Both the position numbers and the translations under genes were made by a program. The notes below the pieces were generated by a model. That model searched no databases and was not told the DNA's origin. It saw nothing but the letters and a program-made list of their open reading frames with translations. From an uncultured Chloroflexia bacterium (GTDB lineage: Bacteria > Chloroflexota > Limnocylindria > Limnocylindrales > CSP1-4), in contig CAWHXD010000019.1 in NCBI GenBank assembly GCA_963833225.1, positions 885,759 to 949,758 of the forward strand: a DNA stretch of 64,000 bases. The letters are read 5' to 3'. This document shows, in pieces, positions 1-64,000 of this stretch. The stretch's first letter is position 1, and the number at the start of each line of letters is the position of its first letter.

Positions 1-868
1 ACCGCCGCGGCAGATCGGGGCCTCAACGTGCGGACCGTCGACATCCGCCCCGACGACGTGACCCTCGACATCGAGGCCTTCGACACCATCCTCCACGAGC
101 GCCCGAAGCTCGTCGCCTTCGGCTGGGCGTCGAATGCCGTCGGCAGCATCAACCCCGTCGGCGAGCTGGTCCGGCGCGCGCACGAGGCCGGCAGCCTGAC
201 CTTCGTCGATGCCGTCCACGCCGCCCCGCACCTCCCGATCGACGTCCAGGAGGTCGACACGGACTTCCTCGCCTGCTCCGCCTACAAGTTCTTCGGGCCG
301 CACGTGGGCGTCCTGTACGGCCGGCGCGAGATCCTGGACTGCGCTGCCGACCTACAAGCTCCGGGTCGCCGACGACCGCTTCGAGACTGGCACGGGCAAC
401 TTCGAGGGGATCGCCGGCTCGCTCGCCGCGGTCGAGTACCTCGCCGAGGTCGGGCGCCGGTTCGGGGCGCCGTACTCGGCGCGGTTCCCGGGGTTCACCG
501 GGCGCCGGCTCGACACCCACGCCGGCATGGCCGCCATCCGCGCCTACGAGATGACCCTGTTCGGCCGCCTGCTCGACGGCCTCGAGTCGATCCCCGGCGC
601 GAAGGTCTGGGGCATCACCGACCGCGCCCGCTTCGATGAGCGCACGCCCACCGCGGCCGTGACCTTTGCCGGGCACACCGCTGAGTCAGTGTCGACCGCT
701 CTGGGCGACCGGGGGATCGCGACCTGGTGGGGCAACTTCTACGCCGCCGGGCCCATCGAGCGCCTGGGCCTCGAGCCGCACGGGGTGGTGCGGATCGGGC
801 TGACCCACTACAACACGGCAGCCGAGGTGGACCGCCTGCTCGCCGAGCTCCGCAAGATCACCGGCTAG
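1..868 (+). CDS. Cysteine desulfurase-like PLP aminotransferase class V (5'-truncated by window; frameshift near 340)
   Basis: ORF 28..639 has ASNAVGSINP, VDAVHAAPH and CSAYKFFGPH (PLP Lys). It continues in ORF 209..868 (RFETGT...VRIGLTHYNT). Confidence 0.85.
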
Positions 869-919
869 CGTTCGCCCAGCATCGGCCGGCACTGGACCAC
901 GGCCAGGCCGGCCTCGCGA

Positions 920-2170
920 CTAGCTCGCGGCGATCCGGTACACCGCGTCGGCCGAGAGGTCGCACAGGTACAACTCGCCCGAGGCATCCTGCCCAAAGCC
1001 GCTGATCAGCCGCCCCGACCCCGTCCCGAGCAGCCGCACTGGCGACGCCGGCCGGCTCGCCCCCGCCGACACGGCCCAGACCTCGCCCGAGCAGTAGTCG
1101 CCGTAGACGTACCAGCCCCGGAGAGCCGGGATCGCCGAGCCACGGTAGACGTAACCGCCGGTGATCGCGCAGCGGCCATTGGAGCTGTGCGAGTACTCGG
1201 CCAACGGGCGCTTCTTGCCGCTCTTGTTGCAGCCCGACGCCGGGTGGTAGCAGTGGTTCCCCTCCATCACGTGCCAGCCCCAGTTCACGCCCTTGCCGGG
1301 GCCGGAGCTCGTCCACTTGACCCGGTCCACCTCCTCGTACCGGGCCTGGCCGACATCGCCGATCCAGAGCGCATCGGTCGAGCGGTCGAACGACCAGCGC
1401 CACGGGTTGCGAAGGCCGCGCTGCCAGATCTCGTTCCGGCCGGGGCGTCCCACGTACGGGTTTGAGGCAGGGATGCGGTAGTGCTTCTTCCGGGTCGTCC
1501 CGTTGACGTCGATCCGGAGCATCTTGCCCAGCAGCTTGTCCTTGTCCTGGGCGCGGTTGCCGGGATCGCCCGCGCTCCCGCCATCGCCGGTGCCGATGTA
1601 CAGGTAGCCGTCCTTGCCGAACGCGATCATCCCGCCGTTGTGGTTCGAGAACGGCTGCTTGATCTTGATGATCGTCCGCCCGGAGCCCGGTTCGACCACG
1701 TCCGGGTTGGAGGCCGATGCCTTGTACTCGCGGACCACCGTGTTCCCGGACAGGTTCGTGTAATCCACGTAGAAGCGGCGATTGGACGCGAACGACGGGT
1801 GGAAGGCGAGCCCCAGGAGACCCTGTTCGCTACCGCTCGAGACCTTGGTGCTGAGGTTGAGGAACGAGGTCGAGAGCAGCGAGCCGTCCTTGACGATCCG
1901 GATCCGGCCGCCCTTGGTGACGATGAACAGGCGGGCGGTGTCGCCCTTGGGGCTGATCGCCAGGACCGGGTCGGTGACGTCGGCGACCTTGACGAGGCGG
2001 ATGGTGGAGGCGGTCGGGGCAGCGGTCGGGGTCGCGACCCGCTCGGGCGCCGGGGCAGGGGATGCGGATGCCGCGCCGGGCAGCACCGTGGCGGCCAGCG
2101 CCGTCGCGAGGGCGAGTGCGCGGACGCCCCGGACGGGCAGCTGGATGGAGGAGGCGGCGAAGCGGGTCAT
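920..2170 (-). CDS. PQQ-dependent sugar dehydrogenase (glucose/sorbosone dehydrogenase family), secreted
   Basis: EQGLLGLAFHP, NHNGGMIAFGKDGYLYIGTGDGG, GLRNPWRWSFD motifs; Ala-rich signal peptide after ATG 2170. Confidence 0.88.
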   Translation of the reverse strand: MTRFAASSIQLPVRGVRALALATALAATVLPGAASASPAPAPERVATPTAAPTASTIRLVKVADVTDPVLAISPKGDTARLFIVTKGGRIRIVKDGSLLSTSFLNLSTKVSSGSEQGLLGLAFHPSFASNRRFYVDYTNLSGNTVVREYKASASNPDVVEPGSGRTIIKIKQPFSNHNGGMIAFGKDGYLYIGTGDGGSAGDPGNRAQDKDKLLGKMLRIDVNGTTRKKHYRIPASNPYVGRPGRNEIWQRGLRNPWRWSFDRSTDALWIGDVGQARYEEVDRVKWTSSGPGKGVNWGWHVMEGNHCYHPASGCNKSGKKRPLAEYSHSSNGRCAITGGYVYRGSAIPALRGWYVYGDYCSGEVWAVSAGASRPASPVRLLGTGSGRLISGFGQDASGELYLCDLSADAVYRIAAS

Positions 2171-2270
2171 CGGCTGCGTCTCCGATTGAGGCTGGTGCCG
2201 GTCGAGAGCGCTCGGTCCATGGTGCCCGTGACCGCTCGCGCTGTCGACCGCGCGCCGTATGCTCGGAGCC

Positions 2271-3140
2271 ATGCATGAGACGGTGAGCCGCGCCTGGGGC
2301 GCCCAGAGCATGACCGACCCCCTGCGCGAGGTGCTGGTGAAGCCGCCGGGTCCGGCGTTCGGGCGCGCCTTCGACGATCCGCCAGTGGGCTTCCTGCGGC
2401 CGGTGGACCTCGAGCGTGCGCGGCGGGAGCATGCGGGCCTGGTCGAGACGCTGGCGAGCCTCGGGGTCACGGTCCACGTCCTCGACGCGGAGACCGACGA
2501 TCCCGACCTCGTCTACGTGTTCGACCCGCTGCTCGTGGCCGACGGCGGCGCCATCCCGCTTCGCCCTGGCAAGCCCAACCGCGCCGGCGAGCCCGACGTG
2601 CTGGAGGCGTGGACCCGGGCCCGCGGCATCCCGACGCTGGGCCGGATCGAGGCGCCCGGCACGCTCGAGGGCGGCGACACGTTCTGGCTCCGGCCCGACC
2701 TGCTGTGCATCGGGCGGACGCTGCGCACCAACGACGCCGGGGCGCGGCAGCTGGCGGCGATCGTCGGCGGGGACGCGCGGATCTTCGATGTCCCGTACTG
2801 GAGAGGCCCGGCGGAGCTCGTTCACCTGCTGTCGGTGATCTCGCCGGTGGCGGACGATGTTGCGGTCGTGTTCCTGCCGCTGCTGCCGATGGGGCTGTAC
2901 GAGCTGCTGCAGGCGATGCGGTACCGGCTCGTCGAGGTGCCCGAGGAGGAGTACGCGACGCTCGGCTGCAACGTGCTGGCGGTTCGGCCGGGCGTGGTCG
3001 TGGTGGCCGACCGGAACCCGGTCACGCGCCGCCGGCTGGAAGCCGCGGGCGTCGATGTGCACTCGGTCCCGCTGGGCGAGGTCGGCGAGAACGGCTCGGG
3101 TGGGGTCACCTGCCTCACGCGCCCGGTCCTTCGGCGATGA
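2271..3140 (+). CDS. Amidinotransferase / dimethylarginine dimethylaminohydrolase family protein
   Basis: EGGD, HL and C-terminal GGVTCLT (catalytic Cys) motifs; TATGCT 7 nt before ATG 2271. Confidence 0.85.
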   Translation: MHETVSRAWGAQSMTDPLREVLVKPPGPAFGRAFDDPPVGFLRPVDLERARREHAGLVETLASLGVTVHVLDAETDDPDLVYVFDPLLVADGGAIPLRPGKPNRAGEPDVLEAWTRARGIPTLGRIEAPGTLEGGDTFWLRPDLLCIGRTLRTNDAGARQLAAIVGGDARIFDVPYWRGPAELVHLLSVISPVADDVAVVFLPLLPMGLYELLQAMRYRLVEVPEEEYATLGCNVLAVRPGVVVVADRNPVTRRRLEAAGVDVHSVPLGEVGENGSGGVTCLTRPVLRR

Positions 3141-4408
3141 CTGGCGGGTTGTCGCCGGCGGCGCGCGCGGCGGCCGACGCGGTCGACGCGGGTGCGCTGA
3201 CCGAGGACCTGCGCGCGCTCGTCCAGGTCCCGAGCGTCACCGGCGACGAGGACGCGGTCGCGGCCCAGCTCGCCGACCGGCTCGAGGCGCTCGGCCTGGA
3301 GGTCGAGGTCTTCCACCCCAACCCCGCGGCCATTCGCGAGGATCCGGACTGGCCGGGCGAGGAGGTGGTCCGCACGTCGCTGCCGGTCGTCATCGGTCGC
3401 GTCGGCCGGCCCGGGGGCAAGCGGCTGGTCCTTTCGGGACACACCGATGTCGTGCCCACCGGCGACCCCGCGACCTGGGCTGGCGACCCGTGGTCCGGCG
3501 ATGTCCGCGACGGCGAGCTGTACGGCCGTGGGTCGTGCGACATGAAGGGCGGCGTCGCCGCGATCCTGGCGGCGGTCCGGGCGCTGGGCGCAATCGGTGC
3601 CCTCGCGCGGCTCGCGGGTCAGTTGATCGTCGCCCTCGTCCCGTCGGAGGAGGACGGCGGCCAGGGGACGCTCGCCGCCATTCGTGCCGGCGCCACCGGG
3701 GACCTGTGCGTGATCCCGGAGCCGTCCGGTCTCGATGTCGTCGTCGCCCACGCCGGCGCGATCACGTTCCGGCTCACCGTCCCGGGACGGGCTGCGCATG
3801 CGAGCCGGCGCACCGAGGGGGTGTCGGCGCTCGACAACCTCGGGGATCTCGTGCGCGCCCTCGAGGCCGACGAGGTCCGTCGGAATGCGGCGGAGACGGA
3901 CCCGCTGATGACGGCGCTCGGGCTGCCGTATCCCACGATCATCGGTACCGTCGCGGGCGGCGAGTGGGCGTCCACGGTCATGGACCGGGTGGTCGCCGAG
4001 GGTCGGTATGGCGTCCGCCTCGGCCAGGCCCCCGAGGAGGCCGCGGACGAGCTGCGCGCCTGCATCGGGTCCGCCTGCGCGGCGCACCCCTTCCTGCACG
4101 ACCACCCCGCCGTCGTGGAGATCGTCGGCGCCCGGTTCGCCTCCTCGCGGGTGCCCGCCGACCACCCACTGCCCGTGTCGCTCGCGGGTGCAGCCGCTGC
4201 GGTCACCGGCCGCCGCCCGGCGCTGACGGGCGTCCCGTACGGCGCTGACATGCGGCTGTTCATCGGGGTTGGGGAGACCCCGTGCGTCATCTTTGGTCCC
4301 GGGGACGTGCGGCTGGCGCACGCTGCCGATGAGCGAGTGCCGCTCGCCGAGGTCGAGGCGTGCGCGAGGGTCCTGGCCGCCTGGGTCGCCATGGAGCTCG
4401 GCACCTGA
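3137..4408 (+). CDS. ArgE/DapE family M20 metallo-deacylase
   Basis: SGHTDVVP, GRGSCDMKGG, EEDGG, EPS and AHAADE motifs; ATGA overlap with the upstream gene. Confidence 0.9.
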   Translation: MTGGLSPAARAAADAVDAGALTEDLRALVQVPSVTGDEDAVAAQLADRLEALGLEVEVFHPNPAAIREDPDWPGEEVVRTSLPVVIGRVGRPGGKRLVLSGHTDVVPTGDPATWAGDPWSGDVRDGELYGRGSCDMKGGVAAILAAVRALGAIGALARLAGQLIVALVPSEEDGGQGTLAAIRAGATGDLCVIPEPSGLDVVVAHAGAITFRLTVPGRAAHASRRTEGVSALDNLGDLVRALEADEVRRNAAETDPLMTALGLPYPTIIGTVAGGEWASTVMDRVVAEGRYGVRLGQAPEEAADELRACIGSACAAHPFLHDHPAVVEIVGARFASSRVPADHPLPVSLAGAAAAVTGRRPALTGVPYGADMRLFIGVGETPCVIFGPGDVRLAHAADERVPLAEVEACARVLAAWVAMELGT

Positions 4409-4978
4409 GCGACAACGGCCCGATCCTGACGGCGCGTCTCCGGCTGGATCCACTGGTCGTCGCGGATGCCGCCGAGATGGCCGGCGTGCTCGACGACCGA
4501 GCTCTCTACCCGGTTCACCGGGGGCGAGCCACCGAGCCTCCCCGACCTCGAGCGCCGGTTCGAGGCGCAGGCCGCCGGCCGGTCGCCTGACGGCACGGAG
4601 ACGTGGCGCAACTGGATCGTGCGGCTCCTCGATGACGGCGCGGCCGTCGGGTTCGTCGAGGCCACCCTCACCGACGATGACCGGGCCGCCGACGTCGCCT
4701 GGGTCATCGGCGTGCGGTGGCAGCGGCAGGGCTACGCAGGTGAAGCGGCGCGGGCGATGGTCACGCACCTGTTCGCGGGCGGCGTGGGGACCGTCACGGC
4801 ACACGTCCACCCGGACCACGCGGCCTCGGGGCGTGTTGCGGCGGCCACCGGCCTCTCGCCAACCGATGAGATCGAGAACGGGGAGCGCGTCTGGCGGCTC
4901 GACGCCGGGCTCAGACGGGAGGGACGGCGATCCGGCGCATCGTCCGGCGGTGCGAGACCAGCACGACGACGGGGATGA
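4405..4978 (+). CDS. RimJ/RimL-type GNAT acetyltransferase (frameshift near 4510)
   Basis: ILTARLRLDPL N-terminus joins WQRQGYAGEAA...HPDHAASGRVAAATGL in ORF 4466..4978. Start codon uncertain. Confidence 0.7.
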
Positions 4979-6215
4979 TCACCCCGAGCGCACCGATGAC
5001 CCCCAGCGCCGTGTAGCCCACGATGGCCATCACGAACCCGGAGCCCAGGCTGGCCGCGGCCGCGGAGCTCCAGATCATCGCGTCGGCCACGCCCTGGATC
5101 CGTGTCCGCTCGTGGATCTCGAGGCTGCCAGAGAGCAGCGCGGACCCGGCCACGAACCCGAAGTTCCAGCCGAGGCCCAGCAGGAACAGCGCGAGCAGGA
5201 GGAGGTTCCCTCCGTCGGCCGGTGCCAGCGCGGCCATCAGGGACGAGACCGCGAGCACCGCCGTGCCCAGGAAGATCACGGCGACCGGCCCAAACCGGTC
5301 CGACAGCCGCCCTGAGACCGGTGAGAAGGCGAACATCCCCAGGGTGTGCGCCGACAGCACGATCCCCACAGCGCCCAGGTCGTGGCCGTGCTCGGTCATG
5401 TGGAGCGGCGTCATGGTCATGATCAGGACCATCACGAGCTGGCTGAACACGAGCGCCACGATCGCCGCCGTGACCGTGGGTCGCCGAAGGATCTCCCGCA
5501 GCGGCGCCGTGGGGATCTTCACGTCCGGCCGGTGGATTGCGTCCTCGTCCGCGAGCTCGTACGGGTCCGGCCGGAGCATCACGAACGAGAGGATCGCGGC
5601 GATCCCGACGAACAGCACCGGGACCAGGTACGGCCCCGCCAGCGGTGGCAGCCCGACGCTCTCGGCGATGCCCGAGGCGAGCGGCACCATCTGGGGCCCG
5701 ATCACGGACCCCACCGTGGACGCCCAGACGATCAGGCTGATCGCCGACGCCCGCCTGGCGAGCGGCGCCATGTCCGCATTCGTGTACCGGGACAGCTGGT
5801 TGGAGGCGTTGCCAAAGCCGATCAGCAACGTGCCCAGCAGCAGCAGCGGGAAGGAGCGGGTGAGGACGGCGGCCGTTGCGACCAGCGCCCCCACCACCCC
5901 GATCGAGTAGCCGAGGACCAGGCCGCGCCGCCGTCCCACGCGGGACATGTACGCCGACAGCAGGACGGCGCCCAGGGCAGCGCCCAGCACCACGGCGGCG
6001 CCCGGGGCCCCGGCGAGGAGCTGCGAGCCGAGCAGGTCCTTGGCAACGATGGTCGCCACCGTGACCGCAGCGATGTACCCGGTGCTGCCCAGCGCGACGC
6101 CGGCCACGAGCGAGGCCGTTGCGCGGCGGCGCCCGGCCGTGACCTGCTCCGGCGTCCGGGTCGGGGGCGCAGGGGCGCCCCGGGCGGCGGGGATGGCGGG
6201 CGCGGCGTCGCTCAT
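4911..6215 (-). CDS. MFS transporter
   Basis: About 12 hydrophobic segments; SRVGRR and GRLSDRFG motif-A copies. Confidence 0.88.
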   Translation of the reverse strand: MSDAAPAIPAARGAPAPPTRTPEQVTAGRRRATASLVAGVALGSTGYIAAVTVATIVAKDLLGSQLLAGAPGAAVVLGAALGAVLLSAYMSRVGRRRGLVLGYSIGVVGALVATAAVLTRSFPLLLLGTLLIGFGNASNQLSRYTNADMAPLARRASAISLIVWASTVGSVIGPQMVPLASGIAESVGLPPLAGPYLVPVLFVGIAAILSFVMLRPDPYELADEDAIHRPDVKIPTAPLREILRRPTVTAAIVALVFSQLVMVLIMTMTPLHMTEHGHDLGAVGIVLSAHTLGMFAFSPVSGRLSDRFGPVAVIFLGTAVLAVSSLMAALAPADGGNLLLLALFLLGLGWNFGFVAGSALLSGSLEIHERTRIQGVADAMIWSSAAAASLGSGFVMAIVGYTALGVIGALGVIIPVVVLVSHRRTMRRIAVPPV

Positions 6216-6265
6216 GGGCGCCGACGATACCTTGGCTGGAGTGGATTGGATGCCGTGCGTGCCGG

Positions 6266-9200
6266 TCAACGAGGGGCGATCTGGGCGGCCTCCAGGGCCA
6301 TGCACAGCCCGTTGGCCAGCTGCATCTGGCGCGGCGTATGGCAGGCGACCCTCAGCAGCGCGGGGGAGCAGACGACCGCGGCCACGCAGCGGGCCCGCGA
6401 TGTCGCGACGTTCAGGCGGTTGAGCGAGTAGAGGAACTCCATCCCGCGCGGGGCGTCCTCGGGTGCCGAGGTCCCCATCGCATAGATGCTGATCGGCCGC
6501 TCCTGGCCCTGGAACCGGTCGACGGTCCCCACGAATGGAGCGCCCAGGCCGGCGCGTGAGAAGGCCTTCTCGATCGCCGCCACGTGCGCGTTGTAGGGCG
6601 CGACGATCACCACATCGCCCAGCGTGATCGGTCGTTCGGTGTCGCTGGCGTCGATCCACGACGGCCCGACCCGGAGGAGCGCGCCGACCAGTGCCGCGAC
6701 GGCCTCCGCCTCCTCGACGGAGTCCGTGGTGTTGCCCGCGTGCACCACGGGCAGGTGCTGCATGCCCGCTCCCGAGAGGAGCCCGCTTCCCGTGACCGCC
6801 TGCCGCTCGAGTCCCGCGACCGGTCGCAGCCGGCCCTCGTAGAACGCCTCCGAGGTGAAGTCGCAGACCCGCGGGTGGAGCCGCCAGGTCTCCTCGAGGA
6901 AGATGCCCTCGTCGGGTGCGATGGTCGCCCGACCGGCGAGAAGGTGCCCGAGCGCGCTCAGCTCAGCACCCGGCGGATGGGAGCCCTGGGTTGGCTGATC
7001 CAGCTGCTGCGGATCGCCCAGGAGCACCAATCCGCGCGAGGCCGGTGCGCAGGCGACGGTGTTGGCGAGGCTCAGCTGGCCCGCTTCGTCCACGAACAGC
7101 ACGTCGAGCAGGGGCTCAGGCAGCGCCATCTCCGGCCGGCACCAGGTCCAGGACACGGCGCCGACCACGTCGAGGTCGCCGTCGCGCAGGCTGCGGGCGA
7201 CGGCGGCATTGTCCGTGAGCGGCGCTGCCCCGGCGAAGGTCGGCGCCTGGCTCTTCTTTGGCTTCTGGCCGATACGGACCGGCCGCGTCAGCTGACCGGA
7301 GGCGGCGAGCGCGGCGGCGGCCTTGGCGACCTCGGCGAGGAGGTTGCCGATGACCTTGTGGCTGTTCGCAACGACGCCCACCCGCTGGCCCTGCTGGACC
7401 AGGGCCACGATCATGCGGGCGCCGGTATAGGTCTTGCCCGAGCCCGGGGGTCCCTGGATGGCCAGCACCTTGCCCGCGAGCTCAGGAGCCAGCCGGACGG
7501 CCGCATCGAGGGGTCGCTCACCCGGGCGCACCAGCGGCACGCCGGCGACGGTGCCGGGGCGGCGCCGCAGCAGCAGCGCCCGGGCTGCCCCAAGGTCGGG
7601 CGTGCCGTCGGGCACGAAGAACGGGTCGGCGAGGCCGTGCCTGGCCACCCACTCGCCGGTCCGCAGCAGGCTCTCGGAGAGCTCCTTGGTGGGAATGACC
7701 TCCAGCGGCACCAGCGCCGTGGGCAGCGGCGTGCCGGCCAGGCTCGGGCCACGCTTGAGCTGGATCCGACGGCGCACCTCGTCCACCGCCATCACGTCGC
7801 CGGCCGACGCCCCCGTCGAGGGATCACGCACGGTTGCGTCCGGGTCGACCTTGTGGTCCTGCTCGGGAAACTCGAAGGTCCAGACCTTCGACGACTTCTC
7901 GATGCGAGGCGCTCCCACGACGACGAGCCCGGCGAGGGGCTCCTTCTCGTCGCGCAGCTCGTCCTCGCCCAGTCTCAGGAGCTCGAGATATCGCCACCAG
8001 GCCGAACTTGTCCTCGCGCCGGTGCCAGGCAAGGAGTTGGGCGAGCAGCCAGCGGCCGTTCGCATCCGGGTTCGTCGCGCGCTCCGCCGGGTCTGCCGTG
8101 ACGTCGCCGGCGAGCTGGATCGTCAGCGCCGCGACGCGCCGCTCCCGCTCGTCGAGGTCCCCCTTGGCCAGGCCGGAGTCAATGACGGCCTGGGCAGGCT
8201 GCGGCCCTCGCGCGTCTCCAGCTCGGCCCGGCGCCCTTCCAACCAGTCCCGCAGGCGCAGGTTGGAGACCACGTCGTCGCGGTTGTAGCCCTCGATCCCG
8301 GCCAGGATCCGCGGGCCATCCTCAACGGGATCGTCGGGTCCCAGCTCCAGCCAGGTCTCGAAGGCGACGATCGAGGATCCTGCATCCTTGAGGTCCACCT
8401 CCCGCATCGAGGCCATCGAGCGGCTCGATCCGCTTGATCGAGTAGCTCTCCACGCCGGCACGAAGCCCCTGGCGGACGACGCGGAACAGGTCGACCAGCA
8501 GCTCGGCCCGCAGGATGCGGTCGAACCTCGGCCTCACGGGTGCCGTGGACGCTGCGCCAGGCGACCAAGCGCGGTGTGCTCGTAGGCGGCGTAGTGGTAG
8601 ACGTCATCGCCGGGTCCCGCGCCCAGCGGTCCATGATCAGGTGAACGGTACTGCTCGAAGGCGGCCTTCTTCGGCGGCCCAGGTGACCCAACCCTCGCGG
8701 TCGAGGCTCCAGGATCGAGTGGAACCTCGGGACGGGTCCCAGCGACCCATCCGTCCCGCCCGGCTCGTCGACCCCGGCCCATCGCTGCGTCTTCCTCGGT
8801 CAGGCGCGGCTCGAGGAATCCAAACAGGTACGTCGACGCCCTCGTCGAGGGCGAACGGGTCGCCCTCGAGATCCAGGAACAGATCGCCATGGCTGGGGAA
8901 GGGCAGGCCGAGCAGCCCGCGGCCGGGCACGGCTCGCCATCCACGCCGAGGTCGAGCGGCAGCAGCTCATAGCGAACCTCTCCCGCGTCCTCCGACTCGA
9001 CCTGGATCCGCGCCTGCTCCCGGATCCCGGCCGGTGCGGCGGGCTGATCCCGACCACGCGTTCCACGGGCGGCAGCTGGAGACCGGCCAGCGCGCGGCGA
9101 GTCGACACGCCCCGGCCCTTGAGCGCCTTTCGCTGCCGCGTGGCGGCGCCCGCGACGCGGCTCAGGTCATCGTCCGCGCGCCGGCGGGCGCGGCACTCCG

Positions 9201-9966
9201 GTGCCCAGCGGCAGACCAGGCAGTGCTCGACCGGCTCCGGATACGTCGCCACGGGAGGGTAGGTGGGCTCGGCAGCGACGGCTCCCAGCACGCCGACAGC
9301 CGTCGCGAAGTCCGCCTTGACGCGGCGGAAGTACGCCATGTAGTCATCGACCCGAAGCGTCTCGGTCTGGCGTTGCCGACCCCCGAGGACGACATGAAGG
9401 CGTTCCGGACGGTGGCCCTGGACCTCCGTCAGCTGGTCCACGTACGAGCAGATCTGCAGGATCGCGGATGCCTTGACGTGACGGGCGAGCTTCGTGTCCG
9501 CCACCTCGTAGTGCCACGGGCCCAACGCGCTGTCAGGCGTGCCCGGTTGATGGTCGACCCGGAGCAGAAAGTCCGCGTGACCGCGCCAGGTGCCGTCGAA
9601 GAAGGTGGCCTGGTAGATGACGTCCGCCCCGCCGCGGAGGGCGGCTCGGGTCTCGTCCGCCGCCGCCCGGAGATCAGCCCCGGCGTCACTCGGGACCCGC
9701 GCCCCGCCGTCCGTGATCGGAGCCGCCGCGGATCCGTCCTTCTCGATCTCCACCACCCGCCGGCCGTCTGCGCGCAAGTCCGCGAGGAAGCGCCGCTCGT
9801 GCTCCAGGCCCCGCTTGGCGACCAGCTCGATCGTCGGGTCGTTGCGCACGGGCTTCTTCACCAGCCCATGCATGGCGGCCCGTTCAAGCGCGAATCGGTG
9901 CTCGCAGGCGAGGAACCCCACCAGATCCGTGGCGGCAAACACCGGGCGACCGTCGATCAGCTGCAT
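6266..9966 (-). CDS. TM0106-family RecB-like nuclease fused to an SF1 (Upf1/DNA2-like) helicase; multiple frameshifts ~8000-9050
   Basis: N-term ATDLVGFLACEH, GHADFL, YEVADTK; middle DLFLDLEGDP, SYSIKRIEP, YNRDDV; C-term QGPPGSGKT, VDEAGQ, GDPQQL, VDRFQGQE, NRLNVATSRA. Confidence 0.88.
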
Positions 9967-10043
9967 GTCCAGCCATCGTACGGGCCAGCCATGCCACCTC
10001 GCCTGTCACGACGGACACCGGCTTCCGACCGTAGACTGCGCGA

Positions 10044-10514
10044 GTGGACGTTCCACGCAAGCCGCCCAATCGAATCGACGAGCACGGGGTTCGGCACGTC
10101 GCCCCCACGTGGGAGAGCCTCGTCGACCGCCAGATCCGCGAGGCCATCGAGGAGGGCAAGTTCGACGACCTCCCGTACACCGGCCGGCCGCTGCCAACCC
10201 TGGACGACAGCGCGGCGGGGGAGTGGGCGATGGCCTATCGGATGCTCCGCAACGCCGGTGCCGCGCCTCCGTGGATCGAGGCCGACAAGGCGGCACGGGC
10301 CCTGCTCGAGCGGCGTGACGCGCTGGTGCGAAGGGCGGCCAGTGCCTCGTCCGCGACCATGCGCCGCTTGCAGGTGGACCTGGAGCGGCTCGTCGTCGAG
10401 ATCAACGCGGCGATCGGCCGGCTCAACGCGGAGGCGCCGACGGATCGCCAGCACCGCCGTCCGCTCGTGCTCGCCGACGAGCTTGCCCGCCTCGAGGCCG
10501 CGCGTCGGCCGTGA
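10044..10514 (+). CDS. DUF1992 (DNAJC28 C-terminal-like) domain protein
   Basis: WESLVDRQIREAIEEGKFDDLPYTGRPL...PPWIE signature. Confidence 0.85.
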   Translation: MDVPRKPPNRIDEHGVRHVAPTWESLVDRQIREAIEEGKFDDLPYTGRPLPTLDDSAAGEWAMAYRMLRNAGAAPPWIEADKAARALLERRDALVRRAASASSATMRRLQVDLERLVVEINAAIGRLNAEAPTDRQHRRPLVLADELARLEAARRP

Positions 10515-11059
10515 CCACCGCGGACCCGGCATCTCGCCCCGCATCCGTCCGCGCGCCCGGGCCCGTCACCGTACGCGACGCGACGCCCGATGACGCCGAC
10601 TCGATCCGCGAGGTGGCAGCGGCGGCCTGGCGGTCCACCTACGCCGGGCTGATCGGCGACGAGTCGATCGAGCGGTTCATCGCCACCGCCTACACCATCG
10701 AGCGGGTCGCGACCCGGATCGAGCGCCACGTGGTGCTGGTCGCTGGCGCTCCAGACGGCCCGGTCGAGGCGTTCGCGGAGACCGTGACCCAGGACGACCA
10801 CGTCCAGGTCGTCGCGATCTACGCCCGGCCCGATGCCCGCGGCCGGGGCCTGGGATCGGCGCTGCTCCAGCGCGCGGTCGAGCTCCACCCGGGCGAGGAC
10901 CTCGCCGCGGACGTCCTCGTCGGCAACGCCCTCGCGGAGCCGTTCTACGCGGCCCGCGGGTTCCAGCCCGGCGAGCTGCTCACCGACGAGATCGCAGGCG
11001 AGGAGATCGTCGAGCGCCGCTGGTGGCTGCGGGCCGCGCGATCGCCCAGCGAGAGCTGA
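10511..11059 (+). CDS. GNAT family N-acetyltransferase
   Basis: AWRSTYAG, ARGRGLGSALL and N-x-x-A-x-x-FYAARGF motifs. Confidence 0.85.
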   Translation: MTTADPASRPASVRAPGPVTVRDATPDDADSIREVAAAAWRSTYAGLIGDESIERFIATAYTIERVATRIERHVVLVAGAPDGPVEAFAETVTQDDHVQVVAIYARPDARGRGLGSALLQRAVELHPGEDLAADVLVGNALAEPFYAARGFQPGELLTDEIAGEEIVERRWWLRAARSPSES

Positions 11060-11287
11060 CCCCCCGGCGGTTGAACGATGCGCTCCCGGCGGGAGCCAAA
11101 CCGCCCGGCGGCTGAACGGTGCGCTCCCGGTGGGGATCAGCTCGCCCAGCGAGCGATCCGTGCGCTCGTGGCCCGGTCCCCGCCTATTCTGGATCGCCCG
11201 GCGAGCGAGAACGCGCGCGACCGCACGGTTCACCCGCCCGGCGAGCGAAGCGCATGCCGGTGGCTGGGCGCAGGCCCCGGCGAGGGC
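11043..11287. repeat. Degenerate ~40-bp-period intergenic repeat array
   Basis: 11063-11093 and 11104-11134 differ at 3 of 31 nt. The CGCCCRGCG(AG) core recurs at 11043, 11102, 11143, 11195, 11235 and ~11275. Confidence 0.55.
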
Positions 11288-11333
11288 TGAGCCGCGACCT
11301 GCCGCGGCCGGTCCCGTTCGACGGGCGGACGCC

Positions 11334-12706
11334 CTACCCGAACAGCGCCTCGATCGCGGCGCGGAACACCTCGGTGTGCCGGTCCACGTCCGCCTCGACT
11401 GTCGCCGGCGACATCAGGGCCATGTTGTGGAACGGCGTCATGAGCACGCCCCGGTTCATCGCCCACAGGTGCAGGAACCGCTCCAGCTCCGGGTCCATCG
11501 GCATCGTTGAGCGCGCGTGCCGTTGCGCGGCGGCTCGGGCAGGAAGTGGTACTCCGCCCTGGCCCCGAGCCGCGTGACATGCCATGGGCACGTCGTTCGC
11601 CCGCAGCGACCTCGTTCACGCCGGCCTCGAAGCGCTCGCCAAGCGGGATCATCCGCGCGAACGCCTCCTCGGTGAGCACCTCGGCCAGGGTTGCCCGGAT
11701 CGCCGCCAGCGACAGCGCGTTGCCGGCGAGCGTGCCGCCGATGCCGCCGACGTCGGAGTCCTCGCGCTCGATCGACGCGGAGATTTGGGCCGCCACGTCC
11801 TCGGTGAACCCGTAGGCCGCCGCCGGGATCCCGCCGCCGATCGTCTTGCCGATGGTCAGGAAGTCCGGCTCCAGGCCGTGTGCGCCGCGTGTACCCGCCG
11901 GGCCCGGCGCAGATCGTGTGCGTCTCGTCGTTGATCAGCAGCGTCCCGTAGCGGCGGGTGAGCTCGCGAACCCCCTCGTGGTAGCCGGGCTCGGGCAGCA
12001 CGATCCCGACGTTCGTGAGCGCAGGCTCGAACAGGCAGGCGGCGACGTCGCCCTTGGCCAGCGCCGCGCTCGAGCCCCTCGAGGTCGTTGATCTCGACGA
12101 CCCGGGTCGTCTCCGAGACCGGAACCGGCGCGCCGATGTTGCCCGCCGGTCGACCGCGTCGCCGTCGGGCCCGATCACGGCGAACGTCTCGTCCACGGAG
12201 CCGTGGTAGCAGTGGTTGTGGACCAGGATCTTCGCGCGACCCGTGATGTGGCGGGCCAGCCGGATGACGAAGCGGTTGGCGTCGGTCGCCGTGAGCGTGA
12301 ACTGCCAGTACCGCACGCCGAACCGTCGGCTGCAGCTCATCGCCCGCCGCGATGGCGTCCTCGGTCGGGAGCATGTGGGTGATCCCGCGACGCAGCTGAC
12401 GCTCGACCGCCCGCAGCGTGGCCTCAGGGCCGTGGCCGGCCATGGCGCCGGTGTCGCCCAGGCAGAAGTCGACGTAGTCGTGGCCGTCCACGTCGCGTGA
12501 ACCGTGCGCCCCGAGGCCGACTCCACGAACAGCGGAAGCGCGCCGGCCCACTTGACCATCCAGTTCATCGGCACGCCGTCGAGCAGGGACCCCTTCGCCT
12601 GCTCGAACAGCGCTCGTGACCGCGGGTTGGCGCGCTCGAACGCCGCCAGCTCCTCCGCCATCAGGCGCTCGAGGCGGGAACGGTCGAGGGTCCTGGAGCT
12701 GGCCAT
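11334..12706 (-). CDS. Class III PLP aminotransferase (glutamate-1-semialdehyde aminomutase-like); several frameshifts
   Basis: GVPMNWM, DVDGHDYVDFCLGDTG, YHGSVDE, EPALTN, NDETHT, GKTIGGGIP and GGTLAGN fragments in successive frames. Confidence 0.82.
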
Positions 12707-12805
12707 GATGTGAGGCTCCTTGCCACGGCGCCGGCTCGCTGCCCGCCGTCGATCAGATGATGCCCGGTTGGCGCCAGTCCCGGTCATGCCGTCCCGGACA
12801 TGAGG

Positions 12806-12838
12806 ACGCCCCGGACCGCGGGGGACGGTCCGGGGCGT
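12806..12838 (-). terminator. 13-bp GC stem hairpin after the DUF4397 gene
   Basis: ACGCCCCGGACCG / CGGTCCGGGGCGT perfect inverted repeat 14 nt past the stop; no U-tract. Confidence 0.55.
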
Positions 12839-12852
12839 GGGGAGGGACGAGG

Positions 12853-13665
12853 CTAGTTGACGGAGGCGCGGTTCGTGACGAGGCGGCGCGAGGTCACCAG
12901 GGCCAGGAGGCCGACGCCAGCCACGATGAGCAGCCAGGCGCCCGACGAGCCCGGCGACGTGTCGGTAGCCGGGGCGGCCATGCCGTCAACGCCCACGACG
13001 TAGGTCAGGGGCTCGATGCCGTCGCCGCCCGTGAGGGAGCCGATGGCGAACACGCTGTAGGCCACGCCGCCCTGCAGGTCGAGCGCAGGCAGGTCGACCG
13101 CGTCCGGGCAGACGGTGTTGTCCGAGTTGAGGCAGACCTTGAGGTCGTAGCTGCCGGGGGCGAGCTTGAGGTAGCCCGTGGCGTCCGGGTAGGTGAGGTT
13201 CTCGACGACCTTCGCGCCGCCATCCTGGGTCAGGACGTCAACCGCGGGGGTGTCGGCGGAGAGATGCAGGACGCGGACCTTGGCCTTGCCGTCGACGGCG
13301 TTGCCGTCGGTGAACAGGTCGGCCTTGATGTCGGCGAGCAGATCGGAAGCGGCGATGGTGTACTTCTCGCCGGCGGCGAAGGTGAGGTCGACCGGCCCGA
13401 TCGGGCAGACGGTGTTGTCGGCCGTGGCGCAGACCTTGATCGAGTAGGTGCCGGCCGGGACCTTGACGTAGGAGGTCAGGTCGCCGAAGGAGGCGCCGGA
13501 GAGGGCGTCGACCTTTCCGTCGTTGACGAAGACGTCGACCGACGGGGCGTCCGGGGACGCGTGGAGAACGCGAACCATCGCGTTGGTCGCGGCCGAAACG
13601 GGGATGGCCGCGGTGAGGACCAGGGCGCCGGTGGCGATGAGGCCGGCAAGTCGGGCAGTGCGCAC
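12853..13665 (-). CDS. DUF4397 domain surface protein with C-terminal sorting-like tail
   Basis: Two VRVLHxSxDxPxVDV repeats; signal peptide; APATDT followed by a TM helix and RR. Confidence 0.85.
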   Translation of the reverse strand: MRTARLAGLIATGALVLTAAIPVSAATNAMVRVLHASPDAPSVDVFVNDGKVDALSGASFGDLTSYVKVPAGTYSIKVCATADNTVCPIGPVDLTFAAGEKYTIAASDLLADIKADLFTDGNAVDGKAKVRVLHLSADTPAVDVLTQDGGAKVVENLTYPDATGYLKLAPGSYDLKVCLNSDNTVCPDAVDLPALDLQGGVAYSVFAIGSLTGGDGIEPLTYVVGVDGMAAPATDTSPGSSGAWLLIVAGVGLLALVTSRRLVTNRASVN

Positions 13666-13747
13666 GAGGCAGTCTCCAGGGTGCGGTGTGGGCTTGGCCG
13701 GTCGCTCGGGTGACCGCCGCCGGACCTCTCTTGGTCCGTGCCCTCAG

Positions 13748-13773
13748 TTCGCGCCAGGGTGCCGTGTGGATTG
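13748..13773 (-). promoter_or_regulatory. Putative SigK/ECF19-type promoter
   Basis: CAATCC-N16-CGAA on the minus strand upstream of DUF4397; same architecture as 23254-23279. Confidence 0.5.
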
Positions 13774-13872
13774 GGGGAATCGAAACGGCCGGCCCAGGGG
13801 CCGGCCGCAGATGGTTCGGGCGTGAGGCTCTGAGTGGCTCAGGCCGCGGAACCTGATGTGGTCAGGTGTGGC

Positions 13873-14061
13873 TCAGTTGAGCCTGCGGACGTAGCCGCAG
13901 ATCTCGCAGTGAGCCACGCCGCCGAGCTCGTCGATGACGAGGAAGGAGGTGCAGCCATTGGTGGCGCAGTAGAGGCGATTCGCGTTGACCACTCGACGCC
14001 GCATCCTGCGGATCGAGCTTGCGCGATGCGCCACGGCATTCGTGGTGGCGCGGGTGAGCAT
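13873..14061 (-). CDS. Small basic zinc-ribbon-like protein (62 aa)
   Basis: C-x4-C...C-x2-C pattern; Arg-rich N-terminus; GGAAAGGA RBS upstream. Confidence 0.6.
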   Translation of the reverse strand: MLTRATTNAVAHRASSIRRMRRRVVNANRLYCATNGCTSFLVIDELGGVAHCEICGYVRRLN

Positions 14062-14228
14062 GAGACGAGTGTTCCTTTCCGGGCTCCGTCGTGTTGAGAC
14101 GGGCCTGCCTCCGCTCCAACGGCCGTGACATTCGGGGGCCGGAGCGGTGTGATGTTGAGCCCGGTGCGGCGACGGGATGCGCGTGATGGGCGCCGGCCTC
14201 GCGGCCGCGTGCGTCGGGCGATGGATGA

Positions 14229-14257
14229 ATCATGGGGTGAACAGGCGTTCCTGTCAA
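14229..14257 (-). promoter_or_regulatory. Sigma70-type promoter for the 62-aa ORF
   Basis: TTGACA-N17-CATGAT on the minus strand. Confidence 0.6.
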
Positions 14258-14500
14258 CTGCCCCAATCGGGGCAGGACCCCACCGGGCGGATTGGGGGTC
14301 GCCTGGCGCTCGATTCCGCGACCCCACGGCGGGACGCCCGCAGCCAACCGCGTCCCGATCGGATGCCATACTGAGAAGCACGGGTCGCCCCGCTGCCTCG
14401 TCCCCGGCAGGCGGGCACGGCCGGCGTCCATGAGCGGCGTGGCGAGGGACCGCCGCTCGCTGGGTCTCGACAGTGGTGTGTGACAAGGGAGGAGTCTGGC

Positions 14501-15916
14501 GTGCGGCGTCCACGGCACATCGAGGCGGCCGTCCTTGCGGTCGCCATTCTGGCGGGCTGCGGTGGCACAACCGACCTCGCGGCCCCATCGGCACCACCGG
14601 TCTCCACGGCTCCGGCCACGGTGGCCGCTCCGACACCCTCGGATACCAGTCAGCCAACAGCCGCAGCCACCCCCGCTCCGATCGCAACGCCTGTGCCCGC
14701 ATGGCGCGACTACCCCGTGCCCGACGCCCGGCGCGCGACGGTCGAGGCCGTCGGCGCCGACGGGACGGTCTACCTGGCGACGTTCGCGGACACGACGGGC
14801 CTGGACGAGACGGACGTCCAGCTCATCGCGCTGGGACCCGACGGTGTGCCGAGGGCCGACTGGAGCTCACCGACGATCCCTCCCGGCTCCGTCATCGCGG
14901 CGGCGCGAGCTGCGGCTGACGGCAGCCTGTACGTGGTCCTCGGGCCGGATCAGTTCGCCGAGAACCTGGAAGCGCCGTCACTGACGGTCATGCGCCTGGA
15001 CAGCGATGGCTCGGTGGCGCCCGGCTGGCCTGTCCGTATCGACAGCGCGTCCCTGACCTCGGGGCCTGTCCTGGTCTGGGACGAGCTTTGCTTCGCCTGG
15101 GCGCCGGCACGCAACGAGGCCACGGTCGAGTGCCTGGCTGCGGACGGGTCTCGCCCTGCCGGCTGGCCGCTGGTGTTCGACGCCAACGCGCTGGTCGGGC
15201 CGAGCCCCGCACCCGACGGGCCGCTGTACCTGTCCACGTACCAGATCTCGATTGCGGCCGGGCCCACCTTCGGGTCGGCGACGATCGACGCGTATGGTTC
15301 GGATGGCCGCCTGGTGAGTGGCTGGCAGTCATATCAGGCGCCCAAGAAACAGATCTCCTACGTGGCCCCGGTCGCGGGCGGCTTGCTCGAGCTGCGCTAC
15401 GACGCCGGACTGATGTCCGGCCAGGTGACCCTGACCTGGCGCAACAGCGACGGCACCCCGTCGGGGCCGACCGCCAGGGGCCCCAAGGGCGACCTGTACC
15501 CGACACTCACGGTCGGCTCGGACGGCACGCCGTACGTCGCCTACGGCAACGGTGGGTGGGCTACGACCGACGGCGCCGTTGCGAATGCGGGCCGCGGGAT
15601 CGTCGTCGCCTACGGGATGGACGGCAAGCCCAAGCCCGGCTGGCCGGTGTCGTTCAAGGGCTGGCCGCAGAACGGCTCGGGGATCGACCCGCTGCCGGTC
15701 GGCCCGGATGGGTCGGTGTGGGTCGTGGAGCGGATGAACGGTTTCGGAGCTGTGGTCCACCACCTGGGCCCGGATGGAACCGAGCTTCTCGGCAAGCCGC
15801 TGGCGCTCACCGGCGACTTCTTCATGTTCGCCGTGACCGGGCCAGACGGAACGCTCTACACGACCGACCGTTCCGATGGGACGACGAAGGTCATCGCCGT
15901 CAAGGCGCGCGGCTGA
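14501..15916 (+). CDS. Lipoprotein with Pro/Thr linker and beta-propeller-like DG-x3-(P/A)GWP repeats
   Basis: GGAGGAG RBS, lipobox LAGC; repeats DGSVAPGWPV, DGSRPAGWPL, DGRLVSGWQ, DGKPKPGWPV. Confidence 0.7.
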   Translation: MRRPRHIEAAVLAVAILAGCGGTTDLAAPSAPPVSTAPATVAAPTPSDTSQPTAAATPAPIATPVPAWRDYPVPDARRATVEAVGADGTVYLATFADTTGLDETDVQLIALGPDGVPRADWSSPTIPPGSVIAAARAAADGSLYVVLGPDQFAENLEAPSLTVMRLDSDGSVAPGWPVRIDSASLTSGPVLVWDELCFAWAPARNEATVECLAADGSRPAGWPLVFDANALVGPSPAPDGPLYLSTYQISIAAGPTFGSATIDAYGSDGRLVSGWQSYQAPKKQISYVAPVAGGLLELRYDAGLMSGQVTLTWRNSDGTPSGPTARGPKGDLYPTLTVGSDGTPYVAYGNGGWATTDGAVANAGRGIVVAYGMDGKPKPGWPVSFKGWPQNGSGIDPLPVGPDGSVWVVERMNGFGAVVHHLGPDGTELLGKPLALTGDFFMFAVTGPDGTLYTTDRSDGTTKVIAVKARG

Positions 15917-16023
15917 CACGGATCGGCGGGCGCCAGGAACCCTCGGCCACCCGGCTCCGTCTGGGCGGGGATGGTTTGGCGTGTCAGCCACCGTCCCTGA
16001 CCCGTCCCGACAAGGTGACCCCC

Positions 16024-16839
16024 ATGCGCCTCCTGCCCATCGCGACGCTCTCGCTGGTCGCGCTCCTGCTGGCCGCGGCCTGCGCCTCGGGCGGCGGGGG
16101 AGCGACGGCCGAGCCCACCAGCCCGCAGGCCTCCGCAGCTCCGGCCGGCGATGCCCCCAACGACGCGGACCTCGAGGGTCGCACGTTCATCGTCACCCAC
16201 GCCGATGGTCACGCGATCGTTCCCGGTTCCGAGATCAGCTTCACCTTCGCGCGCGGTCAGCTCGGGATCAGCGCGGGCTGCAACCAGATGGGCGGCGCGT
16301 TCCAGGTCCGGGACGGCGTGCTCAGCGTGGGCGACATGATGATGACGGAGATGGGCTGTGAGGAGCCGCTCATGGCCCAGGACGGCTGGATCAGCGCGTT
16401 CGTCGGCGGGGCCGCCTTGATGCTCCACGGAGACACGCTCACCCTGACCCGGGACGGAACCACGCTCACCGCCATGGATCGGTCCGTCGTGAAGCCGGAT
16501 CTCCCGATCGAGGGCACCACCTGGGTCGTGGACGGCCTGATCGTCGACCGGGCGGTCTCCTCGATGCCCGTCGGCGTCACGGCGATGCTGCAGTTCGCCG
16601 CCGGCAAGGTCGATGTCGATGCCGGCTGCAACAAGGGCGCTGGCACGGCGGAGATCAGTGAGACGGCGATCACCTTCGGGCCGATCGCCACCACGAAGAT
16701 GGCCTGTGGGGACGTGGCGATGGCCGTCGAGATGCACGTGCTCCGGGTGCTCCAGGGCGATGTCGCCTGGACGATCGACGGTGACTCGCTCACGCTGCTG
16801 GGCGCCGGCGGCGGCCTCACGGCGAACGGCGGATCCTGA
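16024..16839 (+). CDS. META (HslJ-like) domain lipoprotein with two META domains
   Basis: Lipobox AAAC; AGCN...TEMGC and AGCN...TKMAC. Confidence 0.85.
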   Translation: MRLLPIATLSLVALLLAAACASGGGGATAEPTSPQASAAPAGDAPNDADLEGRTFIVTHADGHAIVPGSEISFTFARGQLGISAGCNQMGGAFQVRDGVLSVGDMMMTEMGCEEPLMAQDGWISAFVGGAALMLHGDTLTLTRDGTTLTAMDRSVVKPDLPIEGTTWVVDGLIVDRAVSSMPVGVTAMLQFAAGKVDVDAGCNKGAGTAEISETAITFGPIATTKMACGDVAMAVEMHVLRVLQGDVAWTIDGDSLTLLGAGGGLTANGGS

Positions 16840-16842
16840 CCG

Positions 16843-18405
16843 TCAGACCTCCGGCGGGTACCCCGTGATCCGCCGGATCTCCTCGTACAGGGGCTTCAGC
16901 CGCTGGTACAGCCGCAGGTACACGTTGCGGTAGAGGTCCTCGTACAGCGCGTGCGCCGCCGGGTCCGGGTCACGGGTCTCGGCGACGCGGGTCATCGCCG
17001 CCACGGCCGCCTCGAACGAGGGGTGGATTCCCAGGCCGACGGCCGCGTCGATCGCGGCGCCCAGGCCCGAGGTCTCGTGCGTGTGCGGCTGCATCGCCGG
17101 CAGCCCGAAGATGTCCGCGGTGAGCTGGACGGCGGCCGGGCTCTGTGATCCGCCGCCCGAGACGCGGATCTCGGTCACGGGCACCTTCGTCCGCTTCATC
17201 GTCCGCTCCATGCCCTCCCGCAGCGCGTAGGCGAGGCCCTCGAGGATCGCGCGGTAGAGATGCGCCCGGGTGTGGACATCCCCCCAGCCGATGACGGCGC
17301 CCTTCGCCTCGGGTCCGGGAACCCGCACGCCGGGCGACCAGTACGGCTGGAGCACGAGGCCCATGGACCCCGGCGGCGTGGCGGCCACGAGCTCGTCGAA
17401 CAGCGGTTCCACGTCCACGCCAAGCTCCCGGGCCCGGGCCACCTCGGCCGCCCCGAACTCCCGCCGGAACCACTCGATCATCCAGTAGCCGCGGAAGACC
17501 TGGATCTCGAGCGAGTAGGCATCGGGGACGGCGGCCGGATAGGGCGGCACGACCGGGACGACCTCGACGTAGCGGCGGTGGGTCGTGTTGAACGTCGCGG
17601 TCGTGCCCAGCGAGATCGCGCCGACGTGCGGGTCGAGGGCCCCCGATCCGAGGACCTCGCAGGCCTTGTCGCCGGCGGCGGCGATCAGCGGCAGGCCGGC
17701 CGGGATGCCGGTCGCCCCCGCGGCAGCCTCGCTGATGACGCCCAGCCGATCGCCGGGTGGCACGAGCTCCGGGAGCCAGTCTCGCTCGATGGGGATGGCG
17801 AGCCACTTCCAGTCACCCGGCGCGGCCCAGGTGAGCGCCCTGTAGTCGAAGGGGATGTAGCCCACCTGCGCCGCCACGGAGTCCCGGAACTCGCCGGTGA
17901 GGCGATGGACGAGGAACCCGGACAGGAACAGGTAGTGGCGGACGGCGCTCCAGGTCTCGGGCTCCTGTCGCGAGAGGACGTTGGCCTCGGCCTCGGCCAT
18001 GAACGTGGCCACCGTCTCCGTCACCCGGGCGGCCCTGAACATGAGGCCCCACCTGCCGCCGATCCGGGGCAGGCCCTCGGCGCGGCAGCGGTCCAGCCAC
18101 ACCATCGCGCGTCGCAGCGGATCACCATGCTCATCTGTGAGCACGATGGTCCCGCGCTGCGTGGTGAGGGCGACGCCGGCGAGCGCGTCGCGACGGCCCT
18201 CTGGCTGCTCCCAGAGCCGGTGGCAGGCCTCGCCGATCGCCCGCCAGTACAGGTTCGCGTCCTGCTCGCAGCAACCGGGAGGCCCGGGAACGTACGGCTC
18301 GATCGGCACCTTCGCGGTGGCCAGCAGGTTCCCGGCCGGGTCAACGACCATCGCCCGGACGCTCTGCGTCCCGACATCGATGGCGAGCACCCGGTCCGCG
18401 CTCAT
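16843..18405 (-). CDS. FGGY-family carbohydrate kinase
   Basis: LAIDVGTQSVRA, WLD-x-CR, GDKACE and SGGGSQS motifs. Confidence 0.9.
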   Translation of the reverse strand: MSADRVLAIDVGTQSVRAMVVDPAGNLLATAKVPIEPYVPGPPGCCEQDANLYWRAIGEACHRLWEQPEGRRDALAGVALTTQRGTIVLTDEHGDPLRRAMVWLDRCRAEGLPRIGGRWGLMFRAARVTETVATFMAEAEANVLSRQEPETWSAVRHYLFLSGFLVHRLTGEFRDSVAAQVGYIPFDYRALTWAAPGDWKWLAIPIERDWLPELVPPGDRLGVISEAAAGATGIPAGLPLIAAAGDKACEVLGSGALDPHVGAISLGTTATFNTTHRRYVEVVPVVPPYPAAVPDAYSLEIQVFRGYWMIEWFRREFGAAEVARARELGVDVEPLFDELVAATPPGSMGLVLQPYWSPGVRVPGPEAKGAVIGWGDVHTRAHLYRAILEGLAYALREGMERTMKRTKVPVTEIRVSGGGSQSPAAVQLTADIFGLPAMQPHTHETSGLGAAIDAAVGLGIHPSFEAAVAAMTRVAETRDPDPAAHALYEDLYRNVYLRLYQRLKPLYEEIRRITGYPPEV

Positions 18406-18430
18406 CGCCCGCTCATCGCGCTCAGCCGGC

Positions 18431-20038
18431 TCATGCGTGCCGGTCCGAGAGCAGCACGCCCGGGTTCATCATCCCGTCGGGGTCGAAGGTGCGGACCAGC
18501 GCCTCGAGCGCGGCCATCCCCAGCGGTCCCTTCTCGGCCACCAGGTACGGCGCGTTGTCCGTGCCCACGCCGTGATGATGGCTGATCGTGGCGCCCTCGG
18601 CCGAGATCACGGTCGACGCGGCCCGCTTGATCGCCCGCCAGCGCTCGGCCGTCTCGTCCGGGTCCGGCGCGAGCCGGAACAGGAACGTCAGGTAGAGGCT
18701 GGACCCCGACGGGTAGAGGTGGGACAGGTGGGTGAACACGTGGACCTTCTCGCCGACCGGGTCGAGGGCAGCGGCAATGGCCGATTCGAGCCGGGCGAGG
18801 AGGCCTGGCACCCGCGACCAGTCGGTCGCCGTCTCCAGGGTGTCCGAGCCGTAGCCCAGGGACCACAGCGCGTTTCGCAGGTACGGCGAGCGGAAGCGCG
18901 TCCTGGCCCACGTCCGGGCGAGGGCGGGGATCCCCGTGCCGCCGTGCGCGCCGATGATCGAGCGGGCCTCGGCTCGCGCGGCCCCGGCGACGCGCTTCCG
19001 GCCGGCGACACCCACGAGGAGGAGCGACCAGTCCGCCGGCTGGCGTCGCATCCGCAGGTAGCTCCGCAGGGCACGGATCTGCGCCGGCCGGTCGGCAAAC
19101 GCGAGCAGCGTGCGGCTCTCGGCCGGCGTCGACAGGCGCAGCACCGAGAGACCGGCCCGGGCCTGGGCGATCGCACGCGCGCAGGCCTCGCCTGCCTCCC
19201 AGCCCGGAAGCGCGTAGGCCTCGAGGCGATCCACCTCCGGGAGCGGCATCGTGCGCAGGATCACGTCCGTGAGGATCCCGAGACGCCCTTCCGACCCGAG
19301 CACCAGCTGCCGCAGGTCCGGGCCGGCGGCCGAAGCGGGGTAGGGCGGCAGATCCAGCGTCCCGGCCGGTGCCTCGAGCGTGCCGCCCGCGAACAGCTGC
19401 TCGATCCGTCCGGCGCCGATGCTCCGGAGGCCGGAGCCGCGAGCCGCGACCCAGCCGCCCACGGTCGCCAGCTCGAACGACTGCGGCTCGTGGCCAACGG
19501 TGAGCCCCCGTTCGGCGAGAGAGGCCGCGAGATCCGGGCCGGTGACCCCCGCGCCGGTCGTGACCAGGCCGCTCCGCTCGTCCAGGGAGCGAATGTCGTT
19601 GAGGCCCCCCACGTCGACCGTGATGAGCGGATCGGGCGATGGCCGGGTGCTGACGCCGCCGACCACGCTGGTGCCACCGCCGTACGGGATCAGCCGGGCA
19701 CCCACGGCCTTCGCGTGGTCGATGAGCCTGCGGACGTCGTCGTTGGCGGCGGGCCGGGCGACGGCATCGGGCACCGCTGACAGGCGGCCGGATCGCAGCT
19801 CGATCAGGTCCGGGAACGACTGGCCACGGGCACGGCGGACGCGCAGCTCGGGATCGCTGTCGAGGAGGCCGCCGAGCGCATCGCCCAGTCGCGAGGCCGG
19901 GACACGCGCCACCACGTCGGAGAGCGTGGCATCCCGCGGCGCCGTCGCCGGGCCCACCAGCCCCTCGAGGAACCGGCGCGGCGACGACCCCACGCGAGTG
20001 TCGTCCGCCTCGTCGCCCCAGCCGTTCCAGCGCCGCAT
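18431..20038 (-). CDS. FAD-binding oxidoreductase, alkyl-DHAP synthase-like
   Basis: MRRWNGWG, PYGGGTSVVGG, HEPQSFE, GSEGRLG and ISHHHGVG motifs. Confidence 0.88.
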   Translation of the reverse strand: MRRWNGWGDEADDTRVGSSPRRFLEGLVGPATAPRDATLSDVVARVPASRLGDALGGLLDSDPELRVRRARGQSFPDLIELRSGRLSAVPDAVARPAANDDVRRLIDHAKAVGARLIPYGGGTSVVGGVSTRPSPDPLITVDVGGLNDIRSLDERSGLVTTGAGVTGPDLAASLAERGLTVGHEPQSFELATVGGWVAARGSGLRSIGAGRIEQLFAGGTLEAPAGTLDLPPYPASAAGPDLRQLVLGSEGRLGILTDVILRTMPLPEVDRLEAYALPGWEAGEACARAIAQARAGLSVLRLSTPAESRTLLAFADRPAQIRALRSYLRMRRQPADWSLLLVGVAGRKRVAGAARAEARSIIGAHGGTGIPALARTWARTRFRSPYLRNALWSLGYGSDTLETATDWSRVPGLLARLESAIAAALDPVGEKVHVFTHLSHLYPSGSSLYLTFLFRLAPDPDETAERWRAIKRAASTVISAEGATISHHHGVGTDNAPYLVAEKGPLGMAALEALVRTFDPDGMMNPGVLLSDRHA

Positions 20039-20141
20039 GCGCCAATCGTGCCCCAACGCGAGCCGCCGCGGGCGGCGTGCGCGTGGATGATCGCCCCAGG
20101 CTGGCGCCCGCGCGGATGACCGCCCCGGCTGAAGCCCCGCC

Positions 20142-21023
20142 TCAGACCGGGGGCCAGGGCAGCGCCGGACGCCGGGGATCGGGGTGGGGGAACACGCCCG
20201 CGGCGAGCAGCCCATCGATCCGTCGAGCCGTCGCAGTAACCTCGATCCGGTCCAGGAGCCCGCGCAGCTCCTGCCCGAGCTCCCCGTCCAGCCCTGTCCG
20301 GAGCGCGCGCAGGACGAGGGCCTCGGCCTCCGAGAACGGCTGCCCGCGCCACGCCCAGAGCACGGTCCGCAGCTTGGGAACGGGCGAGAAGGTGACGCCG
20401 TGGTCCACGCCATACACGTGGCCACCCGGGACAGGGATGAGGTGCCCGGCCTTGCGATCGGTGTTGTTGACCGCGGCGTCGAAGACGGCCATGGGCCGCA
20501 GGCGAGGATCCTCCTCGACCACCAGCGCCACGGGATCGACGTCCGGGTCGGCCCGGATCCAGAGCTGGACCATCCCCTGGCCAAAGGGGCCGTCGCGCAG
20601 CACGGTCGGCGGCACGAGGTCCCAGCCGCTGGCCCGGGACACCGCGAACGCGGCCACCTCCCGGCGTGCGAGGGTGGCATCGGGGAAGTCGCCCAGGGGT
20701 CGCTCGCCCATGACCGGCTTGTAGATGCAGGCGGCCTCGAGGCCAACGGCCCTGGCCACGCACAGCATCGCGTTGTTGGTGGACGCCCACAGCCGGCCGA
20801 CCAGCTCCAGCTCGCCCTGCCCGACGAGCGCGAGGGCCTCCTCGGTCCCCAGCACCGGCATCGGTAGCCCGAGATCCTCGACGGACGCGGCCTCCTCGCC
20901 GGGATCGTCGTCGCCCCCGGCATCGGTGGGCAGGATCTCCTCGCCCTCGTCCACCTCGGCCGCGATCTCGGCCAGGATCTCGGCCTCGAGACCCTCGCCT
21001 TCGGGGTCGTCTGGGTTGGGCAC
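20142..21023 (-). CDS. SCO1664 family (PI3/4-kinase-like fold) protein
   Basis: IYKPVMGERPLGDFPD, REVAA and NNTDRKAGH...VDHG motifs; start inferred at GTG 21023. Confidence 0.85.
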   Translation of the reverse strand: MPNPDDPEGEGLEAEILAEIAAEVDEGEEILPTDAGGDDDPGEEAASVEDLGLPMPVLGTEEALALVGQGELELVGRLWASTNNAMLCVARAVGLEAACIYKPVMGERPLGDFPDATLARREVAAFAVSRASGWDLVPPTVLRDGPFGQGMVQLWIRADPDVDPVALVVEEDPRLRPMAVFDAAVNNTDRKAGHLIPVPGGHVYGVDHGVTFSPVPKLRTVLWAWRGQPFSEAEALVLRALRTGLDGELGQELRGLLDRIEVTATARRIDGLLAAGVFPHPDPRRPALPWPPV

Positions 21024-21040
21024 GGGACGCCGGTCCGCCG

Positions 21041-21613
21041 TCAGTTCAGGAGATGGCCGTTGCGGCGGGGACAGAGGTGGCCCTGCGGATCGAGCGGCTG
21101 GCCGCACAGGGGGCACGGGGGACGCCCGGCGGCCACGACGCGCAGCGCCCGCACGATGAAGGCGCGGATGGCGGCCGGCGTGAGGCGGACCCGGAGGATG
21201 TCGGGCCCATCCTCATCGTCGTCCGCGGCGAAGTCCGGGTCCTCGCCCTCGTCGGCGTCCTCGTCGGCCTCGGTGATCTCGCGGGCCTCGAGCACGACGA
21301 GGCTGTCCGCCGTGTCCCAGCCGATCGACAGCACCCCGACCCGGAACGCCTCGTTGAGGGGCTCGTCGAGGGCGGTGGTGTCGCCGAGCAGCCCGGGAGC
21401 CTCGGCGGCGCCCTCCACGCCACGCCGCTCGAGCTCCTCGAGCAGGTCCCCGAGGCGCTGCGCAAGCGCGGCGACCTGGATCTTCTCGAGGGCAACGGAG
21501 ACGATCCGGTCCCCGTCGCGCGCCTGGAGGAAGAAGGTGCGATTGCCGGGGGCACCCACGGTGCCGGCGACGAAGCGGTCGGGGGTGTCGAACAGGTGGC
21601 GGTGTCGAGGCAT
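21041..21613 (-). CDS. DUF3090 family protein
   Basis: AGTVGAPGNRTFFLQ, EKIQV and GRPPCPLCGQPLDPQGHLCPRRNGH motifs. Confidence 0.88.
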   Translation of the reverse strand: MPRHRHLFDTPDRFVAGTVGAPGNRTFFLQARDGDRIVSVALEKIQVAALAQRLGDLLEELERRGVEGAAEAPGLLGDTTALDEPLNEAFRVGVLSIGWDTADSLVVLEAREITEADEDADEGEDPDFAADDDEDGPDILRVRLTPAAIRAFIVRALRVVAAGRPPCPLCGQPLDPQGHLCPRRNGHLLN

Positions 21614-21641
21614 CAGGAGAGCGAGGGTACCGGAAGCGCGC

Positions 21642-23240
21642 TCAGCCCACCTGCACCGCGATCGAGTGATACCCGCGTGCCCCGTCCGGATCCGGCGGCG
21701 TCACGCGGGCATCCTGGACGACGCCGTTGCCGTCGGTGGAGCGCACCGTGAACGTGTGCCGCCCCGGCACCGCGGTCCAGGCAAACCGCCACTGGACCCA
21801 GGTCTGCGGCCCGAGCGGCGTGGACATGGTCGCCTCCTGCCACTCGCCGTCGTCGACCTGCACCTCCACCTTGGACACTCCCCGGTCCATCGCCCACGCG
21901 ACGCCCGCGACCTGGACGACGTCACCCGCTTGGTGAAGGGCCGAGGGCTTGGGGAGGTCGATCCGGGACTGCGTCAGGACGGGCCCCTCCTTGGCCCAGC
22001 CGCGGGGGACCCAGTAGGAGTCAAAGGCCTCGAGCGTGGTGAGCTCGATCTCGGTGACCCACTTCGTCGCCGACACGTAGCCGTAGAGCCCGGGGACGAT
22101 CAGGCGGGCCGGGAAGCCGTGCACGGCTGGCAGCGGCTCGCCATTCATCTTGACGGCGATCAGCGCGTCCCGCGGGTGGTCGGGATGGGTGACCCACTCG
22201 GTGGGGAACCCGGCGGCCCAGCCATCAACGGATCGCGGCACGATCTGCGTGGCGCCCGCCTGCACGCCGGCCATGTCGAGCACATCGGTGAGCCGGACAC
22301 CGGTCCACTTCGCATTCCCGATCAGGCTGCCGCCGACCTCGTTGCTGACACAGGCGATGGTGACGTAGCGGTCGATCAGCGGCAGCTGCACCAGCTCGTC
22401 GAAGGTGAGGGTGACCTCGTGGTCGACCATGCCGTGGACGTGGAGCGTCCAGGTGTCCACGTCGATGGCCGGGGTGACCAGCGCGGTGTCGATCCGGTAG
22501 AAGTTGTCGTTGGGGATCACGAGCGGCGTCAGGCCGGCGATGTCGAAGCTGTTGTCCGGCATCAGGCTCAACGCCGGGTCGACGGAATCGGGCACGCTCA
22601 CATCGGCGCTGGCCGACTGGGTGGCGCGGCCGTCGAGGATGGCCCGGCCGAAGCCGTAGCCCGCGATGGCGAGCAACCCGAGCCCCCCGGTTCGCACCAG
22701 GAAGCCGCGCCGGGCGGTGTCCGCCGCCGCGGGGGACGCCGCGACAGCCGGTCGCCGGGCGGCCCCCATGAGCAGCTCCAGGACGAGCAGGCCGAGCGCG
22801 ACCTGGGCCAGCGCGGAGATGCCGACGAACGAGAGCGAGGCCGTGGGATCGCGCAGGCTGGCAAGCGCCCCGGCGGCGACGAGCGCCACCACCAGCAGCG
22901 AGCCGAGCGTGGCGGAGCGCCGGGCGACGAGCCCGATCAACGCCCCGAAGGCGAGCGCCGACACCCCGACCAGGAGGTTGAGCGCCAGCTTGTCGTTGAG
23001 ACCGAACAGGCCGACCATCACCTCCTTGGCTCCGGGCGGGGCGAAGTCGATGAGCGCCGTCCCGACCGCGATCAGCGGCGAGGGCGTGCCGGCGGTGATC
23101 GCGGCGACCAGCTCCCCCGCGGCGAGCGCCGCACCGGCCGCGACGAGACCCGCCGCGGCCGCCAGGAGGCGGCCGGGAGCGACAGGAGCGGGTGTGGATC
23201 CCGGAGACCCGGGCTCGGGAGGGGCGGAAGGCTGGCTCAT
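21642..23240 (-). CDS. Membrane-anchored molybdopterin-dependent oxidoreductase (sulfite oxidase family)
   Basis: TM N-terminus, RRGFL twin-Arg-like motif, FYRIDTA, CVSNEVGG, HGFPARLIVPGLYGYVSATKW. Confidence 0.9.
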   Translation of the reverse strand: MSQPSAPPEPGSPGSTPAPVAPGRLLAAAAGLVAAGAALAAGELVAAITAGTPSPLIAVGTALIDFAPPGAKEVMVGLFGLNDKLALNLLVGVSALAFGALIGLVARRSATLGSLLVVALVAAGALASLRDPTASLSFVGISALAQVALGLLVLELLMGAARRPAVAASPAAADTARRGFLVRTGGLGLLAIAGYGFGRAILDGRATQSASADVSVPDSVDPALSLMPDNSFDIAGLTPLVIPNDNFYRIDTALVTPAIDVDTWTLHVHGMVDHEVTLTFDELVQLPLIDRYVTIACVSNEVGGSLIGNAKWTGVRLTDVLDMAGVQAGATQIVPRSVDGWAAGFPTEWVTHPDHPRDALIAVKMNGEPLPAVHGFPARLIVPGLYGYVSATKWVTEIELTTLEAFDSYWVPRGWAKEGPVLTQSRIDLPKPSALHQAGDVVQVAGVAWAMDRGVSKVEVQVDDGEWQEATMSTPLGPQTWVQWRFAWTAVPGRHTFTVRSTDGNGVVQDARVTPPDPDGARGYHSIAVQVG

Positions 23241-23253
23241 CGGTCACCGTCTG

Positions 23254-23279
23254 TTCGTCGCCGGCACGCGGCCGGATCG
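23254..23279 (-). promoter_or_regulatory. Putative SigK/ECF19-type promoter
   Basis: CGATCC-N16-CGAA ending 13 nt before the ATG. Confidence 0.5.
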
Positions 23280-23371
23280 CTTGGCGGCCCGGGGCGGACC
23301 CGGGCACGCGCCCATCGTGCCCCCCGCCCGTGACGGGTTGGTGACGCCGGCCGCCCGTTGCCGCCGTGGTG

Positions 23372-24403
23372 CTAGGCGCGGACCTCCTGGCGCAGGAAGA
23401 GCACGTAGGCCAGGGCGAACATCGCCGCCGTCAGCGCGACCAGCAGCACGATCTGTGGCCACACCACCAGGATCGACTGGTCGAGCGACAAGAGCGTCGG
23501 CAGCGCCTCCTTCTGGCTGATCGCCTGGCCGACGGTGCCGGGGCCCAGGACGCTGGCGATCGAGGGGTTGAGAATCGCGACCTGGATATCGTTGTAGAGC
23601 TGGGCGGGCGAGAGCCTGAGGAACAGCTGCTGCGCGGACGAGGCCGCGAACAGCTCGGTGTAGTTCGCGCTGCCGGCCGTGGGGAACAGGGTGCTCGCGA
23701 GGATCGGCAGCAGGATCCCGCCCAGCAGCGTGAGGCCAAGCCACGATCCGAACCCCACCAGCGCCGCCGATGCGGCCCCGCGGATGACCACCGACAGGAG
23801 CAGCGCGAACGCCAGCCAGAACGAGGCGTAGAGGGTGGTCGCCAGCAGCCACACGACGATCCGGGCGATCTCCTCGGGGCTTGGGATGATCCCCAGCCGC
23901 ATGATCCCGGCCGCCGCCACGAACATCACGAGCACGCCGAGCATCAGCCCGATGACCGCGATCCCGCCCGCGAACTTGCCGTTCACCACGTCGTCCCGGT
24001 GGACGGGCTGGGCGAGCAGCCTCGGCAGGGTGCCCTGGTTGCGCTCGCTGTTGATCGCGTCGAACCCGAACGCGATCCCGACCAGGGGCACCAGCAGGGC
24101 CACCAGGCTCACCGTGGTCAATCCGCCGATCTGGTTCGAGCCGATCACGAACAGCGCCACGAACAGCGCCTTGGCTCCCGAGATCTCGGGAGCCCGGGCG
24201 CTGAAGTCGCTCGAGATGAAGATCAGCGGGACCACCGCGGCCACGGCCACGACGAGCAGCAGGACGAAGAACCGGATGCTGGACAGGTGGTCCGCCAGCT
24301 CCTTGGCGGCGATCGTGCGCCAGCCCCCCGACGGGGCCCGTTCCGAGCGTCGGGCCTTGCGGATCGCGTCCGCGCGGCGGGACGTGTCAGCGGATGCGGC
24401 CAT
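23372..24403 (-). CDS. ABC-2 type transporter permease
   Basis: GFDAINSERNQGTLPRLLAQPV, NGKF and multiple TM segments. Confidence 0.88.
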   Translation of the reverse strand: MAASADTSRRADAIRKARRSERAPSGGWRTIAAKELADHLSSIRFFVLLLVVAVAAVVPLIFISSDFSARAPEISGAKALFVALFVIGSNQIGGLTTVSLVALLVPLVGIAFGFDAINSERNQGTLPRLLAQPVHRDDVVNGKFAGGIAVIGLMLGVLVMFVAAAGIMRLGIIPSPEEIARIVVWLLATTLYASFWLAFALLLSVVIRGAASAALVGFGSWLGLTLLGGILLPILASTLFPTAGSANYTELFAASSAQQLFLRLSPAQLYNDIQVAILNPSIASVLGPGTVGQAISQKEALPTLLSLDQSILVVWPQIVLLVALTAAMFALAYVLFLRQEVRA

Positions 24404-25508
24404 CGCTGTCCTCCGGGACGTACTTGCGGTAGAGGTCCATCAGGTCGGTGCCGCGACGGCGCAGGTGGGTCAGTGTCAGGCCCGCGGCGGACAGGGCGCC
24501 GGCCAGCGGCGCCGCGACGTCGTGAGCGGCGGTCACGATCCGCAGCCGCTCCTCGCGCTCGTCGGGGGCGACCGACGTGACGCCCGGAACCGCGAGCGCG
24601 ACCGGGTCGATCGACGCCGGCTCCCCTTCGATCGCGACCTCCAGCTGGACGGCCTGGTCGGCGCCACCGGCGAGCTCGGCCAGGGGACCGGAGGCGATCA
24701 GCCGGCCGGCGCTGAAGAAGCCGACCCGATCGCAGAGCGACTGGACCTGGCCCAGGATGTGCGACGAGAGCAGCACGGTGAGGTCATGCTCCTTGACCAG
24801 GCGCCGGAGCATCGCGAGCAGCTCCTCCACGCCCGACGGGTCGATCGCGATCGTGGGCTCGTCCAGGATCAGCACGGTCGGGCTCTTGACCAGCGCGTCG
24901 GCGATGCCCAGCCGCTGGCGCATGCCGCGCGAGTACTGGTCCGCCCGCTTGTCGGCGGCGTCCACGAGGCGGACCTCGTGCAGCAGCTCGTCGATGCGGG
25001 CCTCCGCCTCGCCGCGGGGCATCCCGTTGAGCTTGGCCGTGTAGCGCAGGTTCTCGCGGCCGGTGAGGTTCGGGTAGAAGCCGACGTTGTCGGGCAGGTA
25101 GCCGACCTGGCGCTTGACCGCCAGCGGCTCGCGCGTCGGATCGAGCCCCACGACCCGCACCACACCCCGCGTGGGGTCGGTGAGGCCCAGGAGCATCAGC
25201 ACCGTGGTCGTCTTGCCCGCGCCGTTGGGTCCCAGCAGGCCGAACACCTCGCCCCGCCGGATGGTGAGGTCCAGCCGGTCGACGGCGGTGAACTCGCCGT
25301 ACTGCTTGGTCAGCCGCCGCGCGACGATGACGGCGTCGTCCGGGACGTCGGCCAGGACCTCCGCGACCGTGACCCGGCGCTTGGTCCGCGGCTTCTCCCG
25401 GCCGCCCGTGTCCCCGCCGCGCCCCCGATCGGGAGGGGCAACCTCCCAGGGCCGGACCGGCCGCTTGCCGTCGCTGCCGGCGGACACCGTGGTCCGCTCG
25501 TCGGTCAT
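24387..25508 (-). CDS. ABC transporter ATP-binding protein
   Basis: GPNGAGKTT, YSRGMRQR, LDEPT and SSH motifs. Confidence 0.92.
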   Translation of the reverse strand: MTDERTTVSAGSDGKRPVRPWEVAPPDRGRGGDTGGREKPRTKRRVTVAEVLADVPDDAVIVARRLTKQYGEFTAVDRLDLTIRRGEVFGLLGPNGAGKTTTVLMLLGLTDPTRGVVRVVGLDPTREPLAVKRQVGYLPDNVGFYPNLTGRENLRYTAKLNGMPRGEAEARIDELLHEVRLVDAADKRADQYSRGMRQRLGIADALVKSPTVLILDEPTIAIDPSGVEELLAMLRRLVKEHDLTVLLSSHILGQVQSLCDRVGFFSAGRLIASGPLAELAGGADQAVQLEVAIEGEPASIDPVALAVPGVTSVAPDEREERLRIVTAAHDVAAPLAGALSAAGLTLTHLRRRGTDLMDLYRKYVPEDSDGRIR

Positions 25509-25513
25509 GTCGG

Positions 25514-26701
25514 CTACCGCCGACCGTAGGTCCGGAACACCCACCACAGGCCGACGAACACGGCGGCGATCAGGGCGAGCCCGGCGATCCACCAGAAGGC
25601 CGGCGTGTCGACCTTGACCCGGATGGTGACGTTGCCGCTCGCCTCGGCGGCGGTCGCGGTCATGGTGACGTTGTAGTCGCCGGTGATCGCGTCGCCGGTC
25701 GGCGTGATCTTGGCCGTGACGGTCGCGCTGTCGCCGGGGGCGATCGTCGGCACGCTGTCCTGGTCGAACTCGACCTTCCAGCCGGTGGGGGCACTGGCCG
25801 TGGGCTTCACGACGGTGAGGGGTGCCGTCCCGGTGTTGGTGAACGTGAGCGGGAAGTCGGTCGTGGTTCCAGCGTTGGCGGTCGTGGACAGGACCGAGTT
25901 GGGCGTGGAGACGCTGATGGAGTAGCTGCCGGTCACGGTGACCTTGAGGTCCGCCGTGGCGGTCCGGTCGCCGCCGGTCACGGTGACGTTGATGTCCGAG
26001 GTGCCCGCGTCGACTCCCGCCGGCGGCGTGGCGGTGACCGTGATCGTGGAGGTGCCGCCCGCGGTGACGAGGGTGCTGGTGGCCTGTGCCTGGCTGGCGG
26101 GCTTGGCGGTGACGGTCCAGCCGTCGGGCCCGGTGGCCGCGATCGCAAACGTGGTCTCGGTGGCAGTGCCGTTGCGGAGCGTGAGGGTGAACGAGAAGGT
26201 GCTCGACGCCGGGCCGCGCAGCTCGGGGAAGTCCGAGGTGAGGGTGACATCGCCGCCCACCTTGGCCTCGGTCCGGACGGTCAGTGGCAGCACCGTTGTG
26301 CCCTGCGGTCCCGTGGCCTCGACCCGGAAGGTGGAGGTCCCGGAGGCGGCGTCCTTGGGGATGGCGACGTTAAGGGTGACGTCGACGGGATTGCCCTTGG
26401 TCACGTACGCGCCAGCGACGACCAGGCCACCCCCGGCGAACCGCGCGGTCCAGCCCGTCGGCACGCCCGCCGCCGCGAGCTTGACCTCGCCGTCCTGGTT
26501 GGAGTCGAGCGTCACCTTGAACGAGGCCGTGGATCCAGGCTCGGCGACGATCGAGGGGAACGGCGTGCTCACGGACAGGCCGGATGCCGCCGCCACCAGC
26601 GGGGCGACAGGACCGGCCACCAGGCCGAGGACAGCAAGCAGCAGGGCGGCCCGGGCCGCAAGGCGCGTACGACCCGGGTTCCGGGAGGCGCGATCCGACA
26701 T
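25514..26701 (-). CDS. NEW3 domain (Ig-like) membrane-anchored protein associated with the ABC exporter
   Basis: Signal peptide; three beta-rich repeats (PTGW, PDGW, PTGW); NTGTAPL; C-terminal TM ending YGRR. Confidence 0.8.
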   Translation of the reverse strand: MSDRASRNPGRTRLAARAALLLAVLGLVAGPVAPLVAAASGLSVSTPFPSIVAEPGSTASFKVTLDSNQDGEVKLAAAGVPTGWTARFAGGGLVVAGAYVTKGNPVDVTLNVAIPKDAASGTSTFRVEATGPQGTTVLPLTVRTEAKVGGDVTLTSDFPELRGPASSTFSFTLTLRNGTATETTFAIAATGPDGWTVTAKPASQAQATSTLVTAGGTSTITVTATPPAGVDAGTSDINVTVTGGDRTATADLKVTVTGSYSISVSTPNSVLSTTANAGTTTDFPLTFTNTGTAPLTVVKPTASAPTGWKVEFDQDSVPTIAPGDSATVTAKITPTGDAITGDYNVTMTATAAEASGNVTIRVKVDTPAFWWIAGLALIAAVFVGLWWVFRTYGRR

Positions 26702-26850
26702 GGCGTGACTCCGAGGTGTGTCAGGGAGGTGGCTCAAATGCCCGGCGGCCGCCAGCGTGGCGTGCCGGGCCATGTGGAGGATGATATGGCGGATCACCTG
26801 AGAGGCTGCTGAGAGCCGGCGGTCCGCGCGCGGGTCGGACCAGGGAACGG

Positions 26851-29697
26851 TCAGACCGGCGGCGGTGTCGGCGTCGGCGTGGCCGGTGTCGGCGTCGGCG
26901 TGGCCGGTGTCGGCGTTGGCGTGGCGGGCTTGGGCGTCGGCGTGGCCGGTGGCGGCGTCGGCGTCGGCGTGGCCGGTGGCGGCGTCGGTGTGGCCGGTGG
27001 CGGGCTGGGCGTGTCCGTCGGGGACGGCTCGGTCGAGGCGGACTCGGACGGTGACGGGCACACGATCGGCGTGGCCAGCGGGTCCACGGTGGCCAGCGGA
27101 TCCACAGTCGCCAGCGGATCCGGCGGGGCGCACGGGTCGACCGTCGGGCTGGGCGTGGGCGTGGCGCACCCGGAACCCTCACCGAGCAGCGGTCCCCACG
27201 AGCGGCCGTACGGCGTGAACACGCCGTTGTAGAAGTACGCGGTGCGGGTGCCTTTGGGGCCGCCGGCACGCCCCGGGCCCTTGGCGGCCCGCGCCAGCCA
27301 GCCGCGGTCGGCCTCCAGCCAGTTGGCGTGCTCGCTCTCGAAGCCGGCCACCGCAAGCACGGGCTCGCCGCAGCGCTGGTCCGCGGGCAGGGCACCGCCG
27401 GGCGCCGTGCCGGGCAGGAACAGCTCGGTCACGCCGTTGCCGCCGGTGGCCCGCAGCCCCGTCCATGGATCCACTGCCACCGCCTGGAGGGAGCCTGGCA
27501 CCTTGAAGCCGTTCACGGACCAGCCCTTCGTCGCCTCCTGCAGGAAGCCCTGCCAGACGTAGGTCGACACGTCGATCGAGAACACCGGGTGGGCGGCCGT
27601 GGACACCAGCGAGTTGTCGGAGTTGCCGTTCCAGACACCAACGGCCAGCGCGTACTCGCCCTGCTTCCGCTCGGCCTTGCTGGGCGCCCCGATGTAGCCG
27701 TAGGCGTTGAGGTCGCGGGCATCGTTGTTGGTGCCGGTCTTGAGCGTGGCCGGCCGTCGCTTGCCGCCGTCGGTGATCCGGAACTGGCCCCAGTACGGGT
27801 TCTGTGAGGGATCCGTGTTGCCGGCCAGGATGTCGGTCATGATGCCCGCGGTTCCCTCGTCGATGGCCTGCGTGGTCACGCGGCTGGCGGCGTCGTCGAG
27901 GATCGAGGTCCCCGTGTTGTCGACCACGTCGATGATCGTCGTCTGGGGCACCAGCTTGCCGCCGTTCGCGAGGACGCCGTAGGCACGCACGAGGTCCTTG
28001 GGATGGACCTCCTCGACACCCAGGGCAAAGGCGAGGCCGGCATCGGTCGGGCCGCCGGCGAACGTGACCCCCATGGACTCGGCCTTGGCCTGGATCGTGT
28101 TGGTGCCGATGACGGCGACGGCCTTGACCGCGGGGATGTTGAGCGAGAAGCGCAGGGCGTCGCGCATGCGGACCGGCCCACGCTCCAGCGGGTCCGCGTC
28201 CTGGGGCGTGTACCCGCCGCCGAAGTCCGTGACCACGTCCATGAACATGGTGGCGCCGGTGATGACCTTGGCGTCGATGCCGGTGGCGTACACGACCGGC
28301 TTGAACGCGGACCCGGGCTGGCGCCAACCGTCGGCGAGCACGTCGAACCGTGGCTGGAACCGTTTCGTGGCCCTGGTCGCGGTGGGATCGGCCGAGCCCT
28401 GGTAGGCCACGATCTCGCCGGTCTGGTAGTCCATCGCGATCAGGGCGCTGTTGCGCAGGCTCTTGTTGGCGAGGTTGGCCATCCACGGCTCGTAGCTGAG
28501 CCCGAGGGCCCGCGCGGTCGCCTTGGGGTTCTTGGCCTTGGGCACGATCGCGGCCGCCTTGACCCACTTCTCGGCGATGCCCTGGAGGCGCATGTCGATG
28601 GTCGAGGTGATGGTGAGACCGCCGCGCTCGAGGACGGGACAGGTCTCCGCCTCATCGCCGCACAGGCGGGTCGTCAGCTCGCGCCGGACCTGCCACACGA
28701 ACTGGGGAACCTTCCACTGGTTCGAGCGCTGGGGCGCGAGCATCACCTTCTCGGCCTTGGCGGCCGCGAAGTCGTCGGCGGTGAGCAGTCCGCCGGTCAG
28801 CGGCGTGCCTCCAGGGGCGGCCATCTGGTCGAGCACCAGGTTGCGCCGGATGACGATCGTCGAGTCGGCCGGCACGACGAGCTGGGTCTCGTCGCAGGTC
28901 TCCGGGTCGGCGGCCGGATCCACGCACTCGGTGACCGCGTTCGCGACGAGGTCGTAGGTGGACGGCGACTTGGGGAGCGCCGCGATGATCGCGGCCTGCG
29001 CGAGCGTGAGGTCCTGCAGCGCCACCCCGAAGTAGCCCCTGGCCGCGGCCGCCACCCCGTACGAGTCGTTGCCGTAGTAGTTCTGGTTGAGGTAGGCGGC
29101 CAGGATCCGCTGTTTGCCCGCCTCGCCCGGGTAGGCCTGCGTGACCCGGATCGACTGGATGATCTCGCGCAGCTTGCGGCTTGCCGTGACCTGGGTCTGG
29201 GCGCTGCTGTCCTCGGTCAGCAGCCGCTGGCGGACCAGCTGCTGGGTGATCGTGGACGCGCCTCGCGGGCGCCCGCGGATGGCGTCCAGTCCCGCGGCGA
29301 TGATCCCGACCGGGTCGAACCCGCTGTTCTCCCAGAACGTGCGGTCCTCGATGGCGGTTGTCGCGTCAGCCAGGATCGGCGGCACGTCCGCGAAGGAGAC
29401 CACGAGGCGGTTGAACTCCCCGAAGCGGGCGAGCTCCACGGTGCCGGTGCGGTCGTACACGACCGACTGCTCGGGCAGCTCGATGCGTTCCAGGACGCCC
29501 GGTTCCGGCAGGTCCGCGGCCAGCGAGGTGTAGGTGGTGACCGCGAACGCCGCCCCCGTGACCCCGAGGGCGACGAAGGCGGCGAAGACCACGAGGCCCA
29601 TGGTCGCCGCAACGCCGATCCCCGAGCGTCGTCGGCGGGGCCGGTCATCGGAACGGCGATCGTCGGAAAACGGGTAGCCGCCCGGGTCGTAGCTCAT
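26851..29697 (-). CDS. Class A penicillin-binding protein (transglycosylase/transpeptidase)
   Basis: EDRTF, GASTITQQL, RKLRE and YLN; SAFK, SLN and KTGT; Pro/Thr-rich tail. Confidence 0.93.
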   Translation of the reverse strand: MSYDPGGYPFSDDRRSDDRPRRRRSGIGVAATMGLVVFAAFVALGVTGAAFAVTTYTSLAADLPEPGVLERIELPEQSVVYDRTGTVELARFGEFNRLVVSFADVPPILADATTAIEDRTFWENSGFDPVGIIAAGLDAIRGRPRGASTITQQLVRQRLLTEDSSAQTQVTASRKLREIIQSIRVTQAYPGEAGKQRILAAYLNQNYYGNDSYGVAAAARGYFGVALQDLTLAQAAIIAALPKSPSTYDLVANAVTECVDPAADPETCDETQLVVPADSTIVIRRNLVLDQMAAPGGTPLTGGLLTADDFAAAKAEKVMLAPQRSNQWKVPQFVWQVRRELTTRLCGDEAETCPVLERGGLTITSTIDMRLQGIAEKWVKAAAIVPKAKNPKATARALGLSYEPWMANLANKSLRNSALIAMDYQTGEIVAYQGSADPTATRATKRFQPRFDVLADGWRQPGSAFKPVVYATGIDAKVITGATMFMDVVTDFGGGYTPQDADPLERGPVRMRDALRFSLNIPAVKAVAVIGTNTIQAKAESMGVTFAGGPTDAGLAFALGVEEVHPKDLVRAYGVLANGGKLVPQTTIIDVVDNTGTSILDDAASRVTTQAIDEGTAGIMTDILAGNTDPSQNPYWGQFRITDGGKRRPATLKTGTNNDARDLNAYGYIGAPSKAERKQGEYALAVGVWNGNSDNSLVSTAAHPVFSIDVSTYVWQGFLQEATKGWSVNGFKVPGSLQAVAVDPWTGLRATGGNGVTELFLPGTAPGGALPADQRCGEPVLAVAGFESEHANWLEADRGWLARAAKGPGRAGGPKGTRTAYFYNGVFTPYGRSWGPLLGEGSGCATPTPSPTVDPCAPPDPLATVDPLATVDPLATPIVCPSPSESASTEPSPTDTPSPPPATPTPPPATPTPTPPPATPTPKPATPTPTPATPTPTPATPTPTPPPV
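26857..27003 (-). repeat. Coding low-complexity PATPTPT repeats in the PBP tail
   Basis: Tandem 21-nt-type units such as GGCGTGGCCGGTGTCGGCGTC. Confidence 0.8.
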
Positions 29698-29742
29698 GGC
29701 TGGGAGTGTGCGGTGAAACGGCGGATCGTGCCACCGGGACCG

Positions 29743-30291
29743 CTACGGCGTGTCGAGATCGAACACCAGCTCGTCGCCATCGATCTCGTCCACCTGCGTG
29801 CCGACCTGTCGGAAGCCGAACGAGCGGACGATCGCGAGCGAGGCCACGTTGTCCGGGGCGACCGAGGCGCGGAAGTGGTGGGTCCCCATCGACTCTGCCC
29901 ACGCGAGCAGCGCGCCGACGCACTCGGTCGCGACGCCGCGCCGCCGGAACGCGGCCTCCACGCGATAGCCGATCTCCACCCGGCCGGTCTCGTCCGGCGG
30001 CGCGTGGAACCCGATCGTGCCGATCACCTCGCGACGACCGTCGGGGTGGGTCATCACGATGGACCGACCCAGCCACGGCTGGCTCGCGGGGTCGGCCTTG
30101 ACGGCCGGGATCCGGTAGGCGAGGAAGTTGGCAAGATCCTCGCGCATCCCGCTCGAAAGCTCGGCACCCAATTCGCGGGCGGCCGAGTCGAGGTCGCCCG
30201 CGGCGAGGGCCTGCATGAACGCGAGCGACATCGACACGAGCTCGAACCGCGCGGTTCGGATCGCGGGGACGCGGGGCGGGCGTGACTCCAT
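29743..30291 (-). CDS. RimJ/RimL-type GNAT acetyltransferase
   Basis: VEIGYRV, FRRRGVATE and DNVASLAIVRSFGF motifs. Confidence 0.87.
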   Translation of the reverse strand: MESRPPRVPAIRTARFELVSMSLAFMQALAAGDLDSAARELGAELSSGMREDLANFLAYRIPAVKADPASQPWLGRSIVMTHPDGRREVIGTIGFHAPPDETGRVEIGYRVEAAFRRRGVATECVGALLAWAESMGTHHFRASVAPDNVASLAIVRSFGFRQVGTQVDEIDGDELVFDLDTP

Positions 30292-30315
30292 GCCGGCGAG
30301 GATACCGGCCGCGAC

Positions 30316-30888
30316 TCACGGATTCGAGGGGCTGATCGATCGGACCCCCGGGTCCGACGTCCTGACTGTCAGCGACTTCCGGTAGCGGATCTCCACGACC
30401 TCGCGGCCGCCGATCTCGACCGTCTTGGCCCGGCCGTCGGCCAGCCACCCGCTCGCCTCGTAGAAGGCGCGGCCGCGCGTGTTGTCCCGCAGCACCCACA
30501 GCAGCGCCTCGCGGAACCCGGCCTCGACGAGCAGGGCCTCGGCCCTCGCCATCAGCACGGAGCCCACGCCGGATCGCCAGCGCTCCGGCGACACGTACAG
30601 GGCCTGGACCTCGCCCAATCCGGGGAGGTCCTCGTCGCGGCACGGGCTGATGCTGACCATCCCCACCACGCGGTCGTCATCGACGGCGATCCAGGTGGCC
30701 GGGTCCCCGGGGCCCAGGCGGTCGAAGGTGTACCGCGCTGCCCGGGCAGCCACGTCCATCGCGTCGAGGAACGGATCAGGGACGACGCCCCGGTATGCCG
30801 TCTGCCACGTTGCGACATGCATCCGGGCCACCGCGAGCGCGTCCGCGCCGGTTGCTCGCCGCAGCGTCGGGGGAACCGGCTTCGTCAT
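30316..30888 (-). CDS. GNAT family N-acetyltransferase
   Basis: HVATWQTAYRG, ALYV...WRSGVGSVL and NTRGRAFYEASGW motifs. Confidence 0.85.
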   Translation of the reverse strand: MTKPVPPTLRRATGADALAVARMHVATWQTAYRGVVPDPFLDAMDVAARAARYTFDRLGPGDPATWIAVDDDRVVGMVSISPCRDEDLPGLGEVQALYVSPERWRSGVGSVLMARAEALLVEAGFREALLWVLRDNTRGRAFYEASGWLADGRAKTVEIGGREVVEIRYRKSLTVRTSDPGVRSISPSNP

Positions 30889-30980
30889 GCCCGCATTGTC
30901 CCCGAACAGCAATGCAGGGTGGCAGCGTTGACGCCGCCACCCTGCGAATCCGGGGTGAGCCGGGATCAGGTGAGCCGAGA

Positions 30981-31215
30981 TCAGGTGAGGCGGACCCAGC
31001 GGACCGGGGTCTCGACAAGCTCGCGGTACTGCTCGCGCAGGTCCACCTCGGAGTGCCGCGAGGGCACCTGCGCCCGGGTGATCCGGGCCGGCCCTCGGCG
31101 CGGGTCCGCGCGAGGAGCCTGATCCGGCGGATGGCGGACCAACCGGCCGCCCGACCAGCTCATGGCGCAGGATCGCCAGGATCTTGTTGCCCGCTACTGC
31201 GTTCGTGCCGACCAT
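30981..31215 (-). CDS. Small hypothetical protein divergent from MarR (probable frameshift)
   Basis: GGAGGACAGGACAG-ATG start at 31215 (MVGTNAVAGNKILAIL...). A plausible C-terminus (DLREQYRELVETPVRWVRLT) is in another frame. Confidence 0.45.
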
Positions 31216-31250
31216 CTGTCCTGTCCTCCGTCGCTTCCGGGCGACATCGC

Positions 31251-31352
31251 TCTTGATGTCAAGACTCTTTATGTCGAACTTGTATGGCCGTACAGTAGCG
31301 CCTAGATACTTTGATGTCAAGAGGTATGACCAAGAGAATCTTGACATCGTGC
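31251..31352. promoter_or_regulatory. MarR operator array (4 sites) overlapping divergent promoters
   Basis: TCTTGATGTCAAGA (31251), TCTTTATGTCGAAC (31266), CTTTGATGTCAAGA (31309), TCTTGACATCGTGC (31339). The last contains -35 TTGACA, with -10 GATACT at 31363. Confidence 0.8.
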
Positions 31353-31375
31353 CGTGAACGTGGATACTCGGTGGC

Positions 31376-31936
31376 ATGGACGAAGAGCGGGACTGGCTGG
31401 ACGAGTCGCTGATCGTGTGGGCGCGCGAGATCCCGGACCTCAACTCGCTCACGGAGGCCATCGTCGAGCGCATCCAGATCCTGTCCAAGTCATTCGACCG
31501 ATCGTTGGAGGAGACGCTCCAGGCGTCCGGGCTGGACCACCGGTCCTACCATCTCCTCGGGCGGCTGCGCAGCTACGGCGCGCCGTATCGACGATCCCCG
31601 GGCCAGCTCGCCGCCGACATGCACCTCTCCAGCGGCGCGATGACCAACCGGCTCGACCGCATGGAGGAGGCCGGCCTCATCCGGCGTCTGCCTGACCCGT
31701 CCGACCGGCGCGGCACCCTGGTCGAGCCGACGGAGTCCGGCAACGCGACCTGGGACCAGACGACCGGCACGCAGGCTCGGCGCGAGGCGATGATCGCGTC
31801 GGTCCTCACGCCGGATGAGCGCGAGGAGCTCCATCGGCTGCTGCGACGCCTGATGCGCGCCTTCCCGGACAAGGAGCACCCGGTTGCGGGCCCGGAGGCC
31901 GGCGGGTCGGACGCACCGGACGCCTCGCGCGACTGA
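31376..31936 (+). CDS. MarR family regulator, PecS/TamR (UrtR)-like
   Basis: W-x-x-E-x-PD N-terminal helix, GAPY-x3-PGQL, SSGAMTNRLDRMEEAGLIRR, DRRG. Confidence 0.9.
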   Translation: MDEERDWLDESLIVWAREIPDLNSLTEAIVERIQILSKSFDRSLEETLQASGLDHRSYHLLGRLRSYGAPYRRSPGQLAADMHLSSGAMTNRLDRMEEAGLIRRLPDPSDRRGTLVEPTESGNATWDQTTGTQARREAMIASVLTPDEREELHRLLRRLMRAFPDKEHPVAGPEAGGSDAPDASRD

Positions 31937-32090
31937 CGCCCGGTCGGTCAGGGGCGGTCGATCCGCAACAGGAGCCGCGGCCTCCCGCCCCAGTCCCGCT
32001 CCAGGACGGAGAACGTGGTCACCCCGGCCGCGGGCGTCAGCGCCTCGTGAGAACGACCGCGAGATCTGCTCGGACTCGTAGGGCATGTGC

Positions 32091-33047
32091 CTACCACCGG
32101 TCTGCCCCGCGGCCGGCCCTGCCGCGCAGGTGAGCGAGCACCTGCGGATCGATCCAGCCCGGCGCCGCGGTCCGCTCCTCCAGGTTCTCGACCGCCATCC
32201 ACGCCAGCAGGCGATCCTGCCAGGCGGGATCCCAGCCATCCGGCAACGGTCGTGGCTCACCGACGCTGGGCCGCGATTCCTCGGGCTCGGCCTCGTCCGG
32301 CCACATCGGGACGTAGAGGGAGCTGCCGGCGTTGGCCGGATCCCAGCCGAGGTGCCCGAGATGGCCGCGGATCTCGGCAGCCAGCGACGCGTCGAGGGCG
32401 ACGAGGTCGGCGGGTGCCGGCCGGTCGAGGAGCAGGTGCGTGAGCTGGAGGAGGCGGCCAAGCTCGCCGACCGGGTCCGCGTGGTCGTCCACGCGGAGGT
32501 CGATCCAGCGATCGTTGGCGCCGCCATAGCCGCCGCCCTCGCGCACGATCAGCAGGGCCGCCGACTGACGCCCACGCCGGTCGCCACCCGCCGCATCGGC
32601 CGCGGCGAGACAGGTCACCAGGAGCTCGGGGAATGGATGGCCCGCGGCTTCGAACGTGTCCGCCAGCGCATCGACGACGCCGGCGCCGGCGAGGATGTTG
32701 CCCTGGGCCGCGTAGCCGGGTCCGGTTCGGCCGCCCGCCCAGGCAAAGCACGAGCGGCCCGTGTACGTGGCCGATCCACCGCTCGCGTCCACGATGCCGG
32801 CCTGGCGCTGCGATCGGAGCGGGTCTGCCTCGACGAGCGAGGCGAGGGTGGCTTCCGCGTCGGTTCCGCCCGCGAGCATCGCCAGCCCATCGGGCCCGTA
32901 GGTGACGTTCGCGTAGGACTGGGTCGCGATCGCCCCAACGCCGGCGCGCGCCCACGGCACCACCGATCCCACGGACAGGAACTTGGACTGGACGGCGATG
33001 CCTAGGTCGCCGGTGGCGCGGTCCCGCGCAACGATGGAGTAGGTCAT
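32091..33047 (-). CDS. DUF1028 family (Ntn-hydrolase-like) protein
   Basis: MTYSIVARD, GAIATQS, QGNIL, GGDRRGRQSAALL and DLRVDDH motifs. Confidence 0.9.
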   Translation of the reverse strand: MTYSIVARDRATGDLGIAVQSKFLSVGSVVPWARAGVGAIATQSYANVTYGPDGLAMLAGGTDAEATLASLVEADPLRSQRQAGIVDASGGSATYTGRSCFAWAGGRTGPGYAAQGNILAGAGVVDALADTFEAAGHPFPELLVTCLAAADAAGGDRRGRQSAALLIVREGGGYGGANDRWIDLRVDDHADPVGELGRLLQLTHLLLDRPAPADLVALDASLAAEIRGHLGHLGWDPANAGSSLYVPMWPDEAEPEESRPSVGEPRPLPDGWDPAWQDRLLAWMAVENLEERTAAPGWIDPQVLAHLRGRAGRGADRW

Positions 33048-33200
33048 GGCGGGTGCCTCCTTGGCGGCCAGCGTAGCGCGCCGGGTGGGGGAGACGGACG
33101 AGCCGCACGCGTCGATCGCGGGCGGCTCGCCTGACTGCGCGAGATGGGCGGGTCGATGCCCGCGTGGCTGCAGGGTCCGGCGGGTCGATGCCCGCCTCGA

Positions 33201-33585
33201 TCAGCTCCTCGCCAGCGAGTCCCGGATCTGGGTCAGCAGCTTGACCTCGTCGGACGGCTCCGCGGGCGCTGCCGGCTCCTCCTTGATCAGCGGCCCTCCC
33301 GATCAGGAACACGACCAGCGCGACCACCACGAACACGATCACGACCTGGATGAAGTTGCCCCAGCGGATCGCGACCTCCGTGGCCGCATCGCCACCAACC
33401 GCCTCCTTGAGCACGATCTTGAGCGCCGTGAAGTCGACGCCGCCGAGCAGCACGCCGATGGGCGGCATGATGATGTCGGCGACGAGCGAGGACACGACGC
33501 TGCCGAGCGCGCCGCCGATGATCACGCCGATGGCCAGCGCGAGCGCATTCGTCTTGGTCAGGAACGCCATGAACTCCTTGAGCAC
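33201..33585 (-). CDS. mscL: Large-conductance mechanosensitive channel (frameshift ~33295)
   Basis: MLKEFMAFL...LAIGVIIGGA...SLVADIIMP...WGNFI; C-terminal EVKLLTQIRDSL in the shifted frame. Confidence 0.9.
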
Positions 33586-33601
33586 CGTGTATCACCCTCC
33601 C

Positions 33602-34150
33602 TCAGGTGGCCGCATGACCGGGCATGCGGCCGTACAGGTCAAACCTTATGGTGCCTCGCGCACCTCGGCCAGTTCGCGCACACTCGGTCATCCCCAGCAC
33701 CCCGAGCAGGCGATCCACGAACGTCGCCTGGGCCGGATTGAGCCGCCGCCTCGCCTCGGAGGGGCTGGCCCACAGCACCCGATCGATCTCCGGGACGCTG
33801 ATCATGCGGCCGGACCGCGGTGGCCACTCGACCTCGGCCCGCATGCTCACGAGCCGGCCTGGGTCCAGGTCGCCCTCCTGGGCGAAGGCATGGACGACCT
33901 TGCCCGAGCGCATCCGGACCTCGCCCAGATCCTGCACCTCGCCGTCGGGCGGCCGCTGTCCGGTCTCTTCCTCGAATTCGCGCCTCGCCGCCGCGAGCAG
34001 CTTCTCGTCGGGGAGCGGTGCGCCCTTGGGGAGCGACCAGGCGCCGGCGTCGCGACGTGCCCAGACGGGGCCGCCGGGGTGGGCGACCAGGACCTCGAGC
34101 CCGTCGGCGGGGCGACGGTAGAGGAGCAGACCGGCGGACAGCTTGGCCAT
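33602..34150 (-). CDS. NUDIX hydrolase
   Basis: SAGLLLYR, HPGGP, WSLPKG...AARREFEEETG and EWPPRSG motifs. Confidence 0.9.
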   Translation of the reverse strand: MAKLSAGLLLYRRPADGLEVLVAHPGGPVWARRDAGAWSLPKGAPLPDEKLLAAARREFEEETGQRPPDGEVQDLGEVRMRSGKVVHAFAQEGDLDPGRLVSMRAEVEWPPRSGRMISVPEIDRVLWASPSEARRRLNPAQATFVDRLLGVLGMTECARTGRGARGTIRFDLYGRMPGHAAT

Positions 34151-34184
34151 GGGCTTCCCGATCCTGCGCGGCGCACACGAAAGC

Positions 34185-34363
34185 GCCCGAAGGAACCGTA
34201 CCGCACCGACTCGCCCACGACACTGCCAAGCAAGCTCGGCCCTGCCGCAGCGGCTCCAGTCCCACCACCCCTTCGGCCTTGCGGCCTCCGTGGCGGCGGT
34301 TCCGGGGACCCGGTCCGATCATCGCTGACCGGTCCGGCGTCGGTACCACCGGCCCCTTCGGGC
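34185..34363 (-). ncRNA. Highly structured ~180-nt non-coding RNA (6S-like size, family not assigned)
   Basis: 14-bp terminal helix, internal helices and GCGA/GCAA/CUUG tetraloop hairpins; G-U pairs work only on the minus strand; the promoter places the TSS at its 5' end. Confidence 0.7.
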
Positions 34364-34370
34364 AAACCGA

Positions 34371-34399
34371 ACGATATCGGTCGGGGAGGGAGGTGCCAA
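34371..34399 (-). promoter_or_regulatory. Sigma70-type promoter of the ncRNA
   Basis: TTGGCA-N17-TATCGT with 7 nt to 34363. Confidence 0.65.
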
Positions 34400-34404
34400 C
34401 CAGG

Positions 34405-34479
34405 TTGTCCACGAGTTTCGGTCCGGTGACGGCGAAGTTGTCCACGACTGCGACGCGCGCGTGGACAACCTGTGGACAG
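34405..34479. promoter_or_regulatory. Cluster of four DnaA-box-like 9-mers
   Basis: TTGTCCACG at 34405 and 34438 (+); TTGTCCACG at 34460-34468 and CTGTCCACA at 34471-34479 (-). Confidence 0.55.
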
Positions 34480-34485
34480 CCGGCC

Positions 34486-35118
34486 TCACGCTTCCTCGGT
34501 GATCACGCCTCGCGCCGAGCGGGCCGGGGCGACCTCGTGATGGCGCAGGCAGCGCGCCTCGTACGTCTCGACCGCGGGGCCGTCGAAGCCGCCGATCACG
34601 ATCAGCGGGTCGTCGATGGCGGCGGGCCGGCCGCCGACCAGGCGCTGGGTGCGTGTCGCCGTCTCGCCGCACACGACGCAGATCGCCGAGAGCATCGTGA
34701 TCTCGTCCGACATGGCGAGCAGCGCCGGCATGGCGCCGAACGGGCGTCCGGCGAAGTCCGTGTTGAGGCCGCTGGCGATCACGTGGCGGCCCGACTGGCG
34801 CAGCATGTCCGCGACCTGCGCGACCGACTCGTCGAAGAACTGGGCCTCCTCGATGCCCACGAGGTCCACATCACGCTCGCGCGCGAGCGAGAGGATCTCG
34901 ACGGGCTTGCCCTTGGGGACCAGCACGGACGGGTAGCGGGCCTTGCTCCGGCTCTCCGCGTAGTCGCTGGGCGTCCGGTCATCCACGTCCGGGCGGACGA
35001 GCAGGATCCGGCGCTTGGCGATCTCCGCCCGGCGGAGCAGGCGCAGCAGCTCGTCGGTCTTGCCCGACGACATGCAGCCGGCGATGACGTGGAGCCAAGG
35101 ATCGGCGCGGTAGAGCAC
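34486..35118 (-). CDS. tdk: Thymidine kinase
   Basis: GCMSSGKT, EEAQFF, GLNTDF...PF, C-x2-C and YEARCLRHH motifs. Confidence 0.93.
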   Translation of the reverse strand: MLYRADPWLHVIAGCMSSGKTDELLRLLRRAEIAKRRILLVRPDVDDRTPSDYAESRSKARYPSVLVPKGKPVEILSLARERDVDLVGIEEAQFFDESVAQVADMLRQSGRHVIASGLNTDFAGRPFGAMPALLAMSDEITMLSAICVVCGETATRTQRLVGGRPAAIDDPLIVIGGFDGPAVETYEARCLRHHEVAPARSARGVITEEA

Positions 35119-35226
35119 GGTCCGAATCTACCGGCTCGGGGCCTCTTTCCGCTGGCACCTTCACCGCCCGGAGCCACCCGCGACCCGAGCCGCCCATGCG
35201 GCGTGCCGGGCGTAGGCTTGCGCGCG

Positions 35227-36160
35227 ATGCACGCGATCGACGTCGAGGAGCTGGCAAAGCACTACGGGCCGGTGCGCGCCCTCGACGGGGTGACGCTCGA
35301 GGTCCGGCCCGGCGAGATCTTCGGCTTCCTCGGCCCCAACGGCGCGGGGAAGTCGACCCTGATCCGGCTGCTGCTGGGCTTCATCCACCCGACGGCGGGG
35401 CGGGGGAGCGTGCTGGGGCTCGACATCGTGGGGGATTCGGTCGCGATCCGGGGCCGGATCGGCTACCTGCCGGGCGGGATCGCGCTCGACGACAACCTCA
35501 CCGGCGAGCGCCACCTCGACGATCTCGCCGCGCTCTCCGGTCGCCCACCGGTCCGCCGGGCGGCCATCTGCGATGCCCTGGAGCTGTCCGCCGCGATCCT
35601 GCGCCGCCCGATCCGCGACTACTCGCGCGGGATGCGCCAGAAGATCGGGATCGTGCAGGCGCTCCAGCATGACCCGGAGCTCGCCATCCTCGATGAGCCG
35701 TCCGAGGGCCTGGATCCCTTGATGCAGCGGGCCTTCTACGAGGTGCTCGAGGCGGCGCGAGCCGCGGGGCGGACGGTGTTCTTCTCGTCGCACGTGCTGT
35801 CCGAGGTGGAGCGCGTCTGCGACCGGGTCGCCATCGTCCGCGCCGGCCGCCTCGTCCTCAGCGGTGACGTCGCGACCCTTCGGGCCCAGCGGCGACGCCG
35901 GGTGGAGCTGCGGTTCGACGGTCCGGCACCGGAGCTGGGCGGCGTGGCAGGGGTCAGCGACGTGGACGTCGACCACGTCGGCGGCTTCCTCACCTGCGCC
36001 CTCGCCGGTGATCCGCGGGCGTTCCTCGACGCGATCCGCAGCGCGGCGGTCAGCGACCTCTCGATCGAGCCGGCGCGGCTCGAGGACGCGTTCCTCGAGC
36101 TCTACGCGGGCGAGGCGGCTGCCGAAGCCTCAGCCATCGCTCGGGGTCGACGGCCGATGA
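35227..36160 (+). CDS. ABC transporter ATP-binding protein (end frameshifted ~36120)
   Basis: GPNGAGKST, YSRGMRQK, LDEPS and SSH motifs; ATGA junction at 36157-36160. Confidence 0.88.
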
Positions 36161-36988
36161 ACGCCGGCCCGAAGCGCGCCATCCTGAGCGTGCCGCTGAT
36201 GCGCCGGACCTGGCGGGCGCAGCGTTCCCGGGTCGCGCTGGTCTGCGTCGGGCTCGCGATCTGGGCGTTCCTGATGCCCGTGATCTACGCGACGTTCGGT
36301 CGACAGCTCGCGGTCCTGCTCGACACCGGGATCATCCCCAAGCCATTCCTGCGCCTCCTTGGCGCCGACCCGTTCAGCCTCACGGGCGCCGTCGCCCTCG
36401 GGTGGATCCACCCCATCGGCATCGGGCTGTTCGTGCTGTTCCCGATCGGTCTGGGCGCGGCGATGATCGCCGGGGAGCGGCAGCGGGGAACGCTCGAGAT
36501 CCTGCTGTCGCGGCCGCTCTCCCGCCGGGCGCTGTTCGTCACCCACCTGGTGACGCTGGCGTTGATCTCCGCGCTGGTCGTGGCGGCTGCGCTCGCCGGG
36601 ACGCTGGCCGGGTCCGCCGCGTACGGGGTGGTCGACGGGCTTCCCGTCGCGAACCTCGTGTTCCTCGCGCGTCAACACGTGGCTGTTCCTCGTGGCGCTG
36701 GCGGCCGTTGCCCTTGCCGCATCGGCCTCCTTCGACCGGCTCGCGACGCCGGTGGGCATCGGGTTCGCGGTGCTCCTGATCGGGTACCTGCTCGAGGCCC
36801 TGGGCACCCTCTGGCCCGACGCCGCGTTCCTCCAGCCGTGGACCCCGTTCCACTACCTGCGCCCGCTCGAGATCCTCGGCGGGACCGGCACGGTCGGCGA
36901 CCTGCTCGTGCTGGCCGGGCTCGCGGTGGCGGCGACCGCGTACGGCCTGTGGCGATTCCCGCGGCGGGACCTGGCGGCGCCGAGCTGA
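36157..36988 (+). CDS. ABC-2 transporter permease (frameshift ~36670)
   Basis: IAGERQRGTLEILLSRPLSR; ends TPFHYL...FPRRDL in ORF 36692..36988. Confidence 0.82.
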
Positions 36989-37321
36989 GGGTCCGCGGCA
37001 TCGCCCGCCTGCCGGTCTCGCCCGCTCCGCCCTCACCGGCCCCTGCGTCGTCGGCCCGTGGTCACCCGCTCGCCGATGGCGCGCTGCGCGGAGCTCTGCG
37101 CCAGATATCACCGCCTGCTGCGATAGCGACGGGCCTGCGGGCCGGGAGTGCGCCTTGCATCAGCTGGGCGTGATGTGGCGTGCGCCGAACCCGCACGGCA
37201 CCCGTCCCTCCAGTGGTGGTGGCCGATATCCGGTGCAAACGCCCCTGCGAGTCACGCGGCGTCGAGTCGCCCATCGGCCCGGGCCGCCTATCGACCCGGC
37301 CAGCGCGACCTGCCTGACCCG

Positions 37322-37774
37322 TCAGGGGCAACTGCCCGAACACCAGCCCGGAAGCGGCGCGCGGTACCCGATCAGCACCGGGACGAGGTCGGAGCCGACC
37401 TGCGCGATGTGAAGGCCGGCGTGCTTGTCCGTGCCAGCGAATGCGATCTCGACGTTGGCGACCCAGGTCCCGCCGTCGGGCGGCTGCGGATACGGGAAGT
37501 TCTGTGCCGGATCGAACAGGCATTCCTCGATCGGGCAGAAGAAGCCGCTGTTGACCCAGACGTGGGTCGGCGTCCAGCCCGTCACGGCAACGGCCGCCAG
37601 GGCGACCCTCTCGGATTCGTCGCACGTCGCCTGGGCCACTCCACCCAAGCACGAACTCGTCATCGTGGCGGCTGTCTGGGCTGTCGCCTGCGTCTCGACA
37701 CCGCTCGGGACCCCGTCGGTGCCGCAAGCGGCCACCATCAGGAGCAGCCCGACCAGCACCAATCGCCACATCAT
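37322..37774 (-). CDS. Hypothetical Cys-rich lipoprotein
   Basis: Signal peptide with VAAC lipobox; three further Cys pairs. Confidence 0.65.
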   Translation of the reverse strand: MMWRLVLVGLLLMVAACGTDGVPSGVETQATAQTAATMTSSCLGGVAQATCDESERVALAAVAVTGWTPTHVWVNSGFFCPIEECLFDPAQNFPYPQPPDGGTWVANVEIAFAGTDKHAGLHIAQVGSDLVPVLIGYRAPLPGWCSGSCP

Positions 37775-37987
37775 CCGGCTACCCCCAGCCGCTGCGGGTC
37801 ACAGACACCCGTCGCGAGCATCGGCTCATTCCGGGTGGTCGTCAAGGGTCGGGCTGCGACCGGCCCGCTCTGGCCGCCGTGCCTGTCTCGCCCTTCGCCG
37901 CAGGCGAGCGGATGGCACGGTCCGTCCATGACGCGATCGCGGCTACGCCGCCACGCGGGGTAACGCCGGGAGCGCCATCATGGCGCC

Positions 37988-38935
37988 ATGACGACCGCGA
38001 CCTCGCCCATCGCCATCGGACTCAGCCTGCCCACCTGGCCGCGGGCCGACCGGACGTACGCCACCTGGCCGGAGATCCGCTCGCTGGCGCTCGAGGCCGA
38101 GGCGATGGGCGTCGACACCCTCTGGGTCGCCGACCACCTCCAGCGCGACCTGGCGTCCGGGGAGCGGATCGGGTTCTGGGAGTGCTGGACGATCGTCACC
38201 GCGCTGGCCGAGGCGACGACGAGGGTGGAGATCGGGCCGCACGTGGCCTGCACGGGGTTCCGCAACCCGGGGCTGCTGGCGCGGATGGCCGCCACGCTCG
38301 ATGAGGTCAGTGGTGGGCGATTGATCCTGGGGCTCGGCAGTGGCGTGCCGGCGACCGACGCCAGCTGGCGCACGTTCGGCTACGACCAGGACCGGCCCGT
38401 GACCCGGTATGCGGAGGCGGTCGAGGTGATCGCCCGGCTGTTCCGTGAGCCGACCGTCACGTTCACGGGCGAGAAGGTGCGCGCGGATGACGCCCAGCTC
38501 CTGCCGCGGTCCCGACACCGTGCCGCGCCGCCGATCTGGGTCGCCGCCAAGGGCGATCGGACGAGCCGCATTGCCGCCCAGTGGGGCGACGCGATCAACG
38601 TCAACGTGCCCCTGTCCGACGCCGCCGGCATGGAGGCGCTCGTCTCGACGGTGCGACGCGCCTGCGATGCGGTGGGGCGCGAGCCGGCAACGCTCGTCGA
38701 TGACGGGCTGGGCGCGCGTGGTGCTCGATCCCGAGGGCAACGGGATTGTTCGGCCGGGTGCCTCACCGGCTCGCCGGGGGAGATGGCGACGGTGGTCCGT
38801 GGGTTCGGGGCTGCGGGCCTGCGGCACCTGACCCTGTCCTTGGGTACGCCCGACGATCCGAGCCGGACGCCGGCGCTGACGCCTGACGCGCTCGGCCGGC
38901 TGGGGCCGCTGGCCGACGCGGTGCGGGCCGTCTGA
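37988..38935 (+). CDS. LLM-class flavin-dependent oxidoreductase
   Basis: WVADHL, RNPGLLARMAATLDEVSGGRLILGLG and PPIWVAA motifs. Confidence 0.88.
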   Translation: MTTATSPIAIGLSLPTWPRADRTYATWPEIRSLALEAEAMGVDTLWVADHLQRDLASGERIGFWECWTIVTALAEATTRVEIGPHVACTGFRNPGLLARMAATLDEVSGGRLILGLGSGVPATDASWRTFGYDQDRPVTRYAEAVEVIARLFREPTVTFTGEKVRADDAQLLPRSRHRAAPPIWVAAKGDRTSRIAAQWGDAINVNVPLSDAAGMEALVSTVRRACDAVGREPATLVDDGLGARGARSRGQRDCSAGCLTGSPGEMATVVRGFGAAGLRHLTLSLGTPDDPSRTPALTPDALGRLGPLADAVRAV

Positions 38936-39024
38936 CTGGCGTCGCCCGATCGGTGCGGGGGGCCAGCGCGCGGTCGCGCGTTTGCATATGCTCCGCTCCA
39001 CGATCGCGAGCCAAGGAGAGGTTG

Positions 39025-39648
39025 ATGGCCGGGTTCACCCCGTTCACGAACAACTACTCGGACCTGTCGGACGAGAACGGCTACCAGTTCGAGTTCAAGT
39101 GCGACATCTGCGGATCCGGCTACCGGAGCGAGTTCATTCGCTCGAACCTGGGCACCGTCGGCAACCTCCTGAGCGGTGCGAGCAGCCTGGTCGGTGGCCT
39201 GTTCGGCAGCGCGGCGAACGCCGCGGACCGGATCAAGGACGTCACCGATCGCGGCGCTCGCGACGAGGCGCTCCAGAAGGCCAGCAACGAGATCATGGGC
39301 CTGTTCACGCGGTGCCCGCGCAGCAACGACTGGGTCGATGAGACGTGCTGGAACCAGGCACGCGGGCTGTGCGTGTCGTGCGCACCGAACCTTGCCGCCG
39401 AGTTGGAGGCTGAGCGCGCTTCGGCCGAACTCTCCCAGATGCGCCAGGCGATGCAGCACGAGACCGTGTTCTCGGGCGACACGTCGGCGCGGCAGACCGT
39501 GTGCACCACGTGCGGCAAGCCCGTCGGCTCAGAGAAGTTCTGCTCCAACTGCGGGACACCCACGGGCCAGAACAAGTGTGCCCAGTGCGGTGCGGAGGTG
39601 GCGGCCGGCACGCGCTTCTGCGGGAACTGCGGCGCGAAGACTTCGTAG
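39025..39648 (+). CDS. Multi-zinc-ribbon protein (double zinc ribbon C-terminus)
   Basis: GGAGAGG RBS; GYQFEFKCDICG plus several CxxC motifs ending KFCSNCG...RFCGNCG. Confidence 0.82.
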   Translation: MAGFTPFTNNYSDLSDENGYQFEFKCDICGSGYRSEFIRSNLGTVGNLLSGASSLVGGLFGSAANAADRIKDVTDRGARDEALQKASNEIMGLFTRCPRSNDWVDETCWNQARGLCVSCAPNLAAELEAERASAELSQMRQAMQHETVFSGDTSARQTVCTTCGKPVGSEKFCSNCGTPTGQNKCAQCGAEVAAGTRFCGNCGAKTS

Positions 39649-39932
39649 GGCCCGGGGCCGGGGCCGGGGCCCGGGCCCTCGGCGCCCCTGCTCGGGCGCT
39701 CGGCGCCCCAGCGGTCGCGTGCAGTTGCGATTCGGGCGCCAGCCGCCGGGATCGTCGCGTGGGACCAGCCCGCGGTGAGACAGATGCTGCCGGCGGCGCC
39801 CACTTCGTCTCGTGACGCGCCGGTTCGGGCCCCAGGCGCCCGCCGCGCGTGTGGTGGTCCCGCCGCGCGTGTGGCGACCCGGCCACACCCATGCTTGTCG
39901 TGTCTGAAGCGATGAGCAGGAGGCGCGGCGCC

Positions 39933-40917
39933 GTGGTCAATGATGACGTCCTCTATGGGTTCCGCCTGCGGCTGTTCAGCCTGGCGGCGGAGCTGGGCAA
40001 CGTGCGGGCGGCCTGCCGGATCTTCGGGGTCCATCCCTCGACCTACTACCGCTGGCGGGGTCTGGTCCTGCGCTCGGGGCTCGAGATGCTCCGACCGCGG
40101 GAGCGCCGGCCCCCCCGGATGCCAACCAGACGAGCCAGCTCACCGAGCAGCGGGTGATCGCGTTCGCCCTGGGCCACGCAGGCGGGCCTCCGACGGATCA
40201 GCGCCACCCTCGCCCAGGCGCGCTGGGGCGGCATCGTCCTGAGCCCCAACGGCGTGTGGCGCGTCCTGCGCCGTCATGGCCTGTCCCGGCGGATCAGCCG
40301 CCTGTCGCTGGTGGCAGGGTATGCGGCACCGCCGAGCCCGAGCGGCCGACCCCGCTCGAGGCGCGCCATGTCGCGGTCGACCACCCGGGCGAGCTCGTGG
40401 GCTTCGACTGCTTCCACGTGGGCCGCCTCGCGGGCACGACCGGACGGGTGTGGCAGTACACCGCGATCGACCTTGCGAGCTCGTACGTCTGGGCGAGCTC
40501 GCCACGACGCCGCTCAACCCGAGCGCCCGGAAGACCTCGGCCCTGGCCCGGCGGGTGGCGGCCGACTCGCGACCGCCGGCTGGCACCTCGAGCGCGTGCT
40601 CACCGACAACGGCGAGCGAGTTCCGCAGCTAGGCGTTCGGGGACACGGTCCGCGAGCTCGGGGCCACGCAGACCTTCATCCGGGCGGGGCGCCCCGCCAC
40701 CAACGGCGCGGTCGAGCGGGTGCAGCGCACGATCCTCGAGGAGTGCTGGCGGCCATCGTTCGCCCGGAGCCTGGTGCCCAAGCTCACCGGGCTCACAAGA
40801 GATCTCGCGGGCTACCTGCGCTTCTACAACGAGGAGCGTGCCCACACCGGACGGCTGACCCGGGGTCGGACGCCGCTCGAGGCCTTGATCGGTGCCCGCA
40901 AGATGAGGCCACGATGA
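39933..40917 (+). mobile_element. IS481-family transposase, disrupted (frameshifts, in-frame TAG at 40630)
   Basis: HTH (NVRAACRIFGVHPSTYYRW), VWRVLRRHGL, AID, LTDN-x-SEF, TNGAVERVQRT and FYNEERAH motifs. Terminal IRs not found. Confidence 0.8.
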
Positions 40918-41010
40918 CCGAGATGCGTCGCTACATCTCGGGGGACGTAGACCGATGGCGACCCGGCACCCGACCGGTGGGGACCCGGCCACCAGACCGA
41001 TGGCGACCGG

Positions 41011-41367
41011 CTACGAGGCCGGCGTCCCGCAGTCCAGGCAGAACCGAGCGTCCGGGGCGTGGACGCTGCCGCAGGCCTCGCAGGCCCGCCCCGAGGCCGC
41101 GGGTGCCTCGGACCCGAGGGGGTGAGCCGCGGGCGTTGCCACCGAGGGCGCAGGCTCCGCCGGGCCGTTCGCCGCCTTGACGGCCGCCGCACCCACGCGC
41201 TTACCGCATCTCGGACACGCAACCCAGGCAGGGTCATCGAGCGGCGCCCGGCACGATGCGCAGCGCGGCGGCGCGAATGGATCAGGCGTTCCGCACGCTG
41301 GACAGGCCGTGACGTCACGATTGATGTAGGTCCCGCACCGCGGGCAGGGATGCTTGAACGTGGGCAC
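41011..41367 (-). CDS. Zinc-ribbon protein (six CxxC)
   Basis: CPRC, CPAC, CASC, CPRC, CEAC and CLDC motifs. Confidence 0.78.
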   Translation of the reverse strand: MPTFKHPCPRCGTYINRDVTACPACGTPDPFAPPRCASCRAPLDDPAWVACPRCGKRVGAAAVKAANGPAEPAPSVATPAAHPLGSEAPAASGRACEACGSVHAPDARFCLDCGTPAS

Positions 41368-41378
41368 GGTGCTCTCCG

Positions 41379-42708
41379 TCAGTCGAGGCCCGCGGCCTCA
41401 TCGATCTGGGCATCCTGGGCGGCCCGGCCGGGCCATTCCGCCGCCTCATCGCGGACGGCGCCATGCCAGGCGACGAGGTCGCGGAGGGCGGCCGACCAGC
41501 CGTCCGGGTCCCGGTGGACCAGCCTGGCGACGAATTCGAGCTCGGGCCGTGGCCAGCGTTGGCAGAGCGGCAAGGGCCAGCCGGTACCGCAGGAACTCTG
41601 GTTCCGCGAGTCGCCCGGCGGGGAGGGCGATCGGCTCGCGCAGGAAGCGGGCGTCGATGAGCGCCTCGGAGATGTCCGCCACGGCCGTCTCGAGGGCACC
41701 GCTCGGGAGCGTCCCGCTGAACGTGGCGCGCGGCATCACGCGGAACACATACGTCGCGTGGGCCCCCTCGCTCACAACTTCCATCGCGACCAGGTTGCCG
41801 GGCAGCCCGACAAGGAACCAGAGCCTGGGGGTGTCCGGCACGCTTGGCCGTTCGGGAGCCGCGGCGAGCCAGCGCGGTGCGGCATCGCCCCCGGCAAGCT
41901 CCCGCAAGGCAGCATACGACTGGTTGAACGGCGGGTGGCCCAGGACGGCCCTCTCCAGGGGTGCCCAGGGCTCGCCCAGGGTCGCCGGCGAGGCCGGGCG
42001 TCCGTCGACCAGCGCGGCCGCGCCCATGGCACGCGTTGCATACGGGGCGTCAGGGATGAGGGCGCCGACGATCGCCGCCGCGTCCGACGCAGCGCCCTCG
42101 CGGAGCGCGGTCCAGCGCTGTGCTGGTGGACGGCCAGCGCCCCCATGCGGAGGAGTCGCAGCGCCGGTCCGCCGGCCGGGTCAAGGGGCAGCGAGCGGCC
42201 GGCGCTGTCGATCCGGATCCCGCCCACGGCCGCGTCCAGCGCCACCTCGCCGAAATCCGCGCGCCGGACCCGCTTCCATGGATGGCGTTCGTCCACGGGG
42301 GCGAGCACCACGCCGCGGTCGTGGTGGATCAGCTGACCGACGCCCGAATTTGCCCGGTGCCTCGTACTCGACGAGCTCCACCTCAGCGTCGGGGGAAAGG
42401 GTCACGAGTCCATCCGCGAGCCGCTGGCGCAGCCGGCCCTCGCGCAGTCCGCGGGCCAGCGCGCCGGTCTGGGTGCCGAAGCGTTCGAGCAGCCAGGTGG
42501 AGGCCGACGCTCCTTCGCCCAGTCGCACGCGGACCGAGCCCGCGTCGACGGTGACCGCGACGGCGTCCCGGTATCCGGCGTAGACAGGCGCAGACCCGAC
42601 CACCGAGATCGAGAAGCCATCGGGCGCCAGCGTCACGGATGCCGGTGCGCCGACCCCGTCCGCGCGACGCGCCTCGCCCCTGAGCGTGGTGGTCTCTGCC
42701 TGGCTCAT
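41379..42708 (-). CDS. Hypothetical protein (~440 aa, several frameshifts)
   Basis: Consecutive coding-like fragments in ORFs 42181..42717, 41772..42311, 41446..42027 and 41379..41699; TACGAT 7 nt before the ATG. Confidence 0.55.
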
Positions 42709-42761
42709 GCCTACCATCGTAGGGGCACGTCCAAGGGATCGCGCGGCTGGCCCGTGTGTGC

Positions 42762-42896
42762 GGCGCCAACGGTCACGGGCGCAGGCGCCACCACGGTCCG
42801 ATCACGGTCGCAGGCGCCACCACGGTCCGGTCGCACGCGCCGGTCGGGTCGCGGGCGCCGTCGCGGGCGCCATCACGGTCCGGTCGCGGGCGCCGG
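42762..42896. repeat. Degenerate intergenic repeats CGC(A/G)GGCGCCA(C/T)CACGGTCCG
   Basis: Copies at 42780, 42809 and 42862 plus partial units. Confidence 0.6.
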
Positions 42897-43122
42897 ACGT
42901 CCCAACGGTTGCGTGCCGCAACGGCTCGGGCGTGGGCCGCTCGGAATGTTGCGGCGATGCGCCCATCGGCGCGCAGGTGGGGCTCCGAGCGCCCGGATCG
43001 TCCCGCTGCGCGCTCCCTTGGGCTCCCGGCGCCCCCGGGGGCTCGCCGGGTCGCCTGTCCGCCGGGCCCGGCGGCCCGTCCTACGCCTTACCCCGGTGGC
43101 CCGGCAAGGCCCAGAAACACGG

Positions 43123-43909
43123 TCAGATCCGAGCGGCGAAGCTCACGATGACGACCGCCAGCGAGGCGAAGATCTCGGTCACACCGACGTGGACCGGCCG
43201 GATGGGTCGACGGCCCGGGGCGAGCCGCCGCTGGAGCCACGGCAGCGCGGCGGCCCTCGCGGTGAGCGCCGCGGCCAGGATCGGAGTAGGGGATGGGCAG
43301 GGCAACGAAGGCCGCGGCCACCAGCAGCAGGTGGAATCCGACGGACAGCCCCAGGAACGCCCCGTTGCCGCGCTCCCGGAGCACCGACCTGACCACCAGC
43401 ACCGTCCCCAGCTGGTACCCGGCCGCGATCAGGGTGTAGGTGACAACTCGCGCCGGATCCCAGGCACCGGACACCCACGCGGCAGCGGGCACGAGCACCA
43501 GGGACTGGGCGACCTGCGCGAGGCTGTTGGCAAGGTCACGACGCGTTCCCGGCTGTGCGCCGCGGAACACGATCGCCGCGGTGGGCAGGACCACGATGCC
43601 CGCCAGCGCGAGCGGCGGGAAGGCGAACAGCAGCGTCACGCCGAGGATGGCGGCGACCGAGCCGTAGAGCGCGATGGGGAGGCGGTACTCGGGCGGGCGG
43701 CGGCTCCGCGACCAGGCCTGGGCCGTGGCCGATGCCAGGTATGCGGCGAGCGCAACCCCCGCGACGGCGAGCTGCCACGGATCGGCCCGGCTCGCCGCCA
43801 CGCCGAGCAGCACGGGGAGCAGGAGCATCGCCCACGCGCCATGCTGGCGGGGGATCCACAGGCGGTGGCCTGACACGGGCCTGGCGACGGGACGCGGGAG
43901 GGCGGTCAT
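43123..43909 (-). CDS. YwiC-like membrane protein (frameshift ~43280)
   Basis: WIPRQHGAWAMLLLP N-terminal signature, VRSVLRER and VGVTE motifs. Confidence 0.82.
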
Positions 43910-43929
43910 CGGGCCTACGGTACCGGTCG

Positions 43930-45255
43930 TCAGGCTGGGACGCCCTCCAGCCCACCCAGCTTCGTCCGGACCGGTTCCCGAACCGGCCGGAGCAGGATGG
44001 CCCCGATCACGAGCAGCCCGACCGCCATCGCAAACGCGACCCGCGGCCCGATGCCCGGGCTGATGACGGCGTTCGACAGGTCGATCAGGAGGCCGCCGAT
44101 CGCGAGGCCCACCAGCCCTGCCGTCGCGGTTGCCACGTTGCTGATGCCCATGTACCGGCCCGCCGACGCCTTGGGCACGAGATCGGTCAGCAGCGCCCAG
44201 TCAACGGCGAGGAACATGCCGAACCCCATGCCCATCACCAGGCCGCCGAAGACGGCAACCGGGATGACCGGTGCCACCGCAACGATCGCGAGCCCAGCCG
44301 ACCCGACGGCGCACGAGAGGTAGATCACCGGCTTTCGCCCCACCCGGTCCGACGCTCGCCCGGCAGGCAGCACCGCCACGAGGTTGCCGGTGATGAACGC
44401 CACCAGGACCGCCAGCATCGGCACGCCCGTCTCCGACTGCGTCAGCCCGAACGAGTCAACGAAGTAGAACAGCGCGAAGTTGGTGAGCATCGTCATGCCC
44501 ATCAACACGAACCAGCGCGACCCGACCAGCCACACGAACGACCGCTCGCGGAGGACATCGGTGCCCCAGGCCTCCATCCCGACCGAGCGCCAGCTCCGGC
44601 CGTTGCGGGGCTTGGCCGCGCGGCCTTCGTTCACCCGGATGACCACCGAGAGCATCGTCGCGAACTCCAGGACGCCAAGGGCCATCGTCCCCAGCCAGAA
44701 GCTGTTGGTCGCGACCGCCAGCGCGCCGATCGCAAACCCGGCCGCATTGCCCAGGACCTGGAACAGCCCGACGAGCGCGGATGCAAGCCCCACCTGTGGC
44801 TCCGGGACGAGATCCGGCACGTAGCCCTGGAACGGCCCCTGGGCGAAGTTGGAGGAGAACTGGAGCAGGGCCATGAAGGCCGCGATCGCGATCACCGTGT
44901 TCGATGACGCGATCCCCAGCAGGAACACGAGGTCGAGGGTCGTGCCGATGAACACGTACGGCTTGCGTCGACCCCAGCGGCTGATCGTGTAGTCGCTGAT
45001 CGACCCGATCGTCGGCTGGACCAGGACCGCGATCACCGTCCCCATCGCGCTCAGGATGAACAGCGTCGTGGCCTTGAACGCCTCGTCGCCGAGACCCTCG
45101 AAGATGATTCGCCCGCCCAGCAGGTTGTTGAGCCCGGCGAAGATGGAGCTCAGGCCAAGCCAGTACAGCGAGAGCCGGACGAGCTGACCCCTGGGCAGCA
45201 GCGCGGTGGGTCGCGCGGACGGGTCGTCCGCTGCGGACTGTGCCTCGACGGTCAT
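43930..45255 (-). CDS. MFS transporter (sugar/GPH-like)
   Basis: QPTIGSISD...WGRRKPY, PDLVPEPQ and SDRVGRK motifs. Confidence 0.88.
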   Translation of the reverse strand: MTVEAQSAADDPSARPTALLPRGQLVRLSLYWLGLSSIFAGLNNLLGGRIIFEGLGDEAFKATTLFILSAMGTVIAVLVQPTIGSISDYTISRWGRRKPYVFIGTTLDLVFLLGIASSNTVIAIAAFMALLQFSSNFAQGPFQGYVPDLVPEPQVGLASALVGLFQVLGNAAGFAIGALAVATNSFWLGTMALGVLEFATMLSVVIRVNEGRAAKPRNGRSWRSVGMEAWGTDVLRERSFVWLVGSRWFVLMGMTMLTNFALFYFVDSFGLTQSETGVPMLAVLVAFITGNLVAVLPAGRASDRVGRKPVIYLSCAVGSAGLAIVAVAPVIPVAVFGGLVMGMGFGMFLAVDWALLTDLVPKASAGRYMGISNVATATAGLVGLAIGGLLIDLSNAVISPGIGPRVAFAMAVGLLVIGAILLRPVREPVRTKLGGLEGVPA

Positions 45256-45558
45256 CGCGATGTCCTCCTTGACGGGACGGCGCGGGGTCCGGTCGCTCGT
45301 GGGCGGCACGTGGCCGGATCATGGCACGATCCGGCGATCGCTGATAGGGTCCGCCCCCTCAAACCGGTCATTGACAGGGATACAGCTGCATAGCGCCGAC
45401 CCGGCGGGACCCACCTGCCGCGCGGTCGATCATTCCCAGTCCGATCGGCCTCATGCGCGCCTTCGACGACGAAGCGCGTGCCCCCTCTCCAGTGCCGGGC
45501 GGCGCCGTCCCATCGCCACACCCACAAGTGGTCGTGCGGTGGCAGAGAGGAACCCCCA

Positions 45559-46167
45559 TTGCGCGTCAGCATCAGCGTGCCGGCCATCGGCCTGGCCACC
45601 GTCATCGCCCTTGCCGGGCTGACGTCAGCTCCCGCCTCGGTCGTTGCCACCGACCCGTCGCCGACCCCCGCCCCGACGGCAACGGAATCGCCGAGCCCCA
45701 GCCCGAGCCCAACACCCACGCCCACACCCGAGCCCACGCCGGACCCATCGTCCACCGCGGAGCCGACCGTCACCCGGGCTGATCTCATCCGCGAGGAGTA
45801 CCTGCGCGCCGCGAAGGTCGCGGTCCGCCAGCGGCACGACCGCTATGTCGCCGGCGGCACGGGGCCAAATGCCTTCGATTGCTCAGGGCTGGTCCGCTTC
45901 GCCTACCGGAAGGCGGGCATCAGCAGGCGCCTGGGCGGCGGCCACTCCGCCCGCGCGATGCTCGAATGGGCGCGCCGGCACGACAAGACGCGCAAGCACC
46001 ACCCGCGCATCGGCGATGTCGTGATCTGGGGCAACGGGCGCCACGCCGGCATCTACATCGGCCACGGCCGGGCGATCAGCGCCCTCAACCCACGGCAGGA
46101 CATCCGAATCACCGGGATCCACGCCCTGGGCGACCCGTTCACGACGTTCATCCGGACGCGTCCGTAG
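45559..46167 (+). CDS. NlpC/P60 cell-wall peptidase, secreted
   Basis: GAGAGG RBS plus TTG; signal peptide, PT linker, FDCSGLV, GD and HAGIYIG motifs. Confidence 0.88.
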   Translation: MRVSISVPAIGLATVIALAGLTSAPASVVATDPSPTPAPTATESPSPSPSPTPTPTPEPTPDPSSTAEPTVTRADLIREEYLRAAKVAVRQRHDRYVAGGTGPNAFDCSGLVRFAYRKAGISRRLGGGHSARAMLEWARRHDKTRKHHPRIGDVVIWGNGRHAGIYIGHGRAISALNPRQDIRITGIHALGDPFTTFIRTRP

Positions 46168-46228
46168 CGGCCTGCACGACCGGGCGCCCGGTAGCATGGA
46201 CCCGCCACCACGACGCTCCGGAGGCCGC

Positions 46229-47011
46229 ATGACCCCGCCCGAGATCCGGTCCTGGCTCATCGACATGGACGGCGTGCTCGTCCACGAGGAGACCGCCATC
46301 CCGGGTGCCGGCGCGTTCCTCGCCCGTCTCGGCGAGCTGGGCATGCGCTACATGGTCATGACCAACAACTCGATCTACACGCCCCGGGATCTCTCCGCCC
46401 GGCTGCGCGCGAGCGGGCTCGGACGTGCCCGAGGCGCACATCTGGACCTCGGCGCTGGCGACGGCGCGGTTCCTCAAGCGACAGCGGCCGGACGGGTCGG
46501 CGTTCGTCATCGGCGAGGCGGGCCTCACCACGGCGCTCCACGACGCCGGGTACACGCTCACCGAGCGGGACCCGGACTACGTCGTCCTGGGCGAGACCCG
46601 GACCTACAGCTTCGAGCGGGTCACGCGGGCGATCCGGCTGGTGGCCGGTGGTGCCCGGTTCATCGCCACCAACCCGGATCCCAGCGGCCCCACGCGCGGA
46701 CGGGCCGGTGCCCGCGACCGGTGCCGTCGCCGCCCTGATCTCGATGGCCACCGGCGTCCAGCCCTACTTCGTCGGCAAGCCGAACCCGCTCATGGTCCGC
46801 AGCGCGCTCAACGCGCTCGACGCCCACTCCGAGGCGGCCGGCGATCATCGGCGACCGGATGGACACGGACATCAAGTCGGGTCTCGAGGCCGGGATGTAC
46901 ACGGTCCTGGTGCTCACGGGCTCGACCGGCGCGGCCGAGGTGGATCGCTTCCCGTTCCTGCCGTCGAAGATCGTGCCCTCGATCGGGGACCTGGTGGGCG
47001 ACCTCCAGTAG
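46229..47011 (+). CDS. HAD-IIA (NagD-like) hydrolase, frameshifted
   Basis: DMDGVL, TNNS, ATNPD, GKPNP and GDRMDTDI motifs across frames. Confidence 0.87.
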
Positions 47012-47142
47012 GCCGGACGATCGGGGTCTGGGCGGACGACCCTTCCATCTGGCCGTTGCGACCCGAGCGTATGATGGCACCGAACCTCAGGTCCGCGACC
47101 TGTTTGGGAGCGGATGATGGCGTTGTGTTCCAGGGTGGCGTG

Positions 47143-47673
47143 ATGGCAGGGATGATCAGTCGGCGGTGGTGGCTCACCGCGTTTGCGGCGCTCATGCTCA
47201 CGGTGATTGCGGCGGGCACGGCCGTTGCGTACTCGGGCGAGGTCGCCGCGAGCGTCAGCCTCAGCCGGGCAAGCGGGACGCTCAAGTGCGGCCAGAACAT
47301 CACGGTCTCGGCCCTTGTCCAGGACAAGGACGGCAAGCCCATCGAGGGCCAGCCGGTCGCCTGGTCCTGGATCTCGCGCGTGAGCAAGTCGGACGTGATC
47401 AAGAAGACCTCGAGCACGACCAACGCGAGTGGGATCGCCCACACGACGGTCAACCTCGCGTGCGTCCCCGGCAGCCGCAGGCTTGGCGCGACGGCCGATG
47501 GGATCCGCGGACCGATCACCCTCAACGTGACCGCCGCCGGTCTCCCGCGCACGTCCACCGCGTTGACCGGTGCCCCGCTCTCGACGGACCCGATGGTCGG
47601 CACGTTGCTGGCGCTGCTGGCGCTCATGGTCGGCGGCGGGCTGGTCTTGCGCGGAGCCCTGACCAGGCGCTAG
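47143..47673 (+). CDS. Secreted Ig-like (Big_1-like) protein with LPRTS sorting-like signal
   Basis: Signal peptide; V[13 protein letters not shown]...TTNASG; LPRTST followed by a TM helix and terminal RR. Confidence 0.75.
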
Positions 47674-47736
47674 CGAGCTGCCCGCACCCACTCCTCGTGC
47701 GCGCCGGTCCGGCGCGGGTTCGGCTAGCCTGATCTC

Positions 47737-48435
47737 ATGACCGGCTCCAATCAGCGTTCCGGTGGTGAGCGCTCGCGCCTGGTCGCCGGTCGCGGCCGCG
47801 TGCTCGCGATCGCCGCGGGCGTCGTCCTCATCCTCGCGGCGTCGGTCGCCCTTGCCTTCGTCCTGGGTGGCGGCCTGGAGGGCGCATCGACCCCGACAGC
47901 GTCCCCTCGGGCTGCGGTTGTCACGGCCGAGCCCGGCCAGACCAGCGCATCGACGGCGTCGCCGGCCGCCACGCTCGGAACCGGATCAGCCAGCCCAACG
48001 GCCGGACCGGCCTCGACCGCGACGCCCGAGTCGACACCGACCGCCGGCGTTCGCGCCAAGCGGATCCACATCGACCGGTTGGGGATCGACCTCGCGATCG
48101 TTGAGGGTGACGGCATCGACGCCCCGATCGGCAAGGCGGCCCACTTCCCCGGGTCCGGGTGGCCGGGTGGCGGCACCAACATCTACATCTACGGTCACGC
48201 CCAGGACGGGATGTTCATCACGCTCTGGGATGCGCGCAAGGGCGACACCGTCGTGCTCGACCTCATCGATGGCACGCATCGAACCTATGTCGTGACCAAG
48301 GTGCTGCCGAAGGTCCCGTGGGACGCGGTCGAGTATCTCGACCCCACCCCGACGGAACAGCTCACGCTCCAGACTTCCACGTCCTACTACGCCACGGCGC
48401 CGCGGTTCGTCGTCATCGCCGTCCCGCAGTCGTGA
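47737..48435 (+). CDS. Sortase-family protein with Ser at the catalytic Cys position
   Basis: N-terminal TM, I-x-RLGID, GSGWPGGGTNIYIYGH, LTLQTS...RFVV. Confidence 0.85.
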   Translation: MTGSNQRSGGERSRLVAGRGRVLAIAAGVVLILAASVALAFVLGGGLEGASTPTASPRAAVVTAEPGQTSASTASPAATLGTGSASPTAGPASTATPESTPTAGVRAKRIHIDRLGIDLAIVEGDGIDAPIGKAAHFPGSGWPGGGTNIYIYGHAQDGMFITLWDARKGDTVVLDLIDGTHRTYVVTKVLPKVPWDAVEYLDPTPTEQLTLQTSTSYYATAPRFVVIAVPQS

Positions 48436-50492
48436 GCGACCCGACAACGACCCCGGAAGAGACGGAGCCCAAACCCGCACCCGGGGCGCCGGCGCTCGTG
48501 TTCCCGACACCCTCACCGCAGCGCCGGAGGCGCCGCCGCCGCTCTCGCCGCCGGACGTGGCTCCGGGTGTCCATCGGCCTTGGTGCGCTGCTGGCCATCC
48601 TCGTCGTGGTCGGCGGCGCCCTCGCCGTTCTTCGCTATCTCCCGGCCTACGACGACGCGAAGGCCCTGCGCGGCGACCTCGAGCAGATGGTCGGCCGGAT
48701 CCGCGAGGCCGGCCTGGCCCTGGACCGGACCACCGTGGATCAGCTCGACGCGGACCTGGTGGCGGCACGGGCCCGTTTCGACAACCTGAGCGACCTCCTC
48801 GCGAACGACCCGCTGGTGGCCATCGCCCGCGCCGTGCCCGCGACGGCCGCGAACGTGGAGGGCGCCGACGCCATCGTGGCCGCGGCGGGCGACCTGTTCG
48901 GGGCCACGGGTGACGGCCTTGCGATCGGACGCCGGTTCGTCGAGATCAAGGAGGCGCAGGCCGCGGACCCGGCGGGCGGGTCGGCGCTGGCGCAGCTCGT
49001 GGAGCTGGTGGCCACCTCGCGTGAGCGCATCGCCGGTGTCGCCGCCGCGATCGACCGCGCGCGGCGGACGCTCGCGGACGTCCCCGACGGGCTCGTCAGC
49101 CCGCTGGAAGCGGCGCGCGACGCCATGATCACCCGGCTCGACGAGTACGGGCCGATGGTGGACGGCCTCGCCGAGGTGAGCGGTCCAGTGCCCTCGATCC
49201 TTGGCTGGGACGCGCCGCGGCGCTACCTGGTCCTGACCCAGAACCCGGCAGAGCTCCGGCCAACCGGCGGCTACACCGGTAGCTACGGGCTCATCACGTT
49301 CGACAAGGGCCGGATCACGGAGAGCACGTTCCGGGACATCTACCAGCTGGACCTGCCGTGGGACTACCCGTTCATCAGGGGGCCCCAGGAGCTGCACGAC
49401 TATCTCCTGGGCGAGGCGCAGCCCTGGCAGCTGGCCGACGCGAACTGGTCGCCGGACTTCCCCACGAGCGCCAGGAACGCCATCCGTCTCTACGAGAACG
49501 AGTCGGGTGATACCCGGATCGACGGCGTCATCGCGCTCAACACGTACACCATCGACCGGCTGCTCGAGCTCACCGGGCCGATCACGCTCCCAGGCTATGG
49601 CCTGACGATTGCCCCGGGCGAGACGACGCTCAAGCTGATGCAGGCGATCTGGGAGGCGGCGGCCAGCGGGTCGGCGAATCGCAAGGCCGTGCTTGGCCCG
49701 TTCGCGCAGCAGCTGTTCTCCTCGCTCCTGGGCCTGCCACCGGAGAGCTGGAGCCAGCTGGCCGGCGACGCCGAGACCTACCGCCGGGAGCGCCTCCTGC
49801 TCGCCTGGTTCAAGGATCCGGCCGCCCAGCAGCTGGTGGTGGACAGCGGGTTCGACGGGGCCGTGCGCCAGGATCCCGGCGACTACGTCTACCCGGTGGA
49901 CTCGAACGTCGCCCCCACCTCCAAGCTCAACGCCGTCACCACCCGGTCCCTGGACCTCCAGGTGCAGATCGACGAGTACGGGAACGCCGTGGATCACCTC
50001 AGGATCCAGTGGGCGAACGAGATCGAGAGCGACGCCGGCAGCCCGTACCGCGCGCTGCCCATCGTGGGCGACCTGCGGATCCTGGGCATGTACTTCCGGC
50101 TCCTGGTGCCGGAGCGGAGCCGCGTGGACGAGGTGTCCGGGGGAAGCTACGCACCCCTCAGCGACCCCGCCGTCGTGGAGGACGCCAACGGTCGCACCGT
50201 GATCGCCAACTATCTCAAGATCCCCCCGGGACGGACCACGCTGACCTATGCGTGGACAAGCCCGTACGCCTCGGATGCCGACGAGACCGGCGGGACCTAT
50301 CGCCTGACGATCCAGAAGCAGCCGGGCCTGCTCCCCGGACCCCTGACGCTCACCATCCGCGCCCCCGAAGGCTTCCGGATCACCGACGCAAGCCCCGACC
50401 TGACCGTGGTCGGGGACACCGCGACCCTGGAGACCACCTTCGACCAGGACCTCACGGTGGAGCTGCGGTATGCGCCGGCGACGACGCCGTGA
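48432..50492 (+). CDS. DUF4012 domain protein
   Basis: YLVLTQNPAELRPTGG, ANWSPDFP, DGVIA and QKQPG motifs; GTGA overlap with the sortase. Confidence 0.88.
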   Translation: MSDPTTTPEETEPKPAPGAPALVFPTPSPQRRRRRRRSRRRTWLRVSIGLGALLAILVVVGGALAVLRYLPAYDDAKALRGDLEQMVGRIREAGLALDRTTVDQLDADLVAARARFDNLSDLLANDPLVAIARAVPATAANVEGADAIVAAAGDLFGATGDGLAIGRRFVEIKEAQAADPAGGSALAQLVELVATSRERIAGVAAAIDRARRTLADVPDGLVSPLEAARDAMITRLDEYGPMVDGLAEVSGPVPSILGWDAPRRYLVLTQNPAELRPTGGYTGSYGLITFDKGRITESTFRDIYQLDLPWDYPFIRGPQELHDYLLGEAQPWQLADANWSPDFPTSARNAIRLYENESGDTRIDGVIALNTYTIDRLLELTGPITLPGYGLTIAPGETTLKLMQAIWEAAASGSANRKAVLGPFAQQLFSSLLGLPPESWSQLAGDAETYRRERLLLAWFKDPAAQQLVVDSGFDGAVRQDPGDYVYPVDSNVAPTSKLNAVTTRSLDLQVQIDEYGNAVDHLRIQWANEIESDAGSPYRALPIVGDLRILGMYFRLLVPERSRVDEVSGGSYAPLSDPAVVEDANGRTVIANYLKIPPGRTTLTYAWTSPYASDADETGGTYRLTIQKQPGLLPGPLTLTIRAPEGFRITDASPDLTVVGDTATLETTFDQDLTVELRYAPATTP

Positions 50493-50607
50493 CCGATGAG
50501 GGCCCGTCTGTATACTCGCCGATGGACCCCGTCGGCCGTGTCCCCGGCCCGCGCGCCGTGATCGCGACGCACCGCCGGCCGGGAAGCTCGTAGGGGACTG
50601 CCAACCG

Positions 50608-52273
50608 ATGGATCTCCGCCGCCAGGCCCAGGTCGTCCGCGCGTGGCTGTGGCTGCTCATCGCCGGCGTCCTTCTGGCCGGTGGTTCCGCCTACCTGGTG
50701 TCGATCTCGCTGCCCAAGGTCTACGAGGCGCAGGTGACGCTCCTCGTCGGCGAGTCGAGCTCCTCGTCGAGCGTCAACTACAACGACCTGCTGGCCAGCC
50801 AGCGGATCTCGCAGACCTTTGCAGACCTCGCGACCACCGGGCGCATCCTGGACCCGGTGATCGCGGACGCCGGCCTGGATACGACAACGGAAGAATTCCG
50901 CAAGCTCGTGACGGCCACGGCGGCGCGCGACTCCACCCTGGTCACGGTCGCGGTGAAAGACGGGGACCCCGGGCGGGCCGCTGACCTCGCTGCCGCGATC
51001 GCCGAGAAGATGAAGGCCGAATCGGACGCCGTCTTTGGTCGCAACGACGGGGTCCAGGCATTCATCGCGGGCCAGGTCGAGGCCACCCAGCTGCAGATCA
51101 CGGACACCCAGGCCGAGATCGATCGGCTCGCGGGCCTGCCGTCGCGCACGACGGCGGACGAGCAGCAGCTGACGGCGCTCAAGTCCCAGGCGGCCAGCCT
51201 GCGCGCATCGTACGCCGCGCTCGTGGGGCTCGCCGGGTCCGCCACGAACGCCATCACCGTGGTTGATCCCGCTACGCCGCCCACGGAACCCGCCTCGCCA
51301 CGCGTGCTCCTCAACACCCTGCTCGCCATGATCCTGGGGCTCCTCATCGCCCTTGGGATCGCGTTCGTCATGGACTACCTGGACGACACCGTGAAGTCGT
51401 CGGAGGACGTCGAGGAGGTCACCGGGCTGCCCACGCTGGGCACCATCCTCAAGATGCGGACTGAGAAGGGCCGCAGCGAGATCTACCAGCTCGCCACCAT
51501 CCTCTACCCGCGCGGACCGGCCGCGGAGGCGTACCGCACCCTGCGAACCAACCTCGCCTTCGCGTCCGTGGATGCGCCCATCCGGACGCTCCTGGTGACC
51601 AGCTCCATCCCCGGCGAAGGCAAGACCACCACCTCGGGCAACCTCGCCGTGGCCTTCGCGCAGGCGGGCCGGAAGGTGATCCTCCTGGACGCGGACCTGC
51701 GCAAGCCCGGTATCAACGGGCTGTTCGTCATGCAGAACAGCTGGGGCCTCACGACGCTCCTGGCCAGCGAAGAGGCCACCATCGACGACGTCGCGCAGCT
51801 CACCGAGCAGGAGAACCTGCGGGTCATCACCACCGGGCCGCTCCCACCCAACCCGGCGGAGCTGCTCGGCTCCCAGCGGATGCGCAGCATCCTGGAGCGC
51901 CTCGCGGCGGACGCGGACCTGGTGATCGTGGACAGCCCGCCGCTCCAGGCCGTCACCGACGCCGCCATCTTGGCCTCCATCACGGACGGGACGCTGATGG
52001 TCATCGACAGCGGCCGCACCCGCCGCGCCGCGACCCAGCACGGCCGCGAGGCCCTGGCGAAAGCGGATGCGCGGGTCCTGGGCGTGGCGCTCAACCGGAT
52101 GTCGGCGCGGTCCGGGAACGAGTACGTCTACTACGACTACTACGGCAGCAAGGGGAAGGACGCCCCGGCCGCAGCGGCGGGGGCAGCGAAGGCCTGCGGC
52201 GGCGGCCGGCACCACTGGCGGGCTGACCGAGCCGCGACGACGACCGGCCACCGATGCGCGTCCTGGTCCATGA
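50608..52273 (+). CDS. Polysaccharide chain-length regulator / BY-kinase fusion (Wzc/CpsCD-like); end uncertain because of a frameshift
   Basis: PKVYEA, EAYRTLRTN, PGEGKTT, DADLRKP, VDSPP and Tyr cluster EYVYYDYY. Confidence 0.9.
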
Positions 52274-53530
52274 CTACGCGGGCCATCCGTTCCAGGTTCA
52301 GCTGTCCCGGGAGCTCGCCCGTCGCGGGCATGACGTGCTGCATCTTCACTTCGGCGGCGCCCAGACGCCGAAAGCGGCGCTGGTCAGACATCCGCAGGAC
52401 CCACCATCGTTCAGCCGTCGAGCCGATCGAGCTGGGCCGGCCGTTCTCGAAGCAACACTCGTCCGGCGGCTGCTCCAAGAGCGGCAGTTGGCCGAATTCT
52501 GGCCAACCGGATCATGGACTTCGATCCAGATGTCGTGATCTCTGCCAACGCGCCCCTCGATGTCCAGGCCGCAGGCACAGCGCGCCGCCCGTCGCGACAA
52601 CGCGGCGTTCGTGTTCTGGCTGCAGGACATCTACTCAGAAGCGATCGACCGGCATCTTCGTCGCAGGCTCGCGCTCGTCGGGCATCTCATCGCGCTGCGG
52701 TTCATCGCCCTCGAGCGCCGGCTGCTTCGGCGCGCGGAGGCAGTGGTAGCGATCACCGATGACTTTCGGCCGTTTCTGGATCGCTGGGGAGTTGAGCCCG
52801 AGCGAGTTGTCACGATCGAGAACTGGGCGCCGCTGGACGATATCGGCCCGCGGCCAAAGGCGAACCCCTGGGCTCGTGAGCACGATCTCGACAGCCGCCC
52901 GGTGATCCTCTACTCGGGGACGCTCGGACTGAAGCACGATCCATCTCTGCTACTCGAGATTGCGAAGACGACTGGAGGTCCGAACTGCCGGAGGGGCGGC
53001 TTGTTGTGGTTTCGGAGGGCCTCGGCGCGGACTGGCTTCGCGAGCACGGCGATGGCGTCCAGACCCTGGTGCAGCTACCGTTCCAGCCGTACGAGAACCT
53101 CGCGGACGTCATCGGAACCGCGGACATCGTGGTAGCGATCCTGGAGCCCGACGCCGGTGCCTTCTCTGTGCCGTCGAAGGTGCTGACCTACCTCGCGGCG
53201 GCGCGACCGATTGTGGCGGCGGTCCCACGCGAGAACCTCGCGGCTCGGCTCATCATCGAAAGTGGGGCGGGCATGGTGGTGCCCCCAGGCGACCCGGGTG
53301 GCCTGTCTGCCGCCTGCATCGACCTCCTGACCCGTGGCGACGACCGCACCGTCATGGGTGAAGGCGGCCGCGCCTATGCGGAATCCGAGTTCGAGATCAA
53401 CCACATCGCCGATCAGTTCGAGGCGCTGCTCAAGGCTATCGGAGACCGCGCGGCAACGGCTCCGCGATCGGATGTCTGGCCGGCCGATCCCAACAGCGAC
53501 ACAAGCCCGCGAAGGCTCCGGAAGGCATGA
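52254..53530 (+). CDS. Glycosyltransferase family 4 (frameshifted)
   Basis: MRVLVHDYAGHPF, WLQDIY, YSGTLGLKH and PSKVLTYLAAARPI motifs. Confidence 0.85.
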
Positions 53531-54299
53531 TGGACACCGACGGGCCCGGGACCGACCAGCGGGCATACTACGCCGCCACGGCGGAGCGGTACGAGGCCGA
53601 TCACATGCATGACGGCGATGAGCATGACCTCGCCCTCCGGCACATTGCCTTCTACCTCGAGTGGATCAGCGCTCGCTCCGTGCTGGACACGGGCTGCGGC
53701 ACGGGTCGGGCACTGCGGTTTCTCCGTGAGGCCCTCCCGAATGCCTCGGTGAGAGGGAACGATCCGTCACCGGAACTCCTGGCGATCGCCGTCCGAGACC
53801 ATGGTGTTCCGGCGGAGGTTCTCGATTGCTGCTCCAGCGATAGGCTCCCCTACGAGGACTCGAGCTTCGACGCCGTCGTCGCTACAGGTGTTCTCCATCA
53901 CGTCGCCGATCCAGGAAAGGTCGTTGCGGAGATGCTGCGGGTGGCGAGACTCGCCGTCTTCATCTCTGACAGCAACATCTACGGTCAGGGCGGTCGCATC
54001 TCGAGTCTCGTGAAGCGCCTGCTCGCATCCGCTCACTTGCTGAGACCCGTCAACTGGGTGAGACGCGGTGGACACGCCTTGTTTACACGCCGGGCGACGG
54101 GATCGCCTACAGCTACAGCGTTTTTGACTCCGTCCGACAGCTGAGGGACTCCTGTCCGCAGGTCGTCGTCATCCCCACACGTGCCTCGGGGATGACCGGT
54201 GGCTGCCCTATGACCGTGAGCTCCCATTGTCTCGTTGGCGCATTCAAGACCGACCTCGCTAGCTCCCGCGACATCGCCGCGCGGCAAACGGAGTTGTGA
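53527..54299 (+). CDS. Class I SAM-dependent methyltransferase (frameshift ~54085)
   Basis: VLDTGCGTG, LPYEDSSFD and VLHH motifs. Confidence 0.85.
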
Positions 54300-55840
54300 C
54301 CACGTCGCCGCAACGGATCCCTCTGCAAGGCCGCCCACTGTTCTGGCCATCGGCGGTGCATCGATGGTCCTCATTGGAGCCACGATCGCGCTCAGCGATG
54401 CGCCGCTCCTCTCAGCCGTCATCGCCGGGTGTGCGTTGGCTCTGCCGCTGTTCGTTCGGTCGAGCGCTCGAGCTTGGCTTGGCGTGCTCGCGTGCGTCAT
54501 CGCCCTCGACGGCGTCCTCAAGCTGGCCTTCTGGCCCAGTATCTGGCCCAACTCATCGCACCGGTCGTCCTGTGTTGCGTCTACGTGCGGACACTCGTCG
54601 TCCGTAGCGACCTCACCTGGCTTGAGTCCGCGAGCATTCCCCTTGTCGGACTGGGTCTGCTGACCGCGCTATGCCTGTTCAGCATGCTCGTTCAGAGCCA
54701 GCCAAACGTCTCGGCAGGTGCGGTGGGCATCTACACGTGGGTGGCCTTTGCGCCGCTGGCCTGGGCGGCGCCACGATGCTGGGCGAGCGAAGGCACCTCG
54801 AGCGCGCAATCTGGTTGTGCTGACACTGTCCATCCCGATTGCCGCCGCGGCCGCGGTTCAATACGTTCTCGGCGCAGTCTGGTACTCGAGCCTAGGCCCA
54901 GGGTTTGCCCAGGCCACGATTGGCGTTGCAGGGTTCTCTGGTGAGGGCGTATTCCGGGTCAACGGGACGTTCAGTTCTCCCGGTCACCTCGCTGGGTTCA
55001 TGATCCCGGTCACCTTCCTGGCCGTTTCCGCGATCATTGCGGGTGACTCGCGATCGACTCGCTGGGCCGGAGGCATCGGACTGCTCGCAAGCGCGGTGGC
55101 CCTGTTCGCCAACAATCAGCGATCCTGGGTGGTGATCATCGTAGTGGGCATGCCGATCCTCTTCCTGATGACCAAGTCGACCGTGAGGGCAGGCCGACCG
55201 GCTTCGCATGGGCGCGATCGCACTTGGGGGCTTGTCGATCGGCGCCATTCTGCCGGGCCCGCACTGATGGATCGCGTGCTGACGATCGTGGTCGATCCAG
55301 TCCAGGTTGTCTTGGGTAGCACCCTCGGAGATTTCGGGGTGCTGAAGCTCGCGTCGACGATTGACGCTGGGACACTCGTGGGTAACGGGCCAGGGACCGC
55401 CACCATCGGCGCTCGCTATTTCGGTCCGATCTGGGAGCTGACGGAGAACATCTTCGCAAACGCCTACTACGAAGTGGGTCTGCTCGGATGGGTGGCCATA
55501 TCCGTGGCTATCCTTCCGTTCCATTCATCGCGCTTCGCGCATGGAGGGCCGAGCCCGACCCATTCGTACGAACCTGCCTGGCGGCGACATTCGTGTATCA
55601 GGCTGCAATCATCGTTCTCTCGATCTCGTACTCACCGCTGGCGTATCCACCGAGCGCGTTGTTCTTCTGGATCGGTGGCGGCGTTGCTGCGGCTCGCCTC
55701 GCGGCCTCGAATTGGATGAGGACCAGGGGTGGAGTCGAGGGGGCGGTCGCCCGCTCATCGCCGTTGAGCTCAGGCGCATTCGGACATGGCCGTCGGGCCT
55801 GACTGCCCGGGCGACATGGCCGATTGACGGTGAGCTCTGA
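54296..55840 (+). CDS. Wzy/O-antigen ligase-like polytopic membrane protein (frameshifted)
   Basis: Many TM segments; RVNGTFSSP, GNGPGT and EN...YEVGLLG motifs. Confidence 0.7.
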
Positions 55841-56963
55841 TGCGCGTCCTGCTATATCCCGCTTCTTCGCGCCGGGAGCAGGAGGCCTTGTGACGTTCAC
55901 AGACGGCCTGGCCAGGAATTCGGCACGCTGGGCGTGACGGTGCGCCTGGCGACGGCAACCGCCGATACCTCTTTGGTCCACAGGCCGTGGCGAGTTCATT
56001 GGGCGGTGACAGCGCGCGAGCTCATTCGGCTCTGTCGCTGGGCAGATGTCATTCACATGAACGGATTCCGCGCCGCGGTGGTCGGTGCCGCCTTGCTTGC
56101 TCGCCACCCAGTTGTCTGGAAACTACACGCACGATATTCGTTCTGTCCGACCGGGCTGGGGTGGTGGCGCGGTCAGGATCGGCCATTCTCCCCAATGCAG
56201 TGTTGGGCGTGTCTCCGAGATCGCGGTTTCGATGCGCCATCCGCAAGACATCGCATGGCAGCTACGGTTGTGCGCCATGTTTCGTCTCGGTTGGTCGCGG
56301 AACACACCACCGTGACGCGGTACATGAAGGACCGGCTGGAACTGGTGGCGGCAACCGTGGTGCCCATTGGCGTTTCAGCGAATCCTGGCGGCAGAAGCGA
56401 GGTCACCGCCACCCCGAGCGATTTTTTCAGAGTGGTCTACTCGGGCCGTCTGATTCCCGAGAAGGGAGTGGATGTTGCGATCCGTGCGATTGCCCGGGCT
56501 CGTCAAAACGGTCTGGACGCTCGGCTGGAAGTCGTGGGCGATGGCCCTGAGCGGTCCGTCCTCGAGGGCCTTGCCAGCCGTGAGCTGCCGCCGTCCGCTG
56601 TGGCGTTCACGGGTCAACTGGAGCCCGATCTCGCGCTTGCTCGGATGCAGTCCGCCGATGCTGTCATCGTCCCTTCGGTCTGGAGTGAGCCAGCAGGCTA
56701 TGTGGTGATTGAGGCTATGGCCCAGGGGGTTCCTGTGATTGCGGCAAAAACGGGTGGCATTCCCGAGATCGCGAGAGGGGCCGCACTTCCTCGTCGAGCG
56801 AGGAGACCCCGACGCATTCGCGAATGCGCTGCTGGGGTTGGCAACGAACCCTGGACTCGGGGAAGCCTTGATCACGAAGGGTAGAGCTACGGCCCAGGCA
56901 TATTCAGCCGAGTCGATGGCTGGGGAATACCTGAAAGTCTACCGTCGGGCGCTCGGACGCTAG
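55840..56963 (+). CDS. Glycosyltransferase family 4 (frameshifted)
   Basis: GRLIPEKG, GDGPER and PSVWSEPAGYVVIEAMA motifs. Confidence 0.87.
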
Positions 56964-57108
56964 GCGGCGGTTTGCGGCCCTCGCAGGTCACCAGGACAGC
57001 GGCAGCGGAGGAGGCAGGATCTGTGCCCGATACTCGATCTGGCTTTGGTTCACCGAGTGTAGGCACCGGCCTGTTGCTCCAGTCGGGTCAGGGGACGAGT
57101 GGTCGACT

Positions 57109-57910
57109 GTGACCACCTCACTGGACCGAATCCGACGAGTCATCAAGGCCGCGCAGGTCAGCGATGCCGTCGCATTCGCCGCTCGGCACCGATCGGAGTC
57201 TTGGCAAGCCCGTCTTCTACGACATTGGAGGCCGCGGCGGCTCTTGCACAAGCGATGGCGGGTTGCTGACAGGTTGGGGCTGGTCCAGTCGTTCCTCTTT
57301 GAGCCAGATCCCCTGGAGCGCAAACGTTTGGCGCAAACCTACGGGGGACTCGCGGGTGATCGGCGGCGCAGTGGGCGACAACGATGGCAAGGCCACGCTC
57401 TATGTGACCGCGGAACCCGGCTGCTCGTCACTCTTACGGCCTGACGATGAGTCACTCGAGGCGTTGGGCCTGTCGGAGGGCCGGGAAATCGTTGCCGAGC
57501 TGCCCGTGACGACGAACAACGGCTCGATACGGACGATCTCTAAGGCCGGCCTAATACCGGTCTCCACCTTCCTCAAGATCGATGTTTCAGGGCTTCGAGA
57601 AGCACGTCCTCGACGGCATGGGCAGCGCGATCGAAGGTGTGGTCGCGATCGAAATCGAGTCACGTCTTGTGAGTGCATACCGTGGGGAGACATTGCTTCC
57701 CGAGATGTACGAAACGCTCAGGCGAGCGGGTTTCGGGCTCCTGGCCGAGCGTCCACTTGGTCCCACGGATGGTTCAATCGTGGAGGTGAACGCTACTTCG
57801 CGCGAATTCCCTCACGTCTGTCAGACCGCAGCTCGCGCGTCCAGCGTGTCTTCTGGCGCAAGCTCATGGGGCTTCCGACGCATCGGGCCCTCATCTTAAC
57901 CTCGTCGTGA
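57109..57910 (+). CDS. FkbM family methyltransferase (frameshifted)
   Basis: YDIGGRGG, FEP, SSLL and LKIDVQGFE; nearly intact in the mirror copy 59281..60120. Confidence 0.82.
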
Positions 57911-57945
57911 CGATTTGTGAACGGCTCGTCGAGACAGCTGTCAAC

Positions 57946-58616
57946 ATGTTCGTGACTGCCTTCGTGGGCGACTAGGTTGGCACGCCTCGCGCTCGTCCTC
58001 ACCCTCCTCCAGTTGGCCGCGTCGGCGGCCACCTTCCTGCAGCAGGTGTTCATCGCCCGGGTGCTCGGCGCGACCGAACAGACGGATGGGTACCAGATCG
58101 CGCTAGCGATCGTGCTATTCCTCCTGCAGGGCGTGGTCATGGGCGCCCTCGTGAATGCCTTCGTGCCTCATCTGGCGAGGCTGACTCGCGAGGACGCTGG
58201 AGGCGCGCGTCACTACTCGTTCTGGGCGCAACTCAACATGTTCGTCGCCGCGTCGTTCGGCACGATCCTGCTGTGGATCGTGGCTCCGGATGTGGTGAGC
58301 TGGACGACTTCCGGATTGTCGCCTACCGCACGCTCCTGGGCGGTTGAGAGCCTCCGCATCATGGTTGTCGCAACTCCGCTCGTGGCCATCAGCGGTGTGT
58401 ACGCATCCGCCCTGTACGCGTCAGGGGACCTGAAGTACGTTGCTGTCGCCCAGCTCGCCCAGAACACCATCGCTGCGTTGTTCTCAGTCGTCGGATACAT
58501 CGCCATTGGCTTTGTTGCACTGCCGATCTCGCTGGTGCTAGGTGCGGCCGTTGCGTGCCTTGCGCTGCTCGGGCGACTTCACGGACTCTCCCTCACACCG
58601 AAACCCAACTGGCGGC
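57946..58616 (+). CDS. MurJ/MviN-like flippase, N-terminal part only (cut at the fold-back axis)
   Basis: QQVFIARVLGATEQTDGY...AFVP MOP-superfamily N-terminus; TM helices. Confidence 0.7.
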
Positions 58617-58617
58617 A

Positions 58618-59290
58618 CGCCAGTTGCAGTCTCGGTGCGAGGGAGAGTCCGTGAAGTCGCCCGAGCAGCGCAAGGCACGCCACGGCCGCACCTAGCACCA
58701 GCGAGATCGGCAATGCAACAAAGCCAATGGCGATGTATCCGACGACTGAGAACAACGCAGCGATGGTGTTCTGGGCGAGCGGGGCGACAGCAACGAACTT
58801 CAGGTCCCCTGACGCGTACAGGGCGGATGCGTACACACCACTGACGGCCACGAGCGGAGTTGCGACAACCATGATGCGGAGGCGCTTCAACCGCCCAGAA
58901 GCGTGCCGTGGGCGACAATCCGGCAGTCGACCAGCCGACCACATCCGGAGCGACGATCCACAGCAGGATGGTGCCGAACGACGCGGCGACGAACATGTTG
59001 AGTTGCGCCCAGAACGAGTAGTGACGCGCGCCTCCAGGGTCCTCGCGAGTCAGCCTCGCCAGGTGAGGCACGAAGGCGTTCACGAGGGCGCCCATGATCA
59101 CGCCCTGCAGGAGGAATAGCACGATCGCCAGCGCGATCTGGTACCCATCCGTCTGTTCGGTCGCGCCGAGCACCCGGGCGATGAACACCTGCTGCAGAAA
59201 GGTGGGCCGCCGACGCGGCCAACTGGAGGAGGGTGAGGACGAGCGCGAGACGTGCCAACCGTAGTCGCCCACGAAGGCAGTCACGAACAT
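58618..59290 (-). other. Mirror copy of the flippase 5' part
   Basis: Same peptides as ORF 57977..58654. Confidence 0.7.
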
Positions 59291-59326
59291 GTTGACCGCT
59301 GTCTCGACGAGCCGTTGGACGAATTG

Positions 59327-60120
59327 TCACGACGAGGTAGAGATGAGGGCCCGATGCGTCGGAAGCCCCGACCAAGCTTGCGCCAGAAGACACGCTGGAC
59401 GCGCGAGCTGCGGTCTGACAGACGTGAGGGAATTCGCGCGAAGTACGCGTTCACCTCCACGATTGACCCGTCCGTGAGACCAAGTGGACGCTCGGCGAGG
59501 AGTCCGAAACCCGCTCGCCTGAGCGTTTCGTACATCTCGGGAAGCAATGTCTCCCCACGGTATGCACTCACAAGACGTGACTCGATTTCGATCGCGACCA
59601 CACCTTCGATCGCGCTGCCCATGCCGTCGAGGACGTGCTTCTCGAAGCCCTGAACATCGATCTTGAGGAAGGTGGGGGCCGGGATCAGCCCCTCAGAGAT
59701 CATTGAGTCGAGCCGTCTCGTCGTCACGGGCAGCTCGGCAACGATTTCCCGGCCCTCCGACAGGCCCAACGCCTCGAGTGACTCATCGTCAGGCCGCAGG
59801 AGTGACGAGCAGCCGGGTTCCGCGGTCACATAGAGCGTGGCCTTGCCATCGTTGTCGCCCACTGCGCCGCCGATCACCCGCGAGTCCCCGTAGGTTTGCG
59901 CCAAACGTTTGCGCTCCAGGGGATCTGGCTCAAAGAGGAACGACTGGACCAGCCCCAACCTGTCAGCCACCCGCCATCGCTTGTGCAGACCGCCGCGGCC
60001 TCCAATGTCGTAGAAGACGGGCTTGCCAGTCTCCGATCGGTGCCGAGCGGCGAATGCGACGGCATCGCTGACCTGCGCGGCCTTGATGACTCGTCGGATT
60101 CGGTCCAGTGAGGTGGTCAC
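59327..60120 (-). other. Mirror copy of the FkbM methyltransferase
   Basis: ORF 59281..60120 matches 57109-57910. Confidence 0.75.
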
Positions 60121-60265
60121 AGTCGACCACTCGTCCCCTGACCCGACTGGAGCAACAGGCCGGTGCCTACACTCGGTGAACCAAAGCCAGATCGAGTATC
60201 GGGCACAGATCCTGCCTCCTCCGCTGCCGCTGTCCTGGTGACCTGCGAGGGCCGCAAACCGCCGT

Positions 60266-61390
60266 CTAGCGTCCGAGCGCCCGACGGTAGACTGTCAGGT
60301 ATTCCCCAGCCATCGACTCGGCTGAATACGCCTGGGCCGTAGCTCTACCCTTCGTGATCAAGGCTTCCCCGAGTCCAGGGGTCGTTGCCAACCCCAGCAG
60401 CGCATTCGCGAATGCGTCGGGGTCCCCTCGGCTCTATGAGGAAGCGCGGCCCCTCTCGCGATCTCGGGAATGCCACCCGTTTCTGCCGCAATCACAGGAA
60501 CCCCCATGGCCATAGCCTCAATCACCACATAGCCGGCTGGCTCACTCCAAACCGAAGGGACGATGACAGCATCGGCGGACTGCATCCGAGCAAGCGCGAG
60601 ATCGGGCTCCAGTTGACCCATGAACGCGACAGCGGACGGCGGCAGCTCACGGCTGGCAAGGCCCTCGAGGACGGACCGCTCAGGGCCATCGCCCACGATT
60701 TCCAGCCGAGCGTCCAGACCGTGTTGACGAGCCAGGGCAATCGCACGGATCGCAACATCCACTCCCTTCTCAGGGATCAGACGGCCCGAGTAGACCACTC
60801 TGAACGAATTGCTCGGGGTGGCGATGACCTCGCTTCTGCCACCAGGATTTGCTGAAACGCCAAGGGGCACCACGGTTGCCGCCACCAGTTCCAGCCGGTC
60901 CTTCATGTACCGCGTCACGGTGGTGTGTTCCGCGACCAACCGAGACGAAACATGGCGCACAACCGTAGTCGTCATGCGATGCCTTGCGGATGGCGCATCG
61001 AAACCACGATCTCGGAGACACGCCCAACACTGCATTGGGGGCAAATGACCGATCCTGACCGCGCCACCACCCCAGCCCGGTCGACAGAATGAATACTCGT
61101 GATGCGTCCAGACAACTGGGTGGCGAGCAAGCAAGGCGGCACCGACCACCGCGGCGCGGAATCCGTTCATGTGAATGACATCTGCCCAGCGACAGAGCCG
61201 AATGAGCTCGTGCGCCGTCACCGCCCAATGAACTCGCCACGGCCTGTGTACCAAAGAGGTATCGGCGGTTGCCGTCGCCAGGCGCACCGTCACGCCCATC
61301 GTGCCGAGATCTCGCGGCCAGGCCGTCTGTGAACGTCACAAGGCCTCCTGCTCCCGGCGCGAAGAAGTGGGAGTAGAGCAGGACGCGCAT
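60266..61390 (-). other. Mirror copy of the GT4 gene
   Basis: ORFs 60358..61299 and 60770..61390 match 55840-56963. Confidence 0.75.
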
Positions 61391-62920
61391 CAGAGCTCAC
61401 CGTCAATCGGCCATGTCGCCGGGGCGGTCACGGCCCGACCGCCATGTCCGAATGCGCTTGAGCTCAACGGCGATGAGCGAGCGACCGCCCCCTCGACTCC
61501 ACCGCTCGTCCTCATCCGATTTTGAGGCCGCGAGGCGAGCCGCAGCAACGCCGCCACCGATCCAGAAGAACAAAACGCGCTCGGTGGATACGCGAGCGGT
61601 GAGTACGAGATCGAGAGAACGATGATGGCAGTCTGATACACGAACGTCGCTGCCAGACAGGTTCGTACGAGTGGGTCGTGCTCGGCCCTCCATGCGCGGA
61701 AGCGCGATGAATGGAACCGGAAGAATAGCCATGGATATGGCCACCCATCCGAGCAGACCCACTTCGTAGTAGGCGTTCGCGAAGTAGTTCTCCGTCAGCT
61801 CCCAGATCGGCCCCAAAGTAGCGAGCGCCGATGGTGGCGGTCCCGGGACCGTTACCCACGAGTGTCCCAGCGTCAATCGTCGATGCGAGCTTCAGCACCC
61901 CGAAATCTCCGAGGGTGCTACCCAAGACAACCTGGACTGGATCGACCACGATCGTCAGCACGCGATCCATCAGTGCGGGCCCGGCAAGAATGGCGCCGAT
62001 CGACAAGCCCCCAAGTGCGATCGCGCCCAGGCGAAGCCATCGGCCTGACCTCACGGTCGACTTGGTCATCAGAAAGAGGAGCGGCATGCCACGAGACCAC
62101 CACCACCCAGCATCCTCATTGTTGGCGAACAGGGCCACTGCGCCTGCGAGCAGCCCGATGCCTCCTGCCCGGCGAGTCGATCGCGAGTCGCCCGAATGAT
62201 CGCGGAACGGCGAGAAGGTGACCGGGACCATGAACCCAGCGAGGTGACCGGAGAACTGAACGTCCCGTTGACCCGGAATACGCCGACCAGAGAGCCCTGC
62301 AACGCCATGGTGGCCTGGGCGAACCTGGGCCCAGGCTCGGGTACCAGACTGCGCCGAGAACGTATTGAACTGCGGCCGCGGGACAACGATACAGTGTCAG
62401 CAGAAGCCAGATCGCGCGCTCGAGCTGCCTCCGCTCGCCAAGCATCGTGGCGCCGACCCAGGCCAGCGGCGCAAAGGTCATCGACGTGAAGATGCCCACG
62501 GACCGGCCAAGACGTTTGGCTGGCCTGAAGAGCATGCTGAACAGGCAAGCACGGTCAGCAGACCCAGCCCGACAAGGGGAAATGCTCGCGGACTCAAGCC
62601 AGGCCAGGCCGTGCGGACGACAAGTGTCGCATAGAGATGCAACACAGGACGACGGTGCGATGAGTGCGGCCAGAGACTGGGCCAGAAGGCCGGCTTGAGG
62701 ACGCCGTCGAGGGCGATGACGACGCGAGCACGCCAAGCCAAGCTCGAGCGCTCGACCGAACGAACAGCGGCAGAGCCAACGCACACCCGGCGATGACGGC
62801 TGAGAGGAGCGGCGCATCGCTGAGCGCGATCGTGGCTCCAATGAGGACCATCGATGCACCGCCGATGGCCAGAAACAGTGGGCGGCCGTGCAGAGGGATC
62901 CGTTGCGGCGACGCGGCCAC
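61390..62920 (-). other. Mirror copy of the Wzy-like gene (more degraded)
   Basis: Shared peptides, e.g. MDRVLTIVVDPVQVVLGSTLGDFG. Confidence 0.7.
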
Positions 62921-64000
62921 AACTCCGTTGCCGCGCGGCGATGTCGCGGGAGCCAGCGAGGTCGGTTCGAATGCGCGAACCAGACAATGGGAGCTCACGG
63001 TCATAGGGGAGCCACCGGTAATTCCCGAGGCACGCGCTGGGGATGACGACGACCTGCGGACAGGAGGTCCCTCAGCTGTGGGACGGAGTCAAAGACGCTG
63101 TAGCTGTAGGCGATCCCGTTGCCCGGCGAGTAGAACCAGGCGTGTCCACCCGTCCCACCGAGTTCACGGTCTGCAGCAAGTCAGCGGATGCGAGCAGGCG
63201 CTCCACGAGACTGAGACGCACCGCCCTGACCTGAGATGTTGCTGTCAGATGAAGACTGTGAGTTTCGCCACCCGAACATCTCCGCAACGGCCTTTCCTGA
63301 TCGGCGACGTGATGGAGAACACCTGTAGTGACGACGGGTCGAAGCTCGAGCCCTCGAGGGAGCCTATCGCTGGAGCAGGATCGAGCACCTCCTCCGGAAC
63401 ATGATGGGCTCGACGGCGATCGCGAGGAGTTCCGGTGACAGATCGTTCCCTCTACCGAGGCATTCGGGAGGGCCTCACGGAGAAACTGCAGCGCCCGACC
63501 CGTGCCGAAGCCCGTGTCCAGCACGGAGCGAGCGCTGATCAACTGAGGTAGAAGGCAATGTGCCGGAGGGCGAGGTCATGCTCATCGCCGTCATGCATGT
63601 GATCGGCCTCGTACCGTCCGCCGCGGCGGCTAGTACGCCCGCTGGTCGGTCCCGGGCCCGTCGGCGCCCATCATGCCTTCCGGAGCCTTCGCGGGCTCGT
63701 GTCGCTGTTGGGATCGGCCGCCCAGACATCCGATCGTGGAGCCGTTGCCGCGCGGTCCGCGATAGCCGCGAGCAGCGCCTCGAACTGATCGGCGATGTGG
63801 TTGACCTCGAACTCGGATTCCGCAGAGGCCGCGGCCGCCTCCACCCATGACGGCGCGCCGTCGCCAGGGTCAGGAGGTCGATGCGGCGGCAGACAGGCCA
63901 CCCGGGTCGCCGGGGGCACCACCATGCCCGCCGACTTTCGATGATGAGCCCAGCCGCGAGGTTCTCGCGTGGGACCGCCGCCACAATCGGACGCGCCGCC
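62917..64000 (-). other. Mirror copy of the methyltransferase and the 3' end of the first GT4
   Basis: ISARSVLDTG and ESEFEVNHIADQFEALL match 53197-54299. Confidence 0.7.

Follow-up and report, generated by a model that had tools for sequence, protein, structure and literature searches.

On the minus strand of the window, as we call the whole 64,000-nt stretch of DNA analysed here, lies an unannotated gene for a stand-alone structured bacterial sRNA with an unprecedented design of constant clamp, exchangeable cargo and DnaA boxes. The RNA, of about 180 nt, is real, discrete and abundantly transcribed. Sequence comparison places it as the long subtype of a multi-copy modular family in which the ends and promoter stay constant and the cargo between them is swapped, a family that in the genomes sampled is found in just one family of the class Limnocylindria, an uncultured lineage abundant in soil and freshwater. 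We favor the reading that this is a free-standing small-RNA gene and that the family consists of DnaA-controlled, stable, protein-bound structural RNAs, and put its probability at roughly 0.6.

The locus, its promoter and its transcript

Coordinates are positions in the window unless a contig is named, and the features are collected in Table 1. The RNA gene is flanked, on its own strand, by genes for thymidine kinase (tdk, 34486-35118) and a NUDIX protein (33602-34150), the start codon of the latter lying 33 nt past the RNA 3' end. A further minus-strand ORF, at 32257-33585, bears an MscL domain in its first 100 residues; at 442 aa it is about three times the usual length of MscL, and it has either a long C-terminal extension or has been called over-long in G+C-rich DNA. 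Of the 24 genomes of the genus, 23 carry the tdk-RNA-NUDIX locus together with its boxes and promoter (79-93% identity), and the one that does not is 69% complete. In the genus alignment, conservation covers the RNA, the -10, the -35 TTG and the box cores, and the intervening spacers drift. One genome (G008) carries the entire locus twice, on two contigs (L002 and L026, 93% and 92% identical to the window), which could come from mixed strains in the assembly or from a true duplication.

A promoter scan of 33900-34700 found TTGGCA-17-TATCGT, of the sigma-70 type, as the sole promoter-like site (mean 0 in 50 shuffles), and the -35 TTG and -10 TAnnnT are retained in most of the aligned relatives. 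A search of sequencing runs with a 1.2-kb stretch returned 20 runs, each with less than 0.2 of its words, of which 6 are recorded as RNA; contigs were examined from four RNA runs belonging to four studies (X15, X16, X18 and X20). X15 yielded one 181-nt contig, at depth 16 and with 3 differences, that coincides exactly with 34183-34363, so that the 5' end matches the predicted start, G34363. Two 170-nt contigs from X18 lie wholly within the RNA, at 34186-34355 (depth 126) and 34183-34351. In X20 a contig over 34186-34356 is bordered on both sides by adapter-like letters, which we take to be Illumina adapter, and other pieces reach depth 320. The depths of contigs within the RNA were thus 16 in X15, 126 in X18 and 65-320 in X20, as read from contigs that give neither strand nor exact ends. 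In these three runs most of the flanks had no contig cover, which we do not take to mean that they are silent, and short low-depth pieces fall in the tdk part. The X16 contigs (3-13x, 14-29 differences) span the RNA 3' end into the NUDIX gene and represent either some read-through or DNA carried into the library.

The RNA 3' end falls at the end of the clamp helix, where the contigs stop (34183-34186). A U-rich tail follows the clamp directly (GCUUUCGUGUG at 34184-34174) and, conserved as it is, is mostly missing from the contigs. This tail, GCUUUCGUGUGCGCC, is the likely termination signal; the terminator scan of 33900-34700 called no classic terminator, because the stem encloses some 150 nt. 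These results bear out the sequence-only reading in its main points, namely that an unannotated structured ncRNA is transcribed here from a promoter of its own, starting near 34363. That reading had staked its case on a discrete transcript and on covariation in relatives, and both were found, the first in the contigs and the second in 42 of 59 pairs.

Table 1. Features of the RNA gene, its upstream region and related loci of the same genome. Positions refer to the window, or to the contig (C) that is named.
Feature	Position	Strand	Remarks
DnaA-box-like site 4, TGTCCACA (RNA-sense reading)	34471..34478	-	orientation opposite to boxes 1 and 2; core conserved in genus, spacer drifts
DnaA-box-like site 3, TTGTCCAC	34461..34468	-	within one of the genome's only three 3-box clusters
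DnaA-box-like site 2, GTGGACAA	34438..34445	-	corresponds to the family-wide forward bins -95 to -85; genus alignment
DnaA-box-like site 1, GTGGACAA	34405..34412	-	ends 5 nt upstream of the -35 hexamer; corresponds to the family-wide forward bins -55 and -50
Promoter	34371..34399	-	-35 TTGGCA (34399-34394), 17-nt spacer, -10 TATCGT (34376-34371)
RNA, about 181 nt	34183..34363	-	5' end G34363; 3' end about 34183-34186; metatranscriptome contigs and fold z
P1 terminal clamp, 5' half GCCCGAAGGGGCC	34351..34363	-	near-invariant in 55 distinct long-subtype sequences; common to all subtypes
Arm P2	34307..34341	-	GNRA tetraloop cap (GCGA), A.A-flanked internal loops; 12 of 14 pairs changed on both sides
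Arm P3 (apical)	34256..34305	-	GCAA cap; 10 of 12 pairs changed on both sides
Arm P4	34212..34252	-	CUUG cap in this genus; 13 of 13 pairs changed on both sides
P1, 3' half GGUUCCUUCGGGC	34185..34197	-	yields two conserved G.U pairs
U-rich tail GCUUUCGUGUGCGCC	34170..34184	-	conserved across the genus; similar tails in other subtypes
73-nt copy (L081)	C19:161379-161451	-	same contig as the window copy, outside the window; GCGAUGACAUCAAGG loop; three DnaA-box 8-mers and own promoter
155-nt copy (L206)	C8:about 72965-73121	+	other contig; three tandem GCAGGUGCUUGCAC hairpins; three DnaA-box 8-mers and own promoter
2-box pair (L205)	C6:30458-30494		upstream of gidB/rsmG; TTGACG-17-TACCGT promoter, about 70-nt leader
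2-box pair (L207)	C8:444241-444275		upstream of parA-parB operon; consensus DnaA boxes

Fold and covariation of the long subtype

The 181-nt minus-strand RNA has a folding energy of -116.2 kcal/mol (z = -6.56; none of 200 shuffles folds as well), compared to z = -2.16 for the plus strand; the structure is therefore strand-specific, as had been claimed from the letters alone. Its ends pair over 14 bp, 5' GCCCGAAGGGGCCG (34363-34350) with CGGUUCCUUCGGGC (34198-34185), and the hairpins CCGGUCA-GCGA-UGAUCGG (34315-34332) and GCCGAG-CUUG-CUUGGC (34225-34240) are likewise present, as is, in the MFE fold, the apical arm CCGCCGCC/GGUGGUGG capped by GGCC-GCAA-GGCC; all of these elements had been picked out beforehand. 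Another predicted element, an 8-bp GUACCGAC/GUCGGUGC helix, stood in part: it occurs in the single-sequence MFE fold, but the comparative consensus keeps just its outer 4 bp (GUAC/GUGC) and lacks the inner 4. That consensus has, at the base of the first arm, GAC paired to GUC.

RNAalifold applied to 25 sequences from the genus gave a four-way junction, with P1 of 14 bp plus 4 bp and arms P2, P3 and P4 capped by GNRA, GCAA and CUUG loops, respectively. In other genera arm P4 bears a GAUCACAUCAAGG-type loop instead of CUUG. We then counted pairing in 56 long-subtype sequences (55 of them distinct) from the genus and from other genera. In this alignment, which was fitted to the model structure so that pairing counts are inflated, 94.5% of cells are paired, compared to 81.2% in shuffles (0 of 500 reach the observed value), and slid controls are 28-50% paired. 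Changes on both sides were seen in 42 of the 59 pairs, a count that overstates independence because the sequences compared are kin. The changes fall in P2, P3 and P4, which covary; P1 hardly varies, and its two G.U pairs are retained in 54/55 and 55/55 sequences. Across genera, conservation of the long subtype outside the clamp is limited to the tetraloop regions. The body of the RNA is a four-way junction with three capped arms, a fold that covariation supports.

The clamp-ended family and its DnaA-box-like sites

A covariance model built from the genus alignment and used to search relatives found matches in 80 of the 108 family genomes searched and in none of 42 from a sister family, the weaker matches being shorter RNAs with identical ends. 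Common to the members are a 5' GCCCGRAGGGGCC and 3' GGUUCCUYCGGGC clamp, which forms a near-invariant 13-bp helix with two tandem conserved G.U pairs, the U-rich tail, a -35 TTGnnn / -10 TAnnnT promoter, and GTGGAYAA words just upstream of the promoter. The window RNA possesses this clamp (34363-34351 with 34197-34185), tandem G.U included. The interior between the clamp halves ranges from 47 to about 190 nt, and recurrent subtypes are 73 nt, about 83 nt, about 85 nt, about 145 nt and about 180 nt long. The pattern of both clamp halves was found in 107 of 137 genomes of one Limnocylindria family and in none of the genomes of four sister families of the class (0/16, 0/92, 0/153 and 0/2, or 0/263 in total); the reversed pattern, used as a control, had no match anywhere. 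The short subtypes, sought in public genomes, gave at least 120 stretches; most of the titles listed are Candidatus Limnocylindrales/Limnocylindria, Chloroflexota or uncultured Chloroflexia, and a few of the listed stretches have other labels. This points to Chloroflexota, class Limnocylindria, and away from the Actinobacteria that a G+C content of 71% might bring to mind. Rfam has no family for the clamp-ended RNA, and a search of openly accessible articles gave no description of it. A literature search on Limnocylindria turned up no regulatory RNA.

This genome (3.9 Mb, G+C 71%) has three family copies, namely the window copy, a 73-nt copy and a 155-nt copy; as the genome is 86% complete, the numbers of copies and of box clusters are lower bounds. 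Rfam searched at E<=1 with the 73-nt copy, the 155-nt copy and the gidB leader gave nothing. Tandem family members at intervals of 250-900 nt, every one with boxes and a promoter of its own, occur in G129, G119, G065, G420, G130, G086, G077 and G055, which suggests local duplication as a source of new cargo variants. A loop word, GAUC(G/A)CAUCAA, occurs 59 times in 159 distinct copies, moves between subtypes (for example L062, L063, L079 and L081) and takes the place of the P4 CUUG cap in other genera; the window RNA has no loop of this type. A minority form of the loop, GAUCACCUCAA, resembles the 3' end of 16S rRNA. The idea that the loop word of the other subtypes mimics the anti-Shine-Dalgarno was dropped; the CACCUC type accounts for 9 of the 59 occurrences, and GAUCGCAUCAA and GAUCACAUCAA are commoner.

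The family promoters are preceded by 1-4 8-mers at fixed positions. These upstream words match TTGTCCAC or TTATCCAC, the general DnaA-box consensus; the window copy has four of them, at 34405-34478. Of the 175 copies with full flanks, many of which are orthologues and so not independent, 164 have an exact 8-mer within 200 nt upstream, compared to 8 downstream. Among the same 175 copies, forward boxes start in bins -55 and -50 from the RNA 5' end (128 occurrences) and in bins -95 to -85 (129 occurrences), and reverse boxes in bins -110 and -105 (24 occurrences). The whole 3.9-Mb genome contains 110 such 8-mers, which form only six clusters (at least two boxes inside 120 bp). Clusters of the 3-box kind occur at the three family loci and nowhere else; the three 2-box clusters lie upstream of gidB/rsmG, upstream of parA-parB and inside a coding region. 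Degenerate copies of the box word, CTGTCCACC, TTGTCCACC and GGGTCCACA, are found in the dnaA-dnaN spacer. DnaA boxes are the best reading of these words, although the 8-mer could serve another regulator. The position of box 1 could let an activator touch RNA polymerase. As an observation apart from the RNA family, gidB/rsmG and parA-parB are candidate members of a DnaA regulon in this lineage. Literature searches on DnaA yielded no sRNA family with DnaA as its regulator; in an article returned for DnaA boxes and sRNA, 'sRNA' is an old term for tRNA and has no bearing on the window RNA.

The genes around the RNA are not shared beyond the genus. A tblastn search with the tdk, NUDIX and MscL proteins and a fourth neighbouring protein gave 0 matches on 37 loci of other genera (L044-L080); the tdk-NUDIX interval, which had been proposed as a route to homologues, served within the genus (23/24 genomes) and failed outside it. 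Neighbours in other genera include Rieske, MFS, VWA, MoaA, pyrophosphatase, DnaB-like, FabI, cupin, CitMHS and metallo-beta-lactamase genes, some of them convergent, and no shared neighbouring gene was found around 13 + 5 loci of other genera. At locus L044, for example, a family RNA with four DnaA-box-like sites lies beside an MFS gene. Because the neighbouring genes differ between genera, the RNA probably acts in trans. As to a protein partner, a search for TROVE/Ro60 (PF05731) was negative in all 101 genomes of the family that were searched and in this genome, with control matches obtained in Deinococcus and Bacteroides; Ro60 is thereby ruled out.

Proposed function, alternatives and known systems

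We propose that DnaA occupies sites at about -45 and about -85 and thereby controls, most likely activates, transcription of the family genes; RNA output would then be linked to replication or growth state. Transcription would end in the U-rich tail once the clamp forms, and the tail would then be trimmed back to the helix. The invariant clamp may be a recognition and stability handle for a common, putative protein; its tandem G.U pairs have been retained even though G-C pairs would be more stable. The cargo, which is almost fully paired, would act in trans as a module for structure or protein binding rather than supply a base-pairing seed. A bolder version, which we regard as speculative and rather doubtful, is a scaffold-and-cargo arrangement in which one protein reads the G.U end helix, the cargo arms recruit partners, and DnaA switches the set on as an RNA output arm, perhaps with feedback on initiation or a link between cell cycle and metabolism; regulators of this kind are not known from the phylum.

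An own promoter, a terminator and several paralogues under one regulator are the pattern of known multi-copy sRNA families, and the genes described here, which are trans-encoded and have their own promoter, a terminator-like tail and several paralogues under one putative regulator, conform to it. As base-pairing regulators, with the DnaA-box promoter as input, they would use loops or junction strands to pair with mRNAs, and the 11-nt word GAUC(G/A)CAUCAA of the other subtypes could be a seed. However, nearly every base of the long subtype is paired and its loops are 4-nt GNRA or CUUG caps; the part that is conserved is a double-stranded clamp and not a single strand, and what else is conserved between genera is limited to the tetraloop regions. 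We consider a seed-bearing sRNA unlikely.

The DnaA boxes of this genome are most closely packed at the family loci, more so than in the dnaA-dnaN spacer, and box positions at these loci are fixed, as might be expected of a DnaA-binding locus that acts at the level of DNA, in titration or recycling like datA/DARS or the Bacillus clusters, with the RNA a secondary product. This account appears very unlikely. Selection on the RNA is clear from the compensatory changes (42/59 pairs) and from the abundant discrete transcripts, the G.U pairs of the invariant clamp would be mismatches on the other strand, and three loci with 3-4 boxes each would be few for titration.

The sequence-only reading had inclined to a divergent 6S- or Ms1-like RNA, with a new class as the alternative. 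Such an RNA would bind RNA polymerase by open-promoter mimicry, as 6S does with the sigma-70 holoenzyme while templating product RNAs, and would replace the seemingly absent 6S of this lineage. Its size of about 180 nt, end-to-end closing stem and high abundance in RNA libraries are consistent with this, and RF00013 matched 35 of 151 sampled Chloroflexota genomes but 0 of 17 from the class Limnocylindria, this genome among the 17, so that a 6S of the class, if there is one, goes unrecognised. Sister families without the clamp family lack 6S matches too, however, so that the want of a 6S match does not set the carriers apart. The comparison with Rfam that had been suggested gave no real match, either with Rfam 15 at gathering score over the entire window or in a cmscan of 34100-34520 with all 4227 families at E<=10, which returned just GRIK4_3p_UTR and nhaA-II at chance level and neither 6S nor Ms1. 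RF00013 searched against the whole genome at E<=10 gave nothing. Nor does the fold resemble the 6S rod with its large central bubble: covariation gives three arms at a junction and no bubble, the place of which is taken by two long helices (P2 and P4) with pair changes on both sides, the side arms being helices of 13-18 bp. Paralogues of 73-90 nt, with the same ends and promoter, are too short for 6S. A 6S-like role is thus highly improbable, and the new-class alternative is the one that holds, no Rfam family matching.

A cis-acting leader or riboswitch of the NUDIX gene, to which the short same-strand distance and the low-depth X16 contigs joining the two might point, is largely refuted by synteny and can be dismissed, as the contigs of the three other runs stop at the clamp and the same subtype adjoins unrelated genes in other genera (0 tblastn matches on the 37 loci).

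Our preferred reading remains that of stable, protein-bound structural RNAs under DnaA control. If DnaA does drive these genes, they would constitute an sRNA regulon of the replication initiator, of which we found none described, and would provide an entry point to growth-state signalling in organisms that have been seen only through metagenomes. The 13-bp clamp with its tandem G.U pairs is a concrete bait for an RNA-binding protein. The design, in which end clamp and promoter stay constant and the structured cargo can be exchanged, is one absent from Rfam. The transcripts are abundant in environmental RNA libraries and may be useful as activity markers for the Limnocylindria lineage.

Several known systems share single features with this family. 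The Y RNAs and YrlA/YrlB, partners of Ro60/Rsr, have ends that form a conserved terminal helix as a protein handle, a variable interior and several paralogues. The clamp family is similar in its end-formed conserved 13-bp helix and its variable interior (47 to about 190 nt), but differs in having no TROVE/Ro60 gene, no Rfam Y or YrlA match and no conserved adjoining protein gene. Ro sites typically carry a bulge in the helix, whereas the clamp helix is perfect. The window RNA resembles 6S (RF00013) and Ms1 as an abundant, stable transcript of about 180 nt whose ends form a closing stem, and departs from them in its four-way junction, in the lack of a covariance-model match and in belonging to a family with 73-nt members. 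It is also similar to orphan RNAs such as the raiA motif, being of the class of about 200 nt, with a multi-helix junction, GNRA caps and a lineage-restricted distribution; unlike them it has no Rfam match, and the orphan RNAs in turn have no shared clamp with exchangeable cargo.

On the side of regulation, the Bacillus subtilis DBCs and the E. coli datA and DARS are non-origin clusters of DnaA boxes. The clamp loci likewise have tight clusters of 3-4 predicted boxes away from oriC, with fixed spacing and orientation, but each cluster of the clamp family is tied to the promoter of a structured RNA that is clearly under RNA-level selection. Qrr1-5 (LuxO/sigma-54) and PrrF (Fur) are sets of several paralogous sRNA genes with sites for the same regulator at a fixed distance from the promoter, and the clamp family, as paralogues with the same predicted regulator sites at a fixed distance from the promoter, follows this plan with DnaA, rather than LuxO/sigma-54 or Fur, as the putative regulator. 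Whereas Qrr1-5 and PrrF conserve a single-stranded seed, the clamp family conserves a double-stranded end clamp and exchanges the interior wholesale.
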